Assembly (NCBI GenBank): GCA_021613535.1
Contig: CP075497.1
Location: 5,394,001 to 5,458,000, forward strand
From: Adineta vaga
Taxonomy: Eukaryota; Animalia; Rotifera
Length of the DNA: 64,000 bases
Direction of reading: 5' to 3'
In this document: positions 1 through 64,000 of the stretch, in pieces
Layout of the letters: every line of letters begins with the position of its first letter
Numbering within the stretch: position 1 is the stretch's first letter
Made by a program: the position numbers and the translations under genes
The notes under the pieces: generated by a model
The model's input: the letters and a program-made list of their open reading frames with translations, nothing else
The model's database searches: none
Told to the model about the DNA's origin: nothing

Positions 1-310
1 CAAATAATTCAGAAATTGGAACATTACCGAAATCAGATTGAAAATATTTATCTATTGTTTTACCAATTTTGGAAATTGAACCATGTAAATCTTTATGTTT
101 ATCACTGTATTTTTTTGCTAATGGTTTGATTGTATCACGTAGATCGATTTTTACATTTGGATCATCTGGTAATTTGGAAATAAGAGTTTGAATTTGTTCG
201 ATAGATCTATCAAGATTTGTCTCAATGTCGTTGTAATATTCTTCGACAGATTCTATGGCTTTATCAACGTCTTTTTCCACAAGACTTAACATATTATTTG
301 TCGTGGACAT
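1..310 (-). CDS. RMND5: RMND5/GID2 E3 ligase subunit of the CTLH/GID complex, 5' part (runs off the window edge)
   Basis: Manual translation from ATG 310: MSTTNNMLSLVEKDVDKAIESVEEYY...KHKDLHGSISKIGKTIDKYFQSDFG, matching the RMND5 motif [22 protein letters not shown]. Not in the ORF track. Confidence 0.85.
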   Translation of the reverse strand, partial: MSTTNNMLSLVEKDVDKAIESVEEYYNDIETNLDRSIEQIQTLISKLPDDPNVKIDLRDTIKPLAKKYSDKHKDLHGSISKIGKTIDKYFQSDFGNVPISELF

Positions 311-712
311 TCACGTTTGAATCAGTTCAGTTCAGTTAAGTACAGATAACAAGTCAGATTTCAATTACATGTAGAAATATCTAACCAATCAACATGTAAT
401 CGCTAACGACCTCTATAGGAAATATAAAAAGTTGAAAAGTAGTTATGATAAATGAAAGCAAAATAATTTTTTCATAAAGAAAAGTGATTTCGATGGAAAA
501 ATTTTGTTTTTATGAAAACAGCTTAATGTCTTTGTCTAAGCGGTATCTGTCATTCATTGTTGAAAGACAAAGAACAAAGAACTAATTTGTATTTGTAGTA
601 ATAGGTGATACTTATGTTCTAATTGATGTAGATTAACAGTGTGACAAACTTATTTTGACTATTCTTTCTTTTGTAGATTGATTAATTGATTTATTCGTTC
701 GAACAGGCCGAC

Positions 713-1724
713 ATGGAAATTAATAAAGAAATGTCGAGCCATACTGGTGATGAAAATAATGATAGTTACAATGAATATTTTCAATCACTTATACCTAGCA
801 GTAGTCGTCTAGATTCTGGTTATTTAACATTTTCGTCTCCATGTACTACATCGCCATCTCGTCTGTCACCATCAAGTGTTATTTTACATCAACTTGATTC
901 TCCAATATCTGAACATGATATTCAATCACCAATCAATGCTGCAAGACGAAAATTTGTTTCTACACTAGATTATGAGCATTATCGATCAACAAGAAAACAT
1001 TTCGATATATTAACACAAATACATCATCGTAATGCTTATCATCTTCTCAATAGTATTCTCAATAATTTATCAAATGATGATCTATTTCATTGTAAAACTG
1101 TTTGTCGTAAATGGTATACAATTTTAAAAGATCATTCTCGACGTAAACAAACAACGAATGTTAAACGTAATTTATTTCATATTAATAATAAAACTCAAAT
1201 GAGAAAAAGTAAATTAATCAATAAACCAATGCAAACAATAACAAATTTACTTGATACAAAACTGAATGTGCCATTAATTATTGAAACAACTACAAATGAT
1301 GAAAATATTCTTCCATCAACACCATCTCAACAAGTATTTACTTCATCACCAGATGATAATATTTGTCTTACAGCAAGTAAAATGACATTTCGTTATGGAT
1401 ATTTAAAATATTTACATGGACCAACAGTACCGAAACATTGTCCCATTTGTGCATATGTTTCTATTGTTGATATCAATGATCAACATGGGTATGTTTAAAA
1501 GATTGAATTGACGATTTATTCTGTTTCGTTATATTATTTCTAGTATTTGTACAAATCCATTTTGTCGAAATAGTTTTTGTCAATGTTGTTCTGGTCCTTA
1601 TCATCCATCTAGTCCATGTAAAACAACAACAGGTCCAATTAAATCGCCATGGCGTCAACGTCCTGCAGTTTCTCCTATATTTTCAAATAAAACACGAAGT
1701 AATCTCCGACGATTATTGATGTAA
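713..1724 (+). CDS. Emi1/Emi2-like APC/C inhibitor F-box protein (FBXO5/FBXO43 family), 2 coding exons (713-1488, 1544-1724)
   Basis: DSGY motif; F-box (FDILTQIHHRNAYHLLNSILNNL...CKTVCRKW); zinc-binding region CPIC...CTNPFC...FCQCC..PYH spanning the intron; C-terminal RSNLRRLL tail like the Emi RL tail. Confidence 0.85.
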
Positions 1725-2117
1725 TATCAACTTTATTTATTTATTTATTAATTTACATATTTATTTCATCTTAAACTCTCGTCTCTTATGAAATACTGGT
1801 CATGTTTTAGTTTCTTCATCATCATGGTTTCTCCTTTTTTTTTACTTAAGCTTATGTCAGATATCTTTTCGTTGGTTAAATATATGTATTTTATGTATAT
1901 AATATTGATGTCGAATGATCATTATTTTTCTCTGTATAAAAATGTCAACCTGTGGAATTCAATCTTGTCATATGTGTCTGTGTTGTTGTTCTTGTTGTTC
2001 TTGTCTTATTAGTTTTTTTTGTTGTCTTCTCTCTCTCTCGCTTTTTTTATATGTAGTAAAACAATTTTGGGTGCCAATAAAAACAAAATCATACATCGAA
2101 AAGTTTTTTTTCTTTTA

Positions 2118-4360
2118 TTAAACAATCGGAGAGTTTTGATAATGTTGAATTAACCAACGATTATGTGCTTGAACAAGTTCTAATGCTTGGCGTTTCACTT
2201 GTTCATATTGACCATGAACATTTTGAGAAGCAAGAGATTCATCGAGTGTAAATAATGTTTGTGCAACGCTTTGTAATTTCTTTTCAAGACCAGTTAACTA
2301 AATAACAAGGAAGAAAACAAAATACGAAATGAAATCAAAGTTTGTATTGATATTTACTTGTTGAAATGTTTCATTATCTCGTAATTGACTTTGTGCAGCT
2401 TCAAACTGTGATTGTAATGTTTGAATTTCTGTTTTTGTAACTTGCCTTTGTTTACCCATATTACTTTTATCGGCAGCCAATTGTATTTTACGTTTTTCAG
2501 CTTTACGTTTTAAACCTTCGACATCATTAAATTTTTCCAAATCTTCTTGCATTTTTGCATATTGTTTTTTTAAATCTTGAAGTTCATCTGTTAGTTTTTG
2601 ATCCAGTGTTTCTAATTTCGCATAATCTTGTTTAACTTTACGATGTTGTTCAGCTAGAATAGTTAATGTATCATTTGATTTCTTTTTTTCCGCTTCATGT
2701 TGATCAATATTGGTTTTTAATTGAGTATAATCATCTCTTGTTAGAACTTGATCACCTTTAACTAACGTTCGACTTATTAATGATAATAATGTTAAATTAT
2801 TCTTTTGAATTGTTTTCATTTCATCAAGTTGTTGATCACGTGTTTGTTCATATGTTACTTGAAATTCATCGATTTGATGTTCACGTCTTTTTAATTCAAG
2901 ATATTTTTGTTTTGTATCTTCGTCAACAGTTGAAGATTTATTTTGTTGTTCAACTAATAAGGATGATGGCATATCATCACTTTCATAGGATTGTTTCAAA
3001 TATTCATTTCGTTCTTTTAATTCATTGATTTGTTTATCCATTGCAGCAACTTCTAGATTATCTTCTTTAACTTGTTGAGTTAATTTTTGTCGTTCTTGTT
3101 CAGGTGTAAGAGTATTTTTACTTTCATTTGTTAGATGATCACGTTTCAATTCAAGTTCATGAATTTGTTCAACTAAAGATAATGCTTCTTGTTTGATTAC
3201 GGCACCTGACATTTGTTCACGCATTTTATTCATACGACCTTCCATAGTACCGATTTCATTTTGCATCGAATCCATTTGACTTTGAAGTTTACTTGATGTC
3301 GATTTAATTTTACTATAACGTTGTTTTAAATCAGGATTCTAGAATAGATATAGAATCAAACAGAGAGAAAGGAATTGAGAAAGTTTTACCATATTTTCCA
3401 AGAGTCGTTCAGCCCTTTTCTTTTCATCATTAAGTTCACGTTCTAATCGAGTAATTCGTTCTTCTTTTCTAAATCATAACATTCAATTCGTCAGATGATA
3501 ATAAATATGATATTTATACCTTTGTTTTTCGAGATAGATATCATCAATAGATGATTCCACTTGATGATTATGTGCACTTAAATCTGCATATTCTTTTTTT
3601 AATTCAGCAACTTCACCTGTTGTTTGTAATCGATCGATAATCTAAATGTATCATTTCAGAAGTTAATATCTTTTCGAAGGAAAAGGAAAACTATGATGTA
3701 TTTATACCATATTATAATCGCCTAATTCATTACGTAAACTTTCGATTTGTTGTGACGAATCTTCAGCACTAGAAAAAGAGAATAAAATGTTCGGTTTTCC
3801 GATTAATAATTCTATTTAGGTATACGAACGCTTTGCTTAAAGCAAAATATTGTTTATTATCTTCAGTAAATGAATCAGTTTCACGTTGTAAACGATCAAT
3901 TTCTGCTTCAAGTTCCGTTACTTTTGATCTACGAATAAATTCTTACTTAATTCAATTCGTACAGATGAAATTCAAAATATTTACCGAACAAGACCAACAA
4001 AATATGTTCGATCCTGTACTTGACGACCACCAAATCCACCTGCATTTTGAATTCCACCTAATCCACCTCGATTCATAGGTGTATCTTCAACTTTAATACG
4101 CATATTTGAACCAAGTGGACCACCTCGACTGACAGGACGTTGCTGTAATGTTAATCGAAACATGAAATTCTATTTAAACACAGAGAAACTTACTCCACTA
4201 GCAGTTGTTAACCGAGTAGCCGTACCAATGGGGCGACCACTGCTTGTACCTGGCACTAAATAAAGTTCATGATAATAAAAACATCAATGTCAGATATAAC
4301 AAAGATAATTCATTACAAACCTTGTGGATTTCTTGATGATGGTGGAATTGCACGCGACAT
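2118..4360 (-). CDS. IFT74: Intraflagellar transport protein 74, multi-exon
   Basis: Basic N-terminus, RQVQDRTYFVGLVRSKVTELEAEI (IFT74 RQILDKSYYLGLLRSK motif), long coiled coil; ATG 4360, TAA 2118-2120. Confidence 0.9.
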
Positions 4361-4442
4361 TTTATTTCTCTTCGCAAAAAAATGATTCTTTTTTTCTATG
4401 ACTGATTAATATACACCATCTTGTTGTATGCTCTCACAAAAT

Positions 4443-4456
4443 GTTGTCTTAGCAAC
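4443..4456. promoter_or_regulatory. RFX X-box upstream of IFT74
   Basis: GTTGTC-TT-AGCAAC fits the X-box consensus GTHNYY-N0-3-RRNAAC, ~83 nt upstream of the ATG of a ciliary gene. Confidence 0.7.
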
Positions 4457-4685
4457 AATTCTTTAATTCATTGTAGATGTCGTTTTTTTTCCTACTTAAT
4501 TCTGTCAGTTAAACATGCAGATATATTTTCTTTTATTGAAAAATATAACTCTCGAAAGCAATATTCACAATCTAGTGGAGAAAATGCACACAATTTTGTT
4601 CATTTAAAAAAACAAAAGAAAGAGAGAGAAAGCAACAAAATTCGTAGCACCAAAATAAAGATGTGTATATGTGGAAAGAATTATT

Positions 4686-7600
4686 TTACGAAATTAATTG
4701 TAATGGACGATAAGAACGAAGAAGAAGTTTCGAAGTTCGTTCACATTCACGTTGAAATGAAAGATCATTTAAAGGTTGAATATCGATAGGAACCTGATAT
4801 GTATGGGATACAGCTGCTTGTAAAGATTTGATGAATTGAACCATTTCTTTGGTAAATAGAAAATAAAAAATCCAAGATTTTGAACCATGATTTCCCTGTT
4901 CAATTGTCTAGAAAAACATAAATAGAAATAAATATTTTTAGAACTTTTTGAAAAGAAATCTTTACTTACCAATACACAATAATATGGACAATGTGAATCG
5001 ACAAATAATCGTGCAATATAATCTAGTTTTATCGAATCAAGTTGACGAATGAGTGCATTATCTTGTTCATCATGGCATACATAGATTTTCTCTTCAGTTA
5101 ACATGACACTACATGGAACTGTATTTGCTGTATTTTCTTCATCTTTCATAGCTATACGCTAAGTTTTAAAATAGTTTATAATGGTTATGATAGAAAAAAT
5201 CTATTCAATTCGACTTACTCCTTGAGAAAGACCTTTCATAATAGCATTTAACCATTCATCTTGATCACTTTTCGATTTCGCTGCCATTACTAATTTAACA
5301 TCATTAGCAAACATTATTTCAATAGCATGAGGACGATCTGTATTACGATTTCGACGACATCCCTGACAATTTTCATCACTAAATATGTTTATCATCATTT
5401 TAATATGTGTTTTTTTAAATAACTAATATCCTTACAGTAATGTATATGATAATGCAGGAGTACTATCTGACTTATGTAAATAGATATTGAGACGATCAAC
5501 TCTAAAAGAAATAAATGATTGATTTGAAAAATAAAGAATTGATTTAGTAGTTACCTTAGAGTGACATAAGCATTTCGCCATCCTTCAAATGGTTGTCGAT
5601 GAGATTTTAGCGTAGCTGCACTTAAACGTTTCATTGCTGATGGTGGTTCAACAAGTTTTGTAAAGAGATGACCTTCTTTACGTAATTTTCGTCCGGACAT
5701 TTGTGGTTCTTCCCAAAATATATAATGATAATCAAGTAATTTAACATCATGTACACTCTTTTTTGAAAAGAAATCAGATAAGAAATAGATAATCGTTATT
5801 CAAAATTAATACATACATTCTTTTTTAAATCATTTGCTAATTCTTTTTTAATAGATATTTCTTGCATAGTAGCAGGTAATACTTGTGGTTCAGGAAAACG
5901 ACCATAGTCAGCAGCTTCACGAATACTCGTACATATAGCTCTGTATTAAACAAAATGCGCATCAGATTAGAATCGATTTGTTTTCTCGTGAATGTTACTT
6001 TGTTAATTCGATGGATCCAGTTGTCAAACAACGAAGTTTTGTATGTTTAATTGTAATGATACGTAAGAACTGTTCATTTGGACCAACCTAGAAATCATTC
6101 AGCAATTACTTGTAATCATGAAAGAAACAAGAAAAGAATGTTGTACTTCAATATAATCGATTTGTTCTATTCGAATACTTTCGATTTTATCCAAACGATA
6201 TGAACCATTGATTTCATTAACTTGTCGAAGTAAATAAACATTCATTGTTGTTATAAGAAGAAACACAACTTCGGGATTGCCATTATTATGACCAATTATT
6301 GTTGGAAATAACTATTCAAAAACATTTGGAAATATAGAAAAATCAATTGTCATTCTCTTACTTTAATAAATTTTTCTTTGTTTTCCATTTCATAAACTTC
6401 TAAAGTAAGTTGTAATTGCATATTAGCATCAGCACTAAAGATACACTATAAAAATCGAGAACACAACAATTGCATTCATCTTACATCATATCAAGAGCAT
6501 CTTCTGGTATATTTTGAAAAAGATCATCATTTTTTCTTTCAATACTTAATTCATTTAATCCCATATCAATCGATGTCGATGATGAAGAGATTACAGAATT
6601 TTCGGGTAGTTCGAATGTATTTTTTGATTCTTCCACAATTACCGATGGTTGGATTTCGATGGGTATTGATGGGTTATCAATTGTATCAATTACAGACGAT
6701 TTATCATCAGGAATCAGTGATATTACTGATTCCTCAACCATAGTTGATGGAATTGGTGATGGTGTTCGAGGTCGAACATTGAAGATTGGATCAAGTTCAC
6801 TTAAACTAGAACTTAGCTCAGGTTTTGTATTAGGTAAAGCTAATGGTGAATCTGTTGTGATAGGTAGAGTATTGGTTCCTTGATTTTCTTCATTAAGTGA
6901 TGAACCGTCTATTGATGGATTATCAAAACTAACAGATGATGAACGAGACAGATTCATTGTATGGATATCCGATGATATATAACTATTAACAACTGATGAT
7001 GTCGTCGATGAACGTGTTGTTTTTTTAGGAACACGCATACGTTCTAATTAATACCAACAGAAAAAGATAGAATGATTTTTTTAAATAATTCTAAAAGATT
7101 ATCTGACTTGATGTGGCAATTGCATTGTTTAATACAGCTGATGTTGACGGTAAATGTTGCACGTCATATCTTGATAAATATGTTGTGAATGATGGAACAT
7201 CATTTCGTACACCTGGCAATGAAAGTTTTTCTGTTTCTTTAATATCTACTTGTAGATATGCAGGCCAACAGCTTCGATCAAAATATACACAATCCTAAAC
7301 AATCCATTTTGTATTTATTTCAATCAAGGTTTTCTTTCAGTCTTACGGATTTTAAATTAAATTGAATATTCTCTAAACCAGAACATAATGTTGTCAATGC
7401 AATTAATCTCTACAACAAGAAAGTTTTGTGAAATTAAAAATTTATCAATGAATTCTTACTTGAGTGTCATTTATAATCGAATCTGAAGTATAGAATTTCT
7501 TGACTAATTTTCTGTTATCTTGAAAACATTTCATATAACTTTCTGTTAAACTATCATTAAGTGCTAGGAAAAACCATGCACGACCACGTCCAAGATTTGT

Positions 7601-7990
7601 TTCAATATTCAATAAAGATTCAATCTGTTCTAATAATAATTTCGGAGTAAAATCTGATACACATTTATAATAACCATCTTGAACATATTTTAATCTAAAT
7701 GAGCAACGAATCTTTTAGTAATATTTCAACATAAAACAAATCGTTCTTTACCCATAGAGTAAAGCAAAATCGAGATGTTCAAGTAAGCAATGTACTTGCC
7801 AATCATCATTTGTTATAACTCGTGAAGTTTGATCTTCATTATCAACAGCTAATCGATGAATCTAAAAGAAAACTGATTCTTTTTTTTCGATTAATTGAAA
7901 TTCAGTTTAACGAACTTCTCGAATGGCAGCAGAAATATTCGTAAGAATTTTATCTTTAATTATTCGTGGACCGTAGAGATAACTCATCAT
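4686..7990 (-). CDS. PLEKHM2: PLEKHM2/SKIP (N-terminal RUN domain, C-terminal PH domain), multi-exon
   Basis: KDKILTNIS...LEHLDFALLYG...TNLGRGRAWFFLALND RUN domain; PH region CQGCRRNRNTDRPHAIEI...DEWLNAI; TAA 4686-4688. Confidence 0.88.
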
Positions 7991-8514
7991 TAATCTAGAA
8001 CAAGAAAAAAAACAATTTCGATTCAATAATTCATTGAATTAAAAGTGCACATGATAATTAATCTCGATTTTGAGTTCAAATTAGCATATAAACAGACCTC
8101 TAATCCTAGAATCATGAACGAGAGTAATGCATATTTAGAAGAAGGAAAAAAAAACTAGATGCAAATAGAATTCATTTGATTTTTTATATCAATAAGGTTA
8201 GTTCAATTGACATCAAACTAGACTATATATATACAAATGAGTCATAGGAATTTAATCATACGATAGACGATGACTCATTTCCTTGACGAGTAAATAGTAG
8301 TTATCTAGAAGAAAAAATTGTTTGATTTATGATTCTCTTTTTATTTCTATTGAAAATCGAATACGGCTGAAAGCAACATAAGTACTTGACTGATTTGATT
8401 AATGTTATGAAAACATTTCATAGAACAGAAAATGTCAAAGAGAAAATTGAATCAATTAGATTTATTATCACAAAAGGTGTAACAAAATTGTCCTAAAATA
8501 TTATTTTCCATTTG

Positions 8515-9607
8515 TTACGATGAAGCACGTGAAAATGGTGGAAGAATAATTGAATTTTCGAAGTCGGATTCAGTGAGATTCTCTTCAACTTTCTGATTTT
8601 CATTCATTGTTGATGTTTTAGCATGACTTGTAAACCATTTTGGTTTCAATGCATTTTTAACTGCATTCCAAGCAAAATCACCACTTTGTTGTTGTAAACC
8701 GGTATCATTAAGTATATCCTTAACAAATGTTGTTGCAGTTATTTTGACACTTTCATCATTCAAAACTTGATGAGCAACTTCACGTGCTAAATTCGTTAAG
8801 ATTTCTTTGGTTTTTTCACTATCAATAAATTCTTTTAATAAGATATATAATGCATCTTGATTGTCTTTTTGTAAGATAGCACGACGAAATAAATGTCCTA
8901 ATTGAATTTCTGTTTCAGGTTTTTTCATCACATCATAAATAATTTGCGATGTAAATTCTGAAACATTCTTTTGCATTTCATTATCAGTCATTAGGCGTTG
9001 TAAAAGACGAATCAATGTGTCTTTTGTTGATGGATTGTCCATGACATGTTCGAGAAATAACAATGCTTTAGATAATATATTTGGATCCGCGAGAAGATTT
9101 TGAATCAATTCTTGAGATAAAAGATTCACTTGTTGTCTAACACTGTCTGCAAAGAGAAACATAAGAATAAAACTACGAAATGATGCTAGTTATTTTGCTT
9201 TTGATTTTCTTACCTTGTTCCAAACTACTTCTAGCCACATCAGCAACTTGTGCAACCGTTTGATTTTTCAAGGGTGTACGAAATACATATAAGAAAAGTA
9301 CTGTAGAGACAATCACAATTCCAGCTCCGATGATAAGTGCTTTCACTACCCCGCGTTGTTCATGAAAATGTAGTCGACGTAAAACAAGTTCAGATATTTC
9401 ACTTGCTGATAAATGACTACGTATTGATGTCGAAGTCGGATCTTTCTTCTTAGGAAGCGGTGATACTGGTGGCGATGGCGGCGGTGGTGGTGGTAGCGAA
9501 TCATTTGCATTTGCTAAAATTCTTGTGAAATGTATCGATCGAGATTTTGTTAGGATTAATTGAGGAAGAAGAAATCCTCGTCGTAGAAAATTTAGTCTTG
9601 ACAACAT
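8515..9607 (-). CDS. Uncharacterised protein with a mitochondrial-type presequence, one TM helix and helical repeats; 2 exons
   Basis: Two ORFs joined by a ~60 nt GT-AG intron near 9150-9213; Arg-rich acid-free N-terminus (MLSRLNFLRRGF); TM segment ALIIGAGIVIVSTVLFLYVF. Confidence 0.75.
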
Positions 9608-9819
9608 CTTGAAGACAAAAAGAAAGAAGAATGAGATCTTTATCGAAAGGCTTGGGGATTATGACTTTTGTTTTCTTGCATTTACAGATAATCAAAGAAA
9701 CACACTGTTGAAATAAAATACAATAGGGAGAGAAGAAAAAAAAGAAGAAGAAAAGATATCTTTCTTATAACTTCATCTTTTCTTATAGACATCTTACAAA
9801 AAAGAAACGAAATAAATTA

Positions 9820-10963
9820 TTATTCAGTCATTTGTGGTTCATCATCATTGTTATCAGCCATACGAGCAGCACGAAATTCATTATAATGTTGTTTACGTTT
9901 TAATTCAAATTGTTTTTTTCGTTCTAAAAATAGCAGCATGATATTCGAAAACAATCGTTGTATAATTCAACAAACCTAATTCTTCTGGTGTTAAGTTTTG
10001 TTCATCAATATGATCATCTTCAACATGAACATGATGATGATGATGTGTCGAATCTTGTGATGAATGATGTACTAAAATTGGTTTGATCGAATCTACTGAT
10101 GAACGTGAAGATGACAAACTAAAAAGGAAGTCTTGTTTTTCTTTGTTTTATATAAATAAAACCAAAGTAAACTTACGTTCCATTTCCGCTATTTCCACTT
10201 TCTATTCCTGTGGAACTTGCTTGTTTTTCTTCTTGTTCAAGAGCGCGAAGTTCATCATCGATTTCTTTTTTACGTAAACGAACAACTTCAAATTCGTTAT
10301 AATGTTTTTTACGATGACTTTCGAATTCTTTACGATGTTCTACGAAAATCAATTCCAAACTAGTATACTGGTTCGATAGTGAACAGTTCTCTGTTTACCT
10401 AAGTCATTAGATGACGGTCCCATATCATCATCAATTGATCTTCTTGGTTTATGATCTGTATGTAATACCGATGAAGATGTTTTCGAATCATTTAATCTAC
10501 AAATCATAGCATGAAAATAATTGTATGCATGATTTCAAAATAAAAACCTTTGAGCAAGTGCACTGGGATCAACTCCTGTTATTGGTTCTGTTTCGACTTC
10601 TTCATCAATAATATCATTTGGTGCGTATGGTGTTTTCGGTTCTTCAATTTTCATATGACCATAATCTTTATCTGCTGGATGATACGTTGCAATAATATTC
10701 ATTTCATCAAAATGTGGAATTTTATGACTGAAAAACGAAAAGCGTCACCAAAACAAATTTGCTTTTGTAAGATAAATACACCTTTTACTCTCTGATCGAG
10801 TCATTCCAGCATTTGAACAATTGTCTGCCAATGATTTATTATCATGATGATAATCTTGACCAACATCATCAATACTTTTCGTTGATTTAAGAATACCTTT
10901 CGCTGGTTGCATGTTTAAATTAGCCACCGGGTTATAGTCGGAATTATCATTATTCAATGACAT
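9820..10963 (-). CDS. PPP1R2: Protein phosphatase 1 inhibitor-2, 6 exons
   Basis: KGILK motif; [31 protein letters not shown]; HYNE helix present twice; TAA 9820-9822. Confidence 0.93.
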
Positions 10964-12155
10964 TATGCTTCTATTAATCTGATTGGGATTATGACTTAAT
11001 TGATTGATATAATGTGAAGATTTTTTTCATCTAAAACTATAGACAATTGTTATAACGTGAGACTCAACATCAGCATCGAATGTCTTTTTATTCCATATGC
11101 CGTGCTATTTTCTTTTCTGTTCTTTTCTTCTTGTACTTTGTCTCTCTCGCGCTCTACTTAGAAGAAAAAAACTCGAGCGAAAAAATATAGTACGAGCACA
11201 TCTAGCATTCTAACATCATTGAATTATTACCAAGATTCTGAACGACTGCTGTCTTCCGCTTTTGTCTATGTCACCTATTAAGAGATAGATGATTCGATTT
11301 CATTGTAAGAAAGAAAGAAAGAAAGAAAGAAAAATTGAATCAAGCCACATGTCGAAAATCACGAGAGTTTTATTTATCTAATATTTTAGAGACAAGAAAT
11401 AATCTACTCAAGATGATTGTGTTGATTTCGAATGATGAAACTAACTCAATAATTTCTCAAGGAAATTAGATATGTTAGATGTCAATAAGAATTTTAATCA
11501 TGCTTACTATTATCACAGAAAAGTTATTCATTGTTAAATATGAATAGTTGAACGATCATTTAAAAATAACTAGAAGAAAAAATATTCAACATAAACAAAA
11601 CAAAACTGTCTCTATCAATTGAAAGAAAAACGAACGAAAATATTAACCGTATTTTTTCATCAGGTGATTCGAAAAAAAAGTGTAAATATTCAATTATGAT
11701 AACTATAGGATAAACTTTTCAATGATTACATAAAGAAAGATTCTCAAACTGACAATGAGTATAATATGATTATATTATCATAATATAATGTGAAAAAAAT
11801 TGAATCTCATTGCGTGATAATCAACGCCAAATAATCGTTGATAGTAGCGTTTGTTTGTGATTGTCAATAAAGGTTAAAACAAAAGATTTGATTTGTAATT
11901 GAATCTGACCAATAGAGAACAAGATCAACAAATCAGTAAACATCCGTTTATAACTGACATCAATATTATAAATGGCCATGAAAGAAAACGGCAATACTGA
12001 CATTTATCTAAGTAGTGGATACGATAGACTGATGATTAGTAACCTTGTATATCGTCTAAGCGATTGAAGTGTCTTTTTCTAAGAAAAACATTTCATTAAA
12101 TACTTTCATTTCAGATGATAAGCATGATGTAGTAGAAGACGACAAGAAAAAGAAG

Positions 12156-15100
12156 ATGACTTCGACTTCGAAAGGACTTTCAACACAAAAATCTTTGGAA
12201 ATCAAAACCAAATCAATTGAAACAACACTTGTACCACTTGTTACACAGATATCGACTTTAGTTAATTTCAAAGAAAAACCTCGATCATCATCGACTACGA
12301 ATGAAAAAACTCTCAATGCTATTAATCGTGTTGGTGAAGCTGTACATATGGCAGTGGAACGTTTTGTTTCCGTTGGTAAGTTCAATTCATTTGCTTTTGA
12401 AAATCATATCGATCTTCCTTCTTCGTAGGAGAAACAATTGGAAATGAAAATCCTGAAATCAAATCTGATCTAACCGATGCTTGTCGTGAAGCACGTACGG
12501 CAGGTAAATTAAGTATTTTCTTGGAATATATTGTCAAGTTTTTATCTAGGTGAAGCAATCAAACGAATTACTTGTGTTGAATATGATACATTAGGAAAAC
12601 CAGTATGTGTATCCGATCGATATAGTATGGTACAAGCTGCTCGTGGTCTATTAAGTGCTGTGACACGTGTTTTACTTCTTGCGGATATGGTTGTTGTTAA
12701 ACAAATTATATCTATTAAGAAAAAAGTAATTAAAATCAATCTGAGTTTTTCTTTTCTATTAAATATCTTGTTGAATTTTTTTTCAAGGTGATATCAACAT
12801 TGAATCGACTGGAAGGAGTCATGTCATTTTCAGACTTTGTCAAAGTATTTGGAGTATATGGTAATCAAATGGTTGATTTAGCACATCTAACAGGAGATCG
12901 ACAAAATGTAAGTTAAATCGAAAATTGTTTTGATATTGAGATAACAGAGCATAACAAATTTCGTTAGAGAGTTTCAGAAAAGAAAATCGATTAAGTATGA
13001 TTGAATTAGACGATTAAAAACTTACGAATAACTAAATTAAGGTCTCGTGTTCCTTTTAATTTTACTTATCAATATAATGAAGACAAACGTTAAAACATTG
13101 CGAGTTTCATTAAACTTTTGATTGGTTGTATAAAAAAAGAAACATTTCTACTCCTAATTCAATTACTTTAAGTGTTCCGAAATCTAATATTATTATATTT
13201 AGGATCTTAAAGACGAACGTCGTCGTTCACAATTATCAGCATCGCGCACGATTCTCGAAAAATCAACAATGCTCATCTTAACATCATCAAAAGTATATTG
13301 ATTAAAAATTCATAATTCAATTCGAAAAGTTTCCCTTTTCCTTCCAAGGCATATCTTCGTCATACTGACTGTTTACATTCTCGTAAATGTCGTGATCTTG
13401 TCTATGGTCAAGTTCGTCGTGCTCTTGATATGGTACAATTGATTGTATATGATTCGGGTTCGACAACATTGAATACTACACCTACATTAACACTTCTTCT
13501 TGCTAAAAATGAAATTAACTTTGTTAAATCTTTACGACAATTCGAAGTAAGTTTTCAACAAGAAAAGAAAAACACAATTGTTTATCTTTTGAAAATCGTT
13601 TAGTATGCAGTTGAAATGTTAAATGCATCATCGACATCAACTACAAAAGAACAATTAGAACAATTATGCAATACAACGATTGATAATAGTCAAGATTTTA
13701 CGGACTCAATTTATATAAGTATTGAACAACGTGAGAAAGTTCTTGAATATCATAAAAAATTACACGAACAATTGGATGATATTATCAAACTTATTTCTGA
13801 AGTTTGCTTCATCGATTTAATATGTACTTTGTTTTTGAAGTATTCCGTTTTTTTTAGAAGCAAAATGAAACACTTACAGTAGCAATTCAAACAATTCAAC
13901 AAGTGGCAAGAGAATTTCGTCAACAAGTAAATCAACACTTATCAAGATTGATCATCTTGACTTTTTCGATTTTTAGTTGGAACAAATGGCAATGCTTCGA
14001 GCATCCGAATTCTTTCGAACACATGATGAAAGTGTTTTACTCAATGAATTGAAAACTTATTCATTAACAGGCAGAACTGATCTATTATTAGAATCAATAG
14101 ACAGATTTCGAGAACAAGCAGAAATTGCTATTGAGGTCTGATTTAATTTAAAGAAACAAATGTATAAAATTTGTTTTTTTTAGCTAAGTAAATTACTAAG
14201 ACATATCAGTTCATGTGATCAATTACAAGTATCAAGTGAATATCATGAAATGGTTTTTCAAAATTTATCTCATATTGTATGGTGAAAAGTACTTTTTATT
14301 GATGATAGAATTTTTGATTGCGGTTTTATTAGATAATTGAATCAACTCAATCACTTGCGGCATATCCAAATAGTCGAGTTGCAAAAGAAAATCTAGATGT
14401 TATATGTCGATTTTGGGAACAACAAATTAATGATTTTTCAGTTCTTGTCAAAGAAATTCAAGATTTTATTGAAGGTCGTGGTGAAAAATCGGTATATCTA
14501 TCATTACCAAGACCGGGTAAACATGGTACAACATCTAAAGGTATTTTATCTTGTGTTCTTCTTACTTCTTAAACAAAAAAAGGAAACAACAAATATTTAT
14601 TTTTCAGCCGGTTTTAAACCAAGCAAACTTGACTCAGATGAACAAGCAAAAATTGCAAAAGTCGGTTTAGAAATGAAATTAGTTACAGCAGAAATGGATG
14701 CTGAAGCAGAAAAATGGGATGATCCACAAAATGAAATTGCTAAAGTTTGTCCATTGATCTTTCGAACAAAAAAAAAACGATTCTATTTCATTAGCGTGCA
14801 AAAAATATGTCATCAATGGCTTTTTCAATGTATTTATTTACACGAGGCGAAGGAACACTTCGTACGACACAAGATCTCTTCACACAAGCGTATTATTATG
14901 TAGAAGAAGGTACTCGTCTAGCAGCGATCATTCAAGAATTTGCAAATCAGGTAAAGACGATGATGATGATGATGAAAGTGATAAGATAAGTTTTTATCTT
15001 GAAATGATATTTAGATACCAAATAAAGCTTCACGACAAGAAATTCTCGTTCAATTAGATCGAATACCATTGATGTGTCATCAATTGAAATTAAAATTAAA

Positions 15101-15535
15101 GACTCCTGCTCTTACAAAAGCAGCAACATTTTCAAAAGTCAGTTGAAATCAACGATTCAAATATATTTGAAAAAAAAAGTTTTTCTTTAGGTTGATGCTG
15201 TTATTTGTGAAACAAGAGATTTGATGAATATTGTCAGTCGATTATGTTCGATAGTGTTCATTTGTCAGTCAAAGGTAAAAAATTTGATTCACTACATGGA
15301 AAAAGATTAATTTCTACTTTATTTTTAGTACAATATAATTGATTATCGGCCAACTGCACCGACAAATCCACCGACTCATTCTCGTCCTCCACTATCTGCA
15401 TCGAAACGTTCAGTACTTTATCGTGCTGCATCGATCGAACAAAACGATCGTTTTGATAATAAACCTGAACGTTCTTTTCGTTCATCATCTTTACAACGTC
15501 CATCGAATTATTTACCAGCTTTTGATCATATCTAA
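12156..15535 (+). CDS. CTNNAL1: Alpha-catulin, multi-exon
   Basis: LEIKTKSIETTLVPLVTQISTLVN; MVQAARGLLSAVTRVLLLAD; LDSDEQAKIAKVGLEMKL; MAFSMYLFTRGEGTL are alpha-catulin motifs. Confidence 0.92.
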
Positions 15536-15808
15536 TTTCTTTATTTGCATTTCTCATTGCGAATTCATGTTTTTTTCTTTCTAATATGTTTATTCTGTGT
15601 GTGCGTGTGTGTTATATTCAATTCTATACTAATATTAGTCAATTTTATCATCTCAGAAATGTACATCGATATTTTGTAGATTTGTTTTTCTTCTTCTTCT
15701 TTTTTTTGTATAGAGTGTTTGTTTCCTTTTTCTTCTTACAAACAGTTTGTGCGTTGAAAAATTACAGAAAAAAAAATATGATAAGATAGATTAAATAATA
15801 ATGGCAAA

Positions 15809-16145
15809 TCATTTTCCACTCTTGTTTTCATACTAAATAGGATGTGAATATACATATGCAAATACAAATGAAATTGGATTTTACTTTTTTAAGAATCCAT
15901 TGAAAATCGTTGTAGAATTTCTTGATGATTTCATTAATACGTTGAGGATCTGTTTCGTCAGCATGAGAACGAAAATTCTAGAAGAAAAGAATTCTATGAA
16001 AAATATTCAGGGAAAAAATGATTAGTAAAATATGTACGCCTTTGATATAATTTCGATAGTATGGTTGACTTTCAGTGGGAAGTTTTGGTATTTGACGTAG
16101 TAAATATTTATAAAGTTGAATGGGTGTTTCTGGAATTCCCTTCAT
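15809..16145 (-). CDS. LYRM9: LYR-motif protein 9, 3 small exons
   Basis: Spliced translation MKGIPETPIQLYKYLLRQIPKLPTESQPYYRNYIKG/NFRSHADETDPQRINEIIKKFYNDFQWILKK/YENKSGK*, matching LYRM9 (PLQLYRYLLR...FRVHSDE.NPERIQQII...WI). Not in the ORF track. Confidence 0.85.
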
Positions 16146-19144
16146 GATTCTATTAACAATAGAAAGTAAGATATAAATAGATTAAAGCGCTATGTATATG
16201 ATTGGTTTGTTAAAAGTACCCATTAGAATAAAATATTTTGTGGTTTACGAAAGACAAGACAAGAGAATGTAAAATTTCTAATTTTTATTGTCTGATAAAT
16301 AATTGAAGGGGAAAAAACATTTTTTTAATATGGGATAAATTGTATGCATGGAATTCATTTATTGTCATTGTCGCTTCAATGAAAACAGTCTGAAAATTAA
16401 ATATTGTTTATATAATATATATAATAGATAACAGACTATCCGTATTCAGTAAACTGATCATAATTGTAGTCTGCGAAAATTTATACATCATTTAATCGAG
16501 ACGAATGATTTCTATGACGAAATTTAGAAACTTCGTAATCATAACGCAATTGTGCACAGATAATTTCTTCGAAACAAAAAAGTCCTAATAATCTGTTATC
16601 AATTAGTATAAGTTACACTTACTAGCGAATACATCATATGTTATTCAATGTATCTCATCGTAGAATGATTGACTGGACATTCTCGTTTTGATTCTTCTTT
16701 CAACAATAAACTGACGATCAATCATGTATTAGTTAGTGAAAAGATAGGCTTATAGACATTCTATTGTTATTAACTGATAACACGAATCAAAATAAATATC
16801 ACAATTGAATGGATAATTACACATACTGATAAGGTAGCATCATCTTTCACCTTCATTCTTACGTAAATAAACAACATCTTTCGTTTGTGGTTTGTCTTCA
16901 GACGAAGACATTATCTTCCAATGTAAGTATATGTTTTTCTTTTTAATATTGCTACCTTATTTCTTTATAACCTTGATACTCATGCTACGTAAGTAGAAGT
17001 ATGTCAAGATTATCGATGACGAAATTATTGATTGACGAATAAAGAATAGAAATAATGATGGTTGGGTTGGACATCATAGTCTAGCAGGTGTTGAAAGCCA
17101 GAAGGTTAAATATTCTTCTGATATATATATATATATATATGTGCATCTGTATATATATTCTGGAAAGAAAATCTATCGAAGATTATATACATATGAACTT
17201 GATCAATCATGAATAGACATGCTTAGAAAAGGAATGTACCATTCATCAATTAGTTTCTTATACTTTCTATCTTTTCATGGACAGAAGAAAAAATCGAGAA
17301 AGTTAATACTTATTCATTCTTGATGTGTCCTGTCCTAACAACGTTATGGCTGAGATTCCCGACATAGTTAAGCGTTTTTTTCCTCTCTCTGTCCCTTTCA
17401 CTTTGATCGAAGATTTGGACACAGCACATCTGATCTTCATTTACATCGAAATGTATTAGAATATTATGTATCATTGCCTTTTTTTTGACATCATTTCGAC
17501 AGTCAGTTATCCTTCTATGTTATTATATAAACAATAGAACATTTTTCGATTAAAAAAGATCAACGACATGTCAATATCTATTGACTAGTTCTATTAATCT
17601 TACAAACTATTCGAATCATCGAAGTAGAATGACAAACACATATATACCGATTGAAATCTAAAGTATGTGACGTTCGTATTTCTGACAAAAACTTGACCTT
17701 GTCTGTTTTGATTGCTATTAGCATTACCGCAGACGTTTGCATATTCTACTTAATAAACTGAAGTTACATTACAAGATACTTATCTCATTATTAAGCTCAT
17801 ATTTCATAGAAAGGATACCACTCGTTCGACTTTTCATCGATATTTATAGGGTTAATCCTTACCTTTCTCTCGATTATATTCAAATGATTTGAGATGAAAA
17901 CGAAATTATCAATGTATTATAAGAATTAAAATTTCTTTTTCATTTATTCGGTATATAGGCTACGCAGATATCAACATACGTTGGAAATATATGTTAAAAT
18001 ATTCTCTCGACAATGTTAACATTCTTTGTTAAAAGCAATAAATTTAAATAACCTTTCGTTTCTTTGTTTCTATTCTGATTCACCGATGAAATATTTTCAT
18101 CTACTGATATGCAAAACAGAAGAGGCGAACAACGATGTATGACTGTGTGTGTGTGTGTAGGGAGAGAATAGAAAAGCATGTGGTGAAAAAAGTGTACGTA
18201 AAACTAATAGTATAGATAGTTGATAATTAATCGACGTTTAGAAAAGAAAAAGAAGCGTTAGTGATCAAAGGTAAGATACTTGCATATATCGAGAATGTCT
18301 ATATATAGATCAGTAGTTATCGTTGAAGATTTATAAGATTGCACCGTAGTTCTTTTCTATTCAAGCATGTTCATCTGTGAAGCGTAACCATAATCATACT
18401 TCGTATGCTTATTACGGTATATAGAAATGATTAAAACTATAGATTTTTTACTCATATTTCATACATTGGCAAACGTTTTGACATGTGTCCTTTCAGTTTT
18501 CGATGTTTTTCGTATTTATAAGATTGATTTCGAGTATGTACTTCGACATTATCAAAATACACGTATATTCATGCAGAACAAAATTGATCAGAAATACCAA
18601 TATGTTTTTCTTGTTTATACTTTCGTTTCTCTGTGTCTTTAAAGGTATTTCTTTCCTTTCGTTTTTATTTTGTATTTTTCTCGCTTCTCCTTTTTCTCCC
18701 CCTTTTTCTCTCTTCGCTTTTTTTTGCATTGCACAAACTGTCTTGTTGTTTTCTTTTTCCCACTCTCTCTCTCTCTCTGTCTCTGTCTCTGTCTCTTTTC
18801 TCTTGTCTCACCATAACATTGGTGACGAAGAGTGTTATTGCTACTCAAGCATTCTTCAAACTTATTTTTTGTATCTGCATCATCAGCACCATTAAACCAT
18901 AATAAGAATAATAATCGTAAGTTAATAAGAAAAATTTATTCTTGTATAAAGTGTAAACTATCAATACAGACACAATACGAGGGTCGATTGTGTTTAGATA
19001 TGAATATTTTCTTTTTTTCATTTGCTACTTTCATAATAGACATAAATATGAGAAAATATCCATGTATTGTTAAATGTCATTGTTTGTAATAATGCTTGAT
19101 TGAAAGAAAATAAGAATTCCATTTCTTTTCATTCTAGTTGAAAC

Positions 19145-20614
19145 ATGACGAGATTTTTATTCATATTTATATTGAGTATATTATTATTAAATTTAATCGA
19201 TTGTCGTTATGCAGAATGGGAAGAGATAAAACCATATTGTGCTGTTCGACCAAATCCACAATGTTGTTATAGTCGAGATGATGATTGTTTTATGCCATAT
19301 TATGATTCGCGATGTTATTGCGATACATTTTGTTTTCGTGGTATTGATAATCATGATTGTTGTCCAGATCATGATTCATTTTGTGAAGGAAAAAATTTTA
19401 CAACACCATTTACAACACCAAGACCAACACCACGACCACAACCACCTCCAGTACCTATTCAAGAAGGTACATGTTATGATACACTAACTGGTCGACAATA
19501 TTCATTAGGTGAATCATTTTTACGTGATTGTAATTTATGTCGTTGTATTACACTTGGTTTTGATACCACCTTATCATGTGAAGAAGATTTATGTGTAAAC
19601 AGTCCTGATCTTATTTCATATGTTAATAATAAACAACCATATCTTGGTTGGACAGGAACAACTTATGATAAATTTAATGGTGTTAAAGTTAAAGATGCAT
19701 TAAAGCATTATCTTGGTACTATACCTGATCGAACATTACGTAATATGGTAGATAATGCTCCCGATGATCCGAATGAATATTTTCGTATGGATGAAGTGAA
19801 TTCATTTGATGCACGTACTTATCAAAATTATGCCGGTAAAATTCGTGGTATTCGTGATCAAGGTAAATGTGGTATATCATGGGCACTTTCTACAGTCGAT
19901 GTTGCTTCTGATCGTCTTGCACTTGTTCAAAATCTCAAATGGAAAAATGAACAATTAAGTGTACAAAATATTTTATCATGTACAGATCCGGAAGCAAAAG
20001 ATGGTTGTGATGGCGGTCGTGTCGTATATGCTTGGGGTTTTATTAAAGATCGTGGTGTTGTTACAGAAAATTGTTATCCATATGAAAGTGGTACAACAGG
20101 AAATATTACCGAATGTAAACTTCATCTATCGGATAGTGATTTACAAAATATTGCTCAACATCGTAAAGTTACAAATATTAAATGTCCTGCAAATATGAAT
20201 GGTGAACATTTCAATTTTGGTCCTGCTTATCGTGTTCGTGATGAAGCACGTTCAATTAAATATGAAATTCATTTCCGTGGTCCTGTACAAGCAACTATGC
20301 GTGTTACACCCGAATTTTTCTTATATAAATCTGGTGTTTATCGTTGTGGTGGTGCAAGTTATGATCGTCAAAATCCACGTTATGCTAGTTTGGCCGGTTA
20401 TCATTCAGTTCGTTTACTCGGTTGGGGTACAAGTATCGATCCAAATACTCAACAACAAGAAAACTATTGGATTGCTGCTAATTCATGGGGTACAGGATGG
20501 GGTGAGGGTGGTTACTTTCATATTCGTTTTGGTGAATGTGAAGTTGAAGAATCAATTATTGCAACATATGGTAAATCAACTGATGTTCTTAAACAAAAAA
20601 ATAAACGTCAATAA
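19145..20614 (+). CDS. TINAGL1: Tubulointerstitial nephritis antigen-like (Swim/F26E4.3-type) secreted, catalytically inactive papain-family protein; coding region intronless
   Basis: Signal peptide; somatomedin-B-like CYCDxFC...DCCPD; QGKCGISWA (catalytic Cys replaced by Ser); YHSVRLLGWG; AANSWG. Confidence 0.9.
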   Translation: MTRFLFIFILSILLLNLIDCRYAEWEEIKPYCAVRPNPQCCYSRDDDCFMPYYDSRCYCDTFCFRGIDNHDCCPDHDSFCEGKNFTTPFTTPRPTPRPQPPPVPIQEGTCYDTLTGRQYSLGESFLRDCNLCRCITLGFDTTLSCEEDLCVNSPDLISYVNNKQPYLGWTGTTYDKFNGVKVKDALKHYLGTIPDRTLRNMVDNAPDDPNEYFRMDEVNSFDARTYQNYAGKIRGIRDQGKCGISWALSTVDVASDRLALVQNLKWKNEQLSVQNILSCTDPEAKDGCDGGRVVYAWGFIKDRGVVTENCYPYESGTTGNITECKLHLSDSDLQNIAQHRKVTNIKCPANMNGEHFNFGPAYRVRDEARSIKYEIHFRGPVQATMRVTPEFFLYKSGVYRCGGASYDRQNPRYASLAGYHSVRLLGWGTSIDPNTQQQENYWIAANSWGTGWGEGGYFHIRFGECEVEESIIATYGKSTDVLKQKNKRQ

Positions 20615-21492
20615 AATAACGAAAGAGCAACAACGAACTGAACTTCGCTCTCGGTTTCTTTCTCTTTCTTCTTTTTCACCCGTATTTTTTCTCTCCTAAT
20701 TTTATTTGTGCAGTGATGCTTTGAACAGTCATTATTGATGTTGTCCGTGTGTCTTGTAGCGTAAGTTTCGTCCTTTATATTTAGATTTTGATATAAACAA
20801 GATTTATTCTCGTATACATATGCATCATGAAACTGTAAGTGATATATTCTTCTTCACATCTTTATCGTTGAAAGAGAAAACTCTTCTCAATTCTCTTTGA
20901 CGTAGGATGGGAAAGAAGTATAATTGTTGTTTACTATTATTTGCATCTATTATCTATTTTGAAAGAAAATCGCGAACTATGCTAATGATACATATTCGTC
21001 AATTATCTCACATACCATCATAAAATGAGGAGGGGTATTACTTCTCATATTTCTTCTTCTTTTTTTGACTTCGACACATGTTTATGTGTGCATGATACGA
21101 TAAGATTAATCTCATCATGTCGACAGTTGCTTATTATTGTTACTGTTGTTATTATTGTTGTTGTTGTTGCTATTTGCAACATTAATTCTTATATCTGTCC
21201 TTCTTCATCACGTTTTCTTCGTATATGGACAGATTTTCTTTTATCTTGATTTAATCGACCTTGTCACAGTCACTATTCAATCTTTCAGATTAGTTTTGTT
21301 TCGCTTATTTCACAAGTATAAATTAATATTTTCAATGACAGTTTACTGGTTTTACTGCCATGTCATGTAGAGAAAAATGACTTCTAGGGTAAAATGTAAA
21401 AACGAAATTGTATATTTCGATTATGATCAGATCAATGGAAGGTAAACACACGTTTTTGTATTGATAGTATAAGTACGTTTATAGTCGATGTT

Positions 21493-21664
21493 ATTCATAT
21501 CGTCAATAGAAAACAGTAAGACGAAAAAAAAGTATATCGTATGTTGAATGAATTTAATGATTAGACTAGTTATTTTTTATTTTTAAAGAAAATGTATATA
21601 GAGCAAGAGAATATAACGTCAGCATAGAAAAAAAAATCTGAAAAGAGAAGAAGAAAAAAAAATA
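21493..21664 (+). repeat. Direct repeat copy 1 (~170 bp) of 28888-29063
   Basis: attcatatcgtcaatagaaaacagtaagacg...aatgattagact.gttattttttatttttaaagaaaatgtatatagagcaagagaatat is shared with copy 2 with few substitutions. Confidence 0.9.
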
Positions 21665-21690
21665 ACCGATTGGAATCATAATTATTTACA

Positions 21691-21838
21691 GGCGACCGGA
21701 TCGTCAGCCTGATGAAGATCCGACCACCCTACCCCTTAGCATTCCAGGAGAGGGTTAGGTTACCCTTCGAGGGGTCTGTAGAAACTTATAGAAGTTCCAT
21801 TAGACTCCTAAGTTTAATTTTCAATGACAGAGTTACAC
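21691..21838 (-). other. GC-rich island with consecutive stem-loops (structured element or LTR-like fragment)
   Basis: Minus-strand stems GGUGGUCGGAUC/GAUCCGGUCGCC, ACCCU-CUCCU/AGGGG-U-AGGGU and GGAACUU/AAGUUUC are completed by G-U pairs on the minus strand; begins TGTAAC at 21838. Confidence 0.45.
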
Positions 21839-22078
21839 AAGAAAACCTGTGCTATTACTTCTTATATAGCAGACCACGACGTCTCCTTGATACTTACATA
21901 TTCGATTTTTTTTACTTGATACACAGCGTTTAACAACTAGGGCACTGCGGTTAATAGCATCGATATCGTGGTGTCATTCAAACAGCAATTGCGAGAAAAT
22001 GAAGTTCTCATTTTTCAGCAGCATTTTCAACAGAATTTTAATTCAACGGTTCCATAAGTTACAACATTCTGAATTTTG

Positions 22079-24270
22079 CTTCGTAAGAATTTTGCAACTG
22101 ATAGATCCGAATTCACAGAAAATAATTATTTGAGAAGATCAAGAATGAGCTAATACTTATGATGAAATTCTTGGTCAATATATGATGAATATTTCACAAG
22201 GGTTATCTTCAAATTGAATAAGATAGACAAAGAATCACACATAAAATATTAACAATGGGACAAGTTTCAGAAGAAATCTCTTCTAGTTTTGGTGATTGTA
22301 TAAGTGTTATCATTAATGACGATAATGCCGAGAAATTTATTCTTCAAATTGGCACTATTAATAAAACAAACTGATCATCATCATCATCTGATTTAACTTG
22401 ACTAGGAATTGAAACTATTGCAAAAGTTTATATGGTTTATCCTAACGTTGATGAAAATGGTGAAATTGAAATAGTAATGGATTGGATCTAAGAAACTGAT
22501 GGAACATCTATCAAGAGAAAGTTTTAGTGACAGAAGATATTGTGAAAATTTTAGGAATTGAAACTGTAAGAAAAGCGATTGAAAATGAAATGAATCATTG
22601 AATTTATTTGATAAATCTTATGTCAATTATTGACATTTAGCACTTATTCATGATGTGATCACAACGAAAGAACATTCAATGATTATTATACGACATAGAA
22701 TTCAATTCACAAGATGTTCCTTCCATTATAATATGCTCTTTTCGAGAAACAGTTGATATTTTTATAGAAGATGTTGTACATACTGAATTTGATTTATTAA
22801 AACGGTTTCGGAAAATATTTTTCTAGGATAATTAACTCGAATTAGTACTAGATCATTATAATTCTGATTAGATATGAAAAAATATTCATCAGTAATGGAA
22901 CTACTAATGAGTTTTTTATCTGAAGAACTATTTGATCTGATAATGATTGTTAAAGATAAAGAACTATTTATTGAAATCGATCGTTCAAATTCAAACATCA
23001 CTGAATATTCACCATCATCTTATCATTAAATCTTATCAATATCATCTAATTATTATTCTCCATTATCAAAAATTCATTATTCTTTAACATCAATTGCTTT
23101 TTCACCGATTTCTCCAACAGCATCAAGATATTTGTTAGTGGATCACAGTTCAATTTATCGATCGAAATCACTTCATTAGAAATTCATCAATTTTTCTTTT
23201 CTCGATTTAATCTTTGTTTATTTGATATAGTCCAATAAATCTTGAATATAGTTGAATGACAAGTACAACTTATTCTGAAACAGGAGAATGACAAGTTTCA
23301 ATATCACCAACATATTCAGTTCAAAATCCATCATTGAATAATCTATCTCATTTAAGCAAAGGTTTCTTTTCTTTTTCTTTCTTATATTTTAATCAAAAAA
23401 ATTATTCTTTTAGAAATCACTCTCTCAAACATCGTCTAAACCTATTCAGTTTAACAAGGTCCTATTAAATGATATGTAGTTCTTCGTCTCTTGGTTAATC
23501 TCTATCAAGTCCAAGTAAGAAACATCTTTTCTTTTCTTCTGTATTAAAAACAAATTGTCAATTGAAAGATGTTCTCCCTCATCTTATTCATCATCAAGTC
23601 CTTCACACAGAAAGTTTATATTAACTTTATTGATTGATTGATATTTTATGTTTTATTTCTTTAGCTCGAACAAGTCCATCACACAGTGAGTTCTCTATTT
23701 GATAGAAATCCTGTTCTGATAATTTTCTTTTTTTCTAAGTCAAACATCATCTAGTTATATTTCGTTGATAATACAATTGTTACTAGTAGCTTGTGTATGT
23801 TGAATACAATCCTTGTTCAAAGGTCCAATATTTCTCACATACAGAAAGTCGATCGAAGAAATAGTGATGTATTAAGATCCAACCTCTCGGAGTTATTCTC
23901 CGAATGATCATAGTGGAAGTAGAGCATCTACTATCTATTTTCCAAGTTCATCAGTTTCTAATCAATTCAATTGAATATTTTCCGGTAGTTAATCAGCGTA
24001 TTCATCATCATTATCTTCAACTTCTCCTCAATACAGATTTCATTTTAACTTTCTTTTTTATAATTTTATTTTCAATAAAAATCAGTCTTTCAGTCCAAGA
24101 CGGCCGATCTACAATTAAAACATTGATACATCTCATTGTAGGTAATATTCATTTATTAAATAGAATAAATCAACCACTCGTTTTACTTTAACATCTCCAG
24201 AGTCATTGAAATAATTATGGAGATTCAATGGATTCACTTTGAGTTAATGACGAAAAACAAAGATCATGAA
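22079..24270 (+). pseudogene. POLR2A: Decayed fragment of the RNA polymerase II largest subunit (RPB1) C-terminal part plus degenerate CTD heptads
   Basis: Translations with stops/frameshifts: DPNSQKIII*EDQE*; LQIE*DRQRITHKILTMGQVSEEISSSFGDCISVIINDDNAEKFILQI; GIETIAKVYM; DWI*ETDGTS; LGIETVRKAIENE; SYVNY*HLAL; CSFRETVDIF; ENIFLG*L; followed by YSPSS/SPTYS/YSP remnants and short intron-like tracts. Confidence 0.88.
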
Positions 24271-24454
24271 CGTTTTTCCTAACAAATACAAACACATTTC
24301 TTTTCTGATTGAAACGATAGAAAATAAAGAGAGACAAACAAAAAAAATTCAACCTATTGACGATGATTGTCCTTTCTTTGTCTAAAACTATTGATACACT
24401 ATTAATACAACTACTATAATGTATGATACTTGTTCAGAATATGTGCATGGGATC

Positions 24455-24942
24455 TGTGCATTTATGAAGAAGCAAACATATCCTTGAACTTATCGAAATC
24501 TCCTCATTCATGAATATCTTTGAACGAAAAACAACAGAAAAAGATTAATTTATCAAAATTTATTTTTTTCTTGCTGTTGGAGAACGGCGTCAATTTGATC
24601 CTGTTATTTCTGGATAACGAGGAAGCAAATGTCCACTTCTTGTTGGGGCGAAATGTTATCAAGACTCTGAAGACGGAAAACAAACGGTTATTTTCAAAAT
24701 GAAGAAGAGAAAATCAAAATCATGATCGGAAGAAGAGTCACTGTCGATATTGTGTTCAAACTCTGCCTATCATTATCGATCTTTTTCTCATTTAGTACTC
24801 ACATTAATCCAATTGTTCAATGATTCAATAAATTGCTCAACCATTGAATATATTTGTTTCGTTTTACACAAACAATATGAGAAAGGTATTATCCCTATCG
24901 ATTCCTGTTCTTTTATATTCTTCTCAATGTGCCCGTTGTCAA
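24455..24942 (-). repeat. Left arm of a decayed inverted duplication (partner 25865-26425)
   Basis: Reverse complement aligns collinearly with the right arm, e.g. atgagaaaaagatcgat.atgataggcaga..ttgaacaca.tatcgacagtg and cttcattttgaaaa.aaccgtttgtttt.cgt.ttcaga. Confidence 0.85.
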
Positions 24943-25864
24943 GATGATGACCGTGTATGAGTTATCAACTGATTGGTCATCACTTGATCTTGACCTTGAC
25001 CTTGAGGTCAACCACCCTTCATATGAGATTCTTCCAATGGCACCTGCTCTGCGCAAGGTGAACCAGATCTCGACAACTGTGACCACACCAATCTGTGATC
25101 ATCGAACTATTCTTCGAGAACACCGCATTTCGAAAGTCATTACTTTTTGTTTGTCAGTCTCTTTTAATGCCCATGTTTCCGAAGCATAGACTAGTACACT
25201 AAACTAAAAACGCACGTTGTTAACAGCTTTATCTTACTTTCGATCTTTGGTTTGCGATTGCATCATTTGCTTTTACTGAAAAGAGTTTTCGGAGAATGAT
25301 AAACCCTCAAAAAGAGTTTATAACAAAAAAAGCAATTTATCAATGTGCTCCACCCGTTCACAAACCCTTTTTTCCTGATGAATCGACAAAGGTTTGTATT
25401 TTGAGTAGTTATAGTTTCTGAAGAAACGGTTGCTCTAGTAGCCAACTTTTCGACTCTGTCCTAGTCCCACGACAGAGGATGCAGACCTCGTTCACCCTGG
25501 CGGCGTCCGAGCCCGTATGATTTCCGTAGATGATCGTTCATGGTTCCTTTCTTTCGTTTTTTCGTTTTTTACAAACGGCGGTATCTGTATCCTTTCCACT
25601 CAATCCTCCTCCTTTTCCCAGACTTGTGGCAGGCACACAAATCATTGAATTATGATTTCCGTGATGAAATTTTTGTTTTCCTATCTATACAAAATTCTGA
25701 GCAAGTACCAACTCTGTGTTTCATCTAGTGAGTGAGATAGAAAGGATTGTTTCACATTTCGATCAGTGACTTTTAAGCCTATTCAACGAATAGAAAACAG
25801 CTGTTTATTCTATCTAGGCAGCAGTATTTCTTCTTTGTTTTCTTATTCATATACGTTCATCACG

Positions 25865-26425
25865 TTAACAACGGGCACATGCACATTGAGAAGAATATAA
25901 AATAACAGAAATTGCTAGAGACAAGATCATTCTCATATTATTTGTGCAAAACAAAATAAAAATATTCAATGTGTCAAAAATTATATGAATCACCATACGA
26001 TTCGAATGATGTGAGTAGAAGATGAGAAAAAGATCGATGATGATAGGCAGATCTTGAACACAGTATCGACAGTGGATCTTCTTTTTCTTCATTTTGAAAA
26101 GAACCGTTTGTTTTTCGTTTTCAGAATCCTGATAGCACCTACCTTCAACAACAAGACAATGTCATCTTTCTCCTTTTCGACAGCCAAACACGACAATCGC
26201 AGAAGCTCAGCCAACAGAGAAAACAAATCGAAATGATCCTTCAACAGCAGTCACCACCGGCACCTCATCTATCCTCACAACAATAGACATTGTATATTTC
26301 TATTTTCTTCTTTGTGTGACATAAAAGAACATAAATTTCGATAAATTAATCTTTTCTCATTCGATTCTTTCAAAGATAATCTTGAACAAGCAGATTTTGA
26401 CAAGTTCAAGGATGTTCTTCTTCGG
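25865..26425 (+). repeat. Right arm of the inverted duplication; pseudogene-like with exon/intron remnants
   Basis: TATA-like aatataaaa, ATG 25985 MNPPYDSND, intron gtgagt...ttttcag, NPDSTYLQQQ...SSQQ*, then DNLEQADFDKFKDVLLRNT*. Confidence 0.75.
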
Positions 26426-27565
26426 AATACATAGACTTTATTCACAGATTAATGATTAGAACAACAATTAGTGAAAACGAAAGAAGGTGTATATTCTGTG
26501 GAAATACTGAAAAGATTGTTACTTATGTTTTCTTAACCAAATCAAATGAAAGAACAGTTCGAAACGATATTCATCATGAAACGAAACTTGGCAAACTATA
26601 GTATCATCATGAAGAAGAGATTATCTGAAATAATAATATTTTATTTCATTGATATTGTTTGAAAGAATTATTTCGAATAGGTGATCTATTAATCTAATGA
26701 AGAAAACAATGAAATTAAATGATTTTCTATAGAAAAAACAAACTTTTGTAATTCTGTTCTTCGAATTCATCAAACGGATTGAATAATTTCTCGATTTCTG
26801 ACTATAATTTGAAACAGAATAACGCTAAATTCATTTCCCAGGTCGAAAAATCCGAGCCAGATCGTGCCGAAACCAAAACATTCCGCTGATATTTGCACAT
26901 CGAATCCAATATTGATATCGTAATCAGCATAGAGAGATATATATGTTACAGAATCGTAACCAAAAGCACAGAGAATACTACGTTTCTAATTATTTTTCTT
27001 CATCCAATCTAAATAAAGATGAATTCAATCGATTCTATGAATTATTTTTTTTCCAACAAACCTTAATTCAAGAATTGAAATAAATATCAGTGTTCCTAAT
27101 AAACCCCCCGGCCTAGAATAGAAGGCCATGGCTGTGCAAAACTTCGAACGCCGTATTCGAAGGCCATTCACTAATTAATTAATTAATAAATTCCAAAAAT
27201 ATAAAACTTTCATAAATATTATTTGGTAAGTATGAAAACATAACCGATTTTCTGTAAAAAAAACACCTAAAAACATGAATTAAGGTTATTAATTAATTAT
27301 TTTAAAAAATTAAATTATTTCAATTAATAATTCGTAAAAAGTTGCCCTCAATAGAATGCCACTTTGAAAACTTTGAGAAACAAAGGAAATTGTTTGTTTG
27401 TACGCTATGAGTCATTGTTCTATTAGAAACCCTCCACAAGAATAATACATCATAGCTAGGTACGGACATCACTCTTCATTAGAGAGGTGGATGATTTTCT
27501 TCATCGATTGGTTCACTGATTCATTTATCCAGTCTAGAGTATCCATCGGTAATCAATGATGGATC

Positions 27566-27590
27566 ATATATATATATATATATATATATA
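27566..27590. repeat. (TA)n microsatellite; others at ~17121-17140 (TA), 11308-11332 (GAAA), 18144-18158 (TG), 18763-18795 (CT)
   Basis: Directly visible simple repeats. Confidence 0.9.
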
Positions 27591-27609
27591 CATTTTTATT
27601 TTGCTTTAA

Positions 27610-28180
27610 ATGAACAACGACTAACTTCCCAATTCTTCCCCTACCACAAACAACATCTTCCGCCTTCGATTCTCGGATGAGAGCAGTATGTTGTTTTTTA
27701 AATAAATTTTACAAATATCTTCTTTCAACCTCTATTCTCTACTTAGGCGCAAGTAACACCAGCGTCGCCTCGCTATTATGTTCCTTTCCCCCAATCGACC
27801 CCTGTCACCAAGAGCAGTATGTTATTGTTTTTGTGAAAAATTTAAATTTATTTTCGATTTCTATCTTTATTTAGGCAGATGCTCCACCAGGGCCGCTCTT
27901 GGCCCCACCCCATCCCCAACGTCATCCCAACCCCGGCGTAAGTTGAACACCAACAAGGTTTATTAATCAATTATTCATTTTTTCATTTTAGCTTATCGTC
28001 TTCCCCCCTTCTCCATCCACCTCAAGTAAGTTAGATACTCGTTTTTGTCAAATAAATCTTTTGTTTCTCTGTTTTAGCATCCGTCCAACGTCTCACGTCC
28101 AATGATGTTTACCACCCTCCCCAACATCTAGGGTATCCAACACCAACTCACCACCGTCACCGCCACCCTCGCAACAATAA
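27610..28180 (+). pseudogene. C-rich, Pro-coding small-exon gene remnant (about 5 small exons, frameshifted)
   Basis: C-rich segments separated by ~60 nt AT-rich GT...AG introns; two exons end identically (AGAGCA|GTATGTT); AATAAA near 28175; no continuous frame found. Confidence 0.45.
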
Positions 28181-28620
28181 ACATTCCCCTAAACCTGTTC
28201 CCTTTTCCTTTTTTTTTGTTTGTTTTTCTTGTTTTTTTTATACAAAAAAAATTATGATTTCTTTTTCTTTTTGAAATTATCTTCAGCAGAGATGGGCAAG
28301 TCATACTAAACAAATTATTCATACATGTTAGACTTGAAATTTATATTCAATTGAAAACAAAATTTCAGTAGAAAAATCAAATTTGAATTGAAGGAAGAAT
28401 TTCGATCGAGAAATCAGAATGTATTTGAAAACAGAAGAGAGCATTTTAATAGAACTTTTCATTTGAGATCTGCAATTGGAAAAAGAATTGCACTTGAAAA
28501 GACATTTCAATTGGAATTTTACCATGACTGTTTGAATAAAATTGTTCAGTGGAAATAATTCTCATAGATAATCTTATATGAAACTTATATGGAAAAGTTT
28601 CAAGTTTGACACTATTGCAT

Positions 28621-28885
28621 CCCAGGACGATGGTTCCTGAAAGCAGTATTCCACTTATTTCCGGTGAAAACCTGCAGGATACCTATGTTTTCCGCGTCGG
28701 ATACCGTGGAAAAGTGCCTGGAATCCTGCTGAAAGAACCGGTGATCGTATCCGACTATCGGTTATGGCAGGTTCTTGTCGGTTCCCGATAAAACCGGGTT
28801 AATCCGATCACCGGAATACTGCTTCCATGAAATCTTCGGAAGGTCCTGGAACTGGACGGTTCCGGACCGGGTTGTTTGACATGGG
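28621..28885. mobile_element. MITE-like non-autonomous DNA element
   Basis: GC-rich 265 bp island, CCCA...TGGG ends, internal inverted repeat gaaagcagtattcc (28639) / ggaatactgcttcc (28813), no credible coding capacity; no clear TSD. Confidence 0.6.
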
Positions 28886-28887
28886 TG

Positions 28888-29063
28888 ATTCATATCTTCA
28901 ATAGAGAACAGTAAGACGAAAAAAAGCATATCGTACGTTGAATAAATTTAATGATTAGACTGGTTATTTTTTATTTTTAAAGAAAATGTATATAGAGCAA
29001 GAGAATATGACATCAGAATAAAAAAGAAACTGAAAGAGAAGAAGAAGAAAAAGAAAAAAAATA
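28888..29063 (+). repeat. Direct repeat copy 2, in the 3' flank of DNAH3
   Basis: Matches 21493-21664. Confidence 0.9.
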
Positions 29064-29131
29064 GTTTGAAAAACATTTCATTTCGTTCGGGATAGATTAT
29101 CAAAATAAAATATATCACCGTTATTATTAGT

Positions 29132-32100
29132 TTAATCATCAAGTTGACAAAGAGAAGCTACACCACGGTTGATCCAATGTCGTTTGGGTTTATCAGATGG
29201 AAGTTCGATTATAACTACGAAATTCGTTGAATGACCTGTCGTACTAAGTACACCACGTCTGGCACTTGTCTAAAGAATAGAAATATGAATTATCGAGTGT
29301 ATTTTCAAAAAGATATAGTTTACTTTATAAACAGGACATGAATAAGTGTTCACTTGTGAAAAATTCTCCGTTACTCCAGGTTTTAACCATATGATTGGCA
29401 AAGTATCAAAAAGTATTTTTGGTAATGATTCATCCAAAACATGACGTTTCTTATTCCAACGAGCACCTTCAAGAAAAAGACCTTTGATATATGCACCATC
29501 TTCAGGTTTATTTGGCATATCATTATCTTCGTCTAGAATATCAAATTCAAAACCGAGTTTATCAATGGGAATTGTATATCTTCGAGCATAATTTTGTAGA
29601 ACACCTGAAGGGAAAAAAAATAGGATATGAAAGTGTTTGTAATTTTTTATTTTCTTACCGGTCAAAAATGATTGCGTAAAGAAGAAACCACTAATCCAAA
29701 ATACAGTCGGTGGTCCATTTTTAATCCATGTTTGTAAAAATTTCAAACTAAAGGAAAACGAAAATCTTCTATTTCTATTCAAGAAAGATTTCTTACCGAG
29801 CCATCAAATCATTTAAATAACTTCCTAATGGTTTTAATGATGGATAAGATTTCGATGCCCATGCATTAGGTACTTTGCCAACAAACATTGCATTAAAAAC
29901 TTCTTCAAGTTCCGAAGACATGAGAACAAGACCTTTGATAGCTTTACGTAGATCAGCTAGAGTCTTTCGGACTTCAAATGTTAAACGATTATAACGAATA
30001 ATTTCTTGACGAAGAACAGTATTCATTGATTCATTGTAGAGAACAGGATATTTTTTTCCAATCTACAATAAAGAAAAAACAATTTGAATTTTTATCTTAC
30101 AAATTTCAATACTTACAGCTTCGGTATCGAAATCTGCAGGTAATTTACTAAGAATATCAGCAGCTAATTCATCAATAACAACGGATGGTGTACGTCCTTC
30201 ACCTCCAGAAGTTTGTTTTGGTAATGTTAAAAGAATATTATCGAATAACTAAACGATAAAGTACAATTAAAGTAATGATTATTTGAAAATATTTACTGTT
30301 TGAGTTTCTTGTTGATCTTTTGTAATATCAGCATTTGAATGTAAACCATAGACTTCCGGTAATGGATTCAATGGTAATGTTCGTACATAATCAACATATG
30401 TTTGATGTGGACCATCGTCAGGAACATAATAAGTTCCACTTTCGGAAAATCTAAATACAAACATTGAAATGTTTTTATTTCTGTTATCTTATTGTTCGAA
30501 AACATGTGGGAGAAAGGAGAAATCTTTTTTTATTTATTGATGGAGTATGAAAAAGACAATGATGTTCTAGATTTTATTTTAACCAACTTGAGCCCAAGAA
30601 GGTCGTTTTTTAAGTACAATCGATGAACGTTTGCCAACAGTTGCCCAACTTGGACGTTTGAAACGTTTACGAGATGTTGATAAATTTTTTGCATGACGAA
30701 ATACTGGATAGAATGTTTCATATCTATTCGTAGATGAAAGTTGTTCCAAATCATCTTCGACATTTTCATCATCAACTAATTGATTAGCTGCTGATGACAT
30801 ATCTGTTGTCATGACTGCAGGTGTTTCATTATCAACTAATTGACATGGACATGATTTGACCAGTGTTATTGAAAAGAAAATTAGTAATAGAGTTAAATAG
30901 ATAAATGTTCGATAAATCATTGTTCAGTTTATTAACGTTGTATGATGATTTAAGAAGATCGATAGAAATGAATGATGAATCGCAAAAAGAGAGAGAAATA
31001 TGTGGGAGAAGAAGAAAATTATTAATCAAATTTAAGTGCAACTTGCGAACAGGTCGTCTGTTTATTATATCTTCAATATTATCGATGGTATTTCAAATGT
31101 GGGTGTTAGTAGATTTTTTTCTTAATTAAATGTCATTGACATAATCGATTTTGATATATTTGCATTCGAATATCTTTATATGTGCAATAGTTATGACAAT
31201 TTCCAGAACTTTCATCTTGTTTATTTCAATTATTTTTTTGAGTGGACTTTTTCCTTTTGTATGTTTAAAGAAATAGAAGAAACTTTTTCTTACTTGTAAT
31301 GTTCGACATCGACGACTTCCTGATTGATACAAACAGATAATAATGAAAGAAGTAAACGACGATCTTTATCATCTGTTACACGACCACCATAATTACATTC
31401 ACCAAATAAATAAGATATCTAATGATAATAGAAAAGAGAGAGAAGATGAAGGAAGAATACTAGAATAATAGAAAAACAAACTTACAGCTTCTAATGGAAA
31501 ATCTTCGTATTCATTGAGAAACATTTGAAGTTGACGGAGAGAGATTCGAAGATCGGATTCACTGAAAACGAGGATAAAAATGATATAATCAAATAATTCA
31601 TTGTTTCGCAATCAAGCTAGTTGTATTGATTATGTTTATGTAACTTACTCGAAGAAGTATGGAATGTTCCCTAAAAACAAAATCATACCATAAGTTTTAT
31701 TTTGAATTAATTTTTCAATTGATGCTTACATCCTAATGGCCCAAATTGTCTTCGTTCTTGTACGAGACCATGAAAGAAACAAAGTCCAAATAGAAGTTTT
31801 CTCCATCTTTCTGGTTTATTACAACCATTGAAGAATGTTTGATCATTAATTGGATCATTTAAATATGAACGAAGTAAATTTGCTCGTAAACCTTTTGGAC
31901 TTTCATTGGTCATTTTAATACCATTTTGTAAGATTGTAACAGGAAAAAGATCGGATGGATAAGATGTTAACCAAAGACGAAAATCATTATGAACTTTTCC
32001 AGGTACTAAAAGTTCTTCACAGATTCGTTCTAATTTGGGCATCCAACTAGCAGCTAAATGACAATTTTGTAAGACAACCCAAGTACCTTTTTCAACACCT

Positions 32101-35100
32101 TCGACAATTAATGATTGAGCATACGGTCCCTATGATAGAATAAGATCAGAAATTGATGAGATTATGTATGGAAATTTTATACCTGTCCTTGACCAAGTGA
32201 AACTGTTTTGATTTTTTCATCAAAAACTCCCATTGTTTCACCAAATTTTAATAAAGCCATCATTGGATCAGCACCTGGAGACAAAACAAAGATCAATGGA
32301 GTTGTTGATGATGAATCGGCATATGAACCAGGTAAATCAAAGGTCGGTGGTTCTACAAATTGTTGTCCCATATGTTTAATAATATATTGTTGTACTGCCG
32401 GCACTATTTTATCCGGACGAAACAAACGTAAAAGAACAAGTCTAAAGACAATTAATTAAAGTTTTCCTTTCTAAGTAGAGAAGAAATATCTACTAACCTT
32501 TCTAATGCACTACGACTATTATACTCATCTGGATATGGTTGTTCATGTGGTGTGGGTGAATCATAGAGTATTTTCCATTTCTCTTTATGTTCTTTAACAT
32601 GTGCCATTAATCCACGAAAAGTTGGTAATTCCGATGCTCGAACAATCTCAGCCCAAGATTTATCATTTAACCAATCTGATGCTGGATTTGGATATGGATT
32701 ATCTAAGCCAACACCACCAGTTAGAAGAAATCGCCATATATTATCATCAACTTCTCCTCGACCTTTTTCTAATTGTATACAGAGTATAAATGAAAATAAA
32801 AGTTTATGACGTTCTAATAATGATCGACAAACATTGCGATAAATGGATTCAGTAAAATGTGCATTCAATTTCTGAATACGTTCTTGTAAATCAGTTGATT
32901 TTTCACTATTTTCAATTGACATTATGTATAAATTGATAAACCAAACAAGAGAATATTGATACATCTTAATAGAAGAAATGAAGATTTAAATTTATTTAAT
33001 TCGAGTTTTCGTTTTTTGTTCTTACTGGATCGATATTTGCTAAATCAGATATACAGAAAAATAGAATGGTCGAATGTTTAGCAACAGGTAAATATCCTTG
33101 ACGAGTAAGTTCAATCTCTTTCTGTGTTTCTTCCGCAATCTTTTGTTTTGCTTCGATTTCTTCGGAGATTTTCTTCGAAGATGATAGAATTTGAATGGCT
33201 GTTTCATTTTCCAGTAGATTACCCTGATGAAAAAGAGAAGAAATGAATTATTACAAGAAGGAAAATGATCAAATAATTTACAGCAGATGAAGATAAAACT
33301 TCAAGAATAGTATCTTCAATTTCTTTTTGTTTACGTTTATTTTCAGCAGATTGAATAATCAGATTATTTTTCTGTTCTTCAAGTTCAGGTTTTTCTTTAG
33401 CAGCAACAATACTTAGTAATTGATCTTGTAAACCTTCGGTTGTAATCATGAAATTAATTAATGTAACTTTAACAGATATTTCTGGAAGATAATGTGGATT
33501 ACGTAATTTTGTTGTAATATAAAAGCGAAAATCACGAGAATATTCAATTACATTTTCACCAAATTTTATATACTAAAACGAAAAATCAATGCTCTTTTCT
33601 CGATTTAAATGTCAATTTCGATCAACATACTTCAACACCTTGTTGTTTAAATGTTGCTTTCAATAAAACATTATCCAAAACTGGATCTAATTCTTCGCTA
33701 ACATTTTCTAACAGAATTGGTGTACCGAATTGAATGGCATTTTCTAATGATCGACTATAAGTTGGATCTTGTAATTTAACCACAGCTAAACGATTATCTC
33801 GTTCCATATTTTTAATCCATTTATTTGCTTGTGATTGAGGATCGATACAAAGTGGCCAACGACGTGCATTCGTAGCTATAATACCATTATCAACGGAAAA
33901 TGAATCAACAGGTAAACCAGCTATTTGCCATGCACGAATTTTTACAGCATCTCCTAATGTCGTATTCAATGAGAATACATCGGAACATGGAATACGTTTT
34001 GATTTACATAAATCAATCCATTGACGAATGCAATCCTAAATATAGAAAGTATTTTTTCTCGAATAGAAAGGTTCTATTTTTGACTAACCGTTCGATAATT
34101 AACAGTAAATGGTCCGAGATAGGCTACAACACCAGCACTGAGAAGAATATCACCTGTTAATTGAATATAACGTTCTCCTAATCGTCGTGCTTGATCTGTC
34201 CATCGATCCTTTTCTCCACCGAGACCTTCGATAAGTTGAACAGCACGTGTCAATTTCTTTTCACAAAGATTTCGTTGATCTTCTAATTCATTCTTCTTTT
34301 GAACATTCGTTTCATATTCATCAGTTAAAGCTTTCAAACGTGCTTCAAGTTCTTGAACTTGTCGTTGTTTTTCTTGTAATTTACTCATTTGTTCAGAAAG
34401 AGCTTCTTCAGCTTCATTTAATTTCATTCGTTTTGGTTGAACAACTTTGATAACACGATCATATTTTTCCAATGCTAAAATCCATTTACATAGACCCTCA
34501 CAAGCAGCTGAAACTTTAGCAACTTCAGCTGGTTGAAATGAAGAATTTTGAGCAAAACGATCTCGAATTTGTTTTATAACTTGTGCTTTAATATTATCTT
34601 TATCATATGTTTGTAAATTCTTTTAAATAAACAAAGATATTGTTCTAATGAAATCAAATTCATTCGAACTTACTTTACGAAAATCCATATCGGCAAGAAG
34701 TCGAACTGATGTAGGCCAATAATCTAAGATTGGTCTTTGTGTTGCTGGATCAATTTTACGTTCAGGTGCTTTTTCTAGCATGACACATACAGCTTCCATT
34801 ACAAGTTTAACACCAGCTGGTGGATTTTTCATAGCTTTGACAATAACCAATTCAGAAGGTTTCAATGTATCTTTATAAGATCAAGTTTACAGATGATCAA
34901 TTTTATTTTGGAAAAATTAACTTACTAAGTGCTTCTTCAGCTTCTTTCAATGCTGGTAACGCTTCTGTCAGTTCATTTTCACATTCATCCTTAATCGATT
35001 GAGCTTTTGCAGCTGCTTCATTAGCCACTGCTTCATCTGCAGCAACAATTTCTTTTCGTGCTTCAACTTCAGCTGTTTCTTGTTCAATACGAATCTATGA

Positions 35101-38100
35101 AGAAAAATAAACAAACATTTCTCTCAATTATTCTCTCAAAAGAAAATACCATAAGATTTTCAACGACCACAGCTGTTTCTTTTAACTTTGGTTGTAAATC
35201 AATTAATTCTATTTTCATTGCATCAATAGCTACACGAGCATAATCAAGTTGTTTGAGACCATTCAAATAATTATCTTTCAAAGTTTGAATTTCATTACGT
35301 TTAATTCTTAATAAATCTAAATTACAAGATAGTATATTTTAGAACTTGAAAATAAAATTCTTTTCTTTTCCTCTACCTTTAAATGTTAAAATCAATTCAA
35401 GATACGATGTTGGTGTAACATAATTATGTCGAGATAATTGTTGAAGAAATAATTCTGATAAGATTCGAATATTTTCATGAAATGTTTTACACATAAGCTT
35501 AAGGAAAACACAACATTCATGAATGAGAAGAAAATTCTATTCAAACTTACGACACAATTTGTTCGTATTTCATCTTCTAAGTCGACTTCTTCTAAGAATT
35601 TCTTTGCTACCATTTCTAAGGCATCTTCTGGCCATGATGTAAACCAATCAATTGTACAGCAATTGATCAACGATGGAAACATACGAAGACGATTACGAAA
35701 TGCATCACCAATTGGTGAAAAAGCAAGAACAATATGAAGAGCAGAACGAACACGTTCAATGAAAAAGTTATACAAAGCCATTGGTGTCGATTCAATTTTA
35801 CGATTTAATTGTCGAGCAACATTTTGCATTTTATCACAAATTTCTGCTCGTTCATCAGCAGGAAATAAATTAGGAATATCAGCAGTATTTAACATCATGT
35901 TAATATCTTCGATGAACGATTCATCTTTCTGAAGAAACAAAGCATCATATTAAAAACAACAAGGTTTGATAAACAGATAAGATCTTACAATTTGAGAATC
36001 ATTGAAAAGAAAGACGGTACTTTTGCCTAGAAGAAAAAATAACAAGTTATTAGAATTTGAACAATTGAACATATACATTGACTGAATTTTGTAACAACTT
36101 ATGATCAAAACTCGTTTCTCTCGTATGAAAATGATTTGTAGAAGAATGAACTTCGTGATCTATCTCAATAGTTAAAGCATTGTGGAGACGACATAGAACA
36201 ACATAACAATAATTTACAATTTTACGATATGTGTCGATGAATAGTACAAAAACAATCGGATATATTGATTTTTGATATATAAATACCTGCAGTAGGAGGA
36301 CCTTTTTGACCTTTTGTAGTCCCCAAAAGATTTATTCCTTGATAAAATATATTCTAACTTATCTTTTCCCTTCGACACTAAGGAACTTTGAAAAAGATTT
36401 ACCTTCAACTCCACTTTTACGAAAAAGTTTTCGAATATCATCTCTCCATTCATTCTTGCCATACGTTCGTGTGATTTCAATTTGAAATAATTCATAATCA
36501 GCCATATATGCTGCCATTTTACACGATGAACTCTAGCAAAGAAAATCGTCATCCATAAAAACACATCTTTAAAAGATCAATCATTCAAATTCATACTCGT
36601 CCACTTCCACCAATACCAACAAGCAATGCATGACCTTGATCTTGTTTTAATACACGTGATACACGTGAGATATGTTCGATAGCAAATTGAAACATAACTA
36701 AATGCATAGGACTTTTACTAACAGCATTATAATCATCTAAATATGATTCCATAACTTTTTGTAATTGTGACAAATCAGTTATTTCATCATAAGGTTTCGG
36801 ATCGGCATCTGGTTTAATAAAATCTCCGAACATTAATGCACGAATCTAAATTCATTCAACAAGATAGATTAATATGAAGTTTTATTCAATTAGTATATCT
36901 TACATGTTCATCACGAAGTTGTTTTGGTGATGCATTGGGTGGAATTAAATGTTCAAGTAAGTTATTTAAATTTTGTTTTAATGAATCATTCATAACGTCT
37001 TTAACCATAGAAAAGAATGTTTGTCGATCATCATCATCAATCAATCGATCATAGAAAACTCGATAGATTTCATGAACCCATAGACGATATAATTTCTTTT
37101 CATCTTTCAAATGTGTATTCGGTGCAAGTAAAATTCCTCTAACAACACGTGAAAAGTCACGTAGATTAAAAATATAATGTGATTTTTGTGGTGTAGGAAG
37201 AAATTGTTCACAAGCTTTCTTATAAATTTGCATTGTTGCTTGAATAAGTAAACGACCAACACGTTGAAATGACGTTTCAAAACCACGTGCAAAATGCCAA
37301 TCAACAATTGATGTAAAGATCTTCTGCATAGTATCATCACTAAATGAATCAATTGAAATAATATTACAATGACGAGAAAATCGGCCAGTAATTGTATTTC
37401 GACCACCACCTGGTGGACCCATTGCACCAAGAAAGAGCTACAAAACAAAACGAAAAAATAAATATGTCGTTGTTTTCCTTTCGAAGAAATTTACAAGATC
37501 GAGAAGACTTATAACTGATGTATCTTTACGATCAAACCAATAACCTTGATCAAGCCATTGACGAAGTAATTCAATAGGCGGTTGACTACCGTATTTTTCT
37601 TTAGCTGGCATATTTAGATCATCAACGAAGATAATACATTTTTTACCCATTGGAGGACCATAAACACCTTTACGACGTCTATAATTGTTCATATTTATGT
37701 AAACTATTCTTAATAAAAAATGCTTATTTACCGATCGAGTTTGCTCATAATCGTATCCATTGTTTGATTTGATGATGTTCGAGCAGAAAAGTTAACAACA
37801 TTCGCAACAAATCTAAATGAAAATATCGTTATGCTTCATCAATCTTTGATACAATAAAACCTACTTTTCTTTTGGCAATCGAACGAGAAAATAGTTATTA
37901 AGTGCTGATTTACCAGTACCTAAAAATACGAACGAAAAACATTTCCATAAATTGTCATTCGTATATATCTTCAATTACCAGTTGGTCCAACTAATAGAAG
38001 TGGAATATTATGTGAAATAAACGTATCCAAAAAGTATGTTTGTCGTGCTGTTTCATCAGTTTGAATGATTAAATCGACAACTTTAACACCTTCTTGAATA

Positions 38101-41100
38101 GCTAAATCTTCTTTTGGTATCATATCTGGCCAATCACGCCAATGTCCAGCAGCACGTTTTTCAAAATAAAAGTCAAAACATGTATTTCGTTCAGGAAATA
38201 TATTTGCCTACAAAATAAGGTATGAAAATATTTGCAATTTTATTGATCAGATTTTTTTTTATTTACTTTAGAGAATTTAATTGATTTTGGTCGAGGATTA
38301 TCTGGATTTGTATTTGTTAAAAATTCTCGTAAAAATGTATCAAATTTCTTTCGACTTTCACCAGTTATTGTACCAGCTAAACCCCATATAACTGAGAATA
38401 AGAATAAACCTTGTAACCAAAGTAACATCTACATTTAATGAAAACAAAAAACAAAGAGTTTAGCAAACAAATGTCACGAAATTGGAAAAGTATTAAACTA
38501 AAGATTAATAGCATCTAGCATGCATTCCTAATTACAAACCTGGAGCGTATTTATTTGAGCCTAAGAATAAGAATTTTTGGATTCAATCAAATAGCATTTA
38601 AGAAATAATCATTCAAGAAAGAGCGAGCGAATCGATTGGTTTTTTTCCTGTTTTGCTTTGAATCTTACAGTTCTCGGCCGAATAACTGTTTGTGGAGGAT
38701 GTAATAACTCAACAAGCCATTTTGGCTGAAAGTTTTTGTATTCATTTATATATATATATATGTATTAATATTTTCTATTTTTTTTTCTATCTTTTTCGTT
38801 TAGTTACTTACGGTATTCGCATTGATTTCTGGATAAGGTTTACCATCCGAAGCTGTTGTACCAACGCCGGCAATTTCATCCATTAATGAAGAATATAAAC
38901 GCATTAGACTAAATGTTAAATGGATTGGTGATGTTGATAATTGAAATTTACAATTAAAACGAAGAAATTCGAGACATGGATCGATTAACCATTCGAATAA
39001 ATCATTGACTAATTCACGTGCTTCTTTTGTTAATGATGCAGGTAATTCATATTGAACATATGAGTCTTTGAAAACTCGCCAACCTAGTTGATTAGGATCC
39101 ATATAAATCATACCACAACGTGATACAGTGGCAGGTGAAGCTTGTTCAAGATCTTCAGGTTCAAAGATTAAATTCATTTGAGCACTCATTTGAATAATTT
39201 CACCACTCATCAAACATAACTAGAATATAGTTACACAAAATAATTAATGCATTTACTGATTCAAGAGTTAAATTATTTCTCTTAGCCTTACTTTTTTATT
39301 ATCATCAAGTACTGTATTCATATTTTCAATCCATACTGCATCAACAGGTCCTGAAAATATTTAATAATGAGAAATACATATTTTTTCTTTTTAAAAAATT
39401 TAGTTTTACCATCGAAAATAATCCATTTTCTATCTAAAGATTGACTAGATGCATATTCTCGAAATGTTGTTGCCAACACACCTTTCAAAAGAATCAAATT
39501 TAATATTAAAACTCATCATTTATTTTACATACCATCAGTCCATTCATGTGAAACCTCTGCAAGGAAAAGAAAAGGAAATCAATGTTTTATATTCGTCTTA
39601 TAATTTTATCTTACTATCAAATTCTCCGTAAAGTTGTCCGATAGTAATTGATTTTGGATTGATAACTTTATAAGCAACTTTATGTTCATCCATCATTCCT
39701 GCTACTTCTAAATCAGCTAATGCACCCGATAGGACTTTATATGCTGATGATTTGCCACCCATAAATGGTCCAACAATCATAAAACCATGACGAACTAACA
39801 TCATTTCATACACCTGAAAATATTCGAACAATAAAAATGATCATTTTCATTTCAATTAATAGGAAAAAAACATACTTGAATGATTTTATCAACAAAAAAT
39901 TGAACAGGTTGTAATTTTAATTGTTTCGAATTGTTATGAATAGCTTCGAGAAAAACTTCATAATCAGGTGTTGGTAAAACAACACCAGGAAATAGATCAC
40001 TGATAATACCTTCGAACAATGGAACATCCTATGAACAATAAACAGATTCATTTCGTATAAAATCTTGTTTTTTCTTTTACTTGAGCAAGAAATTTAGGTA
40101 AATTGACATCTTTAATAGCACGTAGAACTAAGATTGATTCATCTTCATCAAGATATTTTTGTTTTAAATTTCCTGATGCTGTTAAAACTGATTTGACAGC
40201 ACGCATACCATAGTCATAATGATGTTGAGATGATAACTGTTCAGAACATGTTTATATGTAGCAACAATTTTACCCGATAGAGAACGAGCATCAATAAAAC
40301 CCATCGAATATAAACTGATTTCACCAATCATTGCCTAATAAGGAAGAATATAATTTGTGTCTAAGAATGTCCACACTTACATAATCCGGTACCATCATAG
40401 CGACAGTTCGAAAGAGAACTTTTAAGTTATCAGGTAATTCTGATCGACCAGCGTAACCAGGATTCTATTAAAAGAAAGAAAAGTCTACTTGTTTTTCTTT
40501 TCATTCGAAAAAAACAAAAATTACCATAGTAATAAATACGGAACACGTTGGATCAAGTTCAAGTTCTGTGTCTTCAAAAACAAAACGTTTCTGATGAGCA
40601 GCAATAGCACGTTGAATTAATTGAATCTGTTGAGCGACGACGGATAAGACTTCTAATTCAATACGATTGAATCTAAAGATGATTAAGATCAAAAATTTGA
40701 TAAAGGAAAGTTTTTTGAAAAAAATATGCTTACTCATCAAAACAAGCCCATGCACCTAAAATAGATCAGAAAATATAACTCATTCAAATCAAAGTAGAAC
40801 TTACCTGATTGTGCTAATCCTTTGAAGAATTTGGACATAGCTTTATAATCCAAACTATCTGAACAATTGAATACAATACATTGTTTAGCAATAGCTTTAG
40901 CTAAATCTTTCGTTGTTTCTGTTTTTCCTGTACCAGCTGGTCCTTCAGGTGCACCACCAAGATTCAATTTCAAAGCACCCATCAACGTTCTAATAAACAA
41001 ATCAATAACTTTTCATATTCAAAATTAAATCTTTTATGTATCCATTTACCTGTAACAACGATCTGTTAATGGTGTAATAACCAAACGAGATGTGTTACCC

Positions 41101-44100
41101 AAATATTCATATGCATATTCCAATTCCGTTGCTAGAATGATATCAATAAATAAAACTTAATCTCCAAGAGAGAAATCTTACTGATCATATGAACCATTAA
41201 TTTTTCTGCTTCTGTATTCCAATAATATCTTAATTGTGAAATCCAAATAAATTCTGATGTTTTACTAATTTTCGTTTGAATTAAATTTGTAACAACATCT
41301 CGAGCGTGTACATCAATGACAATCAATGCTTCTAATGTTCTTCTCGGACCACTTTCTAATTTTCCTCGAACTAAATTAACTGTATCTTTAATTTCTTCAT
41401 TGGATTTTAAAAGAAATTCTTGTAAGGTATTATTCAAAATTGATTCTTCAACTTCTTTTGTCCAAAAAACTTGACTTGCACAGATAACAATTTGACCAGG
41501 CCATTCTAAAACCCATTGTTTTCGATCACGTGATGTATATGCATCTAAAGCTTCTTTAATAATCATTCGAATGGATAAATGCATTTGATCTTCAACTTGT
41601 ATTAACCATTTTTCTACCATACCACGCGCCTTACTTGGATTAACTGTACCTTTGAAGTGTACGACTTCTTTTTCAACAGAAATCATTGCCGTAATTTCTT
41701 GTTGATCATTAAATTCTAGACGATTAATACCTTCGAAACATTTCTTTAAATGTGGTTGGACACGCAATGGATCTTTTGTTTCAGATAAAATTTCAAGTAA
41801 TTCTTCATTAGATAAGAAGAAAAATCTAATAAATAAAACAAAATTTTAAGGTTATTCAATGTTCGAATTAATTAGAACCAAAGAGTAATTTACCGTGGAA
41901 AAAATAGACGTTTCTTTTCTAGGTAATTGTTAAGACCTTTTTGAATTTCTTCTAATAAACGAAAACCTTCGCGTAATTTTTCTAACATGCCAGGTTGATC
42001 TGTAGCAACAAGAACATGTGTATCTTTAACAGCGTTGACCATAATTTCTTTCCAATTACTATCAACCGTACCTGATCAAAATAAACAAATTAACAAAAAT
42101 TAAATTAATTTAATTATCGAAAAATCTTACCAAATTTTCGTCCTTCTTCAGGCATCTGATTAACAATATCTTCAGAACCGAAAATTGGTTCAAGATAAAG
42201 CCATGCTGCTTGAACTTTCAACCAAATATCGATTGTATCTTGTAATAAAGTTAATCGATCACACCAAGCACGCATTTCATCTTCTAATGGACGAATAAAT
42301 GGACTACCTAACATGGTTTGTGCTTTGATTATATGATCATCTAACATCAATTGTATATCATCAACAGCTGATAGAATATATGCAGATGTATCACGATATT
42401 TAACAAATGTAAATAACATTTCTGTCCATTCATCTTTCATTTTCGACATATTTTTCTCCAAAGAATATTCTTTCGATGCACTACCACCGATTTCATCCAA
42501 TTTTTCAACATATTTTGCAATACCAAGATCAATTAAATCGCTTAAAGTTGCAGCGGGATCATGTGGTAAAGCAAGACCAACTAATTGACCCATTTGTTGC
42601 CAATGACGTTCTTTTAAACCAGGATTACAAATAACTTGTAACAAAGGTATATGAACTTTAAATGTGTCGATACGTTTTTTAATTAAATCAGCAACACGTC
42701 GTGGACCTGGTTGATCAGTTAAAGTTTTTTGTAATTTATGTACTGTACGCCACATATTTTGTACCTATTCCAATACAAGAAATAGATAATTAAAACTAGT
42801 AAGAATAAATACATACATCTTCACTGATTGTTTCAGCATTAAGACCTCGAAATGATCCATTCATCCATTGTTCAAATGAATTATGAAATTGCCAAGCTGT
42901 ATTCCATAATTTTTCGTATGGATCTTTAGCAGCAATAATTTCTTGTAATTTAGGAAACGGTGTGATTTCCCAACCAAGTAATGATTGATCACGATTGATT
43001 TGTTCAGCTTCAAGTTTATATTCTTCAACGAGTTTATTCGTATCAGCTAATTTTTCGACATTCATACGCATTTCTTCATTACTTAAAACCTATGAAAGAA
43101 CGAAATAAAAAACATTGAGATAAAATTATGATATAGATTGACGAACATCTTTTCGTCGAAAAAGATCAACTTCTTTATGTAAATCTTCAAGTTTCTTTTC
43201 AAATTTAAGAATATGATCACGTAAACGTTCTTCCGCTCGTTCACTAAAAATATTCGAGAAAATTTTTCATCTTTAAACATTCACAAATAAACAGCTTACC
43301 GTAAAGCTGCTAATCGACTTTGATTAAGTTCAAGAATATTCATAATATTTTCTGGCCAATGAAATACTTGTGCATTGAGTTTGAGATCTTCCGCTATAGT
43401 GAAAAGGAGATAGAATTTTTCATGATTTCATTTAATTCTTTCGAAACATACGTGGCATGATGGCATAATCTAATAAGAACATCAATCGTTCTTTTGCTTC
43501 ACCAATTTTATAAGCTAATTTGTAAACTAAACTTTCTAACGCTTTGTTAAGATAATCAGTTGTTCGAACTAATTCTTCAATTTCATCTGCTGGTACACTA
43601 ACTGTTGCAGCTATTTCATCATATTCACGAACGATTTCTTTATTTAATTTGGAATTTTCTTCGATACAATGTTGAACAAATTTGTCTCGTAATTTCCGTA
43701 CAATTTTAATTAAATGTTCATTTAAATCTCGACAATCTAAATTAAATAAATTCAATGGTGCCCAAATACGTTTTAGAATAATTTCATTTGCTAAGTCAGT
43801 TTTTCGTTTAATTTCGTTTTCGAATTCTTCAAGTACATGTGGATGACGAAGAAATTCTGTGGTTTCTAGTTCGGCTTTATTATTTAATAGATTCTGATAT
43901 TGATCATATTCATGTAAATATAATTGTGGACCAGGAAGATTTTTGGTTAGAACATAAAGAACACGTTGCGTTGTATGATCAACGATTTCTTCTTCGATTC
44001 GAACATGACGAATCAATAATTTTGTTTTCGTATCGAATAATTGTGATTCAATTCGTGGAATATTCGCAGCACCATTGACAATATATTTGATACAACGTTG

Positions 44101-46223
44101 AAGCATGGAACGTATATCTTGATTCGTTGGATCAAATGCTATTTTGGGTCCATCAGCATATAGACGTTGTGTAAATACTGGTTTACGTGTAAAATTCATA
44201 ACATTATAATCAACAGAAGGATCTTCTGATCTATAATCATTTCCATGAATATATTCTTCAAAAAATCGAGCAAAATCTTCTAAGGAATTATTAACAAGTT
44301 GACGAATATGGGCAGCCATAAGAGCAGCAACTGTATTGAAAAATGATTCCACTAAATCTGTATTACCATCATCTGCTTCGGGAACCATAGCTTCCCAAAA
44401 TTGTCGATTTTCAGCAACTAATCGAGTACAACTAGTGAGCCACCTTAAGAAATCGATTGAATATATTTGGATTCTTCTATAGATATTTTTTATACTTACT
44501 GTGTAACTAGTGTTTGTCTCATTTGATTAACACGTTGTTCAATAAATTTTTCGAAATCTTGTGGTATCATTGGAAATGGTGCATTCATTAAATCTTGAAA
44601 ACTGATTAATCGTTGATGTGCATATACATCATCCCAAAGTATTTGTAATGAAGACATGATTGGATTATTTCCATGTAATGTTATCAATAAGTCATTTTTT
44701 GTATCAGTCATTGTATCATGCCATTCAATTGGTGCACGTATGGTACGTAAACGAAATGTTTTTGGAACATTTTGAATTTTAACACGTTGTCGTTCATTTG
44801 GATCTAATAGAATATAATCGACAATAGCTTTACGAACAGCAAGATCATATGTCGAATGAATTTCATCCTTTAATTCGTCATGTACTGATTTTAAGGATGG
44901 TTGAAGAAGTTTTGGTATCAAATGAGAACAAAATCGACTATATTGATCAGTTGGTTCAGGTGCCACCATTCGTGATTGAACACCCTTCGTAACATAGTAC
45001 CAATATCGCTAGTATAATAATAATAAATGAAATTGAGATACACGAAAAGTATGTATTTACTTCAACTTCTTCTTTTCTTGGTTCAGGAATTCGACGTGAT
45101 TCTTCTTCTGTAAGCCATGAAAGCATATTCATTTGGTCCGTTGGCGAAACTGGACGCGATGGAGGCATGATCCATTTTTCAGCCCTATAAAGAAAAAAAA
45201 ACACATTGTTATTCAAAGAAAGGTCATTTAAAAAACTTAAAAGGATTCAATAATTTGTTATAAAACCTTGAAAAATGTCTTCATCTTGTCGAAATGTTCA
45301 AATAAAAACCTCCTTCTGTCTAGAAAAATTTTAAACAAATTCTTTACTTTTCTTTTCGAAAATCTTGTGCTCGTTTTTGTTTCTTTTGTATCGAATTTGG
45401 TGTTGCTGGTTCCTCACGTGTACGTTTTAAAAATTCATCGACTAAATCAGAAAGAAAAACATCCAATTAATAAATTAATATCACTGTATCATCTGATTCA
45501 TTAAGCCAATAATAGCTATATTCAGAGGAAACGAGCATGTGCAAAGATATACATACGATTCGCTATAAAAAAAAATAAGAAATAAATGGTGATATTACAT
45601 GGATTTTAGTAAAGGGATTAGATTCTTAAATACAGTTTTTTTAACAAACAACATTTAGTATACCTTTGTCTGGAAAGATCATTTAGATAGAATAAAATAT
45701 TTAAAATACTTGAGATTCATGGAGAAAAATATATGCGTTACCTCCTCGATAATATCCATCGCCCGGATAAGGTGTTGTTTGTTTTGCTTGTGGCAATTTT
45801 CGTATATCTAGATGTTGCGCTCCTGGACTAAAATTATTCGCTATGGATTCAACTGATGTACGAACATGTTTCTGTTCTTTAAATGGTACGGCTACTGTCC
45901 ATGAATCTGGTTGAACTAGTGGCGGATGTGTACCATGATTGAGAACAACCTAAAATAAAGAATAGCTGAGATTTCTTTTTCTGCATATCAAAAAATAAAA
46001 TCGTACTTTATACAATTCCGACACTTCACCTTGATTACGAGGCCACGGGGCTAAGGGCTTAGAGACACTGCTTGAATAAGGCGGTGTTACTAATGTCTAT
46101 AATACAAATATTGAACTTAAATTTTATTTATATCAAAATAATGATGACCTTAGATTTATCACCAGGGTTTATCTTTGAAACAGTACCATTTTGGTTAGTT
46201 GTATGAGATCGACCGTTATGCAT
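29132..46223 (-). CDS. DNAH3: Axonemal inner-arm dynein heavy chain, DNAH3-type, many exons
   Basis: P1 loop [29 protein letters not shown]; P2 GPFMGGKS; P3 GPTGTGKS; P4 GIGGSGR; C-terminus [16 protein letters not shown]-terminal [24 protein letters not shown] and RPVSP resemble DNAH3 rather than DNAH7/12. Confidence 0.9.
30579..30920 (-). CDS. Neuropeptide precursor (two PSWAxV-amide peptides) nested in DNAH3 intron 30451-31293
   Basis: ATG-started 113-aa intronless ORF: signal peptide, acidic spacer, [15 protein letters not shown] and [10 protein letters not shown]-stop; TATA-like TATAATAAA at 31069-31061; AATAAA at 30578-30573 and 30538-30533. Confidence 0.85.
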   Translation of the reverse strand: MIYRTFIYLTLLLIFFSITLVKSCPCQLVDNETPAVMTTDMSSAANQLVDDENVEDDLEQLSSTNRYETFYPVFRHAKNLSTSRKRFKRPSWATVGKRSSIVLKKRPSWAQVG

Positions 46224-46439
46224 GAATTTGGAAGTTACAAGAGATACATTATTCAATAAGAAAAATAAATCTAGAAAATGGAAAAGTGAGAGAGAAAACT
46301 GAACTGTATGACCAATTTTAACATTGAATACTAGACTAAAGTAAAAAAGACAATCGATGTGGACACTTGAGATAAAATGTTTTTGTTCAGGGTTGATGTA
46401 ATAGCTTTTTTTTCGATCACATCGCCATTGATATACAAA

Positions 46440-46452
46440 GTTGCTTAACAAC
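46440..46452. promoter_or_regulatory. Candidate RFX X-box upstream of DNAH3
   Basis: GTTGCT-T-AACAAC ~220 nt upstream of the ATG; a further AGCAAC half-site near 46498-46503. Confidence 0.5.
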
Positions 46453-47097
46453 GATCTCTGTACGGAAAGATGCAAGCAAAAATAGCGCCATCTGGTTAGC
46501 AACCGTACGTTAAAATCAAAAGCTCTTCGACTTTTTCTAATAATTGAACATCTGATTGTTAGAAAAGTTCATTCAGATGTTCGAAAACAATAAAACGAAA
46601 TAGTTTGTTATTCACTTGCTACCAATACTGATAATTAAACGTTTTCCTGAAAATAATTTTACCGTTTAATGATTGACAATCGAACACAGTACTTGTTTGC
46701 TCGTCGTCAATAAGCATAAAAGAACAATGAGAAATCATCAATAGAAATGTCCGGAATAATTTCTTTCGTAATATTAAAAAAAAGCATAGAAATATTTTCT
46801 TTTTTTTTGAAAAAAAGGAAAGATCGACATTAAGTGCATTTTTCTATTTCACATGCAATTTTTATTCGTAAAAAGCAACTAATTGGAATTTTATTTCATT
46901 ATAATCTTCTCTAAAACAATTGGATAATTATTTTGCAGAAAAAAGAACTATGTATATACAGCTATCTGAGATAATAAAATATACTTATCAGAACTATAGT
47001 TAACTGATAAAGAGCTGTAGAGAATGAGATAGTAATCCTCATTTCATTTATTACCATTCTGTTGTTTTGCATCACACTTGCGCAATACTCTTCGTTC

Positions 47098-48322
47098 ATG
47101 GCAGAATTTGATGAGAGACTTCAATCTGATCATTTACATGATGCTTGGTCTCTGTTAGATGAATATTATAGTTTCTGTCAGTTAGCAGGTCAACGTAAAA
47201 AACTTGAACAACAACTTCAAGATGCTAACATTCCATTAACACATGTGCCATGGAAGAAATTGGTTTCAACAATTTTATGTCAACGTCTATTCTTTGATAA
47301 TGAATTAAAAGACATGAGTTGTAATACACTAGATTGTTGTACAGAATCTGATATTGTTGCAAGTCAAACGACTATTAATACTTTACTTGAAAGTTATCAC
47401 AGAGATGAAAAAGAAAGTAATCTTACTGACACATGGTTTGAGATTAATGAATTAAAACAACGTTTTCAACAAGCTGCAAACAATATGCCAATCAATCGAC
47501 CAGCACGAAAAGAGATGCTGCACAAAATACTAGGTTATCCAACAGGTAAGATTCATTGTACAAGGAATTTTATGAAACAATTCTCATATTGTAGGATATG
47601 TCGATGAATATACTGAATTAGAAATCGATAACAATCAAAACAACAATAAACAATTAGATTTAACACGTGTTCTTACGAACGATGAACAGCATCAAATGGA
47701 TACGGGTGATCTAATTGAATTGAGTGGATATCGTTTACACGACGCATTTTATGTTTATCGTTTACCACAAAAAGGTATTTGGTCACAAATTCAAGAGATG
47801 TGGTTAAAGCATCAAATCAAAGATTTCGTCTTTCAAGATGAACAGACAAATCCAGATGAAGACGTAGAAGTAGATATTATTCTAATTCCAGCAAAAGATG
47901 AATATGGCTATGGTGTTCCTTATTTATTTGCTACAAGAGCAAATGCATCATTACCTGATGGTGCTCTCTATAAATATGTCGATATTAATTGTCCTCTCAT
48001 AGCTCGACATACACAAAATCCAACAATTGTACTTGTACAAAAGCATCTGGCAAAACTTTTACAAAATCCTGTTTATCAGGATGAATATATCGGTGACGAG
48101 ATGACTGTAGATCCAAATCGATTTCCGCAAGAATATGTCGCCACCGTACATATCAATCATGACGCCATTGATAATATTAGATGGACAAGACTTGCTCATT
48201 ATGATGGCACAAAACCTGCGATAGATCTTAATGATAATCGTGATATTTTCTATTCACGTCGAATTTTAGAAGCCGAAGAACAATATCGACAAAAGCAATC
48301 ATCAAAAAATACAATCGAATAA
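47098..48322 (+). CDS. Uncharacterised ~390-aa protein, 2 exons (47098-47545, 47595-48322)
   Basis: Two ORFs join in frame across a 49 nt GT-AG intron; no family recognised. Confidence 0.75.
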
Positions 48323-48449
48323 CAACATAAACTTGATTTCTTTTCTCGCACTATTAAACATGATGAAAATAAATGATTAAATACAAACACAACTATATTT
48401 GAAGAAGATAGAGAGAAAAATATATAAACAAAAGAAAAGTCCGTTATCT

Positions 48450-49848
48450 TTAAAAACCATATTTGGCTTGTGTCTGTCTCTTTGTTAATTTCTGTTGACT
48501 CCACATATTCTTCAATTGTAAATCATCATGTTGAGCCTATATAACACAATTAAATCAATATGACAAATAAAATGTTTAGTTTGATTTACCTTAGCAACAA
48601 GATAAGTAAGTTGTGATCGTTTTTTCGCTTCTCCTTTTGGTACATGAATGGCTGCTTGTGCAAGCATTGTTTCACGTTCTTCAGTTGCATTTTTAAGTAA
48701 TTGTAATTTGGCACTTTCACCAAGCATTGAATCAATATGTACACTCTTGATTTCTTTGTAACGATCACTTTTTGGAATATAACGTAATAACTAGAAAAGA
48801 TAAAAGTGATGAATAGAACAATAAAAAGTTTGTATTTACTTCATCATCATCTTCAGCTGTTTGTTGGTAGGTCGATTGTTCATTATATTCATCAAGATCT
48901 TCGAAATCTGTGGATGATTGAAGTAATACTGGTTGTTCAACAGCAACAGGTCGAGGTTTTGGAAATGTTTCACGTAAAACACTTTCCACGTCTGTACTTG
49001 TGATTTCTATTTGATTCGATTTTGATAAACCAAGAAAATCTGATTGATCATCAGTGTCATCATCTTCAACATCGCTATCATTCTTAGCTGGTCCAACTAA
49101 CGCAGTAGCTGCTGTTTTCTTTGGTTGCTTTTTATTTAATGTATATGGAATAAATAGACCGGTAGAGCTCACTTGAGGAGCTGTTGTTGATGGATTCTTA
49201 ATAACAGGTAAACTGGGTGGTGGCGTTGGTTTGTCTTCATCATATACTGGAGGAGGGAGAGAATTTAATAATGCACAATTCTAATAGATACTTATGAAAG
49301 TTTGAAAATTGAAGGAAAGTAAATGACTTACTCGTTTTGTAGTTATTAATTTTCTCTTCGGTTTATCTTCTTCATCTGAATCCTAGGAAGAAATATAATA
49401 TGTCAAAACAATAAAATCAAATGATTTCGTTTACTTGTTCGATCGTTGGTATGAAAATTTTTATTGGTCCATCACGTTTTCGTTTCGGTGGTTGTTTTGG
49501 TAATTCAGGGATATTTTTAGCATATGATTTATTGTCACCACGAACGATATCTTCAAGCTCAGTTTCAGGAAGATCTTCAGAATTTGTAGTTATATTTGAT
49601 GAAGAAACATCTTGAGGTTTAGGAAGATTTGCTAATAGATTAGAAGAAGATTTCGGTGTTGGTTCTGTTGAATATTCATCATCATCATCATCATCATTAG
49701 TGCTGACAATGGTCTTCGATGAAAGATGTGATGGAGCGGGTAAATGAAGTCGACGAACATTTGATGATTGAACATTCGTATTATTATTAATGATATTTTC
49801 TTCTTCTTCTCCTTCACTCGAATCACCTTCGTAATTAACCAGCGACAT
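48450..49848 (-). CDS. PRCC: Proline-rich protein PRCC, multi-exon
   Basis: MSLVNYEGDSS start and C-terminal KKRSQLTYLVAKAQ...KRQTQAKYGF* signature. Confidence 0.9.
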
Positions 49849-49930
49849 TTTTCTATCTGAAATATATCAAACCAAAAAACATTGTCTAATCTGTGTTAAT
49901 AACAAAAATGTTTGATAGAAAAACAAAATT

Positions 49931-50645
49931 TTATGCTGTCTCTTCTTGTTTTTCCTCTTCATCTATTTTTTCCGGATATCTCAAACGATTTTCTGCGATT
50001 TTTCTTGCTCGATATGCATCAACATAATCAGCTGGATCAACAGGGAAAAAACCACAACGTCCTATAAAAAGAAAATAAAAGATATTTTCAAAACAATAAA
50101 AATCGTGTTTTATTTTCGTTTTACCAAGTAATTTCTGTACCCATGGATTAATCACAACACCCTCGGTACCAATCCAATATCTAAGTCGTTTTAAATTCAG
50201 TGCCACTAAAACTTCATTCTTATCATTTGGCATTGGATCGTATGAACCAAGATTTTCAATGATTTCATTCGCATTTGGTGAATGTTTCATTCGTTGAATA
50301 ACAATACGATTAAATTGACGATTTCTGCAACCAATATTTTGTAAACGAATCTCATAAGGACCGAGATCATCGACTGGTACTATATCAGGAGGTGGTCTAA
50401 AGAATATAATGAGCACATTTTGCAAAAAGAACAAATTGAATTGATATATACCCATGACGAAATGTGAATACTTTCCCGGTTGAATCAACTGCTGTTTTCT
50501 CTTCTTTGTTCGTTAGTGTTGACGATGATGAAAGTTCCGTTGAAGTCGAAGGATTAGCAGGTGGTACAGTACGTACGTAACGTTTAGAAATTGAAAATAA
50601 ACATGTGAGTGGTGTTGATCGAACAAGAAGATATTTTTCTAACAT
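49931..50645 (-). CDS. MRPS16: Mitochondrial ribosomal protein S16, 3 exons
   Basis: IRLQNIGCRNRQFNRIVI...LGSYDPMPNDKNEVLVALNLKRLRYWIG...LLGRCGFFPVDP; presequence-like N-terminus. Confidence 0.92.
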
Positions 50646-51051
50646 CTAAAAAATAATCATAATCTTCCCGATGAGGAATTCAATTTTAACAATGAATTAT
50701 TTCAGTAACTTTTATAATAGTTTCTATATCATGAAAATGAATATAAAAAGAAACAAATTTTAAGCAATTTCTATTCTATTTCTGCAAGTGCAAGAGTATA
50801 TTATGATTGATCGATTATTTCTTCCAATTAGATTGTGTAGCACGGTTATGCACTTTGATATGTATTCACACCAGTTCAGATTCGGAATGATGAGTCTCAT
50901 TTCAATCAATTGTTACTTCTCCCGATTATCGAACAATATCAGTGTCTTTTATCTTCAAAATTCGAAATGAAAAATCAGTAGACAAATAATAAAACAAATT
51001 GAATTCGTTGTCTCTCTTTTATTTCACAACGACAAAAAGAAAAATTTTCTT

Positions 51052-51402
51052 TTATAGTGTTTCACATTCAGCATTGGAAATGCTCTTGCTAAGATTCCAT
51101 GAGAGATAGATAACAACTTGACATTTCGTTTTCTCACCGGCCCCATCAATTGGTTCACCAATAAAATCAATCTTATAATTCGTACCTGAAACAACTTGAG
51201 TTTGAACACGAACAATTTTAAGATCTTTTAGACGAATATTTTCTGATGTATGTAAATAACCAGCAGCATAATGGGTCAAAAGTACAACAGTGTCATCTTC
51301 AATTAATTCTGGTCTTTCTGAATAACCACCGAGCACCATCATTCCGAATGAGCTGTGATAAGCAGCAATCATCATGAGAAGTACAAAAGCGAGTCTGAGC
51401 AT
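51052..51402 (-). CDS. Secreted cystatin-family protease inhibitor, intronless
   Basis: Signal peptide, N-terminal LGG, QVVSGTNY (QxVxG), SW loop and terminal Cys pair; TATAAAA at 51495-51489. Confidence 0.85.
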   Translation of the reverse strand: MLRLAFVLLMMIAAYHSSFGMMVLGGYSERPELIEDDTVVLLTHYAAGYLHTSENIRLKDLKIVRVQTQVVSGTNYKIDFIGEPIDGAGEKTKCQVVIYLSWNLSKSISNAECETL

Positions 51403-53182
51403 TGTTTTATTGTTTTCAGAAATAGAACACAAGAGCTAGAGAAAAACAGGTAAAGATATGAATGCGTTCGTTACGAATCATCCATTGCTTTTATAAAGAG
51501 CGAAACGGATAGCATATTTGCAAAGGAATCAATGCTGTATGAAATTAAATAACAATTGTGTTATCAGAAAGGAATATAGTCGAAAATAATACTGTCTTAA
51601 GTTACATGATCTTTCCGTTGATAGTCAAGGATTATGAGAACAAAATTCTGTTAAAAAAAGGAATATTAACCCTCAAAACCCTTGTGGTCGTTCCAGGAGG
51701 GGCTACCGAGGTTTGTTTTTTTTATTTATTCAACAATACTTACAAATTCTGCTGTACTTTTTTGTTCAGGATCATTAAAATTGTTTACAGTGGTTTCTAT
51801 CATACAATGTACTCATATTTTCATATTAATCTCCCCATCAATTGTTTTCATCAATAAACATGGCCCATCTGGTCTCTTATATTTATATCATATATCTTAT
51901 ATAAATGTATATCGGAAAAATCAATTCATTGACTGATATACTAAAGATTTATTATAGACAGTCACTCATTGAAAACAAAGAGCTAGATTAAATATAATAC
52001 ACATCAACAAATCATTTTCGTTCATATAAGAAATTTCTAAAGTGCACCAGATGAGGTAGTTCATGTTTGACTAGCTCCAGCTTGTTGTGATGACATCGTA
52101 TTCTAATTTTTAATTTTATATCGAATAAAAATTGGAGGTATGTTTGCGTCTTTCTGTTTTCTTTTCTTTTTCAAGAGAGCCAGTTGAAAGAGTGAAAGAA
52201 ATATACATATCATTGTCATATTACTTCAAAGTAAGATAAAGGCGAATGAGTACGAATACTTTCCCCTCGAAATTCATTTAGATTACTTCAGTTAATATAG
52301 ATTTCCTTTATCAAATGCTCCAATTTATCGATTTCGAAGACGAACGTCTGTTGTATCTCTCAACAAATAGTGAATGGTAATGTGACAGTAACTCTATTTT
52401 ATTAGTCGACAGAATTATTTCAAGTTCAGCAAGATATAATTTTGAATATTCTTCGATACATAATTATCCACTATCAAAGTTAAGAATATAAAACCAATTG
52501 TGAAGTAATCATATAATCAATTTCAAAATGCGCTCACAAATAGATCAATAAACTTACAATTTCCAATGAATAAGAATAAAGAAAATATATTGCACTTATT
52601 TATAAAAAACGTCTACTACTTTCAAAGTAAGTTCGAAAGAAAGACCGATCTTCACGCATATTTGTCTATGTAACCTTATTGACATTAAGATTTAGCAACT
52701 GAATCAGCATAGATTTATAATATGTAGAATTTCAATCGAAAAGAAAAACGTGAATTCATCTATTACATCAATCTTCATACATTGCGAAAGTTTACTTTCA
52801 ATGTTTCTTCTCTAAATTGATAACTTCACTTTGAGTCCGCCCAAATGTTTTACTTAAGCAAAAATGTTTCTCATCTATTCATCAATGTAATGGAAGATTG
52901 TTGTTTTTATTACACGAAAACATCAACAGTTGAAGTTCGTACAATCGTTGGTAAGATGTTTTCAACAGAGAAATTTCATCAACTTCTTTCATTCTCTCGA
53001 TTAACGAATTTTTAAAAAATATATGTGAGAAAAAAAGAAGGAAGGTTTATAAAATCAACAAAACTGCTTGTGTTGACTCTTCCATTAAATAGCAAGCACA
53101 ATTCATCTTTTTGCGACATAACAACATCAGTATTATTTTCTGACGCACACATTTCATACCTTTCGACAAGAAAGAAAACGCC

Positions 53183-53690
53183 ATGGCTAGAATCGTTCCA
53201 CAAATTATCATCACTGCTCTTATTCTATCGGTCTTCTACGTCCATTTAGGTATGATAATTAGTTTGAATATCTATAATAATCATTTCTATTCTTTTAGGA
53301 TCTGCTTTGATTTGTTGGACGTGTGATCCATGTCCAGAACCTCATGAGAATAGTTCAACGACATACAATTCGAGCTGCAAATTGTTCAAGTCAGAATACT
53401 ATTTGTGTGGTAAGATTGTTGTTTTCAATACGTTTAAACAAAGAAAAACGATCGGTTCTCTTGTTTTCTTCTAGAAAAATTCAGTTCGTATTGTCAATCG
53501 AGGAGCTCAAATCTCGAAAGGATGTGTATCTAGTTGTACACAAAGTTCAACAAATTCTTTTGGAACTGGTGCTTTTGTTGATTGCTGTAATTCCGATTAC
53601 TGTAATTCATCAACCAAAAATCAAATTTCATTACCAATTTATATACTTTTACTCTTCACATTTGGTTTTATTTTCTATAATCATCAATGA
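53183..53690 (+). CDS. Ly6/uPAR three-finger protein, probably GPI-anchored, 3 exons
   Basis: Spliced: MARIVPQIIITALILSVFYVHLG SALICWTCDPCPEP...YLCV KNSV...SKGCVSSC...DCCNSDYCN plus a hydrophobic C-terminal tail. Not in the ORF track in this frame. Confidence 0.88.
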
Positions 53691-53844
53691 TTATTTAATC
53701 AAATGGTTGCATAGAACCTTCGTTGTATTTTAACAAAAAAAAACTTGATTCATTTTGTTTTTGTCTTGTTTGTCTATCATTGGTGATGAATATTGAAATA
53801 AAAATCTAATTTTTATCAATCATTTCAATCGTGTATTTGCTGCC

Positions 53845-53916
53845 AAAAGAGGAGAGCAATTCCATGACAGCGTTCTTTATGCAATCTGCTGATCATTAAA
53901 TTGTTCTTCCTCTCTT
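53845..53916 (-). ncRNA. mir-281: pre-miRNA, miR-281 (miR-46/47) family, copy 1
   Basis: 3' arm UGUCAUGGAAUUGCUCUCCUCU (53869-53848) matches miR-281-3p as I recall it (UGUCAUGGAAUUGCUCUCUUU) over 18 nt; pairs with 5' arm GAGGAAGAACAAUUUAAUGAUCAGC. Confidence 0.88.
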
Positions 53917-54011
53917 GTACAGCTGAGCAAAGCAAAAGAGAGAAACATAAAAAAAGAAATTTAATTTGAAAAAGAAGAAAACGAAACTAAACATCGACGA
54001 TATTGAAAGAA

Positions 54012-54085
54012 GAAAGAAGAGAGCAATCCCCATGACAATTTGTCTATTATATCTGTTCTAATTATCAAGAAGAGCTCTCTCCTTT
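54012..54085 (-). ncRNA. mir-281: pre-miRNA, miR-281 family, copy 2
   Basis: 3' arm UGUCAUGGGGAUUGCUCUCUUC (54037-54016), same seed GUCAUGG; 5' arm AAAGGAGAGAGCUCUUCUUGAUAAUU pairs well and resembles miR-281-5p (AAGAGAGCU...). Confidence 0.85.
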
Positions 54086-55044
54086 ACTTTAGAAAACCTT
54101 TCATTGTATATAGATCAATACATACCATTTCCATTTTGTGTTTGAACACAATGTCTATTCAACTGACACATAGGTGAAGAGTATTTATATGCATATGACG
54201 AGAAAAAGAAATCAATGAAAAATGATGTTAACCGAGCATTTTCAATTGTTTTATTCATTTGATGGCATTGGATTAATGGGAAAAAAAAGTCGAAAGAAAT
54301 GAGATATCTATCGATTTCACCTTATCAATTTGATGATCTTGTGTTCAATTGCGGAACGAACGATAGTTTTCATATATCAACAGTCGATTGAAACAAATAC
54401 AAAAGTCCAATCAACGAACATTAAATCGATGATAAAGAAGAAGAAGAAGAAAAAAAGTGATGAAAATGAAGCAGAAGAGATTCATTTGCTCTTCTTTCTT
54501 TGTATAAATGTGTTTTTTTATCGAAAAGAACCTTTCGTGTTCTTTTAATTTACTCCTCCTCACGACACATACTGACATTTGAAACTAACGCGAACAATAA
54601 CAACATTGATGAATATATACATCGTATTGTTAGTGATTTATCAAATCTATCAAACGAAGGAAGAGAGAGAGAGAGAAAGAGAAAGAAAGAAGCATTTTCA
54701 TGGATGATGCCATTTTCAATTTGATGCCGTTTGAACTTTCAATATTCGATAGCTAGACATATAAATCACGAAGTCTAACTAATTGAAAACGTATGATACC
54801 TCCGATAACACAATTCATTGGTTGTTGCTTCTTCTTTTTCATCAGTTTTTTTTATAACTCTACCATCATCATCATCATCATCATCATGATAAAACGAAAA
54901 AGAACACTAACAGAGAACAAAAATGACAGTCGTCATCATCATCAAATACTTGTTAGATCGTGCTTTAGATTTCAAAATCACTCGGAATAAGGAGAAGTTT
55001 ATTTCAAAAAAAAAAGAAAAAGAAGGAGAAGAGAAAACAACTTT

Positions 55045-58000
55045 CTAACAAGTCAATAAATTTAATTTCCATTTTGGATCAATTGTTAACATTGGTTCAG
55101 GTTTATAAACTTTCATTTGATCAAAATATCCTTGACGAAATTCATTTTGATCATGTAAAGTTACTGTTAACCAAATGATATCCGAATATTTCTTTGTTAA
55201 TATGTTTAATTGTTCATATACAATCGATGCTAATTGATCAACTTGTAAATATTGAAGTAGAATTAAAACAATTTTTTCAATACTATCAATATCCATTGTA
55301 ATTGCATTGAGAATTGTACCAATATTTGCGAGAAGATACTTCGTATAACGATATTCTAAAGCATTTGTTGATGAAAGTAAACGATTTTTTTCAAGTTGTT
55401 GAATAAGTAAAGGAAGAATATCTTGTCGAATACGACGATCAATAAAATCCGAACAAAGTTCGCATAAACATTCAATGGTTGTTAAACAACGTATACGAAT
55501 ATTAACATCGAAATCAAAGAAACGATGAATTAAACCTGGCCAAATTTTATGAACTAATGGTAAAAATAAGTTTTCATCAATTGTTGAAAGTAATTGTGCT
55601 AATGATGGAAATGCATCGAGAACATATGAACGTACATGAACATTTGAATGAGATATGAAATGTTGAAAAACATCGACAATGGAAACGAGCATTTGATGCC
55701 ATGGATATTTCTCTTCTTTTTTCTCCTCATCAGTTTCATCTGTAGAAGTATTCGTTGGTTTAGATTGCTGTTGAAGTTCAAGAGCGAAGTCAATCAATGA
55801 TTTTGATGGTAAAGAATTTGTAGAATATTTTGTTTTCCTTATACCAACAATATCGATAACTTGTTGACAAAATACATTTAAAAATTGAAATGTTAATTCA
55901 ATACATTCAATCGATGGTAAACATGATAATTCAAGTAACAACTGTTCAATAACATGTGTCATAATTGGAAGATTAATTACCTGAGTATTTCCTAATCGAA
56001 TAAATTCAATTAAGATTAAATAACCATCATAAGATGATGTTTGTAATTTTCTTAATGATGTATCAATGATATATTCCGATTGAGTTACGAGAAAAGATGG
56101 TAGATGACCTGAAAATGATAGTAAACATACGAATGAAGTTTGATGAATTATTGTAAAGATTGATGAATGGCAAAGAAGAAGTAAAGGTATATAATCAATT
56201 AGATATTCAGTTTGATTAGGTGATGTTAAAGTACGTAAACATTGAAGGAGATAATAGATCGTTAGATTTCGAACAGAAACAGGTACTTCTACGATGGAAT
56301 GAGATCGTTTTTTTCTTCGTTTTGAATGTTTTTGATTATTATCATCACAAATTAAATCAGTAAGTAATGATAAAAGTAGTTGATATCCTTCAATATTTTC
56401 GAATTTGTTTTTTTCAAATAGAATTGAAAGAAGATAGAAGATTTTTTGATTGTTTTCATCGGTTATTTTTTTTCGATTGATTTGTTCGAATAAATAATCG
56501 GTGAATTTTGAATGTGATGTTATAAATACTTTCATAATTTGTTGAATTTCATCATGAACATCAGATTTCAAATGTTTATAAACTGAATCATAATCAGCTT
56601 GATGAAAATTTTCATAATCTTTACTTGGTAATGAAGATCCATTGAGAAGATTCAAATGACTTCGTAGAATAATATCGAAATCAAGTGTTTGAAAAATAAA
56701 ACGAAGTAATTTATCAGTAAATGTATTCATATCGAAAAGAAAATCAATATGACGATGAATAAATGTATAATAACCAATGAATAATTGTAAACGCCATCGA
56801 CGATCCGTATATGTTGATATATCTTGTTGTTGATCAAGTAATTGAAAAAGATCAGTTTGACATTCGATCAAAAGATGATCAGATAACTTAATTGTTGATG
56901 AATTGAATATTTCAAATATAAATTCATTCTCATAGGTAAGAATCGATGATTCTGATGATAATGGTAAAGATGGTAAGTCAGATATTGATTCGATTGGTAC
57001 TAGAATAGAAGTGTTACTAAATAAATAGTTTCTTTTCTCTTTTCTTATAACTTACATTGAAATAATTTTTCTAGTAAACGTTTTAAGATAATCTCATTTT
57101 GATCATCTTTTATGGATGAAACAAGAACAAGCATGCTTTTCAATGCAATATTTGAAGATATCTTTAACCATGTTGAACAAAAGCTTAGAATTGTCAACAT
57201 AAAAATTGCTAATGCACGACGAACAGAAACACTTCCATGATTGACATAATTTTTTGTTAAACGTTGCAAAATTGGTGCGATATGTGCATCAACAATTGCT
57301 AACCATTGATCATTTCGTTCAACAACAAGATCACGAAGTTCATTCTTTATTGGATTCGAATGTTTTGATGAACGAACAGCACTTATTCGAATAATATAAC
57401 TCAATAGAGTCAAATTTATTTGAACAAGTCGTTGATGAATAGAACCAATATCTTGTGTTAATGTTTTTAATATGCCCGGTAAAAAACAAGCTATGATTTG
57501 TCCAATAATTACTCGATATTCATTCTCATTTTCATTCTTATTGACATATATTATTGACCATAGTGTATCAAGAATATTTAGTCGATAATCTAAAGAATTG
57601 ATCTTTTCATAGAATTGAAGTAAACATGAAATATAATGACCAATGATTGGTAGATTTTGATTAAAATTTCCTAGAAATTCTCGATAGAAAAATGTTGAAT
57701 TGGTTTTAATTGAAAGACAAAATGCTCGAAAAAATCGAATAAATAAATCTTGTTGAACTTCATCATTCGTTGTCATAATTCGTTTCGTAAGAATAATACT
57801 AATTATACAAAGTAAATCATCTAAAACTTTCTTTGTTGATATGGGAATCAATTGAAATAATGAAATAAATTGCTGAAGAAGTTCGTCAAATATTGATGGA
57901 TCTTGAAAACGAGAAAATTGACGTAAAAGTAATATCGATGGAATATATAAACTATCGTCTTGAATATTCGTCTCTTCTTGTAAACGACGATAATGACATT

Positions 58001-58112
58001 GTTGAATAAGAGAAAAACATGAACGAATGTTATCAATTGTTGGTTGTAGGAGAACATTTCGAAGAGTAATATCAAGATTGAGAATAAGTTGTGAACTAGT
58101 ATTAGAAGACAT
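55045..58112 (-). CDS. TTI1: TELO2-interacting protein 1 (TTT complex, HEAT repeats), 2 exons
   Basis: ACFLPGI; LVVERNDQWL; ENLFLPLVHKIWPGLIHRF; LCSDFIDRRIRQDILP are TTI1-like motifs; intron ~57000-57055. Confidence 0.85.
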
Positions 58113-58114
58113 GT

Positions 58115-58542
58115 TTAGGAAGTTGATTGTAAAGATTGTGATGCTTGACGAGTTTCTTCACGTAAACGACGTTCTTCGAGAACTTTTCGACGAGCTTCAA
58201 GTTCCTTTTCAGCTATTACTTGATCAACGTCTAAAGAAATTTTATATTCAACAAAAATCAATTCTGAAGTCTTTATTTACCTATTTTTTCTGTTTCACCG
58301 GTATTTAAATTATATTTTGTAATAAAGCGATTACCAGTTATTCGAGCAACTTGAACACTATGTGGAATACCAGTTTCTTTCTCTGTTTTATCAGCTCTAT
58401 TCGCAATGAAATAGCCTGTGTATCCCCAAACAATAAAAAATGCAAATGTATTGACAATACCACGAACTTTTTGGATATCTTTAAAGTTTCTTCGTTTAAA
58501 ATAAGCTATCTGTTTACGCCACTCTGCCAATGAAAACCGCAT
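58115..58542 (-). CDS. 125-aa single-pass membrane protein of unknown function, 2 exons (58542-58281, 58230-58115)
   Basis: MRFSLAEWRKQIAYFKRR...FAFFIVWGYTGYFIA (TM)...DVDQVIAEKELEARRKVLEERRLREETRQASQSLQSTS*; canonical 50 nt intron keeps the frame. Confidence 0.8.
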
Positions 58543-58738
58543 TTAGTCTGAAAACAAATTTTATAAAATAGAATTTGAAAAAGAAAAGAAGAAAATGATC
58601 TTGTTCGAAAGAAACGCGTGTATTTATGTGTACATATCACTGTTGTTTTGTTCGGAAGATAACAAAAAAAAGAGAGAGAAAGAAATATGGAGACACCGAG
58701 TTTTGGTTTTTGCACAGAAGAAGAAGACATCTGACATT

Positions 58739-61700
58739 TTACAATTGTACAACGGGAATGGAATTTCCATGAATGGTTGATTGCGTATCAGATTCGGATT
58801 TTGTGGTCGATAAAAAGAAGATGTTTTGAAAAAATTCATCAGGATGATGGATTTGATTTTGATATTTTTCAATGATTTTAGTAATTCGACTTTTCCGTAG
58901 AGAATAAGCTGTTTGAGAACTGTAGAAAAAAGATGCAAAGAAAACATTTATCGAATGAAATAATTCTATTTTTTTTTTGTAGATAACCTTTGACTATCCT
59001 CTAAACGTTTTCGACGACTTAGATTATATACAGCTTGTCGAAGATAATGTGATAGAAGATGAAGTGGAATCACCATTCCATCAAGTAATGGAATACTAGC
59101 ACATGCGGATTGCATTCTAAAACAAGAAATTATTGAATATTTTCATTCCTTTAATATAACTCCAATATACCGTTGAGCATTTGAATTGAGTGATATACGA
59201 AATAGATGATTTCTCAAAGGATGAATACCAATAATAGATATATCGCGAGGTTTTCCTGATTGTTCCTGAGCTAAATAGAGAAGGATTGATAGTAACTCGA
59301 AGACTAAACTTGTATGCGTATACAAACCAGGTAAGATGGAATCAAGATCATCACGAAATTCTTCCAACCAAACTATTAATATTCGCATTTCTGAACCTTG
59401 ATTATCTCCTAGAACCAACATTCAATTCAAAGATCGATATGAAAAGAAAAAAACTATTACTAACCAGAAAATTGATGTGGTAAATAAAAAGCCATTTCTG
59501 TTGTTAGATCAACCCAATATAAGATACTATCTTTACCATCGATATCAACTAGAGTTTTTGAAATGGCATTGGTATCGACTTTAAATAGAAATGATTTAAG
59601 AGAAGAATATTTTCTTATCTAATGAATTACTTGACTGGGCTTTAGCAGTTGTTTTCCAACTTGTTTCAACATTTCCTGTCCAACCACAATGTCGTTTAAC
59701 TTCGACAACTGATCCAAATTGTGAAAACATTGTTAAGAAAGCTGGATTTAATTCTTCAGGTATTTTCTAAAACAACAAACACAAATCATCTTATTAATAC
59801 ATACTATTTCTCCTATCACTACCATATTTGAGAATGAACTATCAAGTGTTGATTGATTCTTTTTTAAATAATAAATTTGTCCTGTACAATGAAGTATTGG
59901 TGAGATTTGATCCAATTTTTTAATATCATCTATAAATGTTTCACTATCGGAATTTAACAAATGAATTCTTGGTTGAAGACGATCAAATAGTTTTGTATCA
60001 TTCTAAAAATTCAATGTATTCTTTCAAACATAGAAGCTTAATTCGAATGATTACCCAATGTTTTCCACGCATCAGATGATACATTGCATCTAATGAACCA
60101 AATCCATAATGTGATAGAAATAGTCGAATACTTTGAAAATGTGTTTGACATCTATATAGAATTGTGTATGAATAAGATTTGATGATGAAGAAGAAAACGA
60201 TTTACTCGGGTGGTTTACATTCAGGTTGAGGTTTTTCATTCGAAAGATGAGCACGTTGATTTGCTTGTTCTTCAATTGATATTTGTTTGGTTTTCAATGA
60301 TCGAAAGAGCGTTAATTTTTCTTCATCACGTTTAATTATTGAATTTAACGTTGGAATACTTAATTCACTACGAAAAGAAGTGAATGTACATTCCGTTCAT
60401 TGAACAATTTACCTTTTAGCACGTTCAGTTTTTGTTCCATGTGAAAGAAAAGATCGATCTCGATGATCGATAGGAGTATTGTTAGCCGGCGGTGAAGAAC
60501 TTTTTCCATTTTCATATTCAATTCGTTCATTTGACTAGAAGAAAACCGATTTATATGGAATAACGAAAGAAAGTATAGATACTTTATTCTGCGGTAATAA
60601 TGAAGTTGATAAAGGATTATGACGGAAATTTAATGTCCAAATATTTTTACCAAATAATCCTCGGCAAAGTAAGAGAATCGTTGGCATGCCTAAATAATCA
60701 GATAGCAATACTTCATTTTCAACAATTCAAGTCATTAGCAAACCATGATTATCAGTAATTGGTAATTCAGTCATAGCAAATAAAGTATTTCCATTAATTG
60801 CAAAATATTTGAATGTTGTATTAGCAAATGTTGATTCATCTAACCAATTACGACAAATATCATTTTTCAAATGTAATACAGCCTAAAAGAAGCATCTCTA
60901 TACTTGATCGTCCGAGAACTAAACATGGCAACTTACTTTATGTTCAAAAAGAACAAACATTAAATATTCTGCTGCTTCTGCTACACGTTGAGATGCGGGA
61001 TGAAATTCTTTATCCTTCTTACAAACAAGTCTATCAGCTGACTAGATGACATAATTGATTAGTTCCATTCGAGAAGAAAGAAAACATCTATTTATGTTAC
61101 TATACCTGTGCTTTTTCTCCCGATATACCTAATTCAATAATTTCACAAAGTTTATATAAATTTTCATAATCATCAAGTAACATTGGTCGTTCAATAAGTA
61201 ATGTTACTAATGTATTATATGTTGCAACACATGTTGAATGCATTTCACGTGTATGATCTTTCGGACTTCGATGTAATTGTGTATCGATAAATGTACACAA
61301 ACGTTTAAGTACATTTTTCCATGTATCAATAGCTAATCATAAAAATTGAATCTTTTTTTTTCGAAAAGATATTCAAAAACACATACGTAATTGACAGATA
61401 GGATCTGTTACAATGGAGATCAATGTATCGAGTGCAGCTAAGAATAATTGTGAATCATTAGTGCCTTTTTCACAGATTTGAATGACTGCATGACTGACAT
61501 AACCAGCAGTAGGATCTTGAAGAAAGAAAATCTCGCAATTAACATTGTTTTAACTTTTGATATTTGTATAAGATTAGATGAACATTAAAAGAAGAGGAAT
61601 ATCTTACCTTTTTTAACATTATCTTCATTTTGTTCTTGTTGTCGATCGAAATGTGCCGCTAATGAACATGCTAATCGAATTGTACCTATTGTAATACAAA

Positions 61701-64000
61701 TGTAAGATCAATCAATAATTCATTAAACATTTACCGAAAAGTAATTGTGTATTTGTAATATCAATTTCTGTTTGTAAAGCAGAAAATAACAATGGAAATA
61801 TTCGTAATCGATATTCTAAAAATGTTTTAATCGTTGTTGTTTGTACATCATGTGATTTTTCGAGATAATCTTCAAATAAATGTTGTTCAAGATGTTGATA
61901 ATGAAATGGTAAACTAATAATTGACATAAGTATATGTATTGATTTCGAACGAATACGTATAAAACGATCACGAATAGTCGAATTCGATGTATTTAATGGT
62001 CCTTTGACTATTCCAAGATTATAATTTATATACGATTGTAAATCAATATGTAGATAATATTCAATTGCATCCAAGAAGAGTGGAATGAGAATATTAATAC
62101 CACGTAAATTGATACGAAATAGATCACCACTATTCAATAAGATGGATTCTATAATAGTTTGAGAACGTTGCTAGAAGAAAAATATTCATTCGTTTTGAAA
62201 TTTTCTAAATTTTATATTACTTCATCTCCATGATAAAATCGAAGTCCTTGCTGTAGAATATAATAGAATCGGCTTAAATATTCCGGATAAATAAATTCAT
62301 CACATTGTGCATTACCAAAGATTGTACATATAGTCGCAAATGATTTGGCAAATGCTTCATCCATTAAACGTTCATTCTAAAATAGAATTGATAGAAAAAG
62401 ATTCAATCGAAAAAAAAATATTCTCTTTTACTTGAACATCAATGACCTTTTCTGTTTCATTTGCTCGTGAAGCTAAATATAAATTGAATAAAGATTGATT
62501 CAGAAAATAAATTGGCATACTTAAACCCGTCAGTAGTTTATTTCGTATAGCCATGTCGTATGTTGTCAATAGCTTTAATTACGCACAAAACATGTACACA
62601 TAAACTACTCACTCAGCCGTATCAATCGAATGAGGCAAAAAAAGAAAAGTCGTATTCGAAATAGTTCGCTCAATTTATATCTGATCACATCACGAAGAGA
62701 CGAATAGAGAGTCAATTATGTCCTATTGTTTTATTTACATAAGACTTTATCTACTTACTATCAAGGAGTGACGAACGTGAATGACGATCTTTTATTTGTA
62801 AAAGACAACAATCTAATATCCATGAGCCATAGAGATGCATTAGACTATTGACAGTAGGATGATTGATATGTATGGTTTTCAAAGAAGGTTTTTCAGATCG
62901 ATTCGTAGCAATCAATAATGGCGTCATTGGAGAAAGATTTTGATTAGTAGGTAAAGGAACTAAAGAAAAAAAAAATTCCAAGAAATATAATGATAGTATG
63001 TTCATTATCATACTTTTTCGATTATCAATTTGTGAACGAGTGGTTCGTAATGTTGGAGGTATAGAAGTCTGTTGATGTTGTTGAACACTCGATGGCACAC
63101 CACGAAGTGAATGAATTGATTGTCGTGGTGTTTGAATATTGTTAGGTGTTGATGGAGTATTTTCATTCATGATTGCTATGGAATTATTTGAAGGTTTTGG
63201 ACTATATAAACATGATGGATCGACATCTTTTCCTAAAGTAAGAATATGAAAAGAAACGATGAATCAGATCGTATGTCATTTTACCTAACCAAATATCAAC
63301 AAACATTCCTATTGCTTTTGTAACATTAACAAATATTCGTGGTAATTCTTGTAGAGATGTAAAATCTTTTAATTTGAAGTTTGCATTCATTTGTAATTGA
63401 CTAGAATATGTTGGCATTTGAAGAAAAACCTAAGAGAATCGAAAGTTTCAATTTATTTTCTTTTATTTTTGTTGAAAATTTTCTAATTACTGAAACATCA
63501 CCACATTCCGATGGATTTTGTAGAATCGTTAAAAATTGAATCCATGTTATTACAAGTTTGTCTAACGAAAGAGAATCGATAACTTTTTGCGTATATTCAC
63601 CTTGATCTGTCTCGGTACCTAAGAAAATTGGATTCGCAAAAACAGAATCTATATAAATTCGAATTTCGTACAAACATATTGCAATGGTATGAAATCTGAC
63701 CACCATAATTTATGTACAACTGTCGATGTAAGAACACACGTGAGCTGCGCCCAATCTATATATTACAATGAAATTTTCATAAAATATCGATGTTAAATCT
63801 AACCATAGACAACAGCTGGCCGATGACGCCAAGTTTGAGTATAATCACGAAACGTTCGCCATAATCCAGGTGGAATACGTATTTTATCAATTGCTGCCAT
63901 AAATACTTGATATATCGAAGGAACAAGACGATGACTCATAACAGCAGTACATTCTTCATTTGCTAGAAAATCGAACGAAGAAATAAGAAGGATTGAATCT
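58739..64000 (-). CDS. RALGAPB: Ral GTPase-activating protein beta subunit, 3' part (5' end beyond the window)
   Basis: SGDLFRINLRGINILIPLFLDAIE; HTREMHSTCVATY...EIIELGISGEK; ILIVWLE; LRQAVYNLSRRKRLE; TAA 58739-58741. Confidence 0.9.

What the first reader, a model, noticed from the sequence alone, without database searches (positions are those of the whole stretch)
58110..58548. Probable bicistronic mRNA: an AUG-free upstream membrane-protein ORF stops 2 nt before the TTI1 start
Seen in sequence: the spliced 125-codon ORF ends TAA-AC-ATG directly into TTI1, leaving no room for a 3' UTR, poly(A) site or intergenic promoter. The ~375 nt upstream ORF has no internal ATG in any frame; by my rough estimate about half a dozen would be expected at this composition. 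Its start context is weak (T at -3, C at +4: ctaaATGC), whereas the TTI1 start has A at -3 (aaacATGT). An in-frame stop ~45 nt upstream of the TTI1 ATG excludes an N-terminal extension. Established knowledge: a weak first AUG plus AUG depletion is the signature of leaky-scanning bicistronic eukaryotic mRNAs. Inference: one transcript yields both an unknown TM protein and the TTT chaperone subunit. An alternative is SL trans-splicing at the acceptor 58231-58232, which would give a monocistronic TTI1 mRNA.
Basis: partly seen in the sequence, partly recalled or inferred. Interest (0 to 1): 0.82.

Follow-up and report, generated by a model that had tools for sequence, protein, structure and literature searches.

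The report
Conserved rotifer two-protein mRNA (microprotein + TTI1)

Summary
On the minus strand a spliced 125-codon ORF runs from ATG 58542, through a 50-nt intron at 58280-58231, to the stop TAA at 58117-58115. It ends TAA-AC-ATG at the TTI1 start (58112). The 377-nt spliced stretch holds no ATG in any frame.

- Orthologous loci from 12 bdelloid lineages keep the same pair. The stop-to-ATG distance ranges from -32 to +23 nt.
- Between the two starts there are 5 ATGs in 4,496 nt, all within 23 nt of the first AUG. TTI1 of the same loci has 252 in 13,995 nt.
- Dipeptides that could create an out-of-frame ATG do so in 0/30 (exon 1) and 0/16 (exon 2) cases, against 192/330 in TTI1.
- The first AUG has U at -3 and C at +4 in 12/12 lineages.
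- cDNA-like contigs from two lineages begin with the spliced-leader 3' end (CAAGAG), joined 5 nt before the first AUG, and run through both ORFs.
- The internal intron acceptor is missing in three lineages, so internal trans-splicing is not the conserved route.

The small protein has relatives only in bdelloids. This is a new member of a known kind, the leaky-scanning bicistronic mRNA. The scan also flagged a similar, unverified case at SLX4 in this genome.

The parts
58548..58560 (-). Polypyrimidine tract and AG acceptor (AG = 58549-58548). This is the inferred spliced-leader trans-splice site of the bicistronic mRNA.
   Evidence: The motif ttttcag|ACTAAATGCG is shared with most orthologous loci. 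In related lineages the cDNA contigs replace ...tttcag with CAAGAG exactly at this boundary. CAAGAG is the 3' end of the SL, whose genes occur in at least 44 exact copies in this genome.
58543..58547 (-). Gene-specific 5' UTR of 5 nt (ACUAA). It places U at -3 of the first AUG.
   Evidence: U at -3 is invariant in 12/12 lineages, while positions -1, -2 and -4 vary.
58281..58542 (-). Exon 1 of the small ORF (AUG1 at 58542-58540, codons 1-87 plus 1 nt). It encodes a basic N-terminus and a transmembrane helix.
   Evidence: Exon 1 is 60-85% identical to 26 bdelloid proteins.
58231..58280 (-). Phase-1 intron of 50 nt (GTAAAT...TTTAG). It contains no ATG.
   Evidence: The same position holds an intron of 45-1,742 nt in nine lineages and none in three.
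58115..58230 (-). Exon 2 of the small ORF (a coiled-coil tail), including the stop TAA at 58117-58115.
58113..58114 (-). The 2-nt spacer (AC) between the small-ORF stop and the TTI1 AUG.
   Evidence: The orthologous spacing ranges from -32 to +23 nt.
55045..58112 (-). TTI1 coding region (AUG 58112-58110, stop TAG 55047-55045, with introns).
   Evidence: Pfam TPR_TTI1_N and TPR_TTI1_C. The first 352 residues are 100% identical to residues 1-352 of the A. vaga protein I4U23_028974.
54998..55003 (-). AATAAA poly(A) signal, starting 42 nt after the TTI1 stop. It is the only canonical signal seen for this transcription unit.
   Evidence: No AATAAA or ATTAAA lies between -60 and +400 of the TTI1 AUG in the window.
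58739..58741 (-). Stop codon of the upstream gene (RALGAPB orthologue), 189 nt before the SL acceptor.
   Evidence: The upstream region is colinear with the Rotaria gene that carries Pfam RALGAPB_N.

Best explanation
One SL trans-spliced mature mRNA carries two independent, conserved coding regions.

Shown for related lineages and inferred for A. vaga: the pre-mRNA receives the bdelloid spliced leader at the acceptor 58549-58548. This gives a 5' UTR of roughly 28 nt, assuming the ~23-nt leader recalled from the literature (its length was not measured here), that ends ...GAG-ACUAA.

Inferred: scanning 40S subunits meet AUG1 (58542) in a poor context (U at -3, C at +4). Some initiate there and make a 125-aa single-pass membrane microprotein.

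Inferred from the selection signature: the remaining subunits scan on through about 380 nt that selection keeps free of AUGs in all three frames. They initiate at the next AUG (58112, A at -3) and make TTI1, the TELO2-interacting subunit of the TTT chaperone.

The stop of ORF1 may sit just before the TTI1 AUG or overlap it, because nothing has to happen between the two ORFs.
For: 1. Anatomy in the window: TAA-AC-ATG, no ATG in 377 nt, weak context at AUG1 against a better context at AUG2, and no AATAAA or ATTAAA from -60 to +400 of the TTI1 AUG.

2. Conservation in 12 bdelloid lineages:
- The spacers are +2, +23, +20, +1, -32, -11, +4, +3, +1, +14, +14 and +8 nt.
- U at -3 and C at +4 of AUG1 occur in 12/12 lineages.
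- A purine sits at -3 of the TTI1 AUG in 10/12.

3. ATG density between the starts is 5/4,496 nt. In TTI1 ORFs of the same loci it is 252/13,995. Internal Met is 0/1,471 against 60/4,665. All 5 ATGs lie at +16 or +20, have weak contexts, and open ORFs of 2-8 codons (one of 62) that end far upstream of TTI1.

4. Codon-level avoidance. At-risk dipeptides form ATG in 0/30 cases (exon 1, codons 9-87) and 0/16 (exon 2), against 192/330 in TTI1. Fisher tests give 3e-11 and 2e-6. From:
- Tyr41 before a G-initial codon is TAC in 12/12 lineages, whereas Tyr14 and Tyr44 are TAT in 11/12.
- Asp88 before Val is GAC in 10/10, whereas other Asp codons are GAT.
- Lys76 is AAG where Trp follows (5/5) and AAA where Tyr follows (5/5).
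- Synonymous sites are otherwise heavily turned over: median dS is 1.1 and dN/dS is 0.18.

5. Transcript evidence in relatives:
- L002 and L038 begin CAAGAG|ACT.., which is the SL 3' end, exactly where genomic or pre-mRNA copies read ..tttcag|.
- L001, L002 and L038 then run through ORF1 and a complete or near-complete TTI1. L001 ends at AATAAA.
- Contigs bridging the junction were assembled in seven runs.

6. The reading-frame relation between the ORFs varies among lineages (spacer mod 3 = 0, 1 or 2). This excludes a fusion by readthrough or frameshift.
Against:
- Short-read contigs cannot prove that the SL end and the TTI1 3' end sit on the same molecule. Overlapping transcripts could be merged by assembly.
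- The cDNA-like contigs cannot be proven to be RNA from splicing, because the lineages concerned lack the ORF1 intron.
- The counts across lineages are not phylogenetically independent.
- Five lineages tolerate an AUG at +16 or +20, one of them with a 62-codon ORF.
- Two lineages have a pyrimidine at -3 of the TTI1 AUG.
- The genome-wide initiation consensus of bdelloids was not measured. 'Weak' and 'strong' rest on the general eukaryotic rule.
- Translation of either ORF was not observed.
Confidence: 0.7

Rival explanations
1. Two separate mRNAs. TTI1 gets its own 5' end inside the small ORF, either by SL trans-splicing at the cis-intron acceptor (58232-58231) or from an internal start site. 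The small-ORF mRNA ends early inside TTI1. Short-read assembly then merges the overlapping transcripts.
For: Bdelloids use SL trans-splicing, and this genome has many SL genes. Exon 2 is ATG-free, so an SL-exon 2-TTI1 mRNA would be translatable. Contigs cannot phase the two ends. Three lineages have AATAAA directly before the TTI1 AUG.
Against: - The intron, and hence its acceptor, is absent in L006, L001 and L029/L038, yet the arrangement is kept.
- ATG avoidance covers exon 1 (0/30 at-risk sites). An mRNA starting at exon 2 would not need that.
- The window has no AATAAA or ATTAAA from -60 to +400.
- No contig showed an SL junction inside the small ORF. L039 is simply truncated.
- The ORFs overlap by 11 and 32 nt in two lineages.
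Confidence: 0.12
2. A single bicistronic mRNA, but TTI1 is reached mainly by termination-reinitiation. Ribosomes that finish the small ORF stay on the mRNA and restart at the nearby AUG, as in calicivirus or influenza B stop-start sites.
For: Stop and start are always close, from -32 to +23 nt and within 4 nt in 5 of 12 lineages. A stretch 30-60 nt upstream of the TTI1 AUG is unusually conserved at the nucleotide level, for example Arg109 CGT in 11/12 and Leu110 TTA in 10/10.
Against: - Reinitiation does not explain removal of AUGs in all frames from the whole 125-codon ORF, nor the conserved weak context of AUG1.
- Efficient reinitiation after a long ORF normally needs a dedicated RNA element. 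RNAalifold found no conserved pairing in the junction region, with 0 pairs.
- A 32-nt backward move would be needed in one lineage.
Confidence: 0.1
3. The upstream ORF is only a regulatory uORF or a chance ORF. No functional protein is made, and the ATG-free stretch is simply a long TTI1 leader.
For: There is no Pfam family, no relatives outside bdelloids and no structural match.
Against: The ORF is kept open at 118-129 codons in 12 lineages, with dN/dS of about 0.18 at dS of about 1.1. There are 32 invariant residues, the phase-1 intron position is conserved, and the fold is confidently predicted (pLDDT 77.6).
Confidence: 0.04

Closest known systems
Leaky-scanning bicistronic nuclear genes of green algae (Chlamydomonas, Auxenochlorella; PMC7896298, PMC11892635)
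   Same: - A short ORF1, often a small membrane protein such as TOM22 or OST4.
- A weak Kozak-like context at ORF1.
- Under-representation of AUGs before ORF2.
- A very short inter-ORF spacer (median 40 nt in Auxenochlorella).
- Conservation across deep divergence.
   Different: - This case is an animal.
- The mRNA 5' end is made by spliced-leader trans-splicing.
- The ORFs overlap in some lineages.
- The mechanism has been tested by mutation in algae, but here it is inferred from selection signatures only.
Animal dicistronic or uORF-microprotein mRNAs (from my own knowledge: Drosophila dicistronic genes, MOCS2A/2B, MIEF1-MP, ASDURF-ASNSD1)
   Same: Two conserved proteins come from one capped mRNA, and the downstream ORF is reached by ribosomes that skip the first AUG.
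   Different: ORF1 here is long (125 codons) and wholly AUG-free. The partner is TTI1, for which I found no report of a bicistronic arrangement. None was found for rotifers either. A 2021 paper states that operons and polycistronic mRNAs had not been reported in rotifers (PMC7986045).
SL-resolved operons of nematodes, tunicates and chaetognaths
   Same: The same trans-splicing machinery is used. The upstream junction (RALGAPB stop, 189 nt, then the SL acceptor; 55 nt with AATAAA in L006) looks like such an operon junction.
   Different: Between the small ORF and TTI1 there is no intercistronic region, no acceptor and no poly(A) signal. The pair is therefore not resolved into monocistronic mRNAs.
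SMIM26-like and other single-pass mitochondrial microproteins
   Same: The size and layout match: a short basic N-terminus, one transmembrane helix and a charged tail. A protein-language-model search scores 0.94 for two arthropod clusters and 0.88 for SMIM26-like.
   Different: No sequence similarity is detectable by an HMMER profile against 1.84 billion representatives, and there is no fold match. This is a lead only, not membership.

Membership tests
Leaky-scanning bicistronic mRNA | Both ORFs lie on one mature mRNA (related lineages) | tested here: met
   Contigs L001, L002, L003 and L038 run through ORF1 and complete or near-complete TTI1. L002 and L038 start at the SL 3' end, and L001 reaches AATAAA. 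Caveat: these are short-read assemblies, not single molecules.
Leaky-scanning bicistronic mRNA | Both ORFs lie on one mature mRNA in A. vaga itself | not testable with these tools
Logan records of the window's own genome are withheld from the look-up of encoding contigs.
Leaky-scanning bicistronic mRNA | Sub-optimal initiation context at the first AUG | tested here: met
   U at -3 and C at +4 in 12/12 lineages, with neighbouring UTR positions variable. This is judged by the general eukaryotic rule; the bdelloid consensus was not measured.
Leaky-scanning bicistronic mRNA | No, or few and weak, AUGs between the two start codons | tested here: met
   The window has 0 in 377 nt. The 12 lineages have 5 in 4,496 nt, all within 23 nt of AUG1, against 0.018 per nt in TTI1. 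At-risk dipeptides form ATG in 0/46 cases beyond codon 8.
Leaky-scanning bicistronic mRNA | ORF2 output depends on the strength of AUG1 and on inserted AUGs | not testable with these tools
   This needs reporter mutagenesis or ribosome profiling.
SL-resolved operon junction (between the small ORF and TTI1) | An intercistronic region with a poly(A) signal, followed by a trans-splice acceptor before the downstream AUG | tested here: not met
   The spacer is 2 nt in the window and -32 to +23 nt elsewhere. There is no conserved AG acceptor, and no AATAAA or ATTAAA in the window.
Termination-reinitiation (TURBS-type) | A conserved structured or rRNA-complementary element upstream of an overlapping stop-start | tested here: inconclusive
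   Stop and start are close, but at -32 to +23 nt the distance is variable. RNAalifold predicts 0 conserved pairs. Complementarity to 18S rRNA was not tested.
TTI1 (TELO2-interacting protein 1) | N-terminal and C-terminal TTI1 TPR/HEAT domains | tested here: met
   PF24173 at 5.9e-25 (profile positions 12-328 on residues 21-332) and PF24181 at 1.1e-30.
SMIM26-like microprotein | Detectable sequence or fold homology | tested here: not met
   The profile search finds only bdelloid clusters. There is no Pfam hit and no fold hit. The only signal is a language-model resemblance of 0.88.

The most novel reading that the evidence does not exclude
The pairing is functional rather than incidental. The membrane microprotein would work with TTI1 and the TTT chaperone, for example by tethering or timing PIKK (ATM/ATR/DNA-PKcs/mTOR) maturation. 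Alternatively, it would belong to a wider bdelloid class of leaky-scanning dicistronic genes that sets fixed translation ratios for DNA-damage-response factors. A second, unverified candidate upstream of SLX4 was flagged in the same genome. This would link an unusual mode of gene expression to the extreme DNA-repair biology of bdelloids.
Probability: 0.1. Interest if true: 0.8.

Novelty: new member of a known kind. Interest (0 to 1): 0.6.

Why it matters
Conserved mRNAs that encode two full, unrelated proteins are still rare in animals. A 2021 paper held here says polycistronic mRNAs had not been reported in rotifers.

- **Clean selection signature.** Codon-by-codon avoidance of out-of-frame AUGs is maintained across bdelloid lineages that differ by roughly one substitution per synonymous site. 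This gives a ready-made natural experiment for leaky scanning on a trans-spliced mRNA.
- **Annotation.** Gene finders split or miss such pairs. No public A. vaga protein appeared among the small-ORF hits.
- **New protein family.** The work defines a bdelloid-restricted microprotein family.
- **TTI1 dosage.** Production of TTI1, which is needed for the stability of all PIKK kinases, would be tied to how often ribosomes skip an upstream start codon.

Tried and rejected
- **Joined spliced model.** The joined 125-aa model of the window was not sent to any search tool. Exon 1 was searched by reference, and natural full-length orthologues (P0005, P0008, P0016) stood in for it. Exons were joined only inside scripts, for counting and translation.
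- **Identity of the small protein.** There is no Pfam family. The HMMER profile against 1.84 billion representatives found only bdelloid clusters plus 5 spurious long proteins. Foldseek against PDB gave no hit at E<=0.001, and the ESM-Atlas shape search gave TM<=0.43.
- **Complex prediction.** TTI1 residues 1-870 with the microprotein (L006 lineage) returned 'no answer' with score 0.00. This is not evidence for or against binding.
- **Conserved RNA structure at the junction.** None was predicted.
- **Fusion by readthrough or frameshift.** Rejected, because the frame relation differs among lineages.
- **N-terminal extension of TTI1.** Rejected, because of in-frame stops 3-195 nt upstream in all lineages and a Pfam N-domain that starts at residue 21.
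- **Internal SL junction.** L039 starts inside ORF1 but has no SL sequence, so it is a truncated contig.
- **Second copy in the genome.** None was found.
- **Monogonont or other non-bdelloid TTI1 loci.** The word-based search returned bdelloids only, so the age of the arrangement beyond Bdelloidea is unknown.
- **Pfam on upstream exons.** It gave nothing. RALGAPB identity rests on colinearity with the annotated Rotaria gene.
- **SLX4 lead.** I saw the stop-13 nt-ATG junction in L037, but did not work out the spliced ORF.

Full report
**What is there.** The genes lie on the minus strand.
- A spliced ORF starts at ATG 58542. Exon 1 runs to 58281, a 50-nt GTAAAT...TTTAG intron occupies 58280-58231, and exon 2 runs to the stop TAA at 58117-58115.
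- Two bases (AC) follow, and then comes the TTI1 ATG at 58112.
- The product is 125 aa with no internal Met.
- TTI1 is confirmed by Pfam TPR_TTI1_N (5.9e-25, profile positions 12-328 on residues 21-332) and TPR_TTI1_C (1.1e-30).
- The genome has six contigs totalling 100.8 Mb. The TTI1 exon is 100% identical to the N-terminus of Adineta vaga protein I4U23_028974, whose model starts at this same ATG.
- A TGA lies in the TTI1 frame 45 nt upstream of its AUG.

**Is the ATG-free stretch more than chance?**
- The spliced 377 nt and the unspliced 427 nt between the two ATGs contain no ATG in any frame.
- This 430-nt gap is the longest of 1,485 ATG-to-ATG gaps on that strand of the window.
- Shuffles give 7.5 ATGs expected, with P(0) = 2e-4. 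Permuting synonymous codons while keeping the protein gives 1.7 expected, with P(0) = 0.036.
- The other long ATG-free runs in the window are G-poor antisense strands of genes. This one has 18% G.

**The small protein is real but has no known family.**
- Exon 1 finds 26 further proteins at 60-85% identity. All that carry names are bdelloid rotifers of the genus Rotaria.
- Correctly spliced or intronless orthologues also keep exon 2.
- Thirty-two residues of exon 1 are invariant.
- Across 12 lineages the median dN/dS is 0.18 at a median dS of 1.1.
- No Pfam family matches. A profile search of 1.84 billion representatives finds only bdelloid clusters.
- AlphaFold (pLDDT 77.6) gives a long helix over residues 5-57 that includes the hydrophobic stretch 29-47, then a short helix, a beta hairpin and a C-terminal helix over residues 89-123.
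- The model matches nothing in PDB or in the ESM Atlas by shape.
- A language-model search points to arthropod hypothetical proteins (0.94) and to SMIM26-like microproteins (0.88). This is a lead only.

**The arrangement is conserved.** I collected orthologous loci from genomes, metagenomes and run assemblies and defined the two starts, the intron and the stop in 12 lineages.
- All 12 have the small ORF immediately upstream of TTI1. RALGAPB lies further upstream where the contig is long enough.
- The distances from stop to TTI1 AUG are +2 (window), +23, +20, +1, -32, -11, +4, +3, +1, +14, +14 and +8 nt.
- The frame relation therefore varies, which rules out a fusion by readthrough or frameshift.
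- The phase-1 intron is 45-1,742 nt long in nine lineages and absent in three.

**AUGs are selected against.**
- Between the two starts, the 12 lineages together have 5 ATGs in 4,496 nt (0.0011 per nt). The TTI1 ORFs of the same loci have 252 in 13,995 nt (0.018 per nt).
- Internal Met is 0/1,471 against 60/4,665.
- All five ATGs lie at +16 or +20, at the His-Glu and Glu-Trp dipeptides. They have weak contexts and open ORFs of 2, 6, 8, 8 and 62 codons that end far upstream of TTI1. Exon-1-only loci show the same +20 ATG with a 2-codon ORF.
- Dipeptides that can create an out-of-frame ATG do so in 5/20 cases within the first eight codons, 0/30 in the rest of exon 1, and 0/16 in exon 2. In TTI1 the figure is 192/330.
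- Internal controls within the ORF make the point without statistics:
  - Tyr41, which precedes a G-initial codon in most lineages, is TAC in 12/12. Tyr14 and Tyr44 are TAT in 11/12.
  - Asp88 before Val is GAC in 10/10, whereas the other Asp codons are GAT.
  - Lys76 is AAG in the five lineages where Trp follows and AAA in the five where Tyr follows.
- The lineages are related, so the Fisher P values overstate independence. But synonymous sites elsewhere in the ORF are heavily turned over.

**Start contexts.** AUG1 has U at -3 and C at +4 in all 12 lineages, although positions -1, -2 and -4 vary. The TTI1 AUG has a purine at -3 in 10 of 12. That a pyrimidine at -3 is weak is the general eukaryotic rule. 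I did not measure the bdelloid consensus.

**The 5' end is made by trans-splicing.**
- Every locus has a polypyrimidine-AG acceptor 5-6 nt before AUG1. In the window this is ttttcag|ACTAA, with AG at 58549-58548.
- The A. vaga genome holds at least 44 exact copies of ...TTACAACTTACCAAGAG|GT in SL-RNA-like genes.
- I recalled this sequence from the literature on rotifer SL. The genome search is what validates it here.
- Contigs L002 and L038, from two different lineages and studies, begin CAAGAG|ACT... exactly where genomic or unprocessed copies read ...tttcag|ACT....

**Transcript continuity in relatives.**
- L001, L002, L003 and L038 are 3.2-3.3 kb long. They start within a few nucleotides of the trans-splice site, contain ORF1 and a complete or near-complete, uninterrupted TTI1, and end in the 3' UTR. 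L001 ends at AATAAA.
- Contigs bridging the ORF1-TTI1 junction were assembled in seven runs.
- L039 starts inside ORF1 without any SL sequence, so it is simply truncated.
- The limits are real. These are short-read assemblies. The lineages concerned lack the ORF1 intron, so splicing cannot prove an RNA origin.

**Mechanism.**
- The best reading is a single SL-capped mRNA on which some 40S subunits bypass the weak AUG1 and scan an AUG-free ORF1 to reach the TTI1 AUG.
- Termination-reinitiation could contribute, given the short stop-start distances. But it does not explain the AUG depletion or the conserved weak AUG1, and no conserved RNA structure is predicted at the junction.
- In the window no AATAAA or ATTAAA lies between -60 and +400 of the TTI1 AUG. 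The only canonical signal starts 42 nt after the TTI1 stop.

**Comparison with what is known.**
- The closest described system is the set of leaky-scanning bicistronic genes of green algae. They have a short ORF1 that is often a small membrane protein, a weak ORF1 context, AUG under-representation and a very short spacer, and the mechanism has been verified by mutation (PMC11892635; PMC7896298).
- Animal dicistronic and uORF-microprotein mRNAs are the same kind of thing. That comparison rests on my own knowledge.
- I found no report of a bicistronic TTI1 or of bicistronic mRNAs in rotifers. A 2021 paper states that operons and polycistronic mRNAs had not been reported in rotifers (PMC7986045).
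- This is therefore a new member of a known kind. Its particular features are a trans-spliced 5' end and occasional ORF overlap.

**Context from the scan.** The scan's notes list a similar, unverified signature upstream of SLX4 in this genome. I saw its stop-13 nt-ATG junction but did not verify the ORF. A complex prediction between TTI1 and the microprotein gave no answer and is not used as evidence.

Noticed in passing
window 58548-58741 (-); L006 5940-6000; L005 1-75: The junction upstream of the small ORF looks like an SL-resolved operon junction. The RALGAPB stop lies 189 nt before the SL acceptor in A. vaga. In L006 the distance is about 55 nt, with AATAAA overlapping the stop. Contigs L004 and L005 retain this intercistronic sequence, which fits unprocessed polycistronic precursor RNA or contaminating DNA.
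   Followed up: partly
G000 C5:9.88-9.93 Mb and 10.91-10.93 Mb; C2:8.68-8.69 Mb; loci L015-L018: SL RNA genes (…GCTTATTACAACTTACCAAGAG|GTAAATA…) occur in at least 44 exact copies. Many form head-to-head pairs about 162 nt apart, grouped in a few clusters. Variant leaders (TTAAAAC.., TTACAAT.., TTACAAA..) also exist.
   Followed up: partly
window 58231-58280 and orthologous loci (L022 4263-6004, L026 484-957): The single phase-1 intron of the small ORF ranges from 45 nt to 1,742 nt among bdelloids and has been lost in three lineages. TTI1 is a single uninterrupted 935-aa ORF in genomic contigs of the L006 lineage, but is split by introns in A. vaga.
   Followed up: partly
window about 58140-58175 (-), codons 106-115 of the small ORF: A stretch encoding E-E-R-R-L-R-E-E-A-R, 30-60 nt upstream of the TTI1 AUG, is unusually conserved at synonymous sites. 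Arg109 is CGT in 11/12, Leu110 TTA in 10/10 and Arg111 CGT in 10/12, whereas other Arg codons vary freely. No conserved pairing was predicted. Complementarity to rRNA was not tested.
   Followed up: partly
G000:C6:11271895-11272402 (L037 about 1496-2003): The scan's note s1-482701 proposes a second AUG-poor small ORF that ends 13 nt before the SLX4 start. I saw the ...CAT TAA, 13 nt, ATG junction and an ATG-free run of about 300 nt, but did not resolve the splicing or conservation.
   Followed up: partly
L022 6137-6142, L026 1088-1093 and L019 2923-2928: In three lineages (two Rotaria-like and L019) an AATAAA hexamer sits directly in front of the TTI1 AUG. It could be only an A-rich start context plus the TAA stop, or a poly(A) signal for a short small-ORF-only isoform.
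   Followed up: no
window 54866-54889 (-): A perfect (ATG)8 microsatellite lies about 110-135 nt downstream of the TTI1 poly(A) signal, in the intergenic region.
   Followed up: no
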